A stretch of DNA of 64,000 bases. Origin: an uncultured Pseudomonadota bacterium (lineage in GTDB: Bacteria; Pseudomonadota; Alphaproteobacteria; JACZXZ01). Below, piece after piece: positions 1 to 64,000 of the stretch (position 1 is the stretch's first letter; each line of letters begins with the position of its first letter). The translations under genes and the position numbers were made by a program. The stretch is from NCBI GenBank assembly GCA_963749075.1, contig CAVVLJ010000016.1, forward strand, positions 1,248,001 to 1,312,000, given 5' to 3'. The notes beneath the pieces were generated by a model. It searched no databases. It was not told where the DNA came from and was given only the letters and a program-made list of their open reading frames with translations.

Positions 1-429
1 ATCCGAGCCCGCGCCCGGATGCGGCTCGGTCATGACGAAGGAGGAGCGCACCTTGCCCTCGATGATCGGCTGCAGCCAGCGCTCCTTCTGCGCCTCGGTG
101 CCGACCTTCTCGAGGACCATCATGTTGCCGTCGTCGGGGGCGCAGCAGTTGAAGACCAGCGGCCCGAAGATGGAGCGCGCCATCTCCTCGTAGCAGGCCG
201 CCATGCCGACGGCGCCCACCCCCTGCCCGCCGCGCGACTTGGGCATCTGGAAACACCAGAGGCCGGCCGCACGGGACTTCGCGCGCAAGGGCCGGAGCGT
301 CGCCTCGTTGATGTTCTCGTGCCCGTCGTAGCTCGCCGGCCTGCCCTCGAGCGGGATGACGTGCGCGTCGACGAAGGCCCTGATGCGCTTGCGGTAGTCC
401 TCGATCTCGGGCGTGAGCGCGAAGTCCAT
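1..429 (-). CDS. acyl-CoA dehydrogenase, N-terminal part (runs off window start)
   Basis: Hand translation from ATG at 429: MDFALTPEIEDYRKRIRAFVDAHVIPLE...VFNCCAPDDGNM...QKERWLQPIIEGKVRSSFVMTEPHPGAGSD (typical ACAD N-terminus and MTEP..GSD motif). Confidence 0.9.
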   Translation of the reverse strand, partial: MDFALTPEIEDYRKRIRAFVDAHVIPLEGRPASYDGHENINEATLRPLRAKSRAAGLWCFQMPKSRGGQGVGAVGMAACYEEMARSIFGPLVFNCCAPDDGNMMVLEKVGTEAQKERWLQPIIEGKVRSSFVMTEPHPGAGSD

Positions 430-446
430 GGCGCGTCCCTGCCGCG

Positions 447-1214
447 TCAGAGCGGCGAGTGCATATGGCCGCCGTCGACCACGATGGTGCTGCCCGTCAT
501 GAACGACGAGGCGTCGGAGGCGAGCAGCAGGAGAGCGCCGTCGAGCTCCTCGGGCCTGCCGAGCCGGCGTTGCGGGATGCGCCGGATCATGGCGCGGCCC
601 GCCTCCGTCGCGAAGAAGGCGCGGTTGATCTCCGTCTCGATGTAGCCGGGTGCCAAGGCATTCACGCGGATGCCGTGGCGCGCGAGCTCGACGGCGAGGG
701 AGGCGGTGAGCTGCGCCAAGGCCGCCTTCGATGCGCCATAGGCCGAGAGCTGGCCTGCCGCGCGGAAAGCGGTGATGGAGGTGATGTTGACGATGGCACC
801 GCCGTGGCCGAGCTTGACCATGTGCCGCGCCACCTCCCGCGCCATGAGCCAGGCGCCGCGCAGATTGACGCCGAGCGTGGCGTCCCACTCCTCCTCGGAG
901 AGCTCGAGCGCCGGCTTCGGGAGGGCCGTACCGGCGTTGTTGACGAGGATGGCGAGCGGGCCGAGCTCCTCCGCCGCCGCCGCCACGGCCGCGCGCACGC
1001 TTTCGCCGCTTGCCACGTCGAGAGCGATCGGCACCGCGCGCCCGTCGAAGCCCTCGATCTCGCGGCAGAGTGCCGCCAGGAGCTCGACGCGCCGCGCCAT
1101 GAGCGCCACCTTGGCGCCGTGGCGCGCGAGCGTCAGCGCGAAATGCCGCCCCAAGCCGCTCGAGGCGCCGGTCACGACCGCGGCCTTGCCGCTCAAGTCG
1201 AAGAACTGCTGCAT
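447..1214 (-). CDS. short-chain dehydrogenase/reductase (FabG-like SDR)
   Basis: TGASSGLG, NNAG, YGASK, VNALAPG and VDGG motifs. Confidence 0.93.
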   Translation of the reverse strand: MQQFFDLSGKAAVVTGASSGLGRHFALTLARHGAKVALMARRVELLAALCREIEGFDGRAVPIALDVASGESVRAAVAAAAEELGPLAILVNNAGTALPKPALELSEEEWDATLGVNLRGAWLMAREVARHMVKLGHGGAIVNITSITAFRAAGQLSAYGASKAALAQLTASLAVELARHGIRVNALAPGYIETEINRAFFATEAGRAMIRRIPQRRLGRPEELDGALLLLASDASSFMTGSTIVVDGGHMHSPL

Positions 1215-1404
1215 CTCCCCCCACGCCCGCCGCTTCTGCCGTCCTGGGATGCGCTCGCGACTCTAGTACGGCACCGGCGGCCGGCACAGGGTAAATCGCT
1301 TGCGAGCAAGCCGCTTCCGCCGCGGCGCTTGCGGGCGTTCGGCGTTGGTGGTGAAATCGCGGCCCAGGCCGCTCGGCGGTCAATCGCGACGAAAAGGAAC
1401 GACG

Positions 1405-2185
1405 ATGCGACGCACCGCCCACGTCATCGTCCTCGTCCTCATGGCAGCGCTCGCCGCCGGTGCGGCGGCCGCGGCGCCGCTCGATGCGCAGAAGCTGGCC
1501 GCGGTCCAGAAGGCGGCCAACGATTTCGCAGCACTCGCCAAGGACTCCCACACGGACGGGAAACCGCCGCGGCAGTCCGACCCGGCGGTGGCAGCGCTGC
1601 TCGACGCCATCTTCGATACGTCGGCGCTGCAATCGCCGGAGCCGCTCCCCTTCGATCAGCTCGGCATGCTGAACCAATGGACCGTGGCGATCCTCAAGGC
1701 CGGCGCCGTCTACATGCTCGCCGGCAGCGGCACCGCCGATCTTGCGAAAGCGGCGGGCGACGCGAGCCTGGTGGAGCACATCGAGCGCAACACGGCCGAA
1801 TACGCCCCCGAGATGGGGCGCTATCTCGACGCCCAGATCCGCATCATGGACGCCATGATCCGCAGCGTCGTGGCGCACATCGCCTCGGATCCCCAGGCGC
1901 TCGAGAATCCCAACGTGAGGGGCGGCCTCGCCAAGATCCGCGCCGGCACGAAGCAGAACTCTGCTGGGGGCGGTCACGACGCTGCTCAACGTCGGGCTCA
2001 GCGACGACTGGCGCCGCGCGCGCCTCCCCGCGCTTGCCGCCTTTGCACCCACCGCGGCCAAGTTCCTGCTGCCGGAGGACGACCGCGAGGTGCGCGAGGC
2101 AGCCCTCGACGTTGCCCAGGTGATGCGCGATCCCGAGGTCGAGCGCGGCCTCAAGGCCGTGGCCGATGCCTTTCAGCCGGGCTGA
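1405..2185 (+). CDS. secreted/periplasmic hypothetical protein; one apparent +1 frameshift at ~1957
   Basis: AAAGGA RBS; signal peptide MRRTAHVIVLVLMAALAAGAAAAA; deleting one A in cagaactc restores ...KQTLLGAVTTLLNVGLSDDWRRARLP...ADAFQPG* (TGA 2183-2185). Confidence 0.6.
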
Positions 2186-2191
2186 GGGCGC

Positions 2192-3841
2192 CTACTCCTC
2201 CCTCGCCTTCTCCCGCAGCGCGTATTTCTGGACCTTGCCCGTCGAGGTCTTGGGCAGCAGCCCGAAGACCACGTGCTTCGGCACCTTGAAATGGGCGAGG
2301 CGCCGGCGGCAGAAGGCGATGATCTCGGCAGCGCCGACCTCGGCACCGCCCGGCTTGAGAGTGACGAAGGCGCACGGCACCTCGCCCCATTTCTCGTCGG
2401 GCTGCGCCACCACCGCCGCCTCCATCACGGCGGGATGCTTGTAGAGCACCTCCTCGACCTCGAGCGAGGAGATGTTCTCGCCTCCTGAGATGATGATGTC
2501 CTTGGAGCGGTCCTTGATCTCGACGTAGCCGTCGGGATGGCGCACGGCGAGGTCGCCCGTGTGGAACCAGCCGCCGCGGAAGGCCTCGCGGCTCGCCGCC
2601 GGGTTCTTGAGATAGCCCTTCATCACCGTATTGCCGCGCAGCATGAGCTCGCCGATCGTCCGTCCGTCGCGCAGCACCGGGGCCATGCCCGCGGGCTCGG
2701 CGACCATGAGATCGGCGAGCGTCAGATAGCGCACGCCCTGGCGCGCCATGCGGGACGCCTTCTCCTCGAGCGTGAGCCCGCCCCACGCCTCCTGCCAGGC
2801 GCAGAGCACAGCAGGGCCATAGCTCTCGGTGAGGCCGTAGAGATGGGTGACGCGGAAGCCCATGCGCTCCATCGCGGCGATCACGGCACTCGGGGGCGCT
2901 GCCCCGCCGGTCGCCACCTCGATCGTCCACTCGAAGCGGCGCTTGATGGCGTCGGGCGCGTGCACCAGCATATTGAGCACGATGGGGGCGCCGCAGAGAT
3001 GGGTGACGCGGTGCCGGGCGATCGCCGGGAAGATGAGCGCCGGATCGACGCGGCGCAGGCAGACGTGCGTCCCCGCCACGGCGGTCACCGCCCAGGTATA
3101 GGTCCAGCCGCTGCAGTGGAACATGGGCAGCGTCCAGAGATAGACCGTGCCGGCGTCGAGGCCGAACTCGATGGCGTTGCCGATGGCATTGAGGTAGGCG
3201 CCGCGGTGGTGATAGACGACGCCCTTGGGGTTGCCCGTGGTGCCCGAGGTGTAGTTGAGGCAGATCGCCTCCCACTCGTTGGCCGGCCAGCGCCAGGCGA
3301 ACTCGGGGTCGCCCTCCCTGAGGAAGGCCTCGTAATCCATCTTGCCGAGGAGCTCGCCGCCGCTATGGAGCGGATCGTCGATGTCGATGACGAGGGGCGG
3401 TGCTGCGAGGCGCCCCAAAGCGGCTTTCACCACGGGCGAGAACTCGCGGTCGGCGATCAGCACCTTGGCGCCGCCATGCTCGAGGATGAAGGCGATGCTG
3501 GCGGCGTCGAGCCGGTAGTTGAGCGCATTGAGCACGGCGCCGGCCATGGCGACGCCGTAATGGGCCTCGAGCAGCGCCGGCACGTTGGGCGCCATGACGG
3601 AAACCGTGTCGCCTGGCCGCACGCCGCATCGGGCGAGCGCCGAGGCGAGGCGCCGGCAGCGCGAGAAGAGCTCGCGATAGGAATAGCCGAGCTCGCCGTG
3701 AGCGACGGCGGTCTTGTCGGGGAAGACGGCAGCCGCCCGCTCGAGGAAGCCGAGCGGTGTCAACGGCGCGAAATTCGCGGCGTTCGGCTCGAGCCCGCGC
3801 TCGTAAGGATCGTCGCTACCGTGCGGCACGCCCTCTGCCAT
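2192..3841 (-). CDS. acyl-CoA synthetase (AMP-binding enzyme)
   Basis: YTSGTTGNPKG, YGLTE, WFHTGD, GGENISS and PKTSTGK motifs; GGAGG RBS before MAEG. Confidence 0.93.
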   Translation of the reverse strand: MAEGVPHGSDDPYERGLEPNAANFAPLTPLGFLERAAAVFPDKTAVAHGELGYSYRELFSRCRRLASALARCGVRPGDTVSVMAPNVPALLEAHYGVAMAGAVLNALNYRLDAASIAFILEHGGAKVLIADREFSPVVKAALGRLAAPPLVIDIDDPLHSGGELLGKMDYEAFLREGDPEFAWRWPANEWEAICLNYTSGTTGNPKGVVYHHRGAYLNAIGNAIEFGLDAGTVYLWTLPMFHCSGWTYTWAVTAVAGTHVCLRRVDPALIFPAIARHRVTHLCGAPIVLNMLVHAPDAIKRRFEWTIEVATGGAAPPSAVIAAMERMGFRVTHLYGLTESYGPAVLCAWQEAWGGLTLEEKASRMARQGVRYLTLADLMVAEPAGMAPVLRDGRTIGELMLRGNTVMKGYLKNPAASREAFRGGWFHTGDLAVRHPDGYVEIKDRSKDIIISGGENISSLEVEEVLYKHPAVMEAAVVAQPDEKWGEVPCAFVTLKPGGAEVGAAEIIAFCRRRLAHFKVPKHVVFGLLPKTSTGKVQKYALREKAREE

Positions 3842-3949
3842 CGCCCACCTCCGCGCCATCGCCGCGATGCTTCCGCCTCGGGCCTTCCGCGTCAAGGGCA
3901 GCCTCGGATGCGTGCTCGCGTTCCGCCCTCGGCGGAGCTATGCTTTGGC

Positions 3950-4600
3950 ATGATCATCGACGTCATCTCGGACACCATCTGCCCATGGTGCTTCGTCGGC
4001 AAGCGCCGCCTCGAGCGCGCGCTGAGCCTCGCAGCGCGGCCCGACCTCGTCGTCGCCTGGCATCCCTTCCAGCTCAATCCGGACATGCCCAAGGCCGGCA
4101 TGGAGCGCGCCGAATACTTGCGCCTCAAGTTCGGCGACGAGCGCGGCTCGGGCGCCTATGACGCCATCCGCGAGGCCGGCGCCGGCGAGGGCATCGAGTT
4201 CAATTTCGCCGCCGTCAAGCGCACGCCCAACACCTTCGAGTCGCACCGCCTGGTGCGCTATGCGGGCGAGCTCGGCCTCCAGCACCAGGTGGTGGAGGCG
4301 CTCTTCCAGGCCTATTTCATCGACGGCCGCGACGTGGGCGACGCCATGACGCTGCTCGATGTGGGCACCTCGGCCGGCCTCGAGCGCGGCGCCCTCGCCG
4401 ACCATATGGCGGGCGAGGCCGGTGCCACGGAGGTGGCCAAGGAAGACGAGATGGCGCGGCGCATGGGCGTGCAGGGCGTGCCCTGCTTCATCTTCCAGCG
4501 CAAGTACGTGGTCTCCGGCGCGCAGTCGCCCGACGTCTTCCTCCAGGTCTTCGAGATCGTCGAGAAGGAGCAGGCGGAGGTGGGCGCCGAGGAGGCCTGA
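3950..4600 (+). CDS. DsbA/FrnE-family oxidoreductase
   Basis: MIIDVISDTICPWCFVGKRRL, PFQLNPDMP, GVQGVP, SGAQ. Confidence 0.9.
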   Translation: MIIDVISDTICPWCFVGKRRLERALSLAARPDLVVAWHPFQLNPDMPKAGMERAEYLRLKFGDERGSGAYDAIREAGAGEGIEFNFAAVKRTPNTFESHRLVRYAGELGLQHQVVEALFQAYFIDGRDVGDAMTLLDVGTSAGLERGALADHMAGEAGATEVAKEDEMARRMGVQGVPCFIFQRKYVVSGAQSPDVFLQVFEIVEKEQAEVGAEEA

Positions 4601-4615
4601 GCCTGCGTCCCCTCT

Positions 4616-4798
4616 CCCCTCTCCTCCTTCAGGAGGAGAGGGTCGGGGTGAGGAGGCCATCGGCGCGCGCGATCAGCGCCGACGCCGCCACCGGCTGCTT
4701 CGCTGAAAACAGTGTTGACCGGGCTTCTTCGCGCGAGGGCACCCGCGCGATTTCAACACCTCCTCACCCTACCCTCTCCTCCTGAAGGAGGAGAGGGG
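4616..4798. repeat. pair of inverted REP-like palindromic units (CCCTCTCC...GGAGAGGG family)
   Basis: 4616-4656 is nearly the reverse complement of 4759-4798, and each unit is itself a hairpin. Confidence 0.8.
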
Positions 4799-7700
4799 AA
4801 TTGAAGGGGGAGAGGGTGAGCGGCCGCGATCTCGGCGATCTTGCGCAAGACCTGCACCACGCCGGCGACGCGCTCGGCCGCGTCCTCCCAGGGGCGCTTG
4901 ATGACGAGCTTCTGGTCCGGGCGGAAGCTCACGGTACCGGCCTGGCGCTGCACGAACTCGATGAGGCCCTTGGGGTTGGCGAACTGGTTCTGGCGGAAGG
5001 CGAGCACGGCGCCCTTGGGACCGGCGTCGAGCTTCTCGATGCCGGCGTCTATCGAGAGGCGCTTGATCGCCACGATCTTGAGGAGGTTCCCGACCTCGGG
5101 CGGCAGCGGCCCGAAGCGGTCGACGAGCTCGGCCGCGAAGCCGTCGATCTCCTGCTGGTCGACGAGTGCCACGATGCGGCGGTAGAGCCCGAGCCGCACG
5201 CCGAGGTCCGGCACGTAGCTCTCCGGAATGAGCACCGGCGTGCCGAGGTTGATCTGCGGCGTCCAGTCGGGCTGGCGCGCCGCCGCGACCTCGCCTTTCG
5301 CCGCCGCCACCGCCTCCTCGAGCATCTGCTGGTAGAGCTCGATGCCGACCTCGCGCACGTGGCCGGACTGCTCCTCGCCGAGGAGGTTGCCCGCACCGCG
5401 GATGTCCATGTCGTGGCTCGCAAGCGTGAAGCCGGCGCCGAGCGTATCGAGGGTCTGCATGACATGGAGGCGCTTGGTGGCACTGTCGCTCAGCGCCTTC
5501 CCCGGCGGCAGCGTGAGATAGGCATAGGCGCGCAGCTTGGCGCGCCCGACGCGGCCGCGCAGCTGGTAGAGCTGCGAGAGGCCGAACATGTCGGCGCGGT
5601 GGATGACGAGCGTGTTGGCGGCGGGAATGTCGAGGCCCGATTCGACGATGTTGGTCGAGAGCAGCACGTCGAACTTGCCGTCGTAGAAGGCCGCCATGGC
5701 GTCCTCGAGCTGGCTCGGCGCCATGCGCCCGTGCGCCATCGCGATCTTCACCTCGGGCACCAGCTCCCTCAGGCGCTCGCGCACGCCCGCCAGATCCTCG
5801 ATGCGCGGGCAGACGTAATAGCTCTGCCCGCCGCGGAAATGCTCGCGCAGGAGCGCCTCGCGCACGACGACGGGGTCGTAGGGCAGCACGAAGGTGCGCA
5901 CGGCCAGGCGGTCGATGGGCGGTGTCGCGATGAGGCTCATGTCGCGCACGCCCGAGAGGGCTAGCTGAAGCGTGCGCGGGATCGGCGTCGCGGTCAGCGT
6001 CAGCACGTGCACGTTGCTCCTGAGCTGCTTGAGGCGCTCCTTCTGCTTGACGCCGAAATGCTGCTCCTCGTCGACGATGAGGAGGCCCAGATGCTTGAAG
6101 GCGACGGTCTTGCTCAGGAGCGCGTGGGTGCCGATCACGATATCGGTGGTGCCGGCTGCCGAGCCGGCCTTGACCTCCGCCGCCTCCTTGGCGCCGGTCA
6201 GCCGCGAGAGCCGGCCGATCCTGACGGGCAGCCCGGCGAAGCGCTCGTTGAAGGTGCGGTAGTGCTGGCGCGCGAGGAGCGTCGTCGGCACGATGAGGGC
6301 CATCTGGAAGCCCGACATCACGGCAAGGAAGGCGGCGCGGAGCGCCACCTCGGTCTTGCCGAAGCCCACGTCGCCGCAGATGAGCCGGTCCATCGGGCGG
6401 CCGGACGCGAGATCGTGGATCGTCTCGTCGATGGCGGTGAGCTGGTCCTCGGTCTCGGGATAGGGGAAGCGCGCGCAGAACTCGGCATAGCTCGGGCCCT
6501 CGGCGGCGATGAGCTCGCCGGGCTTGAGCTGGCGCTCGGCGGCGACGCGGATGAGCTCGCCCGCGATCTCCTGGATGCGCTCCTTGACCCGCGCCTTGCG
6601 CGCCTGCCAGCCGGCACCGCCCAGCCGGTCGAGCTGGGCGCCCGCCTCCTCGGAGCCGAAGCGCGAGAGCACCTCGATGTTCTCGACCGGCACGAAGAGC
6701 CGGTCGCCGCCCTCGTAGAGCACGCGCAGGCAATCGTGCGGCGCGCCTGAGACCTCGATGGTCTCGAGCCCCTCGTAGCGGCCGATGCCGTGCTCGACGT
6801 GGACGACGAGATCGCCGGCCGTGAGCGTCGAGACCTCGGAGATGAAGTTCTCGGCGCGGCTGCGCCGCTTCACGGGACGCACCAGGCGGTCGCCGAGGAT
6901 GTCCTGCTCGCTGATGACGGCGAGCTCGCCGCGCACGAAGCCGTGCTCGAGTGCCAGCACGATGAGGCCGACCGCATCGCGGGGAAGTGCCGCGAGCTCG
7001 CCCCAGCTCGCGAGCGTCACCACGTTCTTCTGGCCGTGCTCGCCGAGAAGCGTGCCGAGGCGGTCGCGGGCACCCGGGCTGTAGCCCGCCACGATGACGC
7101 GGCGCCCCTGGCGCTGCTCGGCCGCGATGTGCTGGCCGAGGGCGTCGAACAGGTTGATCTCGGGATGCGCCCGCGCGTCCGCGAAGTCGCGGCCTGGCCG
7201 GCCGCCGGCATCGACGGCGGCGGCACCCTCGGGCGGCTTGAAGGGAGAGAAGCCGCCGGTCAGGCGGCCCGCAAGCGCGCCATCGAGTGCCAAGCGGTCG
7301 AGGAAGAGGCTCTCCGGCGGCACCGGCTTATAGAGGGTCGCGGGATCGGCGTCCGCGAGCGTGCGGCGCGCGGCGTAGAACTCGGCGATGGTCTCGAGCC
7401 GCGTCGCGATCGCCTCCTCGGCCTGGTAGTCGAAGGTCACCGCCGCGTCCGGCAGGTAATCGAGGACGGTCTCGAGGCGCTCGTAGAAAAGCGGCAGCCA
7501 ATGCTCCATGCCGATGTGCGCGCGGCCGGCGCTGATCGCCTCGTAGAGCGGGTCGGCCCCGCGCGCCGCACCGAAAAGCTCGCGGTAGCCCATGCGGAAG
7601 CGCTGCACCGCCGCCTCGTCGAGCAGCACCTCGCTCATCGCCTTGAGCTGGAGGCGCTCGTAGCCCGTCGTGGTGCGCTGGCTCAGGGGATCGAAGCCGC

Positions 7701-8310
7701 GGATGCGCTCGACCTCGTCGCCGAAGAGATCGAGGCGCACGGGCTCCGCCGTGCCCGGCGGGAAAATGTCGACGATGCCGCCGCGGAGCGCATATTCGCC
7801 CGGCTCGCGCACCGTCTCGGCGCGCCGGTAGCCGTTCGCCAGGACGAAGCGGCTGAGCTCCTCGCGCTGGAGCCGCCCGCCCACGGCGAGCGGGAAGACC
7901 GCGTCGCGGAAGGTGGCAGCCGGCGGCACCTTCTGGAGGAGGGCGTTGATGGTGGTGACGGTGATGCGGCTCTCGGGCGGCTGAGGTGCCCGGGCCAATC
8001 TCGTGAGCGTATCGATGCGCCGGCTCACGATCTCGGCGTTGGGCGACAGCCGGTCGTAAGGCAGGCAATCCCACGCCGGGAAGCTCAGCACCTCGAGTGC
8101 CGGTGCGAAGAAGGCGAGCGCCTCGGCAATGCGGTTGAGCGCTGCGTCGTCGCGCGCCACGTGAAGGAGCTGGACGGGCGAGCCTGCCGCCCGCTCGGCC
8201 AGGACGAGGGCATCGACGCCCTCGGGCGCTCCCGCGATCGTGACCCGGCCAGGATGTCCCGGAGCGTCAGCCTGACTAATCATTTCAGTCAAATGAATCA
8301 ATCTGTTCAA
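4753..8310 (-). CDS. mfd: transcription-repair coupling factor
   Basis: PAWDCLPYD, GDLVVHVEHGIGRY (CarD/RID), CGDVGFGKT, DEEQHFG, TATPIPRT, QLRGRVGR; TTG start overlapping sdhE stop, start uncertain. Confidence 0.96.
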   Translation of the reverse strand: MNRLIHLTEMISQADAPGHPGRVTIAGAPEGVDALVLAERAAGSPVQLLHVARDDAALNRIAEALAFFAPALEVLSFPAWDCLPYDRLSPNAEIVSRRIDTLTRLARAPQPPESRITVTTINALLQKVPPAATFRDAVFPLAVGGRLQREELSRFVLANGYRRAETVREPGEYALRGGIVDIFPPGTAEPVRLDLFGDEVERIRGFDPLSQRTTTGYERLQLKAMSEVLLDEAAVQRFRMGYRELFGAARGADPLYEAISAGRAHIGMEHWLPLFYERLETVLDYLPDAAVTFDYQAEEAIATRLETIAEFYAARRTLADADPATLYKPVPPESLFLDRLALDGALAGRLTGGFSPFKPPEGAAAVDAGGRPGRDFADARAHPEINLFDALGQHIAAEQRQGRRVIVAGYSPGARDRLGTLLGEHGQKNVVTLASWGELAALPRDAVGLIVLALEHGFVRGELAVISEQDILGDRLVRPVKRRSRAENFISEVSTLTAGDLVVHVEHGIGRYEGLETIEVSGAPHDCLRVLYEGGDRLFVPVENIEVLSRFGSEEAGAQLDRLGGAGWQARKARVKERIQEIAGELIRVAAERQLKPGELIAAEGPSYAEFCARFPYPETEDQLTAIDETIHDLASGRPMDRLICGDVGFGKTEVALRAAFLAVMSGFQMALIVPTTLLARQHYRTFNERFAGLPVRIGRLSRLTGAKEAAEVKAGSAAGTTDIVIGTHALLSKTVAFKHLGLLIVDEEQHFGVKQKERLKQLRSNVHVLTLTATPIPRTLQLALSGVRDMSLIATPPIDRLAVRTFVLPYDPVVVREALLREHFRGGQSYYVCPRIEDLAGVRERLRELVPEVKIAMAHGRMAPSQLEDAMAAFYDGKFDVLLSTNIVESGLDIPAANTLVIHRADMFGLSQLYQLRGRVGRAKLRAYAYLTLPPGKALSDSATKRLHVMQTLDTLGAGFTLASHDMDIRGAGNLLGEEQSGHVREVGIELYQQMLEEAVAAAKGEVAAARQPDWTPQINLGTPVLIPESYVPDLGVRLGLYRRIVALVDQQEIDGFAAELVDRFGPLPPEVGNLLKIVAIKRLSIDAGIEKLDAGPKGAVLAFRQNQFANPKGLIEFVQRQAGTVSFRPDQKLVIKRPWEDAAERVAGVVQVLRKIAEIAAAHPLPLQFPSPPSGGEGRVRRC

Positions 8311-8570
8311 TGTGGAATCTTGAAGTCCAGGATGAGCTTCATCACCGCGTTGTCGAAGGCCGGCGGAACGGGCGTCTCGCCGACGATCCAGTTGAAGAGG
8401 TCCGGGTCGGGTGCCGCGAGGAGCGCCTCGTACTGGCCGAGCTCGGCGTCGCTGAGGCCGGCGAGATGGCGCTCCGCAAAGCCGCCGAGCAGCAGGTCCA
8501 TCTCGCGCGTCCCGCGGTGCCAGCTGCGATAGCGGAGTTGCTTCAGGCGAGGATCGGAGGTAACGGACAT
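8307..8570 (-). CDS. sdhE: succinate dehydrogenase assembly factor 2
   Basis: LRYRSWHRGTREMDLLLG; canonical position between mfd and recG. Confidence 0.93.
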   Translation of the reverse strand: MSVTSDPRLKQLRYRSWHRGTREMDLLLGGFAERHLAGLSDAELGQYEALLAAPDPDLFNWIVGETPVPPAFDNAVMKLILDFKIPH

Positions 8571-8655
8571 TCTCTCAACCGGGGGCGGACGCATCTAGGA
8601 TATAAGGCGCGGGAGGCCTCCTGTCAGCAACCGCTTGAGCATAATCCCCATCTCC

Positions 8656-10737
8656 ATGCGCCCGGACATCCTCAATCGCCTCTTCGTGCCCGTGGACGCG
8701 CTCGCGGGCGTGGGGCCGCGCCTGGCCAAGCTCTACGAGCGCCTCTCGGGCCCGCGCGTGGTGGACCTCCTGTGGCACCTGCCGTCGGGCCTCATCGACC
8801 GGCGCTATGCGCCCAAGGTGCGCGACGCCGTCGAGGGGAGGATCGCCACCCTCACCCTTTGGGTCGACGCCCACCAGCCGCCCGGCAATCCTCGCCTCCC
8901 TTACCGGGTGCGCTGCCGCGACGAGACCGGCTTCGTGCATCTCGTCTTCTTCCACGCGCGCGCCGATTATCTCGAGAAGATTTTGCCGGTGGGAGAGCGG
9001 CGCGTGGTGAGCGGCCGGCTCGAGCGCTTCCGCGGCGAGCTGCAGATCACCCATCCTGACCACGTCGGCACGCTCGAGGAGCTCGAGTTCATGAAAGGCG
9101 TCGAGCCGGTCTATCCGCTGACCGCCGGGCTCACCCTCAAGATGGTCGGGAAGACGGTGCGCGCGGCACTCGAGCGGGCACCGGAGCTCGCCGAGTGGAT
9201 CGATGCCCCCTATCGCCAGCGCCAGGGCTGGGACGGCTGGCACCAGGCGCTCTTGAAGGCCCACGCGCCCGAGAGCGAGGCCGACCTTGAGCCTGCTGCG
9301 CCCGCGCGCGCCCGCCTCGCCTATGACGAGCTCCTCGCCAACCAGCTCGCGGTGGCGCTCGTGCGCGCCCACCAGCGCCGTCTCTCCGGCCGCCCGCTCA
9401 GGGGCGACGGCCGCTTGCGCGCCAAGGTGATCGCCGCCCTCCCCTATACCCTCACCCGCTCGCAAACCCAGGCCGTGGACGACGTTGTGGCCGACATGGC
9501 GGGCGAGACGCGCATGCTGCGCCTCCTGCAAGGCGACGTGGGCAGCGGCAAGACCATCGTGGCACTCCTCGCCCTCCTCAATGCGGTCGAGGCGGGCGCC
9601 CAGGGCGTGCTCATGGCGCCGACGGAGATCCTGGCGCGCCAGCATTTCCACACCATCGCCCCCCTCGCCCAGGCCGCGGGCGTGCGTCTGGCGCTCCTGA
9701 CCGGGCGCGACAAGGGCAAGCCCCGCGAGGTCATCCTCGAGGGCCTCAAGGACGGCTCCATCTCGCTCGCCGTCGGCACCCACGCCCTCTTCCAGGAGGA
9801 CGTGGCCTTCAAGGACATCGCCATCGCCGTGGTCGACGAGCAGCACCGCTTCGGCGTGCACCAGCGCCTGCTGCTCGCCGCCAAGGGCCGTGCCATCGAC
9901 ATGCTGGTGATGACGGCGACGCCCATCCCGCGCACCCTCATGCTGGCGGCCTACGGCGACATGGACGAATCGCGTCTCACCGAAAAGCCGGCCGGCCGCA
10001 AGCCCATCGACACGCGCACGCTGCCGCTCAGCCGCCTCGAGGAGGTCATCGCCTCCTTGCGCCGCGCGCTTGCCAAGGGCGCCAAGATCTACTGGGTCTG
10101 CCCCCTCGTCGAGGAGTCGGAGGCGGTCGACCTCGCGGCAGCTACCGAGCGCTACCGCGAGCTCGCCGAGCTCTTCCCGGGCAAGGTCGGCCTCGTGCAC
10201 GGGCGCCTGCGGGCGGCCGAGAAGGACGCCGCCATGGCCGGCTTCCAGCGCGGGCCGCTCGCCATCCTCGTCGCCACCACGGTCATCGAGGTGGGCGTCG
10301 ACGTGCCCGAGGCGAGCGTGATGGTGATCGAGCATGCCGAGCGCTTCGGCCTGGCCCAACTCCACCAGCTGCGCGGCCGCATCGGGCGCGGCGAGGCCGC
10401 CTCTACCTGCCTCCTCCTCTACACGACCCCGCTCGGCGAGACGGCGCACGCGCGCCTGGCCATCCTCCGCGAGAGCGACGACGGCTTCCGCATCGCCGAG
10501 GAGGATTTCCGCCTGCGCGGCCCCGGCGAGCTCCTCGGCACGCGGCAAAGCGGCCTGCCCGCCTTCCGCCTGGCCGACCTCACGCACCACCAGGACCTCC
10601 TCGCCGCCGCGCGCGACGACGCGCGCCTGGCCATCGAGCGCGACCCCGAGCTCAAGAGCGCGCGCGGCGAGGCCATCCGCACGCTCCTCTACCTCTTCGA
10701 GCGCGACGCGGCGATCAGGTATCTGCGATCGGGGTGA
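8656..10737 (+). CDS. recG: ATP-dependent DNA helicase RecG
   Basis: QGDVGSGKT, DEQHRFG, TATPIPRT, QLRGRIGR, GTRQSG. Confidence 0.96.
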   Translation: MRPDILNRLFVPVDALAGVGPRLAKLYERLSGPRVVDLLWHLPSGLIDRRYAPKVRDAVEGRIATLTLWVDAHQPPGNPRLPYRVRCRDETGFVHLVFFHARADYLEKILPVGERRVVSGRLERFRGELQITHPDHVGTLEELEFMKGVEPVYPLTAGLTLKMVGKTVRAALERAPELAEWIDAPYRQRQGWDGWHQALLKAHAPESEADLEPAAPARARLAYDELLANQLAVALVRAHQRRLSGRPLRGDGRLRAKVIAALPYTLTRSQTQAVDDVVADMAGETRMLRLLQGDVGSGKTIVALLALLNAVEAGAQGVLMAPTEILARQHFHTIAPLAQAAGVRLALLTGRDKGKPREVILEGLKDGSISLAVGTHALFQEDVAFKDIAIAVVDEQHRFGVHQRLLLAAKGRAIDMLVMTATPIPRTLMLAAYGDMDESRLTEKPAGRKPIDTRTLPLSRLEEVIASLRRALAKGAKIYWVCPLVEESEAVDLAAATERYRELAELFPGKVGLVHGRLRAAEKDAAMAGFQRGPLAILVATTVIEVGVDVPEASVMVIEHAERFGLAQLHQLRGRIGRGEAASTCLLLYTTPLGETAHARLAILRESDDGFRIAEEDFRLRGPGELLGTRQSGLPAFRLADLTHHQDLLAAARDDARLAIERDPELKSARGEAIRTLLYLFERDAAIRYLRSG

Positions 10738-11632
10738 GGCGAGCGACGGGCGCGGCGCGCGCCTCGGCGCCGCTCTCGCGGTGGAGCGCCACGCCGGCGA
10801 TGACGAGCGCGATGCCGCCGAGCTCAGCCATGGTCGGCATCTGGTGCAGCACGAGGATGCCGATCGCGCTGGCAGTGGCCGGGAGCAAGGCGAGAAGCAG
10901 GGCGAAGGTGGCGCGCGGCAGGCGCGCCATGGCGAGCTGGTCGCACACGTAGGGGATCACCGAGGAGGAGATGCCGACGCCGATGCCGGCCGCGAGGAGG
11001 AGCGGATGGCTGAAGGCCGGTGCCGCGTCGGCGATGCCGATCGGAAGGGCTGCCACCATGGCCACCAGCATGGCGGCACCCAGCCGGTCGATGCCGACGC
11101 CGCCGCCCTCGCCCGCGATGCGGTGGCCGAGCACCACATAGAGCATGAAGAGCGCGCAATTGGCGAAGGCGAAGAGAAAGCCGAGGGGCGCTCCGGCGAT
11201 GCGCACGTCGGTCAGCACATAGACGCCCGCCGCGGCAAGTGCCAAAGCCGCGAAATTGCGCCGCGTGCGCATGCCGGCGGCGGCGAGCCCGATGGGACCC
11301 AGGAACTCGATGGCGCCGACCGTGCCGAGCGGCAGCCGGTCGATCGCCAGATAGAAGCAGACGTTCATCAGGGCGAGCACGACCCCGAGCGTGACGATGG
11401 TGCGCTGGGCCTGGCGGCCGGCCGCACGGAAATAGCGCCATGGCCGGCGCCATAAGGCGAAAACGACCGCGGCGCTGGCGATCCTCAGCCAGGCCACGCC
11501 GAGCGGTGCGACCGCCGCGAAGAGGAGCACGGCAAAGGCCGGCCCCAGGTAATGGAAGACGGCGCTCACCAGGAAGAAGAGGTGCGGCGGCAAGCGCTCG
11601 GCGAGCGGCGGGGCGGCGGAACGGGCTGTCAT
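10715..11632 (-). CDS. EamA/RhtA-family (DMT) transporter
   Basis: Hydrophobic throughout; FYLAIDRLPLGTVGAIEFLGP; divergent from Lrp regulator. Confidence 0.88.
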   Translation of the reverse strand: MTARSAAPPLAERLPPHLFFLVSAVFHYLGPAFAVLLFAAVAPLGVAWLRIASAAVVFALWRRPWRYFRAAGRQAQRTIVTLGVVLALMNVCFYLAIDRLPLGTVGAIEFLGPIGLAAAGMRTRRNFAALALAAAGVYVLTDVRIAGAPLGFLFAFANCALFMLYVVLGHRIAGEGGGVGIDRLGAAMLVAMVAALPIGIADAAPAFSHPLLLAAGIGVGISSSVIPYVCDQLAMARLPRATFALLLALLPATASAIGILVLHQMPTMAELGGIALVIAGVALHRESGAEARAAPVARLTPIADT

Positions 11633-11726
11633 GGCGCCGCGATGATCGCAGCCGCAATCAGGGATGTGGATGGCGGCTTCAAGGTGTTATTGTGTATTTG
11701 CCTTCGATTTGAAAGGAAAGAGCGCA

Positions 11727-12203
11727 ATGCGCCTTCGTATGTCGGAGCTCCTCACGGACGCCCGCAACGTCGAGCTGCTCCGCCTCCTCAGCGGCGATCC
11801 GCGCATGAGCGTTGCGGCGCTGGCGCGCCGCATCGGCATGTCGGCGCCCGCGGTGCGCGAGCGCATTCAGCGCCTGGAGGAGGCGGGCGTCATCGCGGGC
11901 TACCGGCTGGAGATCGCACCCGAGGCGCTCGGCTACCCGGTCGCCGTCTTCGTGCGCATCCGCCCCATGCCGGGGAAGCTCGCGAAGATCGCCGAGCTGG
12001 CGCGCGGCATGCCGCAAGTGACGGAATGCCATCGCATCACCGGCGAGGACTGCTTCATCTTGAAGCTCAATATCGCGGCGATCGAGGAGCTCGACCGCGT
12101 GCTCGACCGCTTCCTCGCCTATGGCCAGACCACGACCTCGCTGGTGCAATCGACGCCCGTGCCGCCCAGAGCACTCCCGCTCCCCGGCGAGCGGCGGGAG
12201 TGA
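11727..12203 (+). CDS. Lrp/AsnC-family transcriptional regulator
   Basis: HTH (LARRIGMSAPAVRERIQRLEEAGVIAGY) and ECHRITGEDCF. Confidence 0.92.
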   Translation: MRLRMSELLTDARNVELLRLLSGDPRMSVAALARRIGMSAPAVRERIQRLEEAGVIAGYRLEIAPEALGYPVAVFVRIRPMPGKLAKIAELARGMPQVTECHRITGEDCFILKLNIAAIEELDRVLDRFLAYGQTTTSLVQSTPVPPRALPLPGERRE

Positions 12204-12230
12204 GGCGAGGCGCTTGCAGCGACATCGGCG

Positions 12231-12343
12231 GTCCTTCGAGGCGCAACCCTTTCGGGTTGCTCCTCAGGATGAGGAAAATTTGTGTGTGGCAGAAAGACAT
12301 CTCCTCGTCCTGAGGAGCGAGCGCAGCGAGCGTCTCGAAGGAC
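12231..12343. repeat. REP-like inverted pair (CCTTCGAG...GCTCCTCAGGATGAG family)
   Basis: 12231-12275 and 12302-12343 are imperfect reverse complements, between convergent genes. Confidence 0.75.
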
Positions 12344-12383
12344 CCGCCGCGGCCGGTCCGAGGCGCCTTGGCATAGTGCCGGG

Positions 12384-12926
12384 CTAGCCGCGCCCCTTCT
12401 CCGGCGGCGCCTCGGCGAGCGCGATCTCGACCATGAGGTCGCCGGCGAGGCGCTCGAGGACCTCGCGCAGCTCGGCCGCCGTCGTCGTCGCAGGCGCGCT
12501 CAAGCGCGCCGTCGCGCGGAAGATCGCGGCACCCGACATGGAGCCGCTCGCGATCTCGGTGGCGAGCTCCTCGATGTTGACGCCGCGCTCCGCCAGCGCC
12601 CGGGCGACCTCGCGGACGATGCCGGGATGGTCGTGGCCCATGAGCTCGAGCGTGAAAGCCTCGCGGCCGGCGGGCAGCGCTCCCCGCGAGCTCTTCTCCA
12701 CGCTGACGCTGAGGCCTTCGCCGGCGAGCCCGTGCAGTGCTTCGACGAGTGCCGCCGACTTGGCCTCGGGCACGCTCACCCGGACGATGCCGGCGAATTC
12801 GCCGGCGAGGCGCGCCATTCGGCTTTCGAGCCAATTGCCGTCGCACGCCGCGACCTTCTCGGAGAGCGCGCGCACCAAGCCCGGCCGGTCCTTGCCGATG
12901 ACCGTGAGGATGAGCAAGTCCGTCAT
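12384..12926 (-). CDS. tandem ACT-domain protein (GcvR-like)
   Basis: LTVIGKDRPGLV...NWLESRMARLAGEFAG and GHDHPGIV...NIEEL. Confidence 0.88.
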   Translation of the reverse strand: MTDLLILTVIGKDRPGLVRALSEKVAACDGNWLESRMARLAGEFAGIVRVSVPEAKSAALVEALHGLAGEGLSVSVEKSSRGALPAGREAFTLELMGHDHPGIVREVARALAERGVNIEELATEIASGSMSGAAIFRATARLSAPATTTAAELREVLERLAGDLMVEIALAEAPPEKGRG

Positions 12927-13273
12927 CGCGACGATCCTTCGCCCGTCTCGTCATCCTCCGCCAATGCCGCGCGGATGGCATCGCGCACCGCAGACGGCTG
13001 GCGCTCGACGGCGCGCGTCACGGTCTTGAGCGTGGCGCGCAGCTCGTAGAGCTGATCGAGCAGCGAGAGCACGAGCGGCACGGTCTCCTCGCCGACCTCG
13101 AGCTCGTGGCGGAGGTCGTAGATGAGGCGCACGCGCGCCACGTCGATCTCGTGGAAGAGCCAGCCGCCCTCCTCGGCCGGCTCGGGCTCGACCCAGCGGC
13201 GCTCGATCCAGGCCGCGAGCTCGGCCGTCCCGAGGTCGGGGAAGAGTGCTGCCATGGCCGCGAAGCGCATCAT
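12923..13273 (-). CDS. cbpM: chaperone modulator CbpM (MerR-like)
   Basis: DVARVRLIYDLRHEL...VLSLLDQ; immediately downstream of cbpA. Confidence 0.85.
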   Translation of the reverse strand: MMRFAAMAALFPDLGTAELAAWIERRWVEPEPAEEGGWLFHEIDVARVRLIYDLRHELEVGEETVPLVLSLLDQLYELRATLKTVTRAVERQPSAVRDAIRAALAEDDETGEGSSR

Positions 13274-14166
13274 GTGCCGGCCATCCCCTTGCGCGGATCG
13301 TAAGCATGCCGCGGCTCCCAGCTCTTGAGGAACTCGGCGAGCGCGGGCTCCGCACCCGGCGGCAGCGCCACCTTGAGCACGGCATATTGATGGCCGCCGC
13401 CGATGCCGCGGCCCTTGAGCCTGAGCCGCGTGCCGCTCGTCGAGTGGGGCGGGATGGCGAGGCTGACCGGCCCGCGGATGGTCGGCACCTGCACCTTGGC
13501 ACCGAGCACCGCCTCCTTGAGGGTGACGGGAAGCTCGATCAGCACGTCGTCGCCCTCGCGGCGGAAGAGCGGGTGGGGCGCCACGCGCACCTCGATGAGC
13601 GCATCGCCCGGCGGCCCCTCGCCGAGGCCGGGCAGGCCCTGGCCCTTGAGCCGCAGCACCTGGCCGTCCTTGAGCCCGGCCGGCACGGTCACGTCGAGGG
13701 TGCGTCCGTCGGGCAGGCCCAGGCGGCGCACCGTGCCGTTGGCGGCGTCGAGGAAATCGACGGCGAGCGTGTAGTGCGCGTCCGGCCCGCGCGCCGTGAA
13801 CCCCCCCTGGCCGAAGCGGTCGCGGAAGGCCTGGCCGAAGATGCTCTCGAGGTCGTCGGGGCTGAAGGCCTGCTCGGAGCGGTACTTGGCGCGGTGGCCC
13901 TCGTCGCCGAAGTCGCGGTAGAAGCGGCGCTCGCTCGGCCGCTCGGCGCCGCTGGCGTCGATCTCGCCGCGGTCGAAGCGCCCGCGCTTCTCCGCATCGG
14001 AGAGCAGGTCGTAGGCCGAAGCGATGGCCTTGAAGCGCTCCTCGGCATCCTTCTTGCCGGGATTGAGGTCCGGGTGGTAGCGCTTGGCGAGCTTGCGATA
14101 AGCCGCCCGGATGGCCTCCGCCGAGGCGCTGCGCTCGACGCCGAGCGTCTTGTAGGGATCGTCCAT
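13270..14166 (-). CDS. cbpA: DnaJ-class protein (CbpA-like, no Zn finger)
   Basis: DPYKTLGV, HPD motif, DnaJ C-terminal LRLKGQG/LRLKGRG. Confidence 0.88.
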   Translation of the reverse strand: MDDPYKTLGVERSASAEAIRAAYRKLAKRYHPDLNPGKKDAEERFKAIASAYDLLSDAEKRGRFDRGEIDASGAERPSERRFYRDFGDEGHRAKYRSEQAFSPDDLESIFGQAFRDRFGQGGFTARGPDAHYTLAVDFLDAANGTVRRLGLPDGRTLDVTVPAGLKDGQVLRLKGQGLPGLGEGPPGDALIEVRVAPHPLFRREGDDVLIELPVTLKEAVLGAKVQVPTIRGPVSLAIPPHSTSGTRLRLKGRGIGGGHQYAVLKVALPPGAEPALAEFLKSWEPRHAYDPRKGMAGT

Positions 14167-14200
14167 GGCGGCGGAGAATATCCCAGCCCTCGCGGCGGCG

Positions 14201-14941
14201 CTACGGCACTGGCGCCTTCTCCGAGCGGCCGGCGATGGCGCGGGACTTGCGCGCGGCAAGGGCCGCCGCCTCGGGCGGCACCACGATGCCGCTCGAGAGG
14301 ATCATCTTCATCGCCGCATCGACGCTCATCTCGAGCGGCATCACCTTGTCGCGCGGCACGAAGATGAGATAGCCGCCCGTAGGGTTGGGCGTGGTCGGCA
14401 CCATGATGCTGACGACGTTGGCCGGCAGGCGCGCCTGGATCTCGCCCGCCGTCTCGGCTGTGACGAAGCCGAGCGTCCAGCTTCCGGCGTGGGGCCACTC
14501 CACCAGCACGACCTGGCGGAAGGCGCTCGCCTTTTGCGAGAAGACCGCCTCGACGAGCTGCTTGACGGCGCTGTAGATGCCGCTGATGACCGGCATGCGC
14601 ACGAGCAGCATCTCGGAGAGGCGCACGAAGACGCGGCCGACGTAGCCGGCGGTCATGGCGCCGATCAGCGTCACCGCCACGAGCACGACGACGAGGCCGA
14701 GGCCGGGGATGCCGAAGGGCAGGTAGCTGTTCGGATTGTAGGCCTCGGGGATGAGCGGGTTGACCCGCGAGTCGACGAAATCGAGGACGAGATAGGCGAT
14801 GTAGAAGGTGATGCTGACGGGGGCCATCACCAGCACCCCGGCGAGGAAATAGGCGCGCATGCGGGCGCCGAAGGTGAGCGGCGGCACGCCCGCCCTGCCC
14901 TCGCCCTCCGTCGTCCGCGGCTGCAGCGGCTTCTCCGGCAT
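14201..14941 (-). CDS. DUF502-family membrane protein
   Basis: YFLAG, IYSAVKQL, VPTTPNPTGGYL, MKMILSSG. Confidence 0.88.
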   Translation of the reverse strand: MPEKPLQPRTTEGEGRAGVPPLTFGARMRAYFLAGVLVMAPVSITFYIAYLVLDFVDSRVNPLIPEAYNPNSYLPFGIPGLGLVVVLVAVTLIGAMTAGYVGRVFVRLSEMLLVRMPVISGIYSAVKQLVEAVFSQKASAFRQVVLVEWPHAGSWTLGFVTAETAGEIQARLPANVVSIMVPTTPNPTGGYLIFVPRDKVMPLEMSVDAAMKMILSSGIVVPPEAAALAARKSRAIAGRSEKAPVP

Positions 14942-15033
14942 CTCGGCACTCCGTTCGTCGCTTGCCGGCCCCCGAGCAAGAGATTGGGCGGCGGCGCCGG
15001 GGCAAGTGCCCGGCCCTGCGCGGCGCTGCCACC

Positions 15034-15282
15034 TCAGCGCATGCGCAGCGCCTGGTCCGCCTTGGCCACGTCGCGCATGCAGCGGTCGGCCTCGCGCATG
15101 GTGAGCGCGCGCCGCGCCTCGTCGAGCAGCGCCTCGATGATGCGCCGCTTGCCCGGATCATAGACGTGCTGCAACAGCGCCTCGACCTTGAGGATCTCGA
15201 GATCGCAGGGTGCGGCAAAGCTCGCGGGCGCACCGAGCGCAGAGCCGGCGGCGATGAGCATCGCCAGTATGACGGTCCGCAT
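15034..15282 (-). CDS. small secreted hypothetical protein (2 Cys)
   Basis: GAGGAGG RBS; signal peptide ending ASFA; helical mature region. Confidence 0.6.
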   Translation of the reverse strand: MRTVILAMLIAAGSALGAPASFAAPCDLEILKVEALLQHVYDPGKRRIIEALLDEARRALTMREADRCMRDVAKADQALRMR

Positions 15283-15763
15283 GATCGCCCCCCTCCTCGC
15301 TCACCCTCACTGTGGGCGAGCCCCCTCGCGGCGACAAGTGAAAAGTGCGGCGGCAGCCGGCCGCGCGCGCATCGAGCCATGCTCGCCGTCGTCTCACATG
15401 AGCGCCCCGGCCGCGATCCTCCTGGCCGCGATCCTCCTTGTACGCTCGCGCGAGCTAGCATAGATTCGCGGTCAATAGCGCCGATCGTCGTGGCACACGG
15501 AGCCCTGGCGGACGCATGAGAGCCTGACGGCCGGGGGGACGCTGGTCAGGCGGGCCGTCAAGGGAAGCCGCGGACATCGCGGCTTGGCCGCTGGTCAGAG
15601 TGCGCGACGAAAGAAAAGCTGCATGGAATGGGCGGCCGAAGTGCTGAGCTATCCGGGATGCCTTGCGCATCGGGGAGGCATTCTCGTGCCGCGTCGGCGA
15701 GGCCGGTGACGCGGGCCGGGAGAGAGGGCGGCGGCGCCGCGATCCAGTGCAGGAGTGGGGGGC

Positions 15764-17263
15764 ATGGCGGGGGGATTTTTTCGACGCTCGCTTCGCGACG
15801 GGCTCCTGATCGGGACCGCGCTGCCGATGCTCACGGCGGTGCTCGGGCTGGCCGCGATTTCCGCGGCCGCCGAGACGCCGGTGGGCGTCACCTCGGCGGT
15901 CAACCCCGACGCCATCGGCCAACCGCCGAACGAGCCGGAGCGGGCGCTCGTGGTCGGCCACAACGTCATGCACAACGAGCGCATCACGACGCGCGGCATG
16001 GGCCAGACGCAGATTCTCTTCGCCGATCAATCGTCGCTCACCGTGGCGCCCAATTCGGAAGTGGTGATCGACGAGTTCGTCTACGACCCCGAGAAACAGA
16101 TCGGCAGCATGGTGGCGAACGTTGCCACCGGCCTCTTGCGCTATGTCGGCGGCAAGGTGAGCAAACAGAAGGACGTTACCTTCACCACCCCCTCGGCCGC
16201 CATTACCGTCCGCGGCGGCATCTTGTTCATCGACGCAGGTCCCGGCAATCAGGTCACCTCGGCCTTTGCCTTCGGCGACTATATGTGCGTGCTCGCGAGC
16301 GGCCGGAAGGTCTGCACCGAGCTTCCGGGCACGGCCATTCTCGTAGGCGGGCCGGGTCAGCCGCCGTCGGCACCCTTCCCCATCGGGTTTGCCCAGCTCC
16401 AGGGCTGGGTCGGCGGGTTCCAAGGCGGCAACCCGGGGTCTCTCGCCAGCTTCATCGGCGCGCTGCCGCCAGGGAACGGCCCGGGCAATTTCAATGCGCC
16501 GCTCGGCAGCAACATACCTATCACCTTCACCAATGGCGGGCCGCAGACGTTCATCGTCACGACCTCGCCGACGCCCACGCCGACGCCGACGCCGACACCA
16601 ACACCAACGCCTACCCCAACGCCGACACCGACGCCTACCCCCACACCGACGCCTACCCCCACGCCGACGCCGACACCTACCCCCACACCGACGCCTACTC
16701 CCACGCCCACGCCGACACCCACCCCCACACCGACACCCACCCCCACACCGACACCCACCCCCACCCCGACGCCCACTCCCACTCCGACGCCGACTCCCAC
16801 TCCGACGCCAACACCGACGCCTTGCACCACGGACGGCCCTGCCAATACCCCTACGTGCACGGGGACGAAGCAATCTTCGCTCGCGCAGTCCTCTTCGGCG
16901 CAGGCGACAGTGATGCTGCCGCTCCCTCTGCAGCCGATCGCGGCGCCAGGCGAACCGGCCCTGCCGTTGGCTTCAGCCAACGGCGACCGCTACAGCTTCT
17001 CCGGCCCCTTCTCCGGCAGCGTCGGAAGCGCTTGGCCAGGTGCCCTGCTTGGCGGGAGCTCGGAGAGCGTGGCTCGCGACCAGCAGAAGATCTTCGCCGA
17101 TCGCGACTCCCTCATGCGCGCCTTGGCCAAGCGCGAGCGCATGGCTATCGACCGCAGGAGATGGGCGGAGTGGCGCAACCGTCTCGGTCATTTTGCGCGG
17201 CAGGCGATCGGCGGCCATGGGCGTGGCGGAGGTTCCCCGAAGGGCGGTCCCGGAACCCTCTGA
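15764..17263 (+). CDS. FecR-domain exported protein with long Pro-Thr tract
   Basis: Signal-like hydrophobic segment, then VGVTSAVNP...[27 protein letters not shown]...ITVRGG; start codon uncertain. Confidence 0.75.
16568..16822 (+). repeat. coding tandem repeat (Pro-Thr)42-Pro
   Basis: CCN-ACN hexamer repeat with variable third positions. Confidence 0.95.
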
Positions 17264-17396
17264 GGCCGAATAAGCCGGCCGAGCGGAAAGATTGCGCGGG
17301 CGCGTGTCCCTTCGGCTCGCCGCTGTGGACCTCGTGCGACCCGCCGCGCTACTATCGCCGCCGCGCCATGCAACGAAACCACCTTGGGGAGGCACC

Positions 17397-17723
17397 GTGC
17401 CGAAACCTCCGTCATCCGCCGCCCGCGACAACATCCGCGCCTTCGCACCCAAGCTCGTCGAGCTCACCGAAAGCGTGCTCTTCGGCGACGTGTGGGAGCG
17501 CCCCGGGCTTTCCAAGCGCGACCGCAGCCTCATCACCGTGGCGACGCTCGTGGCGCTCAACCGCAGCGAGCAGCTGCGCGGCCATCTCCTGCGCGCCCTC
17601 CATAACGGCGTCACCGAGGCCGAGATCATCGAGCTGATCACGCACCTGGCGTTCTATTCCGGCTGGCCGACGGCCATGTCGGCGGCGACGCTGGCGAAGG
17701 ACGTGTTCGAGAAGCAGGCCTAG
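17397..17723 (+). CDS. carboxymuconolactone decarboxylase (CMD) family protein
   Basis: LFGDVWERPGLSKRDRSLIT, HLAFYSGWP; GGGAGG RBS before GTG. Confidence 0.9.
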   Translation: MPKPPSSAARDNIRAFAPKLVELTESVLFGDVWERPGLSKRDRSLITVATLVALNRSEQLRGHLLRALHNGVTEAEIIELITHLAFYSGWPTAMSAATLAKDVFEKQA

Positions 17724-17766
17724 CGGCGGCGCGCAACGCCGGACTTCCCTCACATCGGAGGCAAGC

Positions 17767-18708
17767 ATGCAGGTGGGCTTCATCGGGCTCGGCACCATGG
17801 GTGCCAGCATGGCGGCGAATTTGCAGAAGGCCGGCTATCGGCTGGTGGTGCACGACGCACGCCGCGCCGCGGCGGAGCAGCATCTGGCGCGCGGCGCCGT
17901 GTGGGCCGGCTCGCCGCGCGAGGTCGCCGAGACGGCCGAGGTGGTGTTCAGCTCGCTGCCCGGGCCGCCCGAGGTCGAGGCGGTGGCGCTCGGCGCCGAC
18001 GGCCTCTTGCCGGCCACCCGTCCGGGCAGCACCTATTTCGATCTCTCGACCAATGCCCCCGCCACGATGCGCCGCATCCATGCCGCCTTCGCCGAGCGCG
18101 GCGCTTACGTGCTCGATGCGCCGGTGAGCGGCGGGCCGCGCGGTGCGGCGAGCGGCAAGCTCGCCATCTGGGTCGGCGGCGACGAGGCGGTCTTCAAGGT
18201 GCGCCGGCCGCTCCTCGACGCCATCGGCGATCAGGCGCGCTACATCGGGCCGATCGGCGCCGGCACGGTCGCCAAGCTCGTGCACAACTGCGCGGGCTAC
18301 GCCATCCAGCGCGCGCTCTCCGAGGTCTTCACCATGGGCGTCAAGGCCGGCGTCGAGCCCCTCGCCCTCTGGGAGGCGGTGCGCCAGGGTGCGGCGGGAC
18401 GGCGGCGCACCTTCGATGCGCTGGTCGACCAGTTCCTGCCGGGCGTCTTCGACCCGGCGGCCTTCTCCCTGCGCCTTGCCCACAAGGACGTTTCGCTCGC
18501 CACGGCGCTCGGCCGCGAGGTCGGCGTGCCCATGCCGATGGCGGAGCTGGCGCTGGCCGAGCTCTCGGAGGCGCTGGCGCGCGGCTGGGGCAGCCGCGAT
18601 TCGCGCGCCGCCATGCTGCTGCAGGAGGAGCGCGCCGGCGTCAGCATTGCGGTCGATCGAGCCGAGTTGCAGCGCGCCGTCGAGCGCGACGGCCGCCCCC
18701 AGGCGTAG
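17767..18708 (+). CDS. NAD(P)-dependent beta-hydroxyacid dehydrogenase (3-hydroxyisobutyrate DH family)
   Basis: GFIGLGTMG, DAPVSGG, AKLVHN, HKD. Confidence 0.92.
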   Translation: MQVGFIGLGTMGASMAANLQKAGYRLVVHDARRAAAEQHLARGAVWAGSPREVAETAEVVFSSLPGPPEVEAVALGADGLLPATRPGSTYFDLSTNAPATMRRIHAAFAERGAYVLDAPVSGGPRGAASGKLAIWVGGDEAVFKVRRPLLDAIGDQARYIGPIGAGTVAKLVHNCAGYAIQRALSEVFTMGVKAGVEPLALWEAVRQGAAGRRRTFDALVDQFLPGVFDPAAFSLRLAHKDVSLATALGREVGVPMPMAELALAELSEALARGWGSRDSRAAMLLQEERAGVSIAVDRAELQRAVERDGRPQA

Positions 18709-18740
18709 GGCGCGCGCAGACGCGCTTCCATGAGGCCGCC

Positions 18741-20153
18741 ATGAGCAAGACCTCCACCCGCAGCTTGAAAGCCACCGCCGCGGCACTGCGCAGCGGCGAG
18801 CTCGCCGCCCTCGAGCTCGCCGAGTCGGCGATCGCGCGCCACGCCGATCTCGGCGGCCCGCTCAACGCCTACAAGAGCTGGAACCCCGACGAGGCGCTCT
18901 TGCAGGCGCGCGCCGCGGACGCCGTCTTCGCGAGCGGCACGGCACTGGGCCCGCTCCACGGCATCCCGGTCTCGGTCAAGGATCTCTACGGCGTCAAGGG
19001 CTGGCCGACCTTTGCCGGCACGCCGAGGCGGCTGCCGCCCAAGTGGGAGAGCGAGGGACCGGTTGTCGCCGCGCTGCGCCGCCAGCTCGGCGTCGTGATG
19101 GGCAAGAGCCACACGGTCGAGCTCGCCTTCGGCGGCCTCGGCGTCAATCCCCACTGGGGCACGCCGCGCAACCCGTGGGACGCCAAGTCGCACCGCGTGC
19201 CCGGCGGCTCCTCGAGCGGTGCCGGGGTGAGCCTCTGGGAGGGCTCGGCCCTGGCAGCACTCGGCAGCGACACGGCCGGCTCCGTGCGCATCCCCGCGAG
19301 CATGACCGGCACGGTCGGCCTCAAGACGAGCTTCGGGCGCTGGCCCGTGGCGGGCATCGTGCCCTTGAGCAAGAGCCTCGATACGGCGGGCGTGCTCGCG
19401 CGGAGCGTGGCCGACGCGGCCTACGCCTTTGCCGCACTCGATCCCGCCTGGGGCAGCGCCGAGGCGCTCGAGGCGCGCATCGCCGGGCTCGAGCTCTCGC
19501 GCGTGCGCATCGGCATCGCGGCAGCACCGCTGTGGGACAACTGCATGCCGGGCGTCGCCGAAGCGGCGCGCGCAGCGCTCGACGAGCTCGCGGCGAAAGG
19601 GGCGCAGCTCAAGGACTTCGCACTCCCCGAAGCCGCCGACGCCCGCGAGCTCCTGCGCTCGGGCAGCGTCGTCTCGGCCGAGTGCGACGCCTTCCTCGAG
19701 AGCGAGCTCCCGGAGTGGCGCGAGCTCATCGATCCCATCATCAAGATCCGCATCGCCGACGGCGGCGCCATCAGCGCGCGCGAGCTCCTCTTGCGCTACC
19801 GCAAGCTTGCGGAGCTCTCCCGCTCGGCCGCAGAGCGCTTCGCCGCCTGCGACGTGATCGCGCTCCCGACCGTGCCCGTGACGCCGCCCACCCTCGACGA
19901 GGTCGCCGATCTCGCAGCCTACCGGCGCGCCAACATCGCCGCTCTCGGCAACACCTGCGTTGCCAACTACCTGACCCTCTGCGCCCTCACCATGCCGGCG
20001 GGCCTCGATGCGGCCGGCATGCCGGTCGGGCTCATGCTCATGGCGCCCTTCGGCCAGGAGGAGCGCCTCCTCGCCATCGCACTCGCCGTTGAACGCGCGC
20101 TCGGCACGCCGCGCGAGCGGCTCGGAGCGCCGCCTCTCGCACCGGATGCGTGA
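18741..20153 (+). CDS. amidase signature family protein
   Basis: GPLHGIPVSVKD, PGGSSSG, GSDTAGSVRIPAS. Confidence 0.92.
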   Translation: MSKTSTRSLKATAAALRSGELAALELAESAIARHADLGGPLNAYKSWNPDEALLQARAADAVFASGTALGPLHGIPVSVKDLYGVKGWPTFAGTPRRLPPKWESEGPVVAALRRQLGVVMGKSHTVELAFGGLGVNPHWGTPRNPWDAKSHRVPGGSSSGAGVSLWEGSALAALGSDTAGSVRIPASMTGTVGLKTSFGRWPVAGIVPLSKSLDTAGVLARSVADAAYAFAALDPAWGSAEALEARIAGLELSRVRIGIAAAPLWDNCMPGVAEAARAALDELAAKGAQLKDFALPEAADARELLRSGSVVSAECDAFLESELPEWRELIDPIIKIRIADGGAISARELLLRYRKLAELSRSAAERFAACDVIALPTVPVTPPTLDEVADLAAYRRANIAALGNTCVANYLTLCALTMPAGLDAAGMPVGLMLMAPFGQEERLLAIALAVERALGTPRERLGAPPLAPDA

Positions 20154-20156
20154 CGC

Positions 20157-21401
20157 TCAGAGTGCCGCGTAGTCGATGGGCTTGCTGCGATCGAGGTGCT
20201 TCTCGGCGTCCGGCATGGGATATTTGAGGCCGTTGCCGCAGTTGAAGAGCACGACGCGGTCGTGCTTGCCGACGCGCCCCTCCTTGAGGGCGCGGCAGTA
20301 GGCCGCATAGGTGGCGGCACCTTCGGGCGAGAGGAGAATGCCCTCCGCCTTGCCGACTTCGGCGCGCGCCTCGAGGATGACCTCGTCGGGAATCGCCATG
20401 GCGAAGCCGTTGCTCTCGCGGATGCCGCGGAGGATGAGGAAATCGCCCAGCGCCGCCGGCACGCGCAGGCCCGCCGCGATGGTCGCGGCACCCACCCACG
20501 GCTCGGCGAATTCCTGGCCGCCCTCGAAGGCGCGCACGATGGGCGCGCAGCCGGTCGACTGCACCGCGACCATGCGCGGGCGCTTGCCGTCGATCCAGCC
20601 GATCTTGCCGAGCTCGTCGAACACCTTCCACATGCCGATGAGGCCGGTGCCGCCGCCCGTCGGGTAGAAGATCGCATCGGGCAACGTCCAGTTGAGCTGC
20701 TCGGCGAGCTCGAGGCCCATCGTTTTCTTGCCCTCGATGCGGTAGGGCTCCTTGAGCGTCGAGGTATCGAACCAGCCCATCCTCTCCTTGCCTTCGGCGA
20801 CGATCTTGGCGCAGTCGTTGATGAGCCCGTTCACCTTGAAGAGCCTGGCGCCCTGCAGCACCGTCTCGCCCACGTTCGGTGCCGGTGCATCCTCCGGGCA
20901 GAAGACATAACTTTCGAGGCCGGCCCGGGTGCAATAGGCGGCGAGTGCGGCGCCCGCGTTGCCCGCCGTCGCCATCGCCATGCGCTTGATGCCGAGCTCC
21001 TTCGCCATCGAGACGGCGAGCGCCAATCCGCGCGCCTTGAAGGAGCCGGTCGGCAGGCGGCCCTCGTCCTTGATCAGGATCTCGCCGCCGCCGAGGCGGC
21101 GGGCGAGCCGCGGAATTGCCAGCAAGGGGGTGATGGTCTCGCCCAGGCTGGCGATGCTGGCGGTATGGCGCACGGGGAGGAACTCGCGATAGCGCCAGAA
21201 GTCGTTGCTGCGGCGCCCAAGGCCGGCGCGGCTCACGCCGCGGCTCAGCGCCTCGAGATCGTAGCGCACGAGGAGCGGCTTGCCCGCGCGCGAGAGGGTC
21301 TGCACCTGGTCCGCGGCAAAGCGCTCGCCCGTGAGGCCGCACTCGAGATGGCTCACGAAGGTCGGCCGCTCGGCGCTAAGATTGTCTTCAAGAAGGGTCA
21401 T
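20157..21401 (-). CDS. thrC: threonine synthase (PLP, fold type II)
   Basis: PTGSFKARG, EPYRIEGKKTMG, YPTGGGTG, FNCGNGLKY. Confidence 0.85.
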   Translation of the reverse strand: MTLLEDNLSAERPTFVSHLECGLTGERFAADQVQTLSRAGKPLLVRYDLEALSRGVSRAGLGRRSNDFWRYREFLPVRHTASIASLGETITPLLAIPRLARRLGGGEILIKDEGRLPTGSFKARGLALAVSMAKELGIKRMAMATAGNAGAALAAYCTRAGLESYVFCPEDAPAPNVGETVLQGARLFKVNGLINDCAKIVAEGKERMGWFDTSTLKEPYRIEGKKTMGLELAEQLNWTLPDAIFYPTGGGTGLIGMWKVFDELGKIGWIDGKRPRMVAVQSTGCAPIVRAFEGGQEFAEPWVGAATIAAGLRVPAALGDFLILRGIRESNGFAMAIPDEVILEARAEVGKAEGILLSPEGAATYAAYCRALKEGRVGKHDRVVLFNCGNGLKYPMPDAEKHLDRSKPIDYAAL

Positions 21402-21593
21402 CGGGGAGTCCTCTGGGGCGCGGCGGGCGCTCGCGCATCGCCGGGCCGGCGCGGCAAGCTCGCTCGACGCTCCAATAGAACGGTCCCGCGGCAAGGTCCA
21501 GCCCGGATTTTGCGTTCGCCCCCTGCCCGACTCGGGTTAAAGTGGGCCGCGGGGACGGCTCTACACGAACCTTCAGAGAGAAGGGCGATAAAC

Positions 21594-22454
21594 ATGAAAA
21601 CCATTCTCCTGCCTCTCGAGGAGAGCGACGCACTGCCCTCCATCCTGCGGACGGCCCTGCTCGCCGCCACGGCCTTCGGGAGCTACATGGAGGGGTTCCA
21701 CGTCCGGCCGGGGCTCACCGGCGTGGTGGCCGCCGGCGCCGAGGGGCTGGTGGCGGCGACGCCCGGCCTCATCGAGAGCTTCGAGCGCGAGGATCAGGCG
21801 CGCGCGGTGCGCGTGCGCGCGGCGTTCGAGGCCTTTATGCGCGAGAACGGCGTCGAGCACAGCACGGCGCCCGTCCCTTTGGCGGCGCCCTCGGTCGGCT
21901 GGTACGACGAGGCCGGCCAGGGCGAGGCGGCGATCGGCAGCCGCGGCCGCGTCTTCGATCTCATCGTGGTGGGCCGCCCGGTCCGCGGCGGCTCGAGCGC
22001 TGCCATGAGCACCCTCGAGACGGCACTCTTCGAGAGCGGCCGGCCGCTCCTCATCGCACCGCCGGCACCTCCCTCGAGCCTCGGCGGCCGGATCATCATC
22101 GCATGGAACTGCTCGTCCGAGACGGCGTGCACCACGGCACTCGCCATGCCCTTCCTCATGCGCGCCAAGGACGTGCTCGTGCTCCAGGTCGAGGGCGGCA
22201 CGGTGCCGGGACCGAGCGCCCAGGAGGCGGCGCGGCAGCTGCGGCGGAACGGCATCCCGGCAGACGCCAAGCTGGTGCCCGCGCAAGCGCGGCGCAGCGC
22301 CGGCGAGACCATCCTCGCCGAGGCGGCCGCCTGGAACGCCGACCTCCTCGTCAAGGGCGCCTATACCCAGAGCCGCCTGCGCCAGATGATCTTCGGCGGC
22401 ATGACGAGCCACATCCTGGCCGAGGCGACGCTGCCGGTCTTCATGGCCCATTGA
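21594..22454 (+). CDS. universal stress protein
   Basis: MKTILLP, DLIVVGR, ESGRP, AWN, GAYTQSRLRQMIFGG, PVFMAH. Confidence 0.92.
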   Translation: MKTILLPLEESDALPSILRTALLAATAFGSYMEGFHVRPGLTGVVAAGAEGLVAATPGLIESFEREDQARAVRVRAAFEAFMRENGVEHSTAPVPLAAPSVGWYDEAGQGEAAIGSRGRVFDLIVVGRPVRGGSSAAMSTLETALFESGRPLLIAPPAPPSSLGGRIIIAWNCSSETACTTALAMPFLMRAKDVLVLQVEGGTVPGPSAQEAARQLRRNGIPADAKLVPAQARRSAGETILAEAAAWNADLLVKGAYTQSRLRQMIFGGMTSHILAEATLPVFMAH

Positions 22455-22478
22455 GGGCGCGGTCTTGGCGGACGGGCG

Positions 22479-23556
22479 TCAGGCGCCCGGCGGATGCTCG
22501 GCGGACCCATCCGCCGAGGGCCAGATCTTGCGGTAGGTCGAGAGCAGCGCCTCGCCACAGCGCGTCTTGCCTGCGGGATCGATCGTGCTGTGGCAGCGCG
22601 GCGTTGCGCGGTGGACCTCGGAACGGATGGCCGGGACGATGACCGCCTCGAAATCGGGATTGACGAAAAACGGCACCGAGTAGCGCTCGCGGCCCGAGCG
22701 GTTGATCACGCGATGGGACGTTCGAGCTGAAGCGCCCGTCGGTCCAAACCTTCATCATCTCGCCGATGTTCACCACGAAGCTCCCGGCGCGCGGCGGCAC
22801 CGCGATCCATTCCTCCTCCCGGTTCATCACCTCGAGGCCGCCGGTGTCGTCCTGGGCGAGGATGGTGAAGGCGCCGGTGTCGCTGTGCGCGCGCACGCCC
22901 AAGTGCCGCGCATGCAGCGCCGGATCCGGCGGCGGATAGCGGAGGAGCCGGAGCTGCATGAGCGGCTTGCGGTAGAACTGCAGGAAGAACTCCTCCTCGA
23001 GCCCCAGGCCGAGTGCGAAGAGGCGCAGCATCGCACAGCCGAGTGCGGCGAGTGCTCCGTGGTAGCGCAGTATCTCGAGGCGCAGCTCCGGCAGCGCCGG
23101 CGGCCACAGGTTCGGTCCGTGAAGCGGCTTTCCCGCCAGCACGTCCGGGTCGTCGGCGGCCAGCTCGGCATAGATCTGGAAGCCCTCGTGCAGGTTCTCG
23201 TATTCCGGCTGCTTCACGCTGCCCTTGGCGCCGAGCGGCAGGTAGCCGCGGAAATGGCGCGAGCCGGCGAATGACACGCGCATCTTCTCGGCGAGGGGAA
23301 GGGCGAAGAACCGCCGTGCCATCGCGAAGATGCCGTCGATCGAGCCGGGCTCCACGCGATGGCCGGCGATGTAGAGGAAGCCGACCCTCTCGCAGGCCTC
23401 GACGATCTCCTCGGCCAGGCGGCGGCGAGCCGCCGCGGTGCCCTGCCAGGCCGCGGAGAGGTCGACGACGGGGACTTCCCTGAAGGACGCAAGCCTCGCC
23501 GACGGAAGGGCCACGATGTGCCTCGCGGAAGCCGGAAAACCGCCGGCATCAAGCAC
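22479..23556 (-). CDS. 2OG-Fe(II) oxygenase, isopenicillin N synthase family; apparent +1 frameshift at ~22721
   Basis: VPVVDLS, GFLYIAGH, HSD, NIGE; removing one base restores STSHRVINRSGRERYSVPFF; start uncertain. Confidence 0.82.
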
Positions 23557-23724
23557 TACACAGGCCTCTCTTTCGGGTCAAGCCAGCCAAAAGCTGGCGC
23601 GGGCGGCGGCGCCTGCGCGGCGCTCCGGCGTGCCGCTTTCGTAACATTTTTTTATCATTTGCCGCGTAGCCTTAAGGAGTTGGCGTGTGCGGTTGTGGCC
23701 GGCACCCCTGAGAGGACGAGAGCG

Positions 23725-24291
23725 ATGCAGCATCGGGAACGCGAGTACGCGCCATCGATCCGGGACGCGCATCCGGCCAAGTCCGCGGCAGAGGCGAAGC
23801 AGATCGTCGGGATTGCCGGCCCCGGGCGCTTCACTTTCGACACGGAGCGCAACCTCATCGTCTGGCGCGGCTTGGCCATCGAGCTTTCCGCCCAGGAGAC
23901 GCACATCCTCCGGATTCTCTTCAATAACCGCGGCCAGACCACGACCACGAAGGCGCTCATCGAGGGCCTGCCGGGTGCGGCGGCGTCCGCTGTGGCGGCG
24001 GCGGCGATCCGTGCCGCGATCGCCTCGCTGCGGCGCAAGCTCGCGGGCACCGGCATCGAGATCAAGCCGCTGCAGAAGTTCGGCTACGAGATCATCGCCT
24101 TCAAGGTGCCCGAGCTCAATCGACGGTTGAGCGACCGGATTCTCCTGGCCATGAGCCAGGCCGTGGACACCGGCAACAAGGAGGTCGCCGAGCAGCTCCA
24201 CGTCGCCCTGGAGCTCGCCAAGGAGAGCGAGCAGCTGTGGCTCGAGCGGCACAGGGCCAAGGAGAAGCGCGCGATTCCCCAAGGGCGCTAG
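23725..24291 (+). CDS. OmpR/PhoB-type winged-helix DNA-binding protein lacking a receiver domain
   Basis: IELSAQETHILRILF...IASLRRKLAGTGIEIKPLQKFGY; extra helical C-terminus. Confidence 0.7.
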   Translation: MQHREREYAPSIRDAHPAKSAAEAKQIVGIAGPGRFTFDTERNLIVWRGLAIELSAQETHILRILFNNRGQTTTTKALIEGLPGAAASAVAAAAIRAAIASLRRKLAGTGIEIKPLQKFGYEIIAFKVPELNRRLSDRILLAMSQAVDTGNKEVAEQLHVALELAKESEQLWLERHRAKEKRAIPQGR

Positions 24292-24344
24292 GCCCGGACC
24301 GTCCGCCGCGCTGCCGCGGAGCGCCTCTCCCGCGCGAGGCTGCT

Positions 24345-25244
24345 CTAAGCCGGATGGCCACGCGCCGCAGCCGTCTCCGCCTGCACCTTCGCCAGCCCCG
24401 CCGCGAGTGCGGTATAGCGGAAATCGGGAAAGGCCTTGCGGCAGAGCGAAATGTCGAAGGGACGATAGCCGTTGTGCGGCATCGGGCCCTGGCGCGGCAG
24501 CCCGCGTACCGGCGCCGGCGGACGCACCATGGCGGCGATGCGCTCGGCGATCTCGCGGAAGGAGTGCACCTCGCCGCTCGCGATGTTGAGCACGCCCCGG
24601 CTGCGCCGCGCGATGACGCGCGCCACGAGCTCGGCCGCGTCGTCGATCAGCACGTGGTCGCGGCGCTCCTCGCCCTCGCCGAAGAGCAGTATCTCCTCGC
24701 CCGCCGCGGCCTGGCGGCGGAAGCGGTTGGGACCATAGCCGTTGTGCGGATCGCCGGCGCCATAAAGGAGGCTCGGGCGGAGGATGGCGAGCGGCGCCTT
24801 GACGACGTCCTTGAGCATCAGCTCGCGCGCCAGATGCATGGCGCCATGGAGCGAGCCCGGCTCCGCGCAGGAGGCCTCGCTCAGCGGCTCGGCCGAGTCG
24901 CGATAGACCGCATCCGAGCTCACGTAGACGACGTGGGCGACCGCCGCCTTCGCGAGCGCCGCCGCGACGGCTTCCATCATGCGGACGTTCTCGACGAGCA
25001 TCGCCGCGTTCTTGCAAGGTGCCTGCGCCGAGACGACGAGGAGCGCATCCGCGGGCCTCAGGCGGGCAGCGAGCTCGGCGCCCGCACCGGCGCCCAAAAG
25101 ATCCAGCGCGCCGCGGCCGAGCGCCTCGACGGCGAAGCCGCGGGCGGCGAGGAGCCGGGCGCTCGCCCCGCCCACGAAGCCGCCCGCTCCCAGCACGACG
25201 ACGCGGCCGCCTGCCGCCGTGCCCGCCGAGGTGTGCTCGAGCAT
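24345..25244 (-). CDS. NAD-dependent epimerase/dehydratase family protein
   Basis: GAGGFVG, SSDAVY, RDHVLIDD, NIASG. Confidence 0.88.
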   Translation of the reverse strand: MLEHTSAGTAAGGRVVVLGAGGFVGGASARLLAARGFAVEALGRGALDLLGAGAGAELAARLRPADALLVVSAQAPCKNAAMLVENVRMMEAVAAALAKAAVAHVVYVSSDAVYRDSAEPLSEASCAEPGSLHGAMHLARELMLKDVVKAPLAILRPSLLYGAGDPHNGYGPNRFRRQAAAGEEILLFGEGEERRDHVLIDDAAELVARVIARRSRGVLNIASGEVHSFREIAERIAAMVRPPAPVRGLPRQGPMPHNGYRPFDISLCRKAFPDFRYTALAAGLAKVQAETAAARGHPA

Positions 25245-25259
25245 CGCCGCGCGTACCCC

Positions 25260-25880
25260 TCAGGCCGCCACCTTGAACGCCCGCACCACGGTCGGCCGCG
25301 CCGCCAGCGATGCGGCCCAGCGCTTCACGTTGGCGAGCCCTTCCGCCTTGTCGACCATCGCCTGGCGGCCGGCAATGATCGGATAGAGCGCCACGTCCGC
25401 GACGCTGAGCTCGCCGCCCGCGAGATAGGGCGCCTCGCCGAGGCGGCGCTCGACGACGCGGCAGAAATCCATGAAGCGGGTCTCGAAGAAGCTCGTCACG
25501 GAGGCCACCTTCTCCGGGAAGACCGCGGTCGAGAGAAAGATGGCGCCGCTCGCCGGCCCGATGTCGGTGACCGCGAACATCAGCCACTGATGGGCGAGGG
25601 CGCGGGCCGCCGCGTCCTTCGGCAGCAGCTTTCCGGTCTTCTCGGCGAGATAGAGGAGGATGGCGGCCGACTGCTTGAGCACGAACGGCTTGCCGCCCGG
25701 CCCCTCGGGATCGACGATCACCGGGATCGTGCCTTGCGGGTTGAGCTTGAGGAAATCGGCGGGCTTGTTGGCGCCGGGCCCGAGCTCGATCTTGTGCGGC
25801 GCATAGGCGAGCCCGCATTCCTCGAGCATGAGCGTGGCGCGGCGGCCGTTGCCCGTGGTGGCAGTATAGAGTTCGATCAT
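25260..25880 (-). CDS. glutathione S-transferase family protein
   Basis: MIELYT, FLKLNPQGTIPVIVD, QSAAILLYLAEK, YLAG.ELSVAD. Confidence 0.92.
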   Translation of the reverse strand: MIELYTATTGNGRRATLMLEECGLAYAPHKIELGPGANKPADFLKLNPQGTIPVIVDPEGPGGKPFVLKQSAAILLYLAEKTGKLLPKDAAARALAHQWLMFAVTDIGPASGAIFLSTAVFPEKVASVTSFFETRFMDFCRVVERRLGEAPYLAGGELSVADVALYPIIAGRQAMVDKAEGLANVKRWAASLAARPTVVRAFKVAA

Positions 25881-26058
25881 GGGACATTTCTCCTGCGCGT
25901 CGTTGGAAAGGGCGGCGCATTCGACCACCTCCGCCCCGTCCTTGTCGACCGCATTCGCCGGCTGGCCCTCCGGCGCTGGATTATTCCTGCCCTGCGCGGT
26001 ACTCTCGACCGTAGGGCTCGGCGCCTGCCGGGCCGGAGGGGCGTGACAGGAGAGGGAC

Positions 26059-26493
26059 TTGAGCCTGGTGTCGTGCGGCGCACGGCAGGGGCTTGCGGAG
26101 AGGGCCGCCGCCTGGCGGCACGATGTCGGCTGGCTTTCCGTGCTGGCCTTCCTCCTCCAGATCCTGCTCACGACCGCGAGCTTCCACATCGATGCCGCGA
26201 CGGGATGGAGCGGCCCGTCGATCCCCCTCTGCCTCGCCCACGGCGTCGCGGCGGATGACGGCGGCCAGCCCCTTCCCTCGGGCTCGCCTCTCCATCCTGC
26301 ACCCCTCCAGCATCCGGATTGCCCGATCTGCCAGACGGCGGCGGCGGTGTCGGCCTCCTTGGCGCCCGCCACCGTCGAGGTCGTGCCGCTGCCGCCCGCC
26401 GGCGCAAGTCCGCCGCCCGCCGCTTTCGTCGAGGCACCGCGGCCCCCACTCTCCAGCCAGGTTCAGCCGAGAGCACCCCCCAACCGCGCCTGA
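26059..26493 (+). CDS. DUF2946-family protein (CutF/CruR-like leader of copper operon)
   Basis: N-terminal hydrophobic segment, PLC, HPDCPIC, Pro-rich linker, C-terminal PRAPP; start uncertain. Confidence 0.8.
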   Translation: MSLVSCGARQGLAERAAAWRHDVGWLSVLAFLLQILLTTASFHIDAATGWSGPSIPLCLAHGVAADDGGQPLPSGSPLHPAPLQHPDCPICQTAAAVSASLAPATVEVVPLPPAGASPPPAAFVEAPRPPLSSQVQPRAPPNRA

Positions 26494-26610
26494 GGCCGGC
26501 GGGCCGGCCTTGCGGCGGGTCCGTCGACGGTTAGGCAAGCGCTCTCGCCCGCGGCGGCAGGACGTGCTTCGGCACCGCCGCCGTGCCAACCCTGGCTCGG
26601 AGACCGACCA

Positions 26611-27552
26611 ATGACCTCGAGAAAGAAAGCGCGACAGTCCCGCCGCGCGCTCCCAATGCCCGGCGGACTTGCGGTCCTCGCGGCATCGCTGGCACCGTTC
26701 GGCATGAACAGCAGCCCTGCCATGGCACACGGCATTGCCGGCGACCGCGTCTTTCCCGCCACCATCCTCATCGACGATCCTGCGGTGGGCGACGAGCTCT
26801 CCTTCCCCACCATCTCGACCATTCACAACAGCGCCAACGCGAGCGGAGCCGGCTCGCGCCAGCTCGACTTCGGCGCGGAGTGGGACAAGACGATCACCGA
26901 GGACCTCGGTGTCGCCTTCAATTTCGACTATACCGTCCTGCATTTCGACAGCGGCGGCAGCATTAAGGGCTGGCAGAATCCGGAGTTCACCTTGAAATAC
27001 CATTTCTACACCAACGCCGAGCACGAATTCATGACGTCGGTCGGCGTCGTGCGGGACTTCGGCGGCACCGGCTCGTCCGCGGTCGACGATCCCGTCGGCT
27101 CAACCACGCCCACGCTCTATTTCGGCAAGGGCATGGGCGACCTGCCGATCGGAGCGCTCCGCGCCTTCGCCATCACGGGCGAGGCGCAGTACCAGGTTTC
27201 AGACTGGCCCAGTGCCGAGGGCAACCAATGGATTCTCGGGGGCTCGCTGCAATATTCCATTCCCTACCTGCAGCAGCATGTGAAGGACATGGGCCTGCCG
27301 CTCTTCATCGGCCGGATGATCCCGCTCGTGGAAGTATCGATGAACGTGCCCTCGGGCGGTGGAGGCGGCCCGGTCACTGGAACGATCTCGCCGGGCATCC
27401 TCTATGAGGGAGACGCCTGGCAGTTCGGCGTCGAGGCCCTGATCCCCGCGACCAAGGCCACCAACACCGGCATCGGGTTCATCTGGCAGTTGCACCTCTA
27501 CCTCGACGACCTGTTCCCCAACTCCCTCGGCAAACCCATTTTCGGGAAATGA
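26611..27552 (+). CDS. putative outer-membrane beta-barrel protein, copper-uptake associated
   Basis: Signal peptide ending AMA then HGIAGDRVFPAT; amphipathic aromatic strands; stop overlaps an in-frame copC ATG. Confidence 0.7.
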   Translation: MTSRKKARQSRRALPMPGGLAVLAASLAPFGMNSSPAMAHGIAGDRVFPATILIDDPAVGDELSFPTISTIHNSANASGAGSRQLDFGAEWDKTITEDLGVAFNFDYTVLHFDSGGSIKGWQNPEFTLKYHFYTNAEHEFMTSVGVVRDFGGTGSSAVDDPVGSTTPTLYFGKGMGDLPIGALRAFAITGEAQYQVSDWPSAEGNQWILGGSLQYSIPYLQQHVKDMGLPLFIGRMIPLVEVSMNVPSGGGGGPVTGTISPGILYEGDAWQFGVEALIPATKATNTGIGFIWQLHLYLDDLFPNSLGKPIFGK

Positions 27553-27554
27553 CC

Positions 27555-27920
27555 ATGGCGCAGAAATACCTCTTGCCGCTCGCCGTCGCCGCATTCATCG
27601 CGAGTGCGGCGGCGGCATTCGCCCATGCCTTCCTCGATCACGCCAGCCCGGCCGTGGGCAGCACCACCCACGGCTCGCCGCCGGAGCTCAAGCTGTGGTT
27701 CACCCAGGCGCTCGAGCCGGCCTTCAGCACGATCGAGGTCGTGGATCAGGCCGGCAAGCGGGTCGACAAGGGAGGTGCAACGGTGGATGCGCAGGACCGC
27801 AAGCTGCTCAAGCTCTCCCTGCCGCCGCTGTCGCCCGGCACCTACAAGGTGACGTGGCGCGTCACCTCGGTCGACACCCATGTGACCAATGGCAGCTTCA
27901 CCATCACGGTGGCGCCGTGA
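27555..27920 (+). CDS. copC: copper resistance/uptake protein CopC
   Basis: Signal AFA|HAFLDHASPA, GTYKVTWRVTSVDTH; no Met-rich Cu(I) site (alternative ATG 27549). Confidence 0.92.
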   Translation: MAQKYLLPLAVAAFIASAAAAFAHAFLDHASPAVGSTTHGSPPELKLWFTQALEPAFSTIEVVDQAGKRVDKGGATVDAQDRKLLKLSLPPLSPGTYKVTWRVTSVDTHVTNGSFTITVAP

Positions 27921-27948
27921 GGGGTAGCGCGCGCGCCGCCGAGCGGGC

Positions 27949-29979
27949 ATGGACCCTGTCCTGACGCTCGGCGCCGCCGTCCGGGCGAGCCATTACGCGA
28001 GTGCCGTGCTGCTCTTCGGCAGCTTCGTCTTCGCGCTCGCCGTGGCCCGGCCCGCGCGCGCGGCCGTGCAGGGTACTGCCGGCGAATTCGCGGCGCTCGA
28101 CCGCGTTCTATTGCGGCTCGCCTGCATCGGCCTCGGCGTCGTCATCGCGAGCGCCCTTCTTTGGCTCTGGCTGCTCGCCGCCAGCATGAGCGGCCGCACG
28201 CTCGGAGCGGCGCTCGACCCCGCAATCCTGGCTCTCGTGCTGAGCGCCACGCGGTTCGGCACCGTATGGCTCGTCCGCATGGCCGCCGCCGCTGCCCTCG
28301 CGGCACTCCTCGGCTGGAGCTGGCGCCGCGGCGGGCGGATCGACGGCGGCCGGAGCGGCCTCCTCGCCGCGGCCCTCGCCGTCGTGATTCTCGCCGGCAT
28401 CGCCTGGGCCGGCCACGCCGCCGACGAGAGCGGGCTCGACCGGGCCATCCATCTCGGCGCCGACATGTTGCACCTCCTCGCCGCCGGGGCGTGGCTCGGA
28501 GCGCTGCCCGCGCTCGTCTTCGTGCTGCGGCGCGCGCGGCACCGCGAGGCACACGGCTGGCAGCGCATCGCGCGCGCCGCCACTCCGCGTTTCTCGAACA
28601 TCGGGGTCGCGAGCGTGACGGCGCTGCTGCTGAGCGGCCTGGTCAACGCCTGGTACCTTGTCGGAAGCATTCCCGCCCTGGTGGGCACGCCCTATGGCCA
28701 GATTCTCCTGGGCAAGCTCGCCTTGCTGACGGCGCTCATCGTCCTCGCCGCGATCAACCGGCAGAGCCTCACGCCGCGCTTCGTGGCCCGCGAGACCCCG
28801 CGCCACGCGAGGGAGCGGGCGCTCACGGCACTCGCGCGGAACGCGCTCATCGAGATCGTCCTCGGCCTTGCGGTGCTGACGCTCGTCGGCGCCCTTGTCG
28901 CGTCGACGCCGGCCGCGCACGAGCAGGTCGAATGGCCGTTCGCCTACCGCCCGGGCGTGAGCGGCCAGGCGCTCACCGCCCATGGCGAGACGATCCTCGC
29001 CCTCGCCGCCTTTCTCGGCCTCGCGGGCGCCGGAGCCATCGCGGCAGGCGTCCTCAGCCGCCTCTGGTGGCGCACGGCAACGGGGCTGATCCTCGCCGCC
29101 GCGGCGCTCGCCCTGGCCCTCCCCTATTTCGTCGTGACGGCCTATCCGACGAGCTTCTACCGCTCGCCCATCGCCTACGCCGCCGCCTCGATCGCGCGCG
29201 GCGAGACGGTCTACGAGAAGAATTGCGCGCTTTGCCACGGGCCCTACGGCTACGGCGGCGGGCCGGCGGGTGCAGCGCTCCCGGTGCGGCCGGCGGATCT
29301 CACGAGCGAGCATCTCTACCACGACCTGGGCACCCTCTTCTGGTGGATCGGCCACGGCATCGCCGGCAGCCTGATGCCCGGATTCGCGGACAAGCTCGAC
29401 GCGGACGCGCGCTGGGACGCGATCAACTTCCTCCGCGCCCAGGCCGATGCGGAGGAGGCGAGCGGGATGACGGCGAGCGTCGAGCCCTTCCGGCCGATCG
29501 CCGCACCCGACTTCGCCTTCCAGTACCCCGGCCGCGAGCAGGAGACCCTCAAGGGAGAGCGCGGCAAGGCGATCGTGCTGCTCGTCCTCTACAGCATGCC
29601 CGAGGATGGCGGGCGGCTCGAGGCGCTCGCCGCGGCCCGCCCGGCCTTCGAGCGCGACGGCGTGCGCATCATCGCACTGCCGATGACCGCCGCGGTGCCG
29701 CCGACGGCGAGTGCCGCCGCGGAAGCGGGCATCCTGGCCGACGCCAATGCGGCCGCGGTCGCCGCCTACGGGCTCTTCCGCCGCGTCGCCAGCGCCGAGG
29801 CGGTGCTGCCGATGCCGCGTCACATGGAGTTCCTCATCGACCGCGCCGGATATCTGCGCGCGCGCTGGATTCCCGGCGACGTGCCGGGTTGGCAGAGCTT
29901 GGCGCGGGTGCAGCAGGAGATCGCGGCCCTCGCGCGCGAGCCGCCCCGCGCGCCGGCGCCGGAAGGCCACGTCCATTGA
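27949..29979 (+). CDS. copD: CopD membrane protein fused to cytochrome c and a thioredoxin-like domain
   Basis: WAGHA, LHLLAAGAWLGAL, TPYGQILLGK, PAAHEQ; heme motif CALCH...MPGF; C-terminal APDF...EFLIDRAGYLRARW. Confidence 0.85.
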   Translation: MDPVLTLGAAVRASHYASAVLLFGSFVFALAVARPARAAVQGTAGEFAALDRVLLRLACIGLGVVIASALLWLWLLAASMSGRTLGAALDPAILALVLSATRFGTVWLVRMAAAAALAALLGWSWRRGGRIDGGRSGLLAAALAVVILAGIAWAGHAADESGLDRAIHLGADMLHLLAAGAWLGALPALVFVLRRARHREAHGWQRIARAATPRFSNIGVASVTALLLSGLVNAWYLVGSIPALVGTPYGQILLGKLALLTALIVLAAINRQSLTPRFVARETPRHARERALTALARNALIEIVLGLAVLTLVGALVASTPAAHEQVEWPFAYRPGVSGQALTAHGETILALAAFLGLAGAGAIAAGVLSRLWWRTATGLILAAAALALALPYFVVTAYPTSFYRSPIAYAAASIARGETVYEKNCALCHGPYGYGGGPAGAALPVRPADLTSEHLYHDLGTLFWWIGHGIAGSLMPGFADKLDADARWDAINFLRAQADAEEASGMTASVEPFRPIAAPDFAFQYPGREQETLKGERGKAIVLLVLYSMPEDGGRLEALAAARPAFERDGVRIIALPMTAAVPPTASAAAEAGILADANAAAVAAYGLFRRVASAEAVLPMPRHMEFLIDRAGYLRARWIPGDVPGWQSLARVQQEIAALAREPPRAPAPEGHVH

Positions 29980-30143
29980 GTGGGCCGCCCTCAATTCACC
30001 GTCGAGTCGTCCTCGCACCGGCCGCGCCAGCGTGCTAGCATGCGCACGGTCGCCGGTTGCGCTTGGCCGGAGGCCACTCCACATCTTTGGCGGACGGCGC
30101 GGCTTCGGCCGCGGCGCCGCAGACGGCCCGACGGATAGAGGCG

Positions 30144-30512
30144 ATGGCGATCAACCACCGGGTCAGGGGCACGGGCAGCGAGCCGGTCGAGATTTCGCCG
30201 GGCATCGGCGCGCGCGAGGCGGCGCGCGAGGCCGAACTCGAGCAGTGGGCCTGGCGGCGGGTCAAGTCGCTGCGCCTCTTCTATACCCATCTCTCGATCT
30301 TCGCGATCGTCAACATCCTTCTCCTGCTGATCGACGTCTCGACGCCGGGGGATCCGTGGTTCTATCAAGTGCTGCTGGGCTGGGGCCTCTTCGTCGGGCT
30401 GCATGCGGCCTATGCCTACGAGATGCTGCCGTGGACGAGCCGGGACTGGGAACAGCGCAAGGTTCAGGAGCTGATCGAGCAGCAGCGCGAGCGCCTGCGG
30501 CGCCGGCGATGA
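30144..30512 (+). CDS. 2TM domain-containing protein
   Basis: AWRRVK..RLFYTHL...WGLFVGLHA...DWEQRKVQELIE. Confidence 0.85.
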   Translation: MAINHRVRGTGSEPVEISPGIGAREAAREAELEQWAWRRVKSLRLFYTHLSIFAIVNILLLLIDVSTPGDPWFYQVLLGWGLFVGLHAAYAYEMLPWTSRDWEQRKVQELIEQQRERLRRRR

Positions 30513-30689
30513 GGCGGCCGTGCGGCCGCAGCGCGGGAGGCGGCCGGCGCGCGTCTCAATTTTGTCGCTTCCGCCATGCCGTGCAAAACGGCAAGTCTTT
30601 CGGCAACATGAAACGCTCGGTCGCCGCGGTGGCGGATGGCGGCGGCGAACGGGTCGCGAGGGAATGAGATGGCAAAGGGAAGCGATGAT

Positions 30690-31250
30690 ATGTTCAGGCG
30701 GAAAGATACCGGCGAGGATGGCGGCGCCAAGACGCCGCGCGAGGAGGCGAGCGCGCGCGGCACCCCCGGCGCAACACCGCAAGTGCGGCCGGAGGGCGGC
30801 GATGCGACGCTGGCCGGCGCCTATCGCCCGGCGCCGGCGGCCCGGCCGGGACCCGACGCCTATCGCCGGGTCATCGAGGTACCCGGCCCGCCGCGCCGCG
30901 AGGCAGCACTCGCGCCGACGGAGAGCAAGAAGCTCATCGTCGGCCGCGACATCTCGCTCAACGGCAAGATCTCCTCATGCGACCGCCTCATCGTCGAGGG
31001 CAGCGTCGAGGTCGAGCTGCAGGACTGCCACACCATCGAGATCGCCGAGAGCGGCAATTTCAAGGGTGCCGCCGAGATCGAGAGCGCCGAGGTCTCGGGC
31101 CACTACGAGGGCTCGCTCACGGTGCGCGAGAACCTCCTGATCCACAGCACCGGGCACGTGAGCGGCACCATCCGCTACGGCCGGCTGCAGATCGAGCAGG
31201 GCGGCGAGATCAACGGCGACGTGCGGAGCCTCGGCGTCAGGAGCGAGTAG
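30690..31250 (+). CDS. bactofilin (polymer-forming cytoskeletal protein)
   Basis: MFRRK start, Pro-rich N-terminus, LIVGRDISLNG...VSGTIRYGRLQIEQGGEING (alternative ATG 30669). Confidence 0.9.
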   Translation: MFRRKDTGEDGGAKTPREEASARGTPGATPQVRPEGGDATLAGAYRPAPAARPGPDAYRRVIEVPGPPRREAALAPTESKKLIVGRDISLNGKISSCDRLIVEGSVEVELQDCHTIEIAESGNFKGAAEIESAEVSGHYEGSLTVRENLLIHSTGHVSGTIRYGRLQIEQGGEINGDVRSLGVRSE

Positions 31251-31293
31251 CCGCGCGCCGCCAGTTGTTGCCTCGACCCATGGACGCAGGAGG

Positions 31294-31397
31294 CACCCCC
31301 CTCCCTACCCTCCCCCTCAAGGGGGGAGGGGAGTTATGAGTGGCTGGAAAAAGAGCTTCCCCCTCCCCCTCGAAGGGGGAGGGTTGGGGTGGGGGTG
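31294..31397. repeat. REP-like inverted pair (CCCTCCCCC...GGGGGAGGG family)
   Basis: Two GC hairpins in opposite orientation between convergent genes. Confidence 0.8.
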
Positions 31398-31422
31398 ACG
31401 CTCGAATAGGCGAAAGCGGGCG

Positions 31423-33117
31423 CTAGCCGACCTTGGCCGCAGCCGCGGCTGGGGCGGTTTGTTTTGCCGCGGCCTCGCCGCCGGCCACGAGCTTGGCCTC
31501 GTCGATCGCGTCGATCTGCTCGGGCAGAAGGAAACGCTCGGCATAGCTGCGGTAGACCCCCGACTTGACGAGGAGGCGGAAGATATCGGGGTCGAGGTGG
31601 CGGTTGTCGCACATGGCGCGCATGATGCCGAGCGATTCGGAGAGCGTCTTGGGCTTCTTGTAGGGCCGGTCGGCAGCGGTGAGCGCCTCGAAGACGTTGG
31701 CCACGCCGATCATGCGCGCCGGGATCGACATCTGCTCGCGCTTCAGGCCCTTGGGATAGCCGGTTCCGTCCATCTTCTCGTGATGCCCGCCGGCGATCTC
31801 CGGCACGCGCCGCATGTATTTGGGGAAGGGCAGCGCCTCCAGCATCTGGATGGTCAGCACGATGTGGTCGTTGATGATCTTGCGGTCGGCATCGTTGAGC
31901 GTGCCGCGGCGGATGGAGAGGTTCTCGATCTCGTTGTCGTCGAGGAGCGGGCGCTCCTCGCCGTCGAGCCGCCAGCGGCGCTTGCCGATCTCCCGGATGC
32001 GCGCGAGGACCGCGTCGGAAAGGAACTCGCCGCCGATGTTGTACTGGCCAAGCGCCTTCACGTCGTCCGTGAGGGCCGCCTGGGCGCGGCGGCACTCCGC
32101 GGCGAGCGCCTGCGCATCGCCGCCCGCGGCAAGGCCGTCGCGGTAGGCGAGCTCGATGTCGCGCCGGATGACCTCGGCGCGCACGCGGATCTCGTCGATG
32201 CGGTCGCAAATGCGCTCGAGCTTGGTCGCCTTGTCCAGGATATGGACCGGCGTGATCACCTTGCCCACGTCGTGAAGGCCGGCGGCGACGCGGATCTCGT
32301 AGAGCTGCTCCTCGCTCAGGCGGAAGTCGGCGAAGGGACCCTCGCCCGCCTGGCAGGCGGCCTCGACGAGCATCTGGGTCAGCGCCGGGACGCGCTGGCA
32401 ATGGGCGCCCGTATAGGGCGACTTGGCGTCGACGGCGCCCGCCATCATGTGGATGAAGGAGTCGAAGAGCGCCCGCTCCGCCTCGATGAGCTGCTGGTTC
32501 TCCAGCGCCACGGCCGCCTGGCTGCCGAGCAACTCGATGACCGGGAGGATGGCCTCGCCGAACGGCATGACCTGGTGCGTCGCCGGGTCGAGCGCGTTGA
32601 GGAGCTGCAGGACGCCGATGACCTCCTGCTTGTGGTTCTTGAGCGGCACCGTGAGGAAGCTCTGCGAGCGGTAGCCCGTCGTCTCGTCGAACTTGCGCGT
32701 GCCGGAAAAGTCGAAACCGGCGGCGTGGTAGGCATCGGCGATGTTGATGGTGGCGCCGGTATGGGCGACGTGGGTCGCCACCTGGTTATGGTTGGGCTCG
32801 TTCGACGCGCCGTGGTGGTAGAGCTCGAGCGGCGGGAAGGGCACCGGCTTCCCCGTGGTGCCGCCGAGCGCTATGCACAGCGTATCGTTGCGCAGGATGA
32901 CGAAGCGCAGGCACTCGCTCTCCGTGCGCAGATAGAGCGTACCGCCGTCGGCATGGGCGATCTCCATGGCGCCGGCGACGATGCGCTCGAGCAGGCGGTC
33001 GTGGTTGCGCTCGGCCGAGAGTGCGATGCCGAGGTCGACAAGTTGCTTGAGCTCGGCGGCTACGTCCGCAGGAGCCTGGTGCGGCTCGCCCCCGGCAGTT
33101 TGCGCATCGTTGCCCAT
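31423..33117 (-). CDS. GAF + HD-GYP c-di-GMP phosphodiesterase
   Basis: GAF (ADGGTLYL...SFLTVPLKN...GVLQLLN), KSPYTGAHC, LHDVGK, HHEKMDGTGYP, RPYK. Confidence 0.92.
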   Translation of the reverse strand: MGNDAQTAGGEPHQAPADVAAELKQLVDLGIALSAERNHDRLLERIVAGAMEIAHADGGTLYLRTESECLRFVILRNDTLCIALGGTTGKPVPFPPLELYHHGASNEPNHNQVATHVAHTGATINIADAYHAAGFDFSGTRKFDETTGYRSQSFLTVPLKNHKQEVIGVLQLLNALDPATHQVMPFGEAILPVIELLGSQAAVALENQQLIEAERALFDSFIHMMAGAVDAKSPYTGAHCQRVPALTQMLVEAACQAGEGPFADFRLSEEQLYEIRVAAGLHDVGKVITPVHILDKATKLERICDRIDEIRVRAEVIRRDIELAYRDGLAAGGDAQALAAECRRAQAALTDDVKALGQYNIGGEFLSDAVLARIREIGKRRWRLDGEERPLLDDNEIENLSIRRGTLNDADRKIINDHIVLTIQMLEALPFPKYMRRVPEIAGGHHEKMDGTGYPKGLKREQMSIPARMIGVANVFEALTAADRPYKKPKTLSESLGIMRAMCDNRHLDPDIFRLLVKSGVYRSYAERFLLPEQIDAIDEAKLVAGGEAAAKQTAPAAAAAKVG

Positions 33118-33273
33118 ATGCCTGGCTCTTCCGCTCTCCGGGACAAACACCTTCACGCGCCCGGCCCATGCCGGCGCGTGCTCGTCCTTTCCACGCGATG
33201 GAACTATAGCATGGTTGATGCCGCAACTGTAGCGCCGCGCGCGGCCCCCGTCGCGGTCCCGCCGGCCTCGCCG

Positions 33274-34107
33274 TTACATCTTCTCGACGATCTCCTGCTC
33301 GGTTTTGCTCAGCTCGGGCGCCATGCGCTTGGCCACCGCGCGCAGCCATTCGAGGTACACCGTCTGGCCCTTATCGACCGCCACGCCGACCGGCTGGGCC
33401 TTCTCCTGGCTGCCCTGGCAGTTGTTCTCGCGCGGCAGTGCTGCCAGCCCCTTCACCTTCTTGGCGATGAGCGGCCACTGGATGCGGTTGATGGGCGCCG
33501 CGTCCGCCCGCTTGGCCATGATCTCCTCGATCGGCGCCGGCGCATTGGAGCTGCTGACGCCGTGGAGCTCCGCCTTGGGGAAGCGCTCCTTCACCCAGTT
33601 CTCCTCGGCGCCGCCGATGAAATAGGCGATGACGGTGCCGGGCGCATTGAGGTCGTCGACCGTCTTTGCGGCGGCGATCTTGGCATCGTCGGCGCGGCCG
33701 AACATGCAGACGCTGGTGTTGGAATAGAGCACGAAATCCACCACCTTGAGGCGCTCGGGCGTCTCGGCGAGGGCCGTGATGCTGATGTCGGCCTGATTGG
33801 TGGCGAGCACCGGGATCTTGGTCTCGTGGCTCACCGGTACCGTCTCGAGCTTCACCTTGAGGAGCCGCGCATATTCCTTGGCGAGAACCCAGGCCGGGCC
33901 GCCCCAGGGCTCGCCCGTGCCGCTCGTGGTCTCGGTGAGCCACGGCGGGTTGGCGAGCACGGCCACGCGCAAAGCACCTGCCTTGCGGATGGCATCGATG
34001 CGCGGGCTGGCGCCCGGCGCCGGCGGCTCCTGGGCATAGCTGAGGCTGGTCGCAAGCAGTCCCGCCGCAAGTGCCAACGCCGCGGCGGCAACTCTCATTG
34101 TCGGCAT
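33274..34107 (-). CDS. amino-acid ABC transporter substrate-binding protein (family 3)
   Basis: GGAGGAGG RBS, signal peptide, IRKAGALRVAV, ETPERLKVVDF. Confidence 0.88.
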   Translation of the reverse strand: MPTMRVAAAALALAAGLLATSLSYAQEPPAPGASPRIDAIRKAGALRVAVLANPPWLTETTSGTGEPWGGPAWVLAKEYARLLKVKLETVPVSHETKIPVLATNQADISITALAETPERLKVVDFVLYSNTSVCMFGRADDAKIAAAKTVDDLNAPGTVIAYFIGGAEENWVKERFPKAELHGVSSSNAPAPIEEIMAKRADAAPINRIQWPLIAKKVKGLAALPRENNCQGSQEKAQPVGVAVDKGQTVYLEWLRAVAKRMAPELSKTEQEIVEKM

Positions 34108-34579
34108 GTCGGGCCTCCTCCCCTGATCGCTCCTCGCAATCGCGCGGAGCCGCGGTGCACCCGCGGTCTTCTTGCAGTGCCTGCACATTAGCATGACCGA
34201 ATCGCAGGCTAAAGCCAGATCGAGAACTGTGCCACGACCACAGCGACGGCAATCCGCACGTAGCATTGCAGGACCACGACACGGAAGCAAAGGCGTAACG
34301 TGCGCTGCCGTGGCCGAGAAGCCGGCCTCGTTATTTCTATCTCGCTTAACTCGACGGTCATCAGTGAAGTTAAATTATTGCAACGTGGGCGTGTAAGGTT
34401 GCAGGCCGGGAGCGGGCACCAACTTCGGTCGCTCACTCTTGCCCCCCACACCATTCACCAAGGGATCGCCTTTGCAACGGACGGGACAATGCCCGTGTCC
34501 GTTATTCCGTTGCGCGCTGCAAGCCGGCACCCCGGAGTGCGAACGCAATCTTTCCCCTTTGTCAAGGAGTACAGTTCCA

Positions 34580-35074
34580 ATGGACCCTGCTGGAAGAGAT
34601 AAGCCTAGAAAGAACATTCTGCGGGATGATGGTGATATTCCGGTTTTCGAAAAAATTGGGCATTCCGTCATCGAGATGCCACCCGGCGAGGATCCCCATT
34701 TCTTCGTCGACCAGGGTCTGCTTGCCCGAATGTCTCAGGGCGGCGTCCCGAACATGAATGATCTCTTTGCAATGATCCAGGCATTACGACCGTTGCTGAA
34801 TTTCCGACAGGGCCGCGCCTGGGATGTTCAGCGGATCAAGGGAACGTCGATGCACGACTTCGTCAATTACGCGACCGTGGCGATTGGACTATACGGAGCC
34901 GCCGCCGGGATTCCGATCGATGATATACTCGTATTGGAGGACATATACGCGGCCCTGCGCTCGGATTTCGGCAACGTCGAAATGGACAGGACGTATTCGT
35001 CGCTCCCGGTGACGAACGTCAAGAACACGGAACTCGGCTACGAATTGTTTGAGACCGGGAAGATCGGCCCGTAG
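34580..35074 (+). CDS. hypothetical protein, polymorphic-toxin-like (Ntox44-like) domain
   Basis: AAGGAG RBS; FRQGRAWDVQR...YATVAIGLYGAAAG...GYELF; lower GC than flanks. Confidence 0.5.
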   Translation: MDPAGRDKPRKNILRDDGDIPVFEKIGHSVIEMPPGEDPHFFVDQGLLARMSQGGVPNMNDLFAMIQALRPLLNFRQGRAWDVQRIKGTSMHDFVNYATVAIGLYGAAAGIPIDDILVLEDIYAALRSDFGNVEMDRTYSSLPVTNVKNTELGYELFETGKIGP

Positions 35075-35180
35075 AAGAAATGAGTTTTACGTCTCTAGCT
35101 TCCGAGGCCGCCGATATTGGAGCGGCGGCTTCGTTGCCGCAGAAGCCGCGTGAAAAGATGGCAGACGCTGACACGGGGCA

Positions 35181-35582
35181 TCAAGGAGCTCGTTCATATA
35201 GGACCCTTACCTCGCCAAAGCGATCTCGGTGATCGCGAAGTTGGACGGCGGTCGGCAGAGTGATGACCAAATTGTGCGCATTGTCCATTGAGACACGGGC
35301 ATTCGACGGATCGTCGATCATAGCGAGAGTGAGCTTCTCCATCGTGACGGTGTTGATCGCATAGATTTGAAGTGGGCCGTGGAGGCCGAAGCCGCAAGCG
35401 GCCATCCAGGTTTCTACCATCCATCTCGAGTTCGGTACGAATATACGGTCGAGTCGCTCGGGGGCACACGGCTTCCAAACGAACAATGTCACATAATTTT
35501 CCACGCTCGAGACGGTAATCGCGACGGCGAGGACCACGAGTCCGAGCCCAAGTAGAATATACCTTGCGGCCTTGCGAGCCAT
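35181..35582 (-). CDS. membrane-anchored hypothetical protein
   Basis: GAGG RBS, N-terminal TM helix YILLGLGLVVLAVAITV, two Cys, beta-rich remainder. Confidence 0.55.
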   Translation of the reverse strand: MARKAARYILLGLGLVVLAVAITVSSVENYVTLFVWKPCAPERLDRIFVPNSRWMVETWMAACGFGLHGPLQIYAINTVTMEKLTLAMIDDPSNARVSMDNAHNLVITLPTAVQLRDHRDRFGEVRVLYERAP

Positions 35583-35725
35583 TTTTGCCCCTCGTGGCGG
35601 GCGCACACAACGATGGATAGAAGAATTTAACACAATTGGAATTGATCTGCCACCGACGGCGCATGCGCAGGGCGGCTTGAACGTGGGACAGGGCGATTGC
35701 AAGCAGGCTTACCACGACGATCCGC

Positions 35726-35767
35726 GCGCCCTCCCCGGTGCGCCCTCCCCGGTGCGCCCTCCCCGGT
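35726..35767. repeat. 14-bp perfect tandem repeat x3 (GCGCCCTCCCCGGT)
   Basis: Seen directly in the sequence. Confidence 0.9.
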
Positions 35768-35828
35768 TGTACGCGTCCGCTGGCTTGGGATAGCATAGCA
35801 AATTTGGCGCAAGCGGAGGGACCATGCG

Positions 35829-36377
35829 ATGCATGTCTGCGCCTCGAGCCACCGCGATGCGGGAGCGGCCGGGAGCCGCCGCCGCTTCCTCGGCCAGCTG
35901 GCGCTCGGCGGCGGCCTCCTCTTAGCAGGCGCCGCCCTCCCCTTCGTCCGCTTACGCGCGGCGGAGGGCACCGAGGCGCTCCTCTTGAGCTGCATCGACT
36001 ACCGGCTGGTCGACGCCACGACGCGCTACATGGACGGCCGCGGCATGGCGGGGAAGTACGACCATGTGATCCTCGCGGGCGCCTCGCTCGGCGCCGAGAC
36101 GGCCAAGTTCCCGGCCTGGCGCACGACCTTCTGGGAGCATCTCAAGCTCGCCATCGATCTTCACCACATCCACCAGCTCATCGTCCTCGACCACCGCGAC
36201 TGCGGCGCCTACAAGCTCATCCTGGGCAAGGACTTCTCGAAAGACCCCGCGGAGGAGTTCGCGGTCCATGCCCGCGAGCTGCGCCGGCTCAAGGCCGCAG
36301 TCTTGAGGCGGCACCCGCCGTTGCAGGTCGAGCTCTCGCTGATGGCGCTCGACGGCAGCGTCGAGCCGGTCGCCTGA
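35829..36377 (+). CDS. beta-class carbonic anhydrase with Tat signal
   Basis: SRRRFL twin-arginine; Zn ligands SCIDYR and HRDC. Confidence 0.85.
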   Translation: MHVCASSHRDAGAAGSRRRFLGQLALGGGLLLAGAALPFVRLRAAEGTEALLLSCIDYRLVDATTRYMDGRGMAGKYDHVILAGASLGAETAKFPAWRTTFWEHLKLAIDLHHIHQLIVLDHRDCGAYKLILGKDFSKDPAEEFAVHARELRRLKAAVLRRHPPLQVELSLMALDGSVEPVA

Positions 36378-36384
36378 CGCAGCC

Positions 36385-37284
36385 TCAGGCAAGCGCCCTG
36401 CCGGTCAGCCGCTCGAGCACCTTGAGCGGCGAGGTGCGCGGATCGGCCATCACCGCGATATCGAGATGGAAGGTCTGCTCGAGGGCGAATTGCCCGGCAA
36501 GTGCCGCGTGCAGCACCTGGTCGGTGTAGCAGAGCCAAGTGGTCCCCGGCGCAAAGGCGAACTCAGCGAGCCGAGCCGACTGCTGGTATGCGGCGTCGCG
36601 CTTGCCGCGGTCGTGCAGGCCGAGCATGAGATGGTCGTAGCCGCTCCGCCGGCCCTTGGTGATGCCGAGCGCTTGGAGGAGCCAGGCCTCGCCGGCGAGC
36701 TGCGGGCGCAAGCCCGCGACGAAGCGCTGAGCGAAGGCCTCGAACGGCTCGCCGAGGTGCCAAAGGCGCGCCTTGCCGGCGGGATCGATGTTGCTGAAGA
36801 GGCGCAGGATGCGCCGCCCATGTGTGGGGCGCGAGGGGAAGGCGTCGGGATGGAGGAGCGTGTCGTCCTTGATCGGCGAATAGCTGCGCCCGTCGATCTC
36901 GATCGGCCGGTAGCTCGTGCGCGCGCGCTCGAGCCCGGCGGCGTAGCCGGGCAGCAGGTCGGAGACGAGGCGGGTGGCACCCGATGCGAAACGCTCCATC
37001 ATTGCGGCGAGACGCTCGCGCGTCTCACCCCCGGCAACCGTGCCCTGGCAACTGCCGGTCAGAGGGTCGAAGCTGACGTTCTTGGCCTTGCCGTTCGAGA
37101 GATTGGGCGAGAGCAGCGCCTCCTCCCCCGCCTCGAGGACGAAGGCGAGCTTGGGGCAATAGAGCACTTTGCCGCCCTCGAGCGCCGCGACCGCACGCTG
37201 CCGCAGCTCGGGCGCGAAAGGGCCCGACCAGCGCTCGATCTCGAGGCTCTCGATGACGTCCTGAGCGTCCACCTCGCGTGCCAT
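36385..37284 (-). CDS. kdoO: Kdo hydroxylase family protein
   Basis: ARTSYRP, KDDTLLHPDAFPSRPTHGRRILRLFSNI, HD..KRD..YQ, TDQVLHAALAGQFALEQT. Confidence 0.85.
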   Translation of the reverse strand: MAREVDAQDVIESLEIERWSGPFAPELRQRAVAALEGGKVLYCPKLAFVLEAGEEALLSPNLSNGKAKNVSFDPLTGSCQGTVAGGETRERLAAMMERFASGATRLVSDLLPGYAAGLERARTSYRPIEIDGRSYSPIKDDTLLHPDAFPSRPTHGRRILRLFSNIDPAGKARLWHLGEPFEAFAQRFVAGLRPQLAGEAWLLQALGITKGRRSGYDHLMLGLHDRGKRDAAYQQSARLAEFAFAPGTTWLCYTDQVLHAALAGQFALEQTFHLDIAVMADPRTSPLKVLERLTGRALA

Positions 37285-37518
37285 GGCGGCATTCTAGCTG
37301 GAACGGCGGGCCGCGGCGAGGGCCGCGCAGCCTGCCTCGATATTTGCCCTCCCGAGAACCGGCGACGTGCCTTCACTTCAGATCAGACCTAAACGCCGCA
37401 AGGCGTCGCGAACAGCCGCCGGCAGGCCATAGCGATAGAATCTGTCTTCGAGGTCCCGGTCTTGCAGAATCCGACAAGCTAGCCAACTCTCAGCGTGCCT
37501 AGTGCCCTCGCTTTTTTT

Positions 37519-37544
37519 CTGGTAGCTTGGTAACAAGCTACCAG
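37519..37544. promoter_or_regulatory. candidate operator: perfect 11-bp inverted repeat CTGGTAGCTTG-GTAA-CAAGCTACCAG
   Basis: Ends 25 nt before the RHH-like ATG; extra CAAGCTA half-site at ~37475. Confidence 0.5.
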
Positions 37545-37569
37545 TCTGTAGCAGGAACGGAAGTACCCG

Positions 37570-37788
37570 ATGGCCGCCGCAGCACAGAGGAAAGCGCAAA
37601 TCCATGTGCGCGTGACGCAGGAGTTCAAGAGAGCGGTCAAGATGTTCTGCGTCCGTGAAGGGACTACCGAGCAAACCTGGGTCCTGGAGTTAACCGAGGC
37701 AGCTCTCGCGGATCAGGCCCCGGATCTGTGGCCTGTGCCGCAGACCGAGCGCAAAAACCGCATCGGTCGCGGAACAGCGAAGGTCTGA
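37570..37788 (+). CDS. small ribbon-helix-helix-like DNA-binding protein
   Basis: Beta-strand QIHVRV, helix TQEFKRAVKMFCVREG, turn, second helix; first gene of the island operon. Confidence 0.65.
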   Translation: MAAAAQRKAQIHVRVTQEFKRAVKMFCVREGTTEQTWVLELTEAALADQAPDLWPVPQTERKNRIGRGTAKV

Positions 37789-37793
37789 CGATT

Positions 37794-40700
37794 ATGCCCG
37801 GTCTGAACGAGCAAGCCAGCGCTTTCGGTTGCCCAGACCTAATTCACCTTGCAGGCGAGCCCACGGCTGACAACCTGGAATATCTCGACCTATTGTCCGA
37901 CAGGTCAGAATCGCCGTTGCTTCCGGATGCCGTTGCTGAGTTTCAAGGCCGCCCGGTGATGTATCTAGTGGACGGCGGTGCCCGACTCGGGCGAAACGAG
38001 CCTGCAGCCGATGCAATTCGTCACTTGCAGCAACTCCTCGCAAATCGAAGCGAACAGTCCTGCCTTGCTGTAATCCGGCCCGGCTCACTGGATGTGTATC
38101 CTATCAATCTCGACCGCGAAACACTCATGAAGTTCCAGCCTAGAATCATCAGAGCGAATGCCTCTGACGCGCCTACTTTCTTCCAAGCCCTCGCCGCAGG
38201 CGTCCTGGCGCCGGAAGGGCAGCCAAAGGAAGCCGACTTTGTCTTCCACGAAATCCATAGCCTGCTTGCACGCGCTTCTGAAGATTTGACCGGCAAGCTC
38301 CGGCCGCTGGAAGTGCTCTCCGTCACGGGCCGCGCGTTGTTCTTCCGCTTTTTGCTTGACCGCCACATCATCCTTGAATGGGAGCGCGCCGATATTTGTC
38401 CGAAAGCGACCGAGTTGCGGGACGCCTTCTCCAATGCGGAGAAAGCTGCGGCCACTTCCTGCTGGCTGGATGAAACCTTCAATGGTGATCTGCTGCCACT
38501 CGTTTCAGGCTTGCCCGCCGACGCGAGTGCCGACGCACGTCTAACCGCCTACCGGAAGTTCTACCGACGGGCTGATGCTGACACGCGAAAGGACGTGTTC
38601 CTTCATTTGGAGGCCATACTTCGGGGCTGGAAATCATTGGGACATTTAAGTTTCCAACCCCGCCTGCCTCGCATTGACTGGAATGACTTGAACTTCGCCC
38701 ACATCCCGATCGGCGTACTGAGCCAAGTCTATGAGACCTTCAGCCGCCAGTGGGATCCAGAACACGCAGAGAAAACCAGTATCTACTACACTCCGAAGAA
38801 CATCGCTCGCTGTCTAGTCGACGAAGCGTTTGCAGGGCTTACAGACCCGGCGGAAGCTCACGCTCTCGATCCGGCATGTGGTGCAGGAATCTTCCTCGTC
38901 CTGACTTTCCGTAGACTAATTCGCGCCAGATGGCAGAAGGACGGGCGACGCCCAGACACCCGTGCGATCCAGCGCACTCTTTACAGCCAGTTACGCGGCT
39001 TCGACGTCAGCGAATCCGCGCTGCGCTTGGCGGCGCTGGCCCTCTACATCACTGCGATTGAACTCAATGGCTCTCCTCGACCACCTAAGAGTCTGAAGTT
39101 TCCAAGCCCCTTAAAAGATCACGTGCTTTTTAACTTCGGACGACAACTATTGGACAGCCAGCGCGGCTTCGTGCCCGGTAGTCTCGGCCCTGACGTTCCA
39201 CGACGATTCGACGGCACCTTCGACGTTGTTGTCACCAATCCGCCGTGGAGCCGCCTCCGCGCGTCGGGCAAGGTTAATGAAAATGCCGAGATCGAAAAGA
39301 CCCAGCCGGGGGGGCTGAGCCGCGAATTCACTGCCATAACTCAGCGGGTGCTAAAGGCCCGCAAACTGGACGACATCGCGAGGAACTACAGGAACCCCGA
39401 CAACAACCCCGACCTGCCCTTTGTCTGGAGAGCCGCAGAATGGACGAAGCCGGGCGGCATCATTGCGATGGCCCTTCCGGGCCGAGTCCTTTTCAAACAG
39501 AGCGAGCAAGGAAAAGCTGCGCGCGCCGCACTTCTGCAAGGGCTGGCCGTCACCGGCATCATCAATGGCTCCAATCTGCCAGAAACCGCCGTCTGGCCTA
39601 AGATGAAGCAGCCCTTCATGCTGTTTTTTGCACGCAATGCCGCGGCGGGGCCAAACCACCACTTCTATTTCGCTACGCCGGTCCGCGAACGCAAGCTCAA
39701 CGACCGGGGGCTTTTCCGCATCGACTACCAAGCCGCCGAGCCGGTTGCCGTGAAAGTTGTCGTCGAGAAGCCGTGGCTGCTCAAGGCGCTGGCGATTGGC
39801 ACCTCGTTGGATGTGGAAGTGATGGAGGGACTCAACGCGGCTGGTTGGAAGACGATCGGGGCATTTTGGAATCCCCCGATGCTGTATTGCGGGAAAGGCT
39901 ACAGTTTAGAGCCCCAAAGAAAAGGAGTTCCGCCTGAGTTTCTGCTCGACCTTCCAGATTTCGTTGCGCCTGATCAAGAGTTTTCCGTGAATGCCTCCAA
40001 GCTAGAGACGTTCAAGCAGAAGCACGGCTCTATCGTTCCCTATCAAGCCTGCGATCCGAGACTTTACCAACCGCCCCTGCTGGCCGTGCCTCAGTCTCCA
40101 GGCGAGCGTCGTGAACTCCCAAAGTCGTATCGTTTGCGGGCGAAAGCCGTCTGCTTTTCGCAAAGCTACTACGGCTTCTCGGCCGCGGGACATCCCGACG
40201 GAGAAATGCTGGTATCTCTGCTCTACCTCATCACCAACAGCCTTCTGTTTAATTACTTCTGCCTGATGGTGAGTTCACGCCTTGGCGCGGAGCGGCGGAC
40301 TTTCATCAAGGTCGATTTGGATGCGTTTCCTTTCCCTGACCCTGCCAGCCTAACCTCCGCGCAGAAGCGCAACATCCTATCTCTGGCCGAGGCGCTCGAA
40401 ACACGTTCCAACAAACCGTGGGATGTCATCGATAGATTTGTCTTTGAACTCTACGGACTGGATGACGACGACACCACAGTGGTGCGCGACACCCTGACCG
40501 TCGGCTCCCCCTATCAGTCGGTGCGCGGACCCGCCGAGTTACCTCCAAGCGGCAAGGAAGCAGGTTCCTTCTGTTCTTTCCTCGAAGACATGATCCAGCC
40601 ATCGTTTGAGGTAATTGGCCAGCGAGTATCGGTCGAGCAACTTCCCGCAGTAAGGGGGCGATGGGATCCCCCATGGCGGTTTGTTTCAGTCGCACTGAAG

Positions 40701-40919
40701 AGCGACAAGCTGCCCGCGCCCGATGATTTGATCGTCACCTTGATGGAAGAAGCGAACCGCGCCGCCGCGAGCCGTGTCGTCATGCGAGTACCCAACGGCG
40801 GATTGCTCATCGGCATCCTGAACCAGCGGCGATTCTGGACGCAGAGTCGGGCGAGACTCTGTGGGCTACACATCCTCCGGCAATGCTTGGATGCCTTTCC
40901 TCTGGAAAAGAAATCGTGA
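37794..40919 (+). CDS. large amino (N6-adenine type) DNA methyltransferase, type IIG/N-6 DNA methylase-like, with C-terminal specificity region
   Basis: IPIGVLSQVYE, YYTP, motif I LDPACGAGIFL, GFD, motif IV FDVVVTNPPW; lower GC. Confidence 0.88.
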   Translation: MPGLNEQASAFGCPDLIHLAGEPTADNLEYLDLLSDRSESPLLPDAVAEFQGRPVMYLVDGGARLGRNEPAADAIRHLQQLLANRSEQSCLAVIRPGSLDVYPINLDRETLMKFQPRIIRANASDAPTFFQALAAGVLAPEGQPKEADFVFHEIHSLLARASEDLTGKLRPLEVLSVTGRALFFRFLLDRHIILEWERADICPKATELRDAFSNAEKAAATSCWLDETFNGDLLPLVSGLPADASADARLTAYRKFYRRADADTRKDVFLHLEAILRGWKSLGHLSFQPRLPRIDWNDLNFAHIPIGVLSQVYETFSRQWDPEHAEKTSIYYTPKNIARCLVDEAFAGLTDPAEAHALDPACGAGIFLVLTFRRLIRARWQKDGRRPDTRAIQRTLYSQLRGFDVSESALRLAALALYITAIELNGSPRPPKSLKFPSPLKDHVLFNFGRQLLDSQRGFVPGSLGPDVPRRFDGTFDVVVTNPPWSRLRASGKVNENAEIEKTQPGGLSREFTAITQRVLKARKLDDIARNYRNPDNNPDLPFVWRAAEWTKPGGIIAMALPGRVLFKQSEQGKAARAALLQGLAVTGIINGSNLPETAVWPKMKQPFMLFFARNAAAGPNHHFYFATPVRERKLNDRGLFRIDYQAAEPVAVKVVVEKPWLLKALAIGTSLDVEVMEGLNAAGWKTIGAFWNPPMLYCGKGYSLEPQRKGVPPEFLLDLPDFVAPDQEFSVNASKLETFKQKHGSIVPYQACDPRLYQPPLLAVPQSPGERRELPKSYRLRAKAVCFSQSYYGFSAAGHPDGEMLVSLLYLITNSLLFNYFCLMVSSRLGAERRTFIKVDLDAFPFPDPASLTSAQKRNILSLAEALETRSNKPWDVIDRFVFELYGLDDDDTTVVRDTLTVGSPYQSVRGPAELPPSGKEAGSFCSFLEDMIQPSFEVIGQRVSVEQLPAVRGRWDPPWRFVSVALKSDKLPAPDDLIVTLMEEANRAAASRVVMRVPNGGLLIGILNQRRFWTQSRARLCGLHILRQCLDAFPLEKKS

Positions 40920-41638
40920 GCGTCCCGGGCTTCTTCACCGCAGGCATCAGGTTCGAGTTACCCCATCCGTCTATAAACCCACGGCTGATCGTCATTGTCC
41001 ATGGCGTTGTCGAGCGCGGCTTGGAGCTGTTGCGAAATGACCCGCCAAAAGGTTTTGATCTGCAAACTGCAAAAGAAGACGCCATCACGTTCTATCTTCA
41101 CTGGGTCATTGAAAACCGACTCAGGCGCACCAAAGAAATTCCGGGATTCGACATGCGCACCTTTGGCCCAGTGTGGCGCGAACCGAAAGTGACGAACTTC
41201 GACCTGAAGCACCCTGACAAGATGCCGGACTTGGTCTTTACCTTTAGGCGCGAGTCGCTACCGATCCTTGGCACTCAGGATGGGTTCTTCGTTGAATGCA
41301 AGCCTGTGGACGACGCCCACGCGGCCGGTGAACACTACTGCGATAAGGGGCTTAGGCGATTCGTGAATGGCGACTACGCCTGGACGATGCAGGAGGCGAT
41401 GATGGTGGCCTATGTCCGTGGCGGTCGTTCCATCGGCAAAAGCCTTGTCCCTGCTCTCCACGCTAGACGCGAGGCTCTCAAGATTGTTGCCGACCCAACT
41501 CCCATCGACGGAAGCCCTGTCAGCACGAGAGCCGAGACACTATACGCCAGCACTCATGCCCGCGGTTTCCCTTGGCCGGACGGGAGAGGCTGTGCCTGCG
41601 ATATTCGCATTTTTCATTCTTGGTACTCCTGCTCGTGA
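40916..41638 (+). CDS. putative PD-(D/E)xK nuclease coupled to the methyltransferase
   Basis: GTGA overlap with MTase stop; EDAIT...KMPDLVF...FFVECK...YCDKGLRRFVNGDYA. Confidence 0.7.
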   Translation: MSVPGFFTAGIRFELPHPSINPRLIVIVHGVVERGLELLRNDPPKGFDLQTAKEDAITFYLHWVIENRLRRTKEIPGFDMRTFGPVWREPKVTNFDLKHPDKMPDLVFTFRRESLPILGTQDGFFVECKPVDDAHAAGEHYCDKGLRRFVNGDYAWTMQEAMMVAYVRGGRSIGKSLVPALHARREALKIVADPTPIDGSPVSTRAETLYASTHARGFPWPDGRGCACDIRIFHSWYSCS

Positions 41639-41729
41639 TATGGGGTCCTTCCAAGTATATGATAAAGGACACTTTCATATAGAGGGGCAGGGCGCGGCCA
41701 CCCAGGAAGGCTACGCAGCCTAGACAACC

Positions 41730-41960
41730 TTAGTCGTTCATCCCTCGGAAAATGAGAGGTCCCCACTCCCAGCGGTTCGCACCATAGGGAGTCAGCTGAT
41801 TTGCCGGAATAGAGACCCTCGTCGGATTGCCTACGGCTGAGGGCAGCTCCACCTCCACATCGGGGCCGTTTATAGCGACCGCCGTACCCTGGGCCGACAG
41901 CGGTCCGGAGCTACCAGGCAGGTTGACCTGGACAATTACGGTATCGCCTTGTTGTGGCAC
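41730..41960 (-). CDS. small hypothetical protein (beta-rich, 76 aa)
   Basis: GGAGGA RBS before GTG; no overlap with other called genes; lower GC. Confidence 0.5.
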   Translation of the reverse strand: MPQQGDTVIVQVNLPGSSGPLSAQGTAVAINGPDVEVELPSAVGNPTRVSIPANQLTPYGANRWEWGPLIFRGMND

Positions 41961-42280
41961 GGGCGTCCTCCATCATTCACCGTGGCGCCTGGGCTGAATT
42001 CATCGCGGAACTGCGACAGCTCTGGGCTCGCGCGCTTGTCTGGGACCCGGCGAGTCGTCGCCATTTGGCCCACGAAATCCTTCCTCTGTCGAGTCGACAT
42101 CGCCGCGACCCCTTAATTGACTTGCCGCCCCTTGTGGGCAATTCCTGCGCGAGGGCCGCGCGCTTGTAGCCCCCCGTCGGCTAGGCTAAGCTCCTGCTCG
42201 CAGGGCGAGAACAAGGGCCGGTTTTGCGGCCGAAAATGACCGCTCTGGGGCGAGGCGCTCGCGAACTGGGAGAGGGGATC

Positions 42281-43804
42281 ATGCTGAAGAGACTGGCACT
42301 CGCCGGCATTCCGGCGCTCGCGGCGTTCCTGCTCGGCGGCGCGCCGGCAGAGGCAGGCAAGGCCGACGACACCCTCAACATCGCCTGGGACCAGCCGCTC
42401 GACAACGCGGACGCCTATTTCAACACCAACCGCGAAGGCATCCTATTCGCGCGCATGGTGTGGGATCAGCTCATCGAGCGCGATCCGGTCACCTTCGAGT
42501 ACAAGCCCGAGCTCGCCACCGCCTGGCGCTGGATCGACGACGTGACCCTCGAGTTCGACCTGCGCAAGGGCGTGCAGTTCCAGGACGGCCAGCCCTTCGA
42601 CGCCGACGACGTGGTCTATACCCTCAATTTCGTCATCGACCCGGCCAACAAGGTGCTCAACACCACCAACGTCGGCTGGATCAAGAACGCCGAGAAGATC
42701 GATCCCTTCAAGGTGCGCCTCCACCTCAAGGCGCCCTTTCCTGCTGCCCTCGAATATATCGCCGGGCCCATCCCGATCTATCCCCACGTCTATTACGCCA
42801 AGGTCGGACCCGACGGCATGGGGAAGAAGCCGATCGGCAGCGGCCCCTACATGGTGGCAGCGCTCGAGCCCGGCAAGTCGGCGACTTTCGTCAAGAACCC
42901 CCACTATTGGGAGGGCAGCCCCAAGGGCAAGCCCAAGATCGGCAAGATCGTCATGCGCACGATTCCCGAGAAGACGACGCAGATGGCCGAGCTGCTCTCC
43001 GGCGGCATCGACTGGATGTGGTACGTGCCGACCGACCAGATCGACAACATCCGCAAGGTGAAGGGCCTCTCGGCCGTCGACGGCGAGACCATGCGCTCGG
43101 GCTACATCTTCTTCGACGCGGCCGGCCGCTCCGGCAAATCGCCCCTCCAGGACGTGCGCGTGCGCCGCGCCATCGCCCACGCCGTCAACCGCGAGGAATA
43201 CACCAAGACCTTCTTCGCCCCCTCCGCCCACGTGCTCAAGGCGCCCTGCTTCCCCACCCAGTTCGGCTGCTACCAGGGTGCCGCGCAGTACGACTTCGAC
43301 CTCGCCAAGGCCAAGGCGCTGATGAAGGAGGCCGGCTACGAGAAGGGCTTCGATACCCAGCTCTACTCCTTCCGCGATCCGCGCACCTGGGAGACCTCGC
43401 TCGCCGGCTACATGAGTGCCATCGGCGTGCGCGCCAATATCCAGCACCTGCAATACCCCACCTTCCGCAACAAGAACCACGAGGGGGTGACGCCGATCTC
43501 CTTCGGCGACTGGGGCTCCTATTCGATCAACGACGCCTCCGCCATCCTGGGCAATTTCTTCACCGGCTCGCCCGACGACTTCACCGGCGACAAGGAGCTC
43601 GAAGGCTGGGTGCACGAGGCCGACACCAGCCCGGACCCCAAGAAGCGCGAGGAGCTCTACAAGAAGGCCGTCGAGCGCATCATGGACCAGATGTACATGC
43701 TGCCGCTCAATTCCTACGCCATCTATTACGCCTTCACGAGCGAGCTCGACTTCACCCCCTACAAGGACGAGATACCGCGCTATTACCTCTACGGGTGGAA
43801 GTAA
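42281..43804 (+). CDS. peptide/nickel ABC transporter substrate-binding protein (family 5)
   Basis: Signal peptide, PELATAW, LRKGVQFQDG, PIGSGPY, VRRAIAHAVNR. Confidence 0.93.
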   Translation: MLKRLALAGIPALAAFLLGGAPAEAGKADDTLNIAWDQPLDNADAYFNTNREGILFARMVWDQLIERDPVTFEYKPELATAWRWIDDVTLEFDLRKGVQFQDGQPFDADDVVYTLNFVIDPANKVLNTTNVGWIKNAEKIDPFKVRLHLKAPFPAALEYIAGPIPIYPHVYYAKVGPDGMGKKPIGSGPYMVAALEPGKSATFVKNPHYWEGSPKGKPKIGKIVMRTIPEKTTQMAELLSGGIDWMWYVPTDQIDNIRKVKGLSAVDGETMRSGYIFFDAAGRSGKSPLQDVRVRRAIAHAVNREEYTKTFFAPSAHVLKAPCFPTQFGCYQGAAQYDFDLAKAKALMKEAGYEKGFDTQLYSFRDPRTWETSLAGYMSAIGVRANIQHLQYPTFRNKNHEGVTPISFGDWGSYSINDASAILGNFFTGSPDDFTGDKELEGWVHEADTSPDPKKREELYKKAVERIMDQMYMLPLNSYAIYYAFTSELDFTPYKDEIPRYYLYGWK

Positions 43805-43824
43805 GTCGCACGCCGGCAAGATTG

Positions 43825-43862
43825 CCCCTCCCCCCTTGAGGGGGAGGGCTGGGGTGGGGGGT
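43825..43862. repeat. single REP-like hairpin (same family as 31294-31397)
   Basis: CCCCTCCCCCCTTGAGGGGGAGGG...GGGTGGGGG between SBP and permease genes. Confidence 0.7.
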
Positions 43863-43880
43863 AAGGCGGGGTAGAGCTAG

Positions 43881-44798
43881 GTGCTCGTCTATTTTCTCAA
43901 GCGCAGCCTGGTAGCGGTCCTGGTCGCGATCACGGTCTCGATCATCAGCTTCATGCTGCTGCACCTCTCGGGCGACCTCGCCCAGGCGCTCGCCGGCCCC
44001 TCGGCCACGGCGGCCAACGTGGCACAGGTGCGCAAGTCCTACGGCCTCGACCGACCGCTCGCCGTGCAGTACCTCGAATGGGCGAAGAAGGCGCTGCACG
44101 GCGACTTCGGCGAATCCTTCTTCGACAAGGAGCCGGTCTTCCAGCTGATCGCGGATCGCCTGCCGATCACCCTCTCGCTCGGCACGGCCGCCCTGGCACT
44201 CGCCCTCCTCACCGCGATCCCGCTCGGCATCCTCGCCGCGGTCAGGCCGAACTCCTGGCTCGACCGGCTGGCCTTGACGCTCTCGGTCTTCGGCCAGGCG
44301 CTGCCGAGCTTCTGGTTCGGCCTCCTCCTCATGATCTTCTTCGGGCTCAAGCTGCGCTGGCTGCCGGTCTCCGGCACGGGCGGCTGGCGCTATTACGTGA
44401 TGCCCGCGATCACGCTCGCCTATTACGCCATGCCGGCCTTCATGCGGCTCACGCGCACCGGCATGATGGAGGTGCTCGCCTCCGACTACATCCGCACCGC
44501 GCGCGCCAAGGGCCTGAGTACGGCGCGCGTGCTCTTCAAGCACGCGCTGAGGAACGCCATCATCCCGGTGGTCGCCGTCGCGGCCGTGCAGTTCGGCTTC
44601 CTCCTCGGCGGCTCGATCGTGGTCGAGAGCGTGTTCTCGCTCCACGGCGTCGGCTATCTCGGCTGGGAGGCGATCAGCCGCGCCGATTTCCCGGTCGTGC
44701 AGGCGATCGTGCTCGTGCTCGCCGGCATCTACGTGGTGCTGACGCTCCTGGCCGACCTGCTCAACGCCTTCCTCGATCCCCGCGTGCGGGTCCATTGA
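43881..44798 (+). CDS. peptide ABC transporter permease (DppB-like)
   Basis: GLDRPLAVQY, GDFGES, DYIRTARAKG, HALRNA. Confidence 0.93.
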   Translation: MLVYFLKRSLVAVLVAITVSIISFMLLHLSGDLAQALAGPSATAANVAQVRKSYGLDRPLAVQYLEWAKKALHGDFGESFFDKEPVFQLIADRLPITLSLGTAALALALLTAIPLGILAAVRPNSWLDRLALTLSVFGQALPSFWFGLLLMIFFGLKLRWLPVSGTGGWRYYVMPAITLAYYAMPAFMRLTRTGMMEVLASDYIRTARAKGLSTARVLFKHALRNAIIPVVAVAAVQFGFLLGGSIVVESVFSLHGVGYLGWEAISRADFPVVQAIVLVLAGIYVVLTLLADLLNAFLDPRVRVH

Positions 44799-44810
44799 GA
44801 TGCCGCGGCC

Positions 44811-45706
44811 ATGAGCGTCGACAGCCTCATCACCCTCGGCGAAGTCCTGCGGCCCAACGCGGCGGCACTCCTCGGCCGCCGCATCCTCGGCCACCGCACC
44901 TTCGTCTTCGGCGCGGGCACGCTCGCCTTCATCCTCGCCGTGGCCATTCTCGCCCCCTGGCTTGCCCCTCACGACCCCTACGCCCAGGCGCTCAGCCAGC
45001 GCCTCATCCCGCCCATCTGGCACGACAAGGGCAGCTGGGATCACATCCTCGGCACCGACCAGCTCGGACGCGACTATCTCTCCCGCCTCATCTACGGCTC
45101 GCGCATCTCGCTCCTCATCGGCACCGCGGCGATGACCATGTCCGGGCTCATCGGCGTCACGCTTGGGCTCGTGGCCGGCTATTTCGGCGGACGCGCCGAC
45201 CTCGTCATCAATTTCATCGTCACCACGCGCCTCGCCATGCCGATCATCCTCGTGGCGCTCGCCGTGGCGGCGCTCGCGGGGAGCTCGCTCGAGAACGTGA
45301 TCCTGGTGCTGGGGCTCCTCCTTTGGGACCGCTTCGCGGTGGTGACGCGGAGCGTCACCATCCAGGTCCGCGCCCTCGATTACGTGGCGGCGGCGCGCGC
45401 GGTCGGCTGCTCCGCCTTGCGCGTGGTGGCGAGCGAGATCCTCCCCAACGTTCTCAACGCGATCATCGTGGTGGCGACCCTCGAGATGGCGAACGCCATC
45501 CTCCTCGAGGCGGCCCTCTCCTTCCTCGGCCTCGGCGTGCCCTCGCCGCTGCCCTCGTGGGGGCTGATGATCGCCGAGGGCAAGGAGTACATGTTCTTCA
45601 GCCCGTGGGTGATCACCATCCCGGGCGTCGCCCTCTTCACGCTCGTGCTGGCGATCAACCTGCTCGGCGACGGCGTGCGCGATCTCACGGCGCCGGAGAA
45701 CCGCGC

Positions 45707-45710
<4 letters not shown>
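44811..45710 (+). CDS. peptide ABC transporter permease (DppC-like)
   Basis: HILGTDQLGRD, EAALSFLGLG, PSWG, NLLGDGVRD. Confidence 0.93.
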
Positions 45711-46711
<1,001 letters not shown>

Positions 46712-46715
<4 letters not shown>

Positions 46716-47686
46716 CGGCACCCGTCATCGAGGCGCGCGAGGTGGAGCGCCGCTTCTGGCTCCCGGCCGGCCTCTTCAGGGCAGAACGCGCGCTCCGCGC
46801 CGTGCGCGGCGTCAGCCTGAGCCTCGCGCGCGGCGAGGTGCTCGGGCTCGTCGGCGAGTCCGGCTGCGGCAAGTCGACGCTGGCGCGCATGCTCTTGGGC
46901 CTCTTGCCGCCCTCGAGCGGCACCATCCTCTTCGACGGCACGCCGATTGAGCACCTCGGCAGCACAGCACTCGCGCGCCGCGTGCAGCCCGTGTTCCAGG
47001 ACCCCTATTCCTCCCTCAACCCGCGGAAGTCGATCGGCGCCATCATCGCCTTGCCCTTGCGCGTGCACGGCCTCGGCGACGCCCGCGAGCGGCGGCTGAA
47101 GGTGGCGGAGATCATGGAGCGCGTCGGGCTGCCGGAGCGGCTCTCCCGCAGCTATCCCGGCCAGCTCTCGGGCGGCCAGCGCCAGCGCGTGGCGATCGCC
47201 CGCGCGCTCGTCATGCGGCCCGAGGTGGTGATCTGCGACGAGCCGACCTCGGCGCTCAACGTCTCCGTGCAGTCCCAGATCCTCAACCTCCTCCAGGACC
47301 TGCAGAAGGAGCTCAACCTCACCTATGTGGTGATCAGCCACAACCTCGCCGTGGTCCAGCATCTGGCGACGCGCGTCGCGGTCATGTATCTCGGCCGCAT
47401 CGTCGAGGAGAACGAGACGCTTGAGCTCTTCCGCGCGCCGCGCCATCCCTATACGAGAGCGCTCCTCGCCTCGGTGCTGACGCCCGAGCCGGGGCTCGGC
47501 GTCCCCGACACCCATCTCGGCACCGCCTTTCCCAACCCCCTTGATCCGCCGCCCGGATGCAGCTTTCATCCGCGCTGCGTCCATGCCATGGCGCTCTGCC
47601 GCGAGCGCGCGCCCGAGCGCCGGCAGGTGGACGGCGGCACGTTGGAATGCCATCTCTATGATGCGGAGCCCGGCTCGGCCCCTTAG
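46712..47686 (+). CDS. peptide ABC transporter ATPase (DppF-like)
   Basis: GTGA overlap; GESGCGKS, LSGGQRQR, DEPTSAL, GCSFHPRC. Confidence 0.92.
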
Positions 47687-47725
47687 GACGGGCGGAGCGC
47701 GCGAATTGGGAAAAGGACGCACGCC

Positions 47726-49213
47726 ATGGCGACCCCTGCCTCGAGCCAGCCCGACCTCGTCATCCGCTCGGCCCTCCTGATCGACGGCACGGGCAAGCCC
47801 GCGACCCTCGGCGATCTTGCCGTCACGGACGACCGCATCACGGCGGTCGGCGCCCTCGGCGCGCTCAAGGGCGGGGTGGAGATCGCCGCAGAGGGCAAGG
47901 CCCTCGCACCCGGCTTCATCGACGTGCATACCCACGACGACCGAGCCCTCCTCTCCGACCCGCTCATGGCCTGCAAGGTGAGCCAGGGTGTCACCACCGT
48001 GGTGGCGGGAAACTGCGGCGTGAGCCTCGCCCCGCTCAGGATCGGGCGCCGCCCGCCGCCGCCGCTCGACCTCCTGGCCGAGGAGCCGGGGCAATTCTAC
48101 GGGAACTTCGGCGACTATCTCGACGCCCTCGACGCCTCGCCGCCGGCGCTCAATGCCGCCTGCCAGGTCGGCCACTCGACGCTGCGCGTGGGTGCCATGG
48201 ACCGGCTGGACCGCGCGGCCAGCCCCGCCGAGATCCTCGTCATGCGCCGGCGCCTCGAGGAGTCGCTCGAGGCCGGCGCCATCGGCTTCTCGACCGGCCT
48301 GTGGTACGACCCCGCGGCCGCCGCTCCGACTTCGGAGGTGATCGAGATCGCGCGGGCGCTCAAGCCGCTCGGCGCCATTCACACGACGCACATGCGCGAC
48401 GAATCTGCGCACGTCATCGACTCCCTCGAGGAGACCTTCGCCATCGGCCGCGAGGCCGAGGTGCCGGTGGTGATCTCCCACCACAAGGTGAGCGGCCTCT
48501 CCAACCACGGCCGCACCCGCGAGACGCTCGCCCTCATCGAGAAGGCCAGGCGGCAGCAGCCGCTCGGCCTCGACGTCTATCCCTATGTCGCGGGCTCGAC
48601 CGTGCTACGAACCGCCCGCCTCGAGGAGGCGAGCCGGGTGATCGTCACCTGGTCGCGCCCGCACCCCGAGTTCGCCGGCCGGGACCTGAGCGTCATCGCC
48701 GATCAGCTCGGCTGCAGCATGGCGGAGGCGGCGGCCCGGCTGCAGCCGGGAGGTGCCATCTATTTCATGATGGACGAGGCCAACGTGCGCCGCGTGCTGA
48801 GCTATCCCTATGCCATGATCGGCTCCGACGGCTTGCCGCACGACGAGCACCCGCACCCGCGCCTCTGGGGAACCTTTCCGCGCGTCCTCGGCCATTACGT
48901 GCGCCACGTCGGCCTCTTCACCCTCGAGGAGGCGATCAGGCGCATGACGAGCCTGCCGGCCGCCAAGTTCGGGCTCACGGGGCGCGGCATCCTGCGCCCC
49001 GGCGCCTACGCGGACCTGGTGCTCTTCGATCCCAAGACGATCGTCGACCGGGCGAGTTTCGAGAAACCCAAGGTGCCCGCGGCCGGCATCGAGCTCGTCA
49101 TGGTCAACGGCAGCGCCGTGTGGCGCGACGGCAAGCCGAGCGGCGCCCGCCCGGGCCGCGCGCTCCGCTTGGGCACTCTCGGCCCCATGGGCGGCGATAC
49201 GCTGGCCTATTAG
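47726..49213 (+). CDS. N-acyl-D-amino-acid deacylase (D-aminoacylase)
   Basis: PGFIDVHTHDD, GVTTVVAGNCG, HMRDE, ISHHK, IGSDG, HPRLWGTFPR. Confidence 0.92.
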   Translation: MATPASSQPDLVIRSALLIDGTGKPATLGDLAVTDDRITAVGALGALKGGVEIAAEGKALAPGFIDVHTHDDRALLSDPLMACKVSQGVTTVVAGNCGVSLAPLRIGRRPPPPLDLLAEEPGQFYGNFGDYLDALDASPPALNAACQVGHSTLRVGAMDRLDRAASPAEILVMRRRLEESLEAGAIGFSTGLWYDPAAAAPTSEVIEIARALKPLGAIHTTHMRDESAHVIDSLEETFAIGREAEVPVVISHHKVSGLSNHGRTRETLALIEKARRQQPLGLDVYPYVAGSTVLRTARLEEASRVIVTWSRPHPEFAGRDLSVIADQLGCSMAEAAARLQPGGAIYFMMDEANVRRVLSYPYAMIGSDGLPHDEHPHPRLWGTFPRVLGHYVRHVGLFTLEEAIRRMTSLPAAKFGLTGRGILRPGAYADLVLFDPKTIVDRASFEKPKVPAAGIELVMVNGSAVWRDGKPSGARPGRALRLGTLGPMGGDTLAY

Positions 49214-49229
49214 TGGCTTGCTCCTTGCT

Positions 49230-49318
49230 TCGTCATGCCCGCGCAAGTGGGCATCCAGGATCGGCACAGCCGAATGTTACCGTAAATTCCTGGACACCCG
49301 CTTTCGCGGGTGTGACGA
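49230..49318. repeat. palindromic element of the GTCATNCCCGCG...GGG..TCCA / TGGA..CCCGC...GCGGG..TGAC family
   Basis: 49231-49260 and 49288-49317 are imperfect inverted repeats. Confidence 0.75.
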
Positions 49319-49376
49319 CAATGGAAAAGGGCGTGCAGCGGTTGATCTTCCCGTCCAGTACTGAGGCCGATATCAG

Positions 49377-50852
49377 ATGACGAAGCGCGTGCTCATCGCC
49401 TCGATCATGCACGAGACGAACACCTTCAGCCGTATGGCCACGGACCTCGACGCCTTCAACCGCCGCTACGACCATCGCGGCGAGGCGGTGCCCAAGGCCT
49501 TCCGCGGCACGCGCACGGAGATGGGCGCCTTCCTCGACGCCGCGGAAAGCTGCGGCTGGCGGCTCAGTCATCCGGTTGCCGCGGCGGCGACGCCGTCGGG
49601 CACCGTCACCGCGGAGGCCTGGGCGGAGCTCAGCGGCGCCGTGCTGGCCGCCCTCGAGCCGCCGCCCGACGGCATTCTTCTCGCCCTTCACGGCGCCATG
49701 GTGAGCGAGACGGCGGACGATGCCGAGGGCGATCTCCTCGCGCGCATCCGCGAAAAGGTGGGCCCGCGCGTGCCGATCGCAGTGACCCTCGACCTCCACG
49801 CCAACGTGAGCGAGCGCATGGCCGAGCACGCCAACGTCATCACCGCCTACCGCACCTACCCCCACGTCGACATGTACGAGTGCGGCCGGCAGGCGGCGGA
49901 TCTCCTCGCGCGCGCCATGGCCGGCGAGATCCGGCCGCGCACGGCAGTGGCGCGCCGGGCGACCCTCGACGGGCTCGACCACGGCCGCACCACCTCGCCC
50001 GGGCCCATGCGCGACATGCTGGCGCGCGCGGCCGCCCTCGAGAAGGCGCCCGGCATATTCGTCGTGAGCGTGCACGCCGGCTTCGGCTGGGCCAACATCC
50101 GCGAGGCCGGGCCCTCGATCTCGGTGAGCGGCGAGCGCGATGCGGCGGAGCTCCGGGCGATCGCGGACGGCTTGATGGAGGAGGTCTGGCAGCGCCGCAG
50201 GGAGACCACGCTCAAGCTCCTCACGCTCCCCGAGGCCATGGCCGCTGCGCTGGCGCCCGACCATTCCGGCAAGCCGCTCGTGCTTGCCGACTTAACGGAC
50301 AATCCCGGCGGCGGCGGCTACGGCGATGCCACCAATCTCCTCCGCGCCATGGTCGAGGCCGGCATCGCCAATGCCGCCTTCGCGCCGATCAGCGACGGTG
50401 CCGCCGTGCGGCAATGCCAGGCGGCCGGCAAAGGGTCCACGCTCACCCTAGCCGTGGGCGGCAAGATCGACCCGCGCTTCGGCGCCCCCCTCGAGCTGAC
50501 CGGCACCGTCGAGCGCCTCGGCGACGGCGACTTCGTCTGCGACGGCCCCATGTGGAAGGGCCTCAAGATGTCGATGGGACCCTCCGCCGTGCTGCGCTCG
50601 GGCGGCATCGACATCGTGCTCGCGACCAACCGCTTCCAGATCACCGACCTGGAGCACTTCCTCTCGCTCGGCATCGAGCCGCGGCAAAAATCCGTCTTGG
50701 CGCTCAAGTCGGCGCAGCACTTCCGCGCCGCCTACGCGCCGATCGCGCGCGACATCCTCACCGTCGACTCAGGTGCCTTGACCACGCCCGACTATCGCCG
50801 CTTCACCTACCGCAAGCTGCGGCGGCCGATCTGGCCGCTCGACGAGCCGTAG
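49377..50852 (+). CDS. M81-family metallopeptidase (MlrC-like)
   Basis: HETNTFS, LHGAMV, DLHAN, YPHVD, DNPGGG, KSAQHFRA, RRPIWPLD. Confidence 0.92.
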   Translation: MTKRVLIASIMHETNTFSRMATDLDAFNRRYDHRGEAVPKAFRGTRTEMGAFLDAAESCGWRLSHPVAAAATPSGTVTAEAWAELSGAVLAALEPPPDGILLALHGAMVSETADDAEGDLLARIREKVGPRVPIAVTLDLHANVSERMAEHANVITAYRTYPHVDMYECGRQAADLLARAMAGEIRPRTAVARRATLDGLDHGRTTSPGPMRDMLARAAALEKAPGIFVVSVHAGFGWANIREAGPSISVSGERDAAELRAIADGLMEEVWQRRRETTLKLLTLPEAMAAALAPDHSGKPLVLADLTDNPGGGGYGDATNLLRAMVEAGIANAAFAPISDGAAVRQCQAAGKGSTLTLAVGGKIDPRFGAPLELTGTVERLGDGDFVCDGPMWKGLKMSMGPSAVLRSGGIDIVLATNRFQITDLEHFLSLGIEPRQKSVLALKSAQHFRAAYAPIARDILTVDSGALTTPDYRRFTYRKLRRPIWPLDEP

Positions 50853-50967
50853 CGCGGGGCCGCCGCGGGCCGGTCACCATAGCTTCACGGAACCGCCAGC
50901 ACGGCTGCAATCGTGACCGCCTATCCATGGCGGGCGGTCACCTTCATCAGCACGAGAGGAAACGGCC

Positions 50968-51201
50968 ATGAAGAACTCCGACAAGCTCGCCGAGCACCAC
51001 AGCACCGCCGCCCATCACCACGAGCTCGCCGCCGAGCATCACCGCCACGCCGCCGAGCACCACAAGAACGACGACCACGAGAAGGCGGCGCATCACGCGC
51101 ATGTCGCCCACGGCCATCACCTCCACGCGGCCCACCACGCCGGAGAGGCGGGCAAGCTTCACGCCGAGCACCACAGCCAGGAAGCGAGCGAGGAGGACTA
51201 G
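50968..51201 (+). CDS. small histidine-rich protein
   Basis: GAGAGG RBS; 23 His in 77 aa, in AxxHH helical repeats. Confidence 0.8.
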   Translation: MKNSDKLAEHHSTAAHHHELAAEHHRHAAEHHKNDDHEKAAHHAHVAHGHHLHAAHHAGEAGKLHAEHHSQEASEED

Positions 51202-51238
51202 ACGGCCAGACGGGACGGCCCGCCGGGGACAGCGGCAC

Positions 51239-52241
51239 CTAGGCGCCGCGCGCGCGCTCCTGCCCATCCGCGAAATAGCCGGGGAACCTGCGCTTGAGGT
51301 TGTCCCGGATGCGCGCGAGCGGGTCCGTCCCCGGCGGCAAGAGGGTCTCGCCGGTGAGCGTCTCGAAGAGCCGCACGTAGCGCGCGCTCAGCTCCAGGCG
51401 CACCTCGTCCGGGATCGGCGGGATCGGCTCCTCGTAGGGGCGGCAATGGGCGTTGATCCAGAGCCGCACATATTCCTTGTCGAGCATCTCCGGCTCCTTG
51501 CCCGCGGCAAGGCGCTCCTCGTAGCTCGGCGCCAGCCAGAAGCGGCTCGAGTTCGGGCGTGTGAACCTCGTCCGCGAGCACGACCTCGCCGGCGCCGTCG
51601 AGGCCGAACTCGTACTTGGTGTCGACGAGGAGGATGCCGTGCTCCGCGCAGAGCTTGCGGCCGTGGGCGAAGACGTCGAGGCTCGCCGCCTTGATGCGCT
51701 CCCACTGCTGCTGCGTGCAGAGCCCCGCCGCGACGATGGCCCGCTCGCCGACCGGCACGTCGTGCTGGCCGAGGGGCGCCTTGCTCGTGGGCGTGATCAC
51801 CGGGCGCGGCAAGGCGCCGTTCTTGGCGAGGCCGTTGGGCAACTCGATGCCCCCGAACTCGCGCACGCCGTCCTGGTATTGCATCCAGATGCTGGTGCCG
51901 GTGGTGCCGGTCAGATAGGCGCGCACCACCACCTCGATCGGAATCATCTTGAGGGAGCGCGCGACGGTCACGTTCGGGTCGGGCACCTCGATGAGATGGT
52001 TGGGGCAGAGCGAGGCCGTGGAGCGGAACCAGAAGGCCGAAAGCCGGGTCAGGACCTGGCCCTTTTGCGGCACCGGCGACAGCATCTGGTCGAAGGCCAA
52101 CTGGCGGTCGGTGGCGATGATGATGCGCCGGCCGTCGTCCAGCGCGTAGCTGTCGCGCACCTTGCCGCCGTGGAAGCCGGGCAGCTCCGCGATATAGGCG
52201 CGCTCGAGGCAGACGGGGACGGCCTTGCTCGCGGTTGTCAT
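51239..52241 (-). CDS. purC: SAICAR synthase; apparent +1 frameshift at ~51552
   Basis: GKVRD, KGQVL, EVVVRAYLTG, LVDTKYEFG, DEVHTP; deleting one base restores TPDSSRFW...DKEYVRLW. Confidence 0.88.
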
Positions 52242-52499
52242 GCTGCCGCCTCGCGGATTCCTTGCTCGAAGCTCCCGGCGTCTTCACGATAGCATGAACA
52301 TGGGCCGGCGGTCAGACGCCACGCGCAGGGCGCAGGCCGCTCCGGCGGCTGGCGCTCCGCCAAGGCCGCCGCAAGATAATCATTGCTTTACAATTCTACT
52401 TTAGCATGTGGCTCCCAGTGCTCGTTCCGCCCGGCATCCGAGGCGCAGCTTCATCGAGCGCCGCCTCGCACGCCGTCGCAACCGAAAAGGGGTTTGACC

Positions 52500-52694
52500 A
52501 TGCAAAAGCTCACCACGGCAGTCCAGCTCTTCCTGCGTGCACTCCGCTCGAAAGAGGGCGTCACGGCGATCGAGTACGGCCTCATCGCGGCTCTCATTGC
52601 CGTCGCGATCATCGGGGCCGTGACCGTTCTCGGCACCGACCTGACCGCGACCTTCAACATGGTCGCCGGCCACCTCGGCAACAGCCCGAGCTGA
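52500..52694 (+). CDS. Flp-family type IVb pilin
   Basis: EG|VTAIEYGLIAALIAVAII prepilin/Flp motif. Confidence 0.92.
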   Translation: MQKLTTAVQLFLRALRSKEGVTAIEYGLIAALIAVAIIGAVTVLGTDLTATFNMVAGHLGNSPS

Positions 52695-52821
52695 GCGGCG
52701 GGCGGCAGAGAGACGCCGCGGCGCGCGGGCGCCGCCGGCACCCCGCGCGGCGGAGGGACTTCCCCGCGTGCGATCGGTAAAATGCGCGATTATTTCTTCC
52801 TTTCCTTTTGTCATATTCTTA

Positions 52822-54795
52822 TCAAAGTCGCATTTTTCTTCGCGCAACCAGCATTCGTTTGCGAAATCCGCGCAGCTCCAGCACGGCGCCGTCTTCGGCC
52901 GGCACGGCGATCCGCGTGCGCCCGCCTGCCCGCGGCACGGCATGCGAGGCCAACGGGCGCTCGTCGAGCAGCACGTCCAGGCGCTCGATGTTCTCGCTCG
53001 CGACCGCGACGATGGCCTCGCGCCCGCGCTCGAGGATTTCCGCCTGCAGCCCGTAGACCGCCTTGCCGGCAAGGATGCGCGCGGCGTGGCGGATGAGGTC
53101 GCGGTTTCCCGCCAGCACGTCGTCGCGCGTCATGCGGTGGACCTCGTCGGGGACGATGCCGAACTCCTCCACCTCGATGCCGGCATGGCGGCCGACCCTG
53201 AGCGAGCGCCGCAGGGCCACGCGCAGGCTCGCCCCCTTGGGCAGCGCGCGGAGCGACAGCCCGAAGCGGCTGCGGCCGCGCCCGCGATGGGCGAAAATCG
53301 CCTGCAGGAGCTCGTAGCTCCAGACGTTGGCGCCGCCGGCACCGGTGTTCCCGTCGGTTCCGAGGATCGTTCCGACCGCGTGGTCGCGGAAGCCGGCCGT
53401 GAAGATGTCCGTCGTGCTGTAGCAAAGCCCGTTGGTGACCAGCACGACCGGTCCGAAATAGCGCTGGCCGATGGCGTTGCAGGTGGCGGCGGAGTCGAGC
53501 GGGATGCCCGCCGAATAGGCGGCCCCGGTCTCGCCCGCGCGCGCGAGCGACGGCAGCCAGCGGCCGAGATGGTCGCTCGGGTCGAGCCGGCAGAGCGCCT
53601 GGCAGTGGCGCGTGTTGCGCAGCTGCAGCGGCTCGGGCTCGATCGCGCGCGGCGTCAGGAGCTGCAGAAGCCGCTCGCCGTTCGTGAGCACGCCGCCGCC
53701 GTTGTCGCGCACGTCGAGGATGAGGCCGCGCGGCGGCATCAGTTCGAGCAGACGCACGAATTCCGCGACGAAGCGTTCGCCCTCCTCGACGTTGAAGGTG
53801 CGCAGCCGGATATAGCCGAAGCGGCCGTCGGGCGTGTCGACCGGGTGCGCCTCGAAGACCGCCGGCATGGTGCTTTCGCCCCGCGCGAGCTTGGCGGCGG
53901 GGGCCCGCCTGCGCGCGAGCCTTTGCTCGGCCGCCGCCACCTGCGGCCGGTAGAGGAGCTTCTTGCTGTGGCGGAGCGCATCGCACTCCACGTCCATGGC
54001 GAGCGACATGGCCGTGGCGCGGACGGCGTCGTGGGCCGCGCCGAGCACGTCGCGGCGGGGTGCGAAGACGAGCCAGGGCAGCTCGATGCGGCGCACGCGC
54101 CCGCCGCCTGAGCGGTAGGCGACGCTCACGGCCTCCTCCTCCGGCGGCAGGGCGCGCATCATCGGACGGACGGTGAGCCGCTTGACGCCGCGGGCGCGGC
54201 GCGCCGCCTCGTTGCCGGCGGCGTTGATGCCGCCCACGCGCATGACCGCGCGCTCGATCGGGACCCAGTTCCAGCTCAGCACTTCGACGCCGCGGCGGAA
54301 GCTCGCGTGCCGGAAGCCCGGCAGGAGACTGGTCACGATGTACTTCCGCGCCCCGCCCTCGAAGCAGTCCTCGACCTCGAAGGGCAGGAAGGCGACCGCC
54401 CGGTTGTAGGGCAGCGGCAGGAAGTAGTTGGTGTGCAGATCGCGCAGCGAGAGGAAGACCTCCGTCATCTCCTGGTGGAAGGAGAGATCGCTCGGCAGCT
54501 CCCTGAGCCGCAGGCGGAGGAGCTCGAGCCGGCGCACGGGGTCGATGCCGTGCATGGCCTTCTTCATCGGCAGGTGGACGTAGAACTCCTCGAGCAGCAG
54601 CATGGCCTGGTCGACGATGCGCCGCCGCTCGGCGAGCGAAAGCGCCGCGGCGCGGGCGAGAAACCGCGGCAGCGTCACAGCATGCTTGAGGTGCGGCTTC
54701 ACCGCATCGTCGATATCGGCGAGATAGGGCGCCGCAAGCCCGCCGCGGCGCCTATCCTGGCGCGCGGCCTTGCCCCGGCCGGGCGGACGTGGCAT
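52822..54795 (-). CDS. S41-family peptidase
   Basis: DLHT, GYIRLRTF, LILDVRDNGGG, CYSTTDIF (catalytic Ser), TGAGG; GGAGGG RBS; no signal peptide. Confidence 0.85.
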   Translation of the reverse strand: MPRPPGRGKAARQDRRRGGLAAPYLADIDDAVKPHLKHAVTLPRFLARAAALSLAERRRIVDQAMLLLEEFYVHLPMKKAMHGIDPVRRLELLRLRLRELPSDLSFHQEMTEVFLSLRDLHTNYFLPLPYNRAVAFLPFEVEDCFEGGARKYIVTSLLPGFRHASFRRGVEVLSWNWVPIERAVMRVGGINAAGNEAARRARGVKRLTVRPMMRALPPEEEAVSVAYRSGGGRVRRIELPWLVFAPRRDVLGAAHDAVRATAMSLAMDVECDALRHSKKLLYRPQVAAAEQRLARRRAPAAKLARGESTMPAVFEAHPVDTPDGRFGYIRLRTFNVEEGERFVAEFVRLLELMPPRGLILDVRDNGGGVLTNGERLLQLLTPRAIEPEPLQLRNTRHCQALCRLDPSDHLGRWLPSLARAGETGAAYSAGIPLDSAATCNAIGQRYFGPVVLVTNGLCYSTTDIFTAGFRDHAVGTILGTDGNTGAGGANVWSYELLQAIFAHRGRGRSRFGLSLRALPKGASLRVALRRSLRVGRHAGIEVEEFGIVPDEVHRMTRDDVLAGNRDLIRHAARILAGKAVYGLQAEILERGREAIVAVASENIERLDVLLDERPLASHAVPRAGGRTRIAVPAEDGAVLELRGFRKRMLVARRKMRL

Positions 54796-55031
54796 GGCGT
54801 TCTCCCCTCCTGCAGCGACTCCGCCTCACGCCGGAGAGAGCCCTCTCAGCACCGCCCGGCCATCCACCATGGACGCGATCCGGGCGCGGGCGCGCGCTCT
54901 AGCGGCTCGCGATAGGTTCAGGGGAAAATTTTCTTAGATTTCCTAGTCCGGATCAAGCTATCCTCATAGAAAAGGTGAGCGTCTCCGCGCGACGCAGGCC
55001 AAGCGGAGTGCCGCAGGGGGCCGATAAAAAG

Positions 55032-58000
55032 GTGAGATGCGGCGGGTGCCATAGCGAGAACCCGGACGGCAATCGCTTTTGCGATCGCTGCGGCGCGCCC
55101 CTTGCGAGAGCCTGCGCCTCCTGCGGCTACGAGAACCGCGCGGAGGCCAAGTTCTGCGGCGGCTGCGGGCGCACCCTCGAGGCGGCAGCGCCGGGGGCAG
55201 CCGCGCACCCTCCGGCCGTGCGCGGGCTCTCGGCCGCCGACTACACGCCCCAGCATCTGGCGGCGCGCATTCTGAGCTCGCGCCTGACCCTTGCCGGCGA
55301 GCGCAAGCAAGTCACCGTGCTCTTTGCCGACATCCGCGGCTCGACCGAGCTCATCCACGGGCTCGATCCCGAGCAGGCGCTCGAGAGGCTCGATCCCGGG
55401 CTCAAGGCCATGATGGATGCCGTCCACCGCTACGAGGGCGTGGTGAGCCGGGTGCAGGGCGACGGCATCATGGCCCTCTTCGGCGCCCCGATCGCCCACG
55501 AGGACCACGCGGTGCGCGCCTGCCTCGCCGCCCGCGCCATGTTGGATTCGATCGCGCGGCTCGAGGGCAGCCCGCTGCGCATCAGGGTCGGCATGAACTC
55601 GGGCGAGGTGGTGGTGCGCTCGGTCGGCAACGATCTCTCGCTGGAATACGACGCCGTGGGCTTCACCGTGCATCTCGCCGCGCGCATGGAGCAGTTCGCC
55701 GCACCCGGCACCGCCTGCTTGAGCCCGAGCACGGTCAAGCTCGCGCGCGGCTTCGTCGAGGTGCGCTCGCTCGGCCTCCAAGACGTGAAGGGCATGACCG
55801 AGCCCGTCGAGATCTGCGAGCTCGTCGCCATCACCGGGCGCGCGCGCTGGGAGGTCAGGCTCGCCGGGCACAGCTTGAGCCGCTTCGTGGGCCGCAGCAC
55901 GGAAGTCGCGATCCTCGTCGATGCCATCAGGCGGACGGTCGCCGGGCGCGGCCAGATCGTCGCCGTCGTCGGCGAGCCGGGAGTGGGGAAATCCCGCCTG
56001 GTGCACGAATTCCTCGCCGCCGCACCGGCAAGCGATTGCGCCGTGCTGCGCGCGGGCGCCACGCCGCACGACCGCGACACCCCGTTCCTTCTCGCGGCCG
56101 AGCTGCTGCGCGCCTGGCTCGGCGTCGCCGGACGCGACAGCCAGGGCGAGATCGCAGGCAAGCTCGCGCGCGCCGTAGCGGAGATCGACGGCCAGCTGCT
56201 CGCGGCGCTGGCGCCGCTCAAGTCGCTCCTCGACCTGCCGACCGAGGACGCAGGCTGGGAGCGCCTCGACCCGCTGCTGCGGCGCCAGCGCGTGCGCGAC
56301 GCCTTTCGCCTGCTCATCCTCAAGGCGGCCGCGACGAAGCCGCTCATCCTCGTCGTCGAGGACCTGCATTGGGTGGACGGCGAGAGCGCTGCACTCCTCG
56401 ATGCCGTGGCCGCCGGGCTTGGCGCCGCTCGGCTTCTCCTCGTCGCGACCTTTCGTCCGGAATACCGCCACGGCTGGGCGGCGCACGGCTCTTTCTCGCT
56501 CGTGCGCGTCAATCCCCTCGAGGAGGCCGCCGCGGACGAGCTGCTGCGCTCGCTGTTCGGCGACGGCCAGGGGCTCGAGGCCCTGCGGCACCGCCTCATC
56601 GCGCGCTGCGAGGGCACGCCGCTTTTCCTCGAGGAGATGGTGCGGGCGCTCGTCGAGACCGGCGTGCTCGCGCGCGCGCGGCTCACGCGCAGCCTCGAGG
56701 AGGTCGTCATCCCCAACTCGGTGCAGGCCGTGCTGGCGGCGCGCATCGACCGCCTCTCCGCGGAGAACCGCAGCCTGCTGCAGATCGCCTCCGTGATCGG
56801 CAAGGACCTGCCGCTCGAGCTCTTGCAGGCCCTCACGGGCATGCCGGAGGAGCAGCTGCAGGTGCTGCTCGCCGATCTGTGCGCCGCCGAGTTTCTCTAC
56901 GAGGTCAACCTGCCGACCGGCACGGAATACACCTTCAAGCACGCGCTCACCCATGAGGTGGCCTACGAGGGCCTGCTGCTGGCGCGCCGGCGCGAGCTTC
57001 ACGCGCGCGTGGCCAAGGCCATGGCAGCGGCCTATCCCGACCGCCTCGACGAGCTCACCGAGCGCCTTGCCGACCACGCGCTCGCGGGCGAGCTGTGGGC
57101 CGAGGCGGTGGACTATTGCTTCAAGGCCGGACGCCGCGCCAACCAGCGCTCGGCCCACCGGGAGGCCATCGTCTATTTCCGCCGCGCGCTCGCGGCACTC
57201 GCGCACCGGCCCCAGGAGGGTGCTGCCATCGCTCAGGCGATCGACATCCGCCTCGGGCTGCGCATCGCACTCGCCGCCGCAGGAGAGCATCGCGAGATCA
57301 AGAGCGTGCTCGAGGAGGCCGAGGCCCTCGCCCAGTCGGTCGACGACCGGCCGCGGCTGGCGCTCGTCAAGAGCAGCAAATGCATCACCCTCACGATTCT
57401 CGGACCGGTGGACGAGGCGATCCCGGCCGGCCGGCTTGCCCTGGCGCTCGCCGAAGAGCTGCACGACGGCCCCACGCTTCTCAATGCCAGCTATGGACTC
57501 GGACAGGCCTATTGGTACCACGGCGATTTCGACGCGGCGATCGAGGTCCTCGCGCCCATCGCCGAGCGCCTGACCTCGGATCTCAAGCTCAGCTATGCCG
57601 GGACGACCGGCACCGCGGCGGTGCTTTGCCTGGGCTGCCTCGCCAACGCGTACAGCTTCGCGGGCCGCTTCGCGGAGGCCTTTGCCGCCGCCGCGGAGAC
57701 CATGGCGGCCGCCGAAGCGACCGGCCGCCCTTACGACGCGTGCTATGCACGCATCGCGCGCGGGCTCGCCTCGCTCACGCAAGGCGCGCTCGCGGCGGCG
57801 ATCGACGATTTCGAGGAGGCCCTGCGCATTTGCAGCAGCGCCGAAATCCGCCTGCTGGTGCCCGCCACGGTGCGCTATCTCGGCCGCGCCTATAGCCTCG
57901 TCGGGCGGCACCGCGAGGCCTCGGCGCTCGCCGCGGACGCGCTCGAGCTCTCGAAGTCGCAAGGCCTCGGCGCGCTGATCGCGTGGTGCGGCGCGGCGCT

Positions 58001-58397
58001 GGCCGAGGCGGAGCTCGCCGCCGGCCTCGGCGCGCGCGCCCGAGAGACGGCAACCGCCGCCCACGAGATGGCGCACCAGAACGGGTTTCGTCCCGTCGAG
58101 CTGCAATGCCTCAGGCTCCTCGGCGCGCTGCAAGCCGCGGGCGGCAACGAGGCGCTCGGCCGCGCGGAGGCCCATTACCGCGAGGCGCTGGCGCTCGGGC
58201 GGGCGATCGGCATGCGTCCCGAGCTCGCCCATTGCCATGCCGAGCTGGCCGGCGTGTTGCGCCAGGCCGGCCGCACCGCCGAAGCGGGACAAGAAGAGGC
58301 CGCGGCAATTGAGCTCTACCGCGCCATGGGGATGACGTGGTATATCGCTCGCGGAGAATTCGCTGGCGCTGCATCCGAGACTCCCGGTACAACCTGA
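55032..58397 (+). CDS. double zinc ribbon + class III nucleotide cyclase + STAND/AAA ATPase + TPR protein
   Basis: Four CxxC, VTVLFADIRGST, GDGIMALFGAP, GEPGVGKS, VEDLHW, FKHAL, helical repeats (alternative start 54975). Confidence 0.9.
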   Translation: MRCGGCHSENPDGNRFCDRCGAPLARACASCGYENRAEAKFCGGCGRTLEAAAPGAAAHPPAVRGLSAADYTPQHLAARILSSRLTLAGERKQVTVLFADIRGSTELIHGLDPEQALERLDPGLKAMMDAVHRYEGVVSRVQGDGIMALFGAPIAHEDHAVRACLAARAMLDSIARLEGSPLRIRVGMNSGEVVVRSVGNDLSLEYDAVGFTVHLAARMEQFAAPGTACLSPSTVKLARGFVEVRSLGLQDVKGMTEPVEICELVAITGRARWEVRLAGHSLSRFVGRSTEVAILVDAIRRTVAGRGQIVAVVGEPGVGKSRLVHEFLAAAPASDCAVLRAGATPHDRDTPFLLAAELLRAWLGVAGRDSQGEIAGKLARAVAEIDGQLLAALAPLKSLLDLPTEDAGWERLDPLLRRQRVRDAFRLLILKAAATKPLILVVEDLHWVDGESAALLDAVAAGLGAARLLLVATFRPEYRHGWAAHGSFSLVRVNPLEEAAADELLRSLFGDGQGLEALRHRLIARCEGTPLFLEEMVRALVETGVLARARLTRSLEEVVIPNSVQAVLAARIDRLSAENRSLLQIASVIGKDLPLELLQALTGMPEEQLQVLLADLCAAEFLYEVNLPTGTEYTFKHALTHEVAYEGLLLARRRELHARVAKAMAAAYPDRLDELTERLADHALAGELWAEAVDYCFKAGRRANQRSAHREAIVYFRRALAALAHRPQEGAAIAQAIDIRLGLRIALAAAGEHREIKSVLEEAEALAQSVDDRPRLALVKSSKCITLTILGPVDEAIPAGRLALALAEELHDGPTLLNASYGLGQAYWYHGDFDAAIEVLAPIAERLTSDLKLSYAGTTGTAAVLCLGCLANAYSFAGRFAEAFAAAAETMAAAEATGRPYDACYARIARGLASLTQGALAAAIDDFEEALRICSSAEIRLLVPATVRYLGRAYSLVGRHREASALAADALELSKSQGLGALIAWCGAALAEAELAAGLGARARETATAAHEMAHQNGFRPVELQCLRLLGALQAAGGNEALGRAEAHYREALALGRAIGMRPELAHCHAELAGVLRQAGRTAEAGQEEAAAIELYRAMGMTWYIARGEFAGAASETPGTT

Positions 58398-58481
58398 CGT
58401 AGCCGGGGGCAAGGGCGCACCGAGCGAAATCCGGGGGGTCGCCCGCCATGACCCGCCGGCATCGAGCAAAGGGAGATCAAC

Positions 58482-58718
58482 ATGGCGAAGGCAATAACGA
58501 TCAAGCATATGGCGAGCGTCCTGGCCAAGGCGTCGCGGGATGCGAACTTCAAGAAGAAGCTGATGTTGGCCCCGGCGAAGACGCTCAAGGAGCACGGCTA
58601 CGAGCCGCACAAGGAGGCCGTCGCGGTCATCAAGTCGCTCAAGCACAAGAGCTTCGGCGCCGCGCCCAAGAAGCGCAAGAAGCGCGATTCTCACGCCTCG
58701 AGCGCCGCGGAGAGCTAA
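58482..58718 (+). CDS. putative RiPP precursor with NHLP-like leader
   Basis: GGGAG RBS; VLAKASRDANFKKKLMLAPAKTLKEHG fits the NHLP-clan pattern; stop 8 nt before rSAM gene. Confidence 0.7.
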   Translation: MAKAITIKHMASVLAKASRDANFKKKLMLAPAKTLKEHGYEPHKEAVAVIKSLKHKSFGAAPKKRKKRDSHASSAAES

Positions 58719-58726
58719 GACCCGAC

Positions 58727-60724
58727 ATGACGCGGCCGGCGAGAGTCCTTCTCGTCTCGATGCCGCTGTCGGCGCCGCATTATCCCAGCATGGGCCTGAG
58801 CCTGCTCAAGCCCGCGCTGGAGCGCGCGGGACTCGCCTGCGAGATCCGCTATTTCTCGCTCGATTACGTCGACCGGCTCGGCGCCGACGCGCACGACTGC
58901 CTGACCGACCCGCGCTATTACATGGCGCACGTCGGCGAATGGGTGTTTGCCGCGGCGGCGCACGACGGAGTGCCGCGCGACGACGGCCTCGGCTTCTTCA
59001 CCGAGTACTTCCAGAAGGCCTACGCCGAGCACTATACGCCGGCGCGGCTCATGACGTTCCTCGCGGCGCGCGAGGAAGCGGCGGACTTCATCGAGCGCTG
59101 CCTCGACGAGGTGGACGGCGCTCGATACGCCATGGTCGGCTTCGGCTCGGCCTTTCAGCAGAACATGGCCTCGCTGGCGCTGGCGCGCCGGCTCAAGGCG
59201 CGCTATCCGCATCTCGCCATCGTCTTCGGCGGCACCAACTGCCAGGGCGACATGGGCGCCGAGCTCCACCGCCGCTACCCCTTCATCGACGCGGTCTGCC
59301 TGGGCGAGGGCGATCTCGTCTTCCCCGAGTTCGCGCGGCGCCGGCTCGCGGGCGAGGACTGCGCCGGCATGGCGGGAATGGCGGTGAGACGCGCCGGCGA
59401 GAGCGTCGTGCCGAGCCGCATGACGGTGCCCGTCGAGGACATGGACGCCCTCCCCTACCCCGACTTCGCGGAGTTCTTCGCGCAGCACGCGGGCTCGCCT
59501 ATCGCGCGGCGCTATTATCCGCCGGCGGCGGTGTTCGAGACCTCGCGCGGCTGCTGGTGGGGGGCGAAGCACCATTGCACCTTCTGCGGCCTCAACGCCC
59601 TCACCCTCGCCTATCGCAGCAAATCCCAGGCGCGCGCCTACGACGAGCTCGCCTATCTCGCCCAGCGCTACGGCAGCAACCTCGCCAACGCCGACCTCAT
59701 CCTCGATCAGCGCTATTTCGAGGAGTTCATCCCCCGCCTCGCCGAGGAGGGACCCGAGGTGACGATCTATTACGAGATGAAGGCGAACCTGAAGCCCGAG
59801 CAGCTCGTGCTGCTCTCACGCGCGGGCATCAAGAAGATCCAGCCCGGCCTCGAGTTCCTCTCGAGCGGCATCCTCAAGCTGATCGACAAGGGCTGCTCGA
59901 TGCTGCAGAACGTGCAGACCCTCAAGCTCGCCGCCGAGTGCGGCATCTACGTCGAGTGGCTGGCGCTCCACGGCATTCCCGGCGAGACGCCCGAGCAGTA
60001 CCTGCGCATGGCACAGCTCATCCCGAAGCTCAGGCACCTGCAGCCGCCGAGCGGCTTCATCCCCGCCCGCGCCGACCGCTTCAGCCCCTATTTCTACCGC
60101 CCCGAGGCTTACGGCGTGGCGCTCGAGCCGGCGCCCGTCTACCGCTTCATCTATCCCTTCGAGGAGGCGAGCCTGCGCCAGCTCGCCTACCATTTCGACA
60201 TGCGCTCCCCTGCCCTCGCGCGGCTCGCCGAGTACACGCGTCCCGCCGCGAAGCAATATCGCATCTGGCAGCAGCGCTGGCAGGCGAGCGCGCTCACCGC
60301 GGAGGAGCTCGGCGACGCCATCGCGATCTCGGACGAGCGCCCGGCCAGGGCCAAGAGGAGCTGGATCCTGCGCGGCGCCGAGGCGGCGATCCTCGGCCTC
60401 GCCTGGAAGATCGCGGCGCGCCACGCCATCGAGAAGACGGTGGCCGGGCGCTTCGGCGCTGAGGCGACGGCCCGCGCACTCAAGTCCCTCATCGCCCGCG
60501 GCCTCCTCCTGCAGGAGGGCGAGCAGTTCCTGGCGCTGCCGCTCCGCCAGCCGGGCCACCGGCGGGCGCCGACGTGGGAGGAGATCCGCAGCGCGCGCAC
60601 GACGCCCTATCTTTTGCGCGGATACCGGCGGCGCGGCCCGCGCATGCCTCTGCGCGCGGCAATGGACGGCGAGGCCTCGCTCGTCGGCGTCAGCGGCGAT
60701 GGAGCTGTCGGCGATAGACCTTGA
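58727..60724 (+). CDS. B12-binding RiPP-maturation radical SAM protein (class B methyltransferase-like)
   Basis: VLLVSMP..PSMGLSLLK, GEWVF, FQQNMASLALA, GEGD, ETSRGCWWGAKHHCTFCGLN, YEMKANL, QPG, DRFSPYF. Confidence 0.9.
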   Translation: MTRPARVLLVSMPLSAPHYPSMGLSLLKPALERAGLACEIRYFSLDYVDRLGADAHDCLTDPRYYMAHVGEWVFAAAAHDGVPRDDGLGFFTEYFQKAYAEHYTPARLMTFLAAREEAADFIERCLDEVDGARYAMVGFGSAFQQNMASLALARRLKARYPHLAIVFGGTNCQGDMGAELHRRYPFIDAVCLGEGDLVFPEFARRRLAGEDCAGMAGMAVRRAGESVVPSRMTVPVEDMDALPYPDFAEFFAQHAGSPIARRYYPPAAVFETSRGCWWGAKHHCTFCGLNALTLAYRSKSQARAYDELAYLAQRYGSNLANADLILDQRYFEEFIPRLAEEGPEVTIYYEMKANLKPEQLVLLSRAGIKKIQPGLEFLSSGILKLIDKGCSMLQNVQTLKLAAECGIYVEWLALHGIPGETPEQYLRMAQLIPKLRHLQPPSGFIPARADRFSPYFYRPEAYGVALEPAPVYRFIYPFEEASLRQLAYHFDMRSPALARLAEYTRPAAKQYRIWQQRWQASALTAEELGDAIAISDERPARAKRSWILRGAEAAILGLAWKIAARHAIEKTVAGRFGAEATARALKSLIARGLLLQEGEQFLALPLRQPGHRRAPTWEEIRSARTTPYLLRGYRRRGPRMPLRAAMDGEASLVGVSGDGAVGDRP

Positions 60725-60821
60725 CGGGGGCGGCGGTTCGGACTTAGGTCAATCACCCTCAACCGCAGCTTCCCCGCAAGGACAAGGCGACAGCCCCGCC
60801 TCAACGCCCCGCCTGATTGCA

Positions 60822-62297
60822 ATGAGCAGCAACTCCCACTCGCCCGGAACGTGCTGGCGCCCGGCTACGTTGGCCGTGCTAGCACTCCTCCTCTCCGCCT
60901 GCACGCTAGGCCCGGACTTCGTGCCCCCGGCCGCCCCCGCCGCCACGCGCTACACGAGCAAGGCTCCGTCCCAGGCGGCGGCCGCAGCCGCAGCACAGCG
61001 CGTCGTGCCCGGCAACAAGGTGACATCCGAGTGGTGGAAGGAGTTCCATTCGGCCGCGCTCGACGATGCGGTCGCTGAGGCCATCAAGGACAACCGCACA
61101 CTGGCGGCCACCCGTGCCACGCTCGCGCAAGCCGAGGAGGCCGTCAACGCGGCGGCGGCGGCGCTCTACCCTCAAGTCGACTTGCCGGCGACCGCCGGCG
61201 CCCAGAAATTCGGCGCCGCCCAATTGGGAACCACGGCCGTGCCGCCGACCTTCGGCTTTCTCACCGTCGGGCCCATGGTGAGCTATGCCCTCGACATCTT
61301 CGGTGGCACGAAGCGGCGCATCGAGGGCCAGGCGGCACTCGCCCAGTACCAGGGCTATCAGCTCGCCGCGGCGCGCCTCACGCTCAGCGGGCGCGTCGTG
61401 CTGCAGGCGCTCGCCGTCGCCTCGGCGCGCGCGCAGACGAAAGCGGTCGAGGACATTCTTGCCGACGACGAAAAGAACCTGAGCCTGGTGCAGACCGCGC
61501 GCGCGGCAGGGGCGGTGTCCGACGTGGACGTGCTGAGTGCCGAAAGCCAGCTCGCCAACGACCGCACGCTCCTCCCGCCGCTCAATCAGCAGCTCAGCGC
61601 GGCGCGCCACGCGCTTGCCGTTCTCGTCGGCAAGGCGCCCTCCGAGTGGACGCCGCCGGACTTCGAGCTTGGCCGGCTCGCCCTTCCCGCCGAGCTTCCC
61701 TTGAGCCTGCCCTCCGAGCTCGTCCACGAGCGGCCGGACATCATGGCCGCCGAGGCGCAGCTCCACGCGGCAAGTGCCGGCATCGGCGTCGCCACGGCAA
61801 ACCTCTATCCGCAGATCACGCTGGACGCCGCCCTCGGCCAGCAGGCGCTCGACCCGGGCCACCTCTTCGGTCCGGCCAGCACGGCATGGAACATCGGCGG
61901 AGGCCTCGCCGCCCCGCTCTTTCACGGCGGAGCACTCGAGGCCGAGCGGCGCGCGGCAATCGCCGCCTACGAGGCCGCCCTCGCGGATTACGAGGAGACC
62001 GTGCTGCAGTCCTTCGCCCAGGTCGCCGATACGCTGCGCGCGCTCGAGCATGACGCCGAGGAGCTGGCGGCGCAGAAGCACGCGTTCGACTCCGCGGAGG
62101 CCTCCTTGCGGCTCACGCGCATCAGCTACAGCGCGGGCAACTCCGGCATCCTGCAAGTGCTCGATGCGGAGCGCCTCGACCAGCAGGCGCGCCTCGGCTA
62201 TGTGCGCGCCGACGTTCAGCGCTATGTCGACACCGCCGGTCTCTACCTGGCACTCGGCGGTGCCGCGCTCTCGGCGCCCGCCGCTGCGGCCAAGTGA
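60822..62297 (+). CDS. efflux outer-membrane lipoprotein (NodT/OprM family)
   Basis: Lipobox LLSAC, LGPDF, PSELVHERPDI, ATANLYP, LYLALGG. Confidence 0.92.
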   Translation: MSSNSHSPGTCWRPATLAVLALLLSACTLGPDFVPPAAPAATRYTSKAPSQAAAAAAAQRVVPGNKVTSEWWKEFHSAALDDAVAEAIKDNRTLAATRATLAQAEEAVNAAAAALYPQVDLPATAGAQKFGAAQLGTTAVPPTFGFLTVGPMVSYALDIFGGTKRRIEGQAALAQYQGYQLAAARLTLSGRVVLQALAVASARAQTKAVEDILADDEKNLSLVQTARAAGAVSDVDVLSAESQLANDRTLLPPLNQQLSAARHALAVLVGKAPSEWTPPDFELGRLALPAELPLSLPSELVHERPDIMAAEAQLHAASAGIGVATANLYPQITLDAALGQQALDPGHLFGPASTAWNIGGGLAAPLFHGGALEAERRAAIAAYEAALADYEETVLQSFAQVADTLRALEHDAEELAAQKHAFDSAEASLRLTRISYSAGNSGILQVLDAERLDQQARLGYVRADVQRYVDTAGLYLALGGAALSAPAAAAK

Positions 62298-62329
62298 CGC
62301 GCCGGCAGCCGAGCGGCGCCCGCCGCCGC

Positions 62330-62830
62330 CTATGGCTGCAGCATGATCATCTCGACGATGATGGAGCCCGCCACGATCATCCAGGAGAGCAGCGAGAGCT
62401 TGGAGAGCACCATGACCGCGCGGGCGCCGCGGTAGTTCGCGGCCGCCGCCCAGGCGGTGCGCCAGCCGAGCAGGAAGTCGATCATGCCGGCCTCGAGCGC
62501 CTTGACCCGCTCGGCATCGTCGCGGTTGCGCGCGAGCATGCGCTCGATGCGATTGGCGAGCGACAGCCGCACCAGCGCCGCCATCCAGATGGCCGCGGTC
62601 GAGACGAAGAGCGGGATGGTGCCCCGGAGCGTGATCGTCTGGTCGACGACGATGGTGACGCCGAGGATCCAGAAGGCAAGGCCCATGCCGATGAGGAACG
62701 TCGCGGTATCGCGGAAGAACTTCGCGGTGACCCGCACCCCGCTCGTGAGCACCGCAAGGTGCAGCTTGATCTCCTGGAGATCGGCCAGGAGCGCGCTCGG
62801 CCCCGGCTCGACGGGAGGCACATCAGCCAT
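62330..62830 (-). CDS. hypothetical membrane protein (3 TM)
   Basis: Three hydrophobic segments; fills the gap between the efflux genes on the opposite strand. Confidence 0.6.
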   Translation of the reverse strand: MADVPPVEPGPSALLADLQEIKLHLAVLTSGVRVTAKFFRDTATFLIGMGLAFWILGVTIVVDQTITLRGTIPLFVSTAAIWMAALVRLSLANRIERMLARNRDDAERVKALEAGMIDFLLGWRTAWAAAANYRGARAVMVLSKLSLLSWMIVAGSIIVEMIMLQP

Positions 62831-62964
62831 GATATGATTTTATCACAGCACCGTGATCGGCCCCGCATAGTCTTTATCGTATCATGCCGCACCGCAGCGC
62901 AGGGGAGCCCTATGACCGCCGTAATAGGTGGAGCCCAAAGACTTCAGGTCCTTAGCCGGCCGGT

Positions 62965-64000
62965 ATGAGGAAGCTGAGCAGCATCGGAACGGGCCGGGCG
63001 CTGGCGCTCGGCGCGGCGGCGCTCGTGGCGGCGCTGGCCGGCTGGTACCTTGTCGAGCGCTCCGTGCGCGCCCGCGCGGCGTTGCCCGCCCTGGCCGACC
63101 CGGCGATCCCCGTGGTGGCGGGCACCGCCGAGACGCGGGACATGCCCGTCTACGTCCGCGGCATCGGCACCGTTCAGGCCTTCAACACCGTGACCGTCCG
63201 CACCCAGGTCGACGGTCGCATCGTCCGCGTGCTCTTCAGCGAAGGCCAGGAGGTCAAGGTGGGCGACCCGCTCTTTCAGATCGACCCGCGGCCGTTCCAG
63301 GCCGCCCTCGATCAGGCCGAGGCCGCCAAGCAGCGCGACCAGGCGCAGCTCCAGGGGGCCCAGCTCGACCTCGAGCGCTACGCCAAGCTGCTCACGACCG
63401 GCTTCCAGACCCGCCAGAGCTACGACGACCAGAAGGCGCTGGTCGGTCAGCTGCAGGGGGCGATCAAGGTGGACCAGGCGCAGATCGACACCGCCAAGCT
63501 CAACTTGGTCTATGCCGACATCCGTGCGCCCATCGACGGCCGCACCGGCGCGCGGCTCGTCGACCTCGGCAATTACGTGCAGGCGAGCCAGGGCACGGCA
63601 CTCGTCACCATCGCGCAGTTGAGGCCGATCTTCGTGAGCTTCACCGTGCCCCAGGACTCGCTCGACCAGATCCGCCGGAACCAGGCCAAAGGCGCGCTCG
63701 CGGTGGCGGCCTACGGGAGCGACGACAGGAGCGAGCTTTCGCAGGGCAAGCTCACCCTCATCGACAACCAGATCGACGTGACGACCGGCACGATCCATCT
63801 CAAGGCGACGTTCGACAACAGCGACGAGCGCCTGTGGCCCGGCGAGTTCCTGAGCGCGCGCCTGATCCTCTCGGTGCGCAAGGGCGCCGTCGTCGTGCCG
63901 GCGGAGACGGTGATGCAGGGTGCCTCCGGATCCTACGTTTACGTGATCAAGGCGGACGACAGCGTGGAGCGCCGCGACGTCGAGGTGGCCGCCGTCCAGG
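62965..64000 (+). CDS. RND efflux periplasmic adaptor, MdtA-like (runs off window end)
   Basis: Hand translation: MRKLSS..TM..PVYVRGIGTVQAFNTVTVRTQVDGRI...QIDPRPFQA...IRAPIDGRTG...IDNQIDVTTGT...LWPGEF. Confidence 0.9.
   Translation, partial: MRKLSSIGTGRALALGAAALVAALAGWYLVERSVRARAALPALADPAIPVVAGTAETRDMPVYVRGIGTVQAFNTVTVRTQVDGRIVRVLFSEGQEVKVGDPLFQIDPRPFQAALDQAEAAKQRDQAQLQGAQLDLERYAKLLTTGFQTRQSYDDQKALVGQLQGAIKVDQAQIDTAKLNLVYADIRAPIDGRTGARLVDLGNYVQASQGTALVTIAQLRPIFVSFTVPQDSLDQIRRNQAKGALAVAAYGSDDRSELSQGKLTLIDNQIDVTTGTIHLKATFDNSDERLWPGEFLSARLILSVRKGAVVVPAETVMQGASGSYVYVIKADDSVERRDVEVAAVQ

Follow-up and report, generated by a model that had tools for sequence, protein, structure and literature searches.

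We have analyzed a short peptide gene and the B12-dependent radical SAM gene that follows it in a window of 64,000 nucleotides, the whole stretch of DNA studied here, from the genome of an uncultured alphaproteobacterium. The two genes form a genuine pair of the substrate-maturase type, of the kind that joins an NHLP leader to an enzyme of family TIGR03975. The reading that we favour, and to which we lend slightly more belief than doubt, is that the enzyme would C-methylate the tail of the peptide under the guidance of its leader, that an S41 protease would release the tail, and that the product would be tied to cyclic-nucleotide signalling.

The peptide gene (58482..58718, + strand) encodes a precursor-like protein of 78 amino acids with 16 Lys, 3 Arg and no Cys (pI 10.4), which ends in the tail KSFGAAPKKRKKRDSHASSAAES. 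Its ORF, profile scores and homologues place it in the NHLP clan, as an Os1348-type leader domain followed by a tail. A Shine-Dalgarno-like GGGAG lies 7 nt 5' of its ATG, and its TAA stop is separated by 8 nt (GACCCGAC) from the ATG, at 58727, of the 665-aa radical SAM ORF. Ten other protein clusters conserve the peptide over its full length, with identities of 60-85%. In a single radical SAM clade of 36 rows, which has an SH-aLRT support of 99, 35 rows have a homologous peptide ORF upstream of the radical SAM gene and in the same orientation; the 36th is truncated at a contig end. The cassette is carried by all five genomes of the genus and by none of 25 outside it. Among the sequencing runs listed there is none of RNA, and one soil-metagenome DNA run contains 0.61 of the words. 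The sequence-only reading of this locus had described a Lys-rich, Cys-free ORF 8 nt ahead of a Cx7Cx2C enzyme, which the ORFs and their spacing confirm, and it had looked to homologous enzymes for similar peptides, which the clade supplies. No characterised member and no account of the module was found in the literature on TIGR03975, NHLP, cobalamin, cyclases and S41, a scope that stops short of supplementary genome-mining tables; to that extent the peptide-radical SAM module is uncharacterised so far, and the earlier view that it matches no described RiPP holds. The designation of a new RiPP class was overstated, because the family of the enzyme and the domain of the leader are both covered by existing NCBIfam models.

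The enzyme (58727..60724, + strand; 665 aa) is a predicted peptide C-methyltransferase. It matches the full length of TIGR03975 (residues 7-606 on model positions 1-606) with 604.3 bits, where the cut-off is 281.85, and is thus a member of the family that NCBIfam names "RiPP maturation radical SAM C-methyltransferase" (rSAM_ocin_1); it is the only TIGR03975 gene in the genome. The Pfam Radical_SAM domain is matched with 40.7 bits (cut-off 29.5), while the Pfam B12-binding match of 25.2 bits is under the gathering score of 32.1, over a region that the TIGR03975 alignment spans. The closest solved relatives are TokK and CysS, and the genome encodes CbiC, a marker of cobalamin synthesis. The cluster-binding motif Cx7Cx2C (CWWGAKHHCTFC, residues 276-287; 59552..59587, + strand) recurs in all 79 related enzymes whose sequence spans the site, letter for letter in 75 of them, and CxxxCxxC occurs in none. 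A review describes this motif as unique to PoyC, a Cβ-methyltransferase (PMC11285071). Family and motif support the earlier assignment of the enzyme as a PoyC-like class B radical SAM protein and a predicted C-methyltransferase. Two points weigh against the chemistry that we favour: non-methylating reactions are also known for B12-dependent radical SAM enzymes (PMC10635010), and the targets that the review lists for PoyC are Ile3 and the valines 5, 10 and 21 (PMC11285071), whereas the tail of the window peptide has neither Val nor Ile.

The leader assignment also has a weak side, since the window peptide falls under the cut-off of every leader model tried: it scores 30 bits with NF038399 (cut-off 40), 22.5 bits with the NHLP leader family TIGR03793 (cut-off 50.9), in which it cannot be counted, and 21.5 bits with PF14407. 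Homologues retrieved with a profile of the window peptide family do pass NF038399, however (41.6, 43.2 and 51.3 bits for L007, L013 and L024); taken with the scores of the window peptide, they support the earlier view that it is NHLP-clan-like. The leader-like domain (residues 1-61; 58482..58664, + strand) ends in a conserved F-x-A-A and can be aligned across all relatives. The AlphaFold2 model has four helices within residues 7-52 (pLDDT 72-78 over 11-50) and predicts the tail to be disordered (pLDDT <50 at residues 73-78). Between the two lies PKKRKKRD (58665..58688, + strand), whose last residue is a conserved Asp at position -10. This basic run is restricted to the close, genus-level group of the window (L001-4, L047, P0002-P0011), and the corresponding segments of other branches are Glu/Ala repeats or neutral. 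Judged from the alignment of precursors, the Lys-rich stretch, which had been taken for a cationic, polar core, is a linker peculiar to this lineage; what is conserved instead is the C-terminal tail.

The conserved part comprises the last ~9-10 residues, D-x7-8-[E/D]-x, with Cys at position -2 in another branch. All 39 clusters of the peptide family have an Asp at -11 to -8, and position -2 is Glu or Asp in 31 of them and Cys in 8. The putative core, assigned from this conservation, is SHASSAAES with the penultimate Glu77 (58689..58715, + strand). Of 104 short representatives, 56 carry E/D in the penultimate position and 7 carry Cys; the 41 that have neither count against the favoured reading. 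Tails differ by branch (E/D-x, RPRC-x, W-x), and because they are wholly different between branches a cofactor precursor of the PQQ or mycofactocin kind was set aside.

On the favoured reading, the helical N-terminal ~60 residues would serve as a leader through which the peptide docks on its enzyme, and the Lys-rich run would be a linker only. Using methylcobalamin and a 5'-deoxyadenosyl radical, the enzyme would place a methyl group on an unactivated carbon in SHASSAAES, most likely at or beside Glu77. The proposed site and type of modification draw on conservation and on the distant precedent of ApyD, the resemblance to which is slight: the enzyme scores 50.6 bits against the ApyD family model NF050148, whose cut-off is 750. 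The adjacent CPAF-like S41 protease, presumed to be cytoplasmic, would then free the short modified tail, probably by a cut near the Asp at -10, and the STAND protein may be either a sensor of the peptide or a regulator of its synthesis.

The STAND gene (54975..58397, + strand) encodes, from its Pfam domains, a double zinc ribbon followed by a class III nucleotide cyclase, a STAND (AAA_16) ATPase and TPR repeats. Translation probably begins at the GTG at 55032, and relatives have a stop codon just ahead of VRCGGC. It adjoins the radical SAM gene in 33 of 80 loci, which are 33 of the 36 loci of the clade. The cassette-linked cyclases fall in one set of 33 rows, 30 of which are cassette-linked, with internal groups that match the radical SAM tree; by this comparison the cyclase has co-diversified with the enzyme. 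A point against the favoured reading is that most members of the large STAND-cyclase family have no link to peptides of this kind, the pair being found in only 1 of 80 further loci. With 70.6 bits for the Guanylate_cyc domain (cut-off 21.9) the protein is a member of the class III cyclases, and all 23 sequences compared share its metal-binding Asp119 and Asp163 and its Walker A/B residues. Canonical class III adenylate cyclases have a substrate-specifying Lys/Asp and a transition-state Asn. The STAND cyclase lacks the Lys and the Asn of this set; it has Arg159 (12/23), a variable Asp226 (6/23) and His233 (17/23; Asn in 3/23). A role in anti-phage defence, as for PycC of Pycsar, was rejected, as PADLOC gave only generic cyclase-domain matches of at most 54 bits; its other models matched no cassette protein.

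A stronger form of the favoured reading makes the STAND protein the receptor itself. The modified tail, once released by the protease, would be the ligand of its TPR sensor, and the cyclase would oligomerise and produce a cNMP to which a Crp-like regulator responds. Co-diversification and the invariant metal-binding and Walker residues speak for such a circuit, as do the lack of a conserved exporter and the existence of a homologous cyclase-ATPase architecture that is curated as TIGR03903, with which the STAND protein scores 289.6 bits (query 107-859 on model 282-1039), under the cut-off of 705.75. In 8 loci the gene directly downstream of the radical SAM gene encodes a Crp-like regulator with a cNMP-binding and an HTH domain, but none is near the cassette of the window, whose genome has distant homologues elsewhere. 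Further points against the circuit are the missing substrate Lys and transition-state Asn, and that STAND/LAL-type proteins are also common simply as regulators of pathways. A predicted complex of the TPR half (residues 600-1140) with the peptide, both supplied as alignments, scored 0.00 in two runs and counts neither way. We regard the full circuit as unlikely, while giving it more room than any of the readings that follow.

A secreted product, an antimicrobial or surfactant RiPP of the proteusin kind, is the next to be weighed. The STAND cyclase would then be a cluster regulator, and export would fall to unlinked pumps or to the NodT, MdtA and AcrB proteins of the RND efflux operon that lies directly downstream in the window. 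The sequence-only reading had suggested these efflux genes as exporters. They were rejected as such because they are not conserved with the cassette beyond its closest relatives (NodT in 3 of 80 loci, MdtA in 1 of 80); the downstream genes in Rhodobacterales and Rhizobiaceae loci are unrelated ABC importers. Across the loci compared no exporter of the C39, ABC or MFS type is conserved with the cassette, no C39 peptidase is encoded near it (the sole copy in the genome is on another contig), and the 78-aa peptide has no GG cleavage site. No YcaO gene was found in the 96%-complete genome, and the window has no second radical SAM gene, other weak radical SAM matches being found elsewhere in the genome; on GG, the epimerase, YcaO and C39 the earlier account of the locus agrees with these results. 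A search for LanC-like genes found none, and as its control was silent as well it counts neither way. A look for further RiPP enzymes in the 14 kb beyond the window turned up AcrB, a subtilase of family S8, a TPP enzyme and ORFs without an assignment. The features of a polytheonamide-type proteusin, namely a radical SAM epimerase, a GG site and a C39 or C1A protease, are thus absent from the locus. A leader joined to a variable core, an enzyme family named for RiPP maturation, a protease within the cluster and a patchy distribution of the sort typical of accessory clusters would all suit secretion; the putative core, tiny, polar and anionic, would not. Since no exporter is conserved and the STAND cyclase is constant, a product tied to intracellular cyclic-nucleotide signalling is more likely than a secreted antibiotic, and we consider secretion improbable.

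The protease gene (52822..54795, - strand) is divergent from the cyclase gene and encodes a CPAF-like S41 serine peptidase, so named from Pfam and fold matches. It is a member of the S41 family, with 62 bits for Peptidase_S41 (PF03572; cut-off 24). Its match to the CPAF family, also 62 bits, is under the cut-off, and the equivalog cut-offs of prc, CtpA/B/C and CPAF are likewise not reached. The top fold matches of its model (pLDDT 67.6) are CPAF structures, with a TM score of 0.62. His74 and Ser460 are invariant in nine of nine sequences, and no signal peptide was seen by eye. The gene adjoins the cassette in the genus of the window and in L006, L012, L020, L023 and L062. Among 10 further genomes searched it is adjacent in five, which are five of the six with a tail of the E/D type. 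With the query used it was not found in L010 or in any of three Cys-type genomes and was found only weakly in L013, and L083 has a homologue without the cassette; this uneven distribution counts against the favoured reading. In the Thiobacillus locus (L024) a C11 peptidase and a second radical SAM gene take its place. None of the 12 places considered, out of the 18 at which "S41" occurs in a review of leader proteases (PMC10885120), mentions a peptidase. Because the STAND cyclase (33 of 36 clade loci) and usually a protease (most Glu-type loci tested) travel with the pair, the enzyme is not the lone one that it had been taken for; both of these conserved upstream genes were missing from the sequence-only reading.

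Read most boldly, the genes would constitute a signalling module of a type not known before, in which the CPAF-like protease cuts a radical SAM-modified peptide of 8-10 residues out of an NHLP-like precursor and the STAND cyclase, with its TPR repeats as the sensor, perceives it and gives a cNMP as output. We think this quite unlikely. The same reading would have a dedicated Crp-like regulator read the cNMP in some lineages, and would make the penultimate Glu/Asp, Cys or Trp the modified specificity determinant.

It is less probable still, and in our judgement very doubtful, that the small protein stays intact, as a stable helical protein, and that modification of its tail is a post-translational mark, like the methyl groups carried by methyl-coenzyme M reductase, with the S41 protease serving quality control or turnover. 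A predicted folded N-terminal domain, conservation over the whole length and Cys-type loci without the S41 protease would fit such a role, as would the occurrence of the same domain in 2-5 copies in longer proteins (of 146 new representatives, 42 are longer than 130 aa, and in many of them more than one stretch is matched); but the domain varies much less among relatives than the tail does, a pattern also seen in precursor peptides, proteases recur nearby (S41, C11) and RiPP maturation is the curated role of the enzyme family.

The favoured reading, C-methylation and release of a short tail, has some wider consequences. If methylation at the penultimate Glu is true, the B12-dependent peptide C-methyltransferases would gain a further type of substrate and a minimal core of nine residues. 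The co-diversified STAND cyclase, the frequent protease, the occasional Crp-like regulator and the lack of a conserved exporter together point to a RiPP-like peptide inside a cNMP circuit, and a link of this sort between peptide modification and cNMP signalling had previously been hinted at only by the uncharacterised curated family TIGR03903. Cultured carriers (Belnapia mucosa, Neoroseomonas eburnea, Ruegeria arenilitoris and Flavimaribacter sediminis) make the module directly testable.

Several known systems share parts of this arrangement. The family TIGR03903, the TOMM system kinase/cyclase fusion protein, can be aligned with the STAND protein over the cyclase, the ATPase and the helical region that follows. 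Its members occur beside NHLP-clan precursors with a different maturase. The protein studied here scores under the cut-off of that family and lacks, by Pfam, the N-terminal kinase domain, a double zinc ribbon being found in its place; the maturase of the TIGR03903 system is a cyclodehydratase, where here it is a B12 radical SAM enzyme. In the clavusporin cluster (MpcA/MpcB/MpcC/MpcP) C-methylation by a B12 radical SAM enzyme depends on the leader, which a cluster protease removes (PMC10849626). The combination of such an enzyme, a ribosomal peptide and a dedicated protease is common to both, with the counterparts here predicted; the clavusporin cluster is actinobacterial and includes an S9 peptidase, DUF5825 and a transporter, none of which occurs here, and its precursor, unlike the window peptide, is a 39-mer whose core is hydrophobic and whose follower is acidic. 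ApyD, of the aminopyruvatide pathway, methylates the Cβ of a penultimate Tyr, and all modifications lie in the last five residues of the precursor (PMC10635010). The penultimate position is also the conserved one here. The relationship between the enzymes is distant, ApyA has no NHLP leader, and the MNIO, P450 and methyltransferase of apy clusters have no equivalents at this locus. With PoyB and PoyC, compared by motif and description, the enzyme shares class B radical SAM character with a putative N-terminal cobalamin domain (here under the Pfam B12-binding cut-off), the Cx7Cx2C motif of PoyC (PMC11285071), a substrate with a nitrile-hydratase-like leader and the NCBIfam family of RiPP C-methyltransferases. 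The polytheonamide core of ~49 residues is hydrophobic, whereas the putative core here has nine polar residues without the Val/Ile targets; the epimerase, the GG site and the C1A or C39 protease of that pathway are missing here, and the companions of the pair are a STAND cyclase and an S41 protease.

The ORF of the 78-aa peptide (58482-58718, + strand) is separated by 8 nt from that of a 665-aa radical SAM enzyme (rSAM; 58727-60724, + strand). The predicted peptide contains 16 Lys and no Cys, and its C-terminal end is KSFGAAPKKRKKRDSHASSAAES. The match of the rSAM to TIGR03975 ("RiPP maturation radical SAM C-methyltransferase") is full-length and scores 604.3 bits (cut-off 281.85). Pfam gives a Radical_SAM match of 40.7 bits and a sub-threshold B12-binding match (25.2 bits; threshold 32.1), and by sequence the closest proteins of solved structure are TokK and CysS, both cobalamin-dependent methylases. 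The cluster motif Cx7Cx2C, CWWGAKHHCTFC, lies at residues 276-287; it is present in all 79 related genes that cover the site, with identical letters in 75, and is a signature of the rSAM family. A review assigns a unique Cx7Cx2C motif to PoyC, which Cβ-methylates Ile and Val residues (PMC11285071). The sequence-only reading had described both ORFs, their spacing, the peptide composition and the atypical, PoyC-like motif accurately. This is the single TIGR03975-type rSAM gene in the genome, which also encodes CbiC, a marker of cobalamin synthesis.

Taken alone, the window peptide reaches none of three curated cut-offs: NF038399 "Os1348 family NHLP clan protein" (30 bits, cut-off 40), TIGR03793 (22.5 bits, cut-off 50.9) and PF14407 (21.5 bits, cut-off 48). 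Its proposed likeness to the NHLP clan is upheld by its relatives, since three homologues pass the NF038399 cut-off (loci L007, L013 and L024, with 41.6, 43.2 and 51.3 bits) and 10 other clusters share 60-85% full-length identity with it. When 80 related loci were searched with a profile built from the peptide, 34 proved to have a homologue encoded ahead of the rSAM in the same orientation; one more was recognised by eye in L010. Despite the sub-cut-off scores, we regard the peptide, on these sequence relationships, as a real gene and a member of the NHLP clan.

In a phylogeny of 80 rSAMs (that of the window and those of 79 loci; L047 was left out as a fragment), all 35 peptide-bearing rows fall within one clade of 36 rows (SH-aLRT 99), and the 36th, L021, ends at a contig edge. 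The peptide-rSAM pair is a clade-level feature. The rSAM was present in all five other genomes of the window's genus and was found neither in 5 genomes representing other genera of the family nor in 20 representing other families of the class. The nearest loci belong to MAGs of soil alphaproteobacteria, and the rest of the clade comes from Acetobacteraceae, other Rhodospirillales, Roseobacteraceae, Rhizobiaceae and one Thiobacillus MAG. Other TIGR03975 clades adjoin unrelated precursors. One such family, carried by Acidobacteriota, Solirubrobacterales and one Rhodobacterales MAG, is encoded immediately before the rSAM in L059, L060, L065, L069, L073 (3389-3742), L074 and L077; it has a conserved N-terminus (..KSLEMRVAELEDKLS..EEEMKAY.KVS.L), followed by Cys-rich repeats such as IRACT and a GGFGGFGG end.

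The enzyme had been taken to act alone, a view that the gene neighbourhoods contradict: a STAND cyclase gene adjoins the rSAM in 33 of the 80 loci, which are 33 of the 36 clade loci, and an S41 peptidase gene is recurrent. The three clade loci without an adjacent STAND gene are two contig ends and the Thiobacillus locus L024. In the window this gene (1140 aa, 54975-58397) lies upstream of the peptide and encodes a double zinc ribbon, a class III cyclase, an AAA_16 STAND ATPase and TPR repeats. The AT-rich intergenic DNA that separates the divergently oriented S41 and STAND genes (54890-55040) holds two copies of AAAAGGTGAG, each containing one candidate GTG start (54975 and 55032); the true start is likely the GTG at 55032. 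All 23 sequences compared share the metal-binding Asp119 and Asp163 as well as the Walker A/B residues. At the substrate-specifying and transition-state positions the residues are non-canonical, namely Arg159 and His233. A cyclase-ATPase relative is curated as "TOMM system kinase/cyclase fusion protein". The STAND family is widespread and mostly unlinked to the cassette, with peptide and rSAM in 1 of 80 further loci among the matches listed. In a phylogeny of 102 STAND proteins, built without matches shorter than 600 aa or containing internal stops, 30 cassette-linked copies fall within one set of 33 rows, whose sub-groups repeat those of the rSAM tree; cyclase and rSAM have co-diversified and are not adjacent by chance.

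The S41 peptidase (657 aa, 52822-54795, - strand) shows no obvious signal peptide. In fold comparisons it matches CPAF structures best, and all 9 sequences compared retain His74 and Ser460. The gene adjoins the cassette in the window's genus and in L006, L012, L020, L023 and L062; the window query matched L013 weakly and found nothing in L010 or in the three genomes tested whose peptides have Cys at the penultimate position. The actinobacterial locus L083 has an S41 homologue without the cassette. A Crp-like gene (cNMP-binding and HTH) directly follows the rSAM in 8 loci, and none lies near the cassette in the window. At L024 (2664-7293) a leader-family peptide ending ..GRAVVGLWI, a Trp-type tail, is accompanied by a second radical SAM gene (326 aa) besides the B12 rSAM and then by a C11 (clostripain-family) peptidase, with no STAND cyclase gene at the locus; a phage-type integrase is nearby.

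An AlphaFold2 model of the peptide (26 sequences; mean pLDDT 67) places four helices within residues 7-52 and leaves the tail unstructured from about residue 53 onwards. The conserved elements are a helical domain ending F-x-x-A-A, an Asp some ten positions before the C-terminus, and the penultimate residue. A profile search of 5.8 billion proteins gave 39 peptide clusters, with Glu or Asp at -2 in 31 and Cys in 8, always as DGVIRPRC-x; Asp is found at -11 to -8 in all 39. A source name was present for 11 clusters and was "hypothetical protein" each time. Searched exhaustively by HMM, 1.84 billion representatives yielded 554 matches at E ≤ 0.001; among 104 short proteins from the best 150 (42 longer proteins were set aside), residue -2 was Glu or Asp in 56, Cys in 7 and other in 41, 7 of these Trp. 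This third tail type (P0081, P0083, P0085, P0095, P0111, P0127, P0130) ends, for example, ..GGRPVIGLWL or ..PLPNNWF. Proteins of 170-1029 aa, including P0043, P0048, P0052, P0066, P0073 and P0167, carry 2-5 tandem copies of the same leader-like domain, which is therefore not confined to short precursors.

A cationic, polar core had been proposed. The Lys/Arg run is confined to the window's close group, its position being taken elsewhere by other linkers such as FKPHDP, Glu/Ala repeats or KAGKD. Since the Asp near -10 and the penultimate residue are what is conserved, the putative core is rather the anionic nonapeptide SHASSAAES with Glu77.

The NodT, MdtA and AcrB genes that follow the cassette in the window had been suggested as exporters. 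Of the 80 loci, only 3 have NodT with the cassette and only 1 has MdtA, all of them nearest relatives of the window, and in Rhodobacterales and Rhizobiaceae the place downstream is taken by ABC importers; these neighbourhoods lend no support to a dedicated exporter. Downstream of the AcrB gene, 5-10 kb past the window end (L089:5700-10387, genome G000), a 762-aa S8 subtilase lies beside a 772-aa ORF with no Pfam match. On the other side, a small ORF at 52500-52694 (+ strand), ending ..EGVTAIEYGLIAALIAVAIIGAVTVLG.., resembles by eye a Flp/Fap-type pilin. The ORF at 51198-52241 (- strand) is PurC-like by eye, as in an ordinary enzyme, over its first ~240 residues; the last ~100, rich in Arg, Pro and Gly, appear to be out of frame, which may reflect a frameshift or an assembly error.

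The module combines a conserved precursor-like peptide and a TIGR03975 enzyme with a co-evolving STAND cyclase, a recurrent protease and a fixed penultimate residue. The leader would direct C-methylation by the rSAM at or near Glu77, and the protease would then release the tail. Because a conserved exporter is absent and cyclase and Crp genes are present, we favour a role inside the cell that is linked to signalling, in which the STAND protein may sense the peptide or may only regulate the genes.

The rSAM family and the leader clan are already known and curated; searches of main-text literature found no description of the module, of its tail motif or of RiPP maturation by an S41 protease. The closest functional precedent found is ApyD, a B12-rSAM of a family only distantly related to the window enzyme; its target is Cβ of the penultimate Tyr in its precursor, which it methylates (PMC10635010). 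We rate the window system as a predicted PoyC-family enzyme with a minimal, polar, C-terminal putative target, set within a probable cNMP-signalling module.
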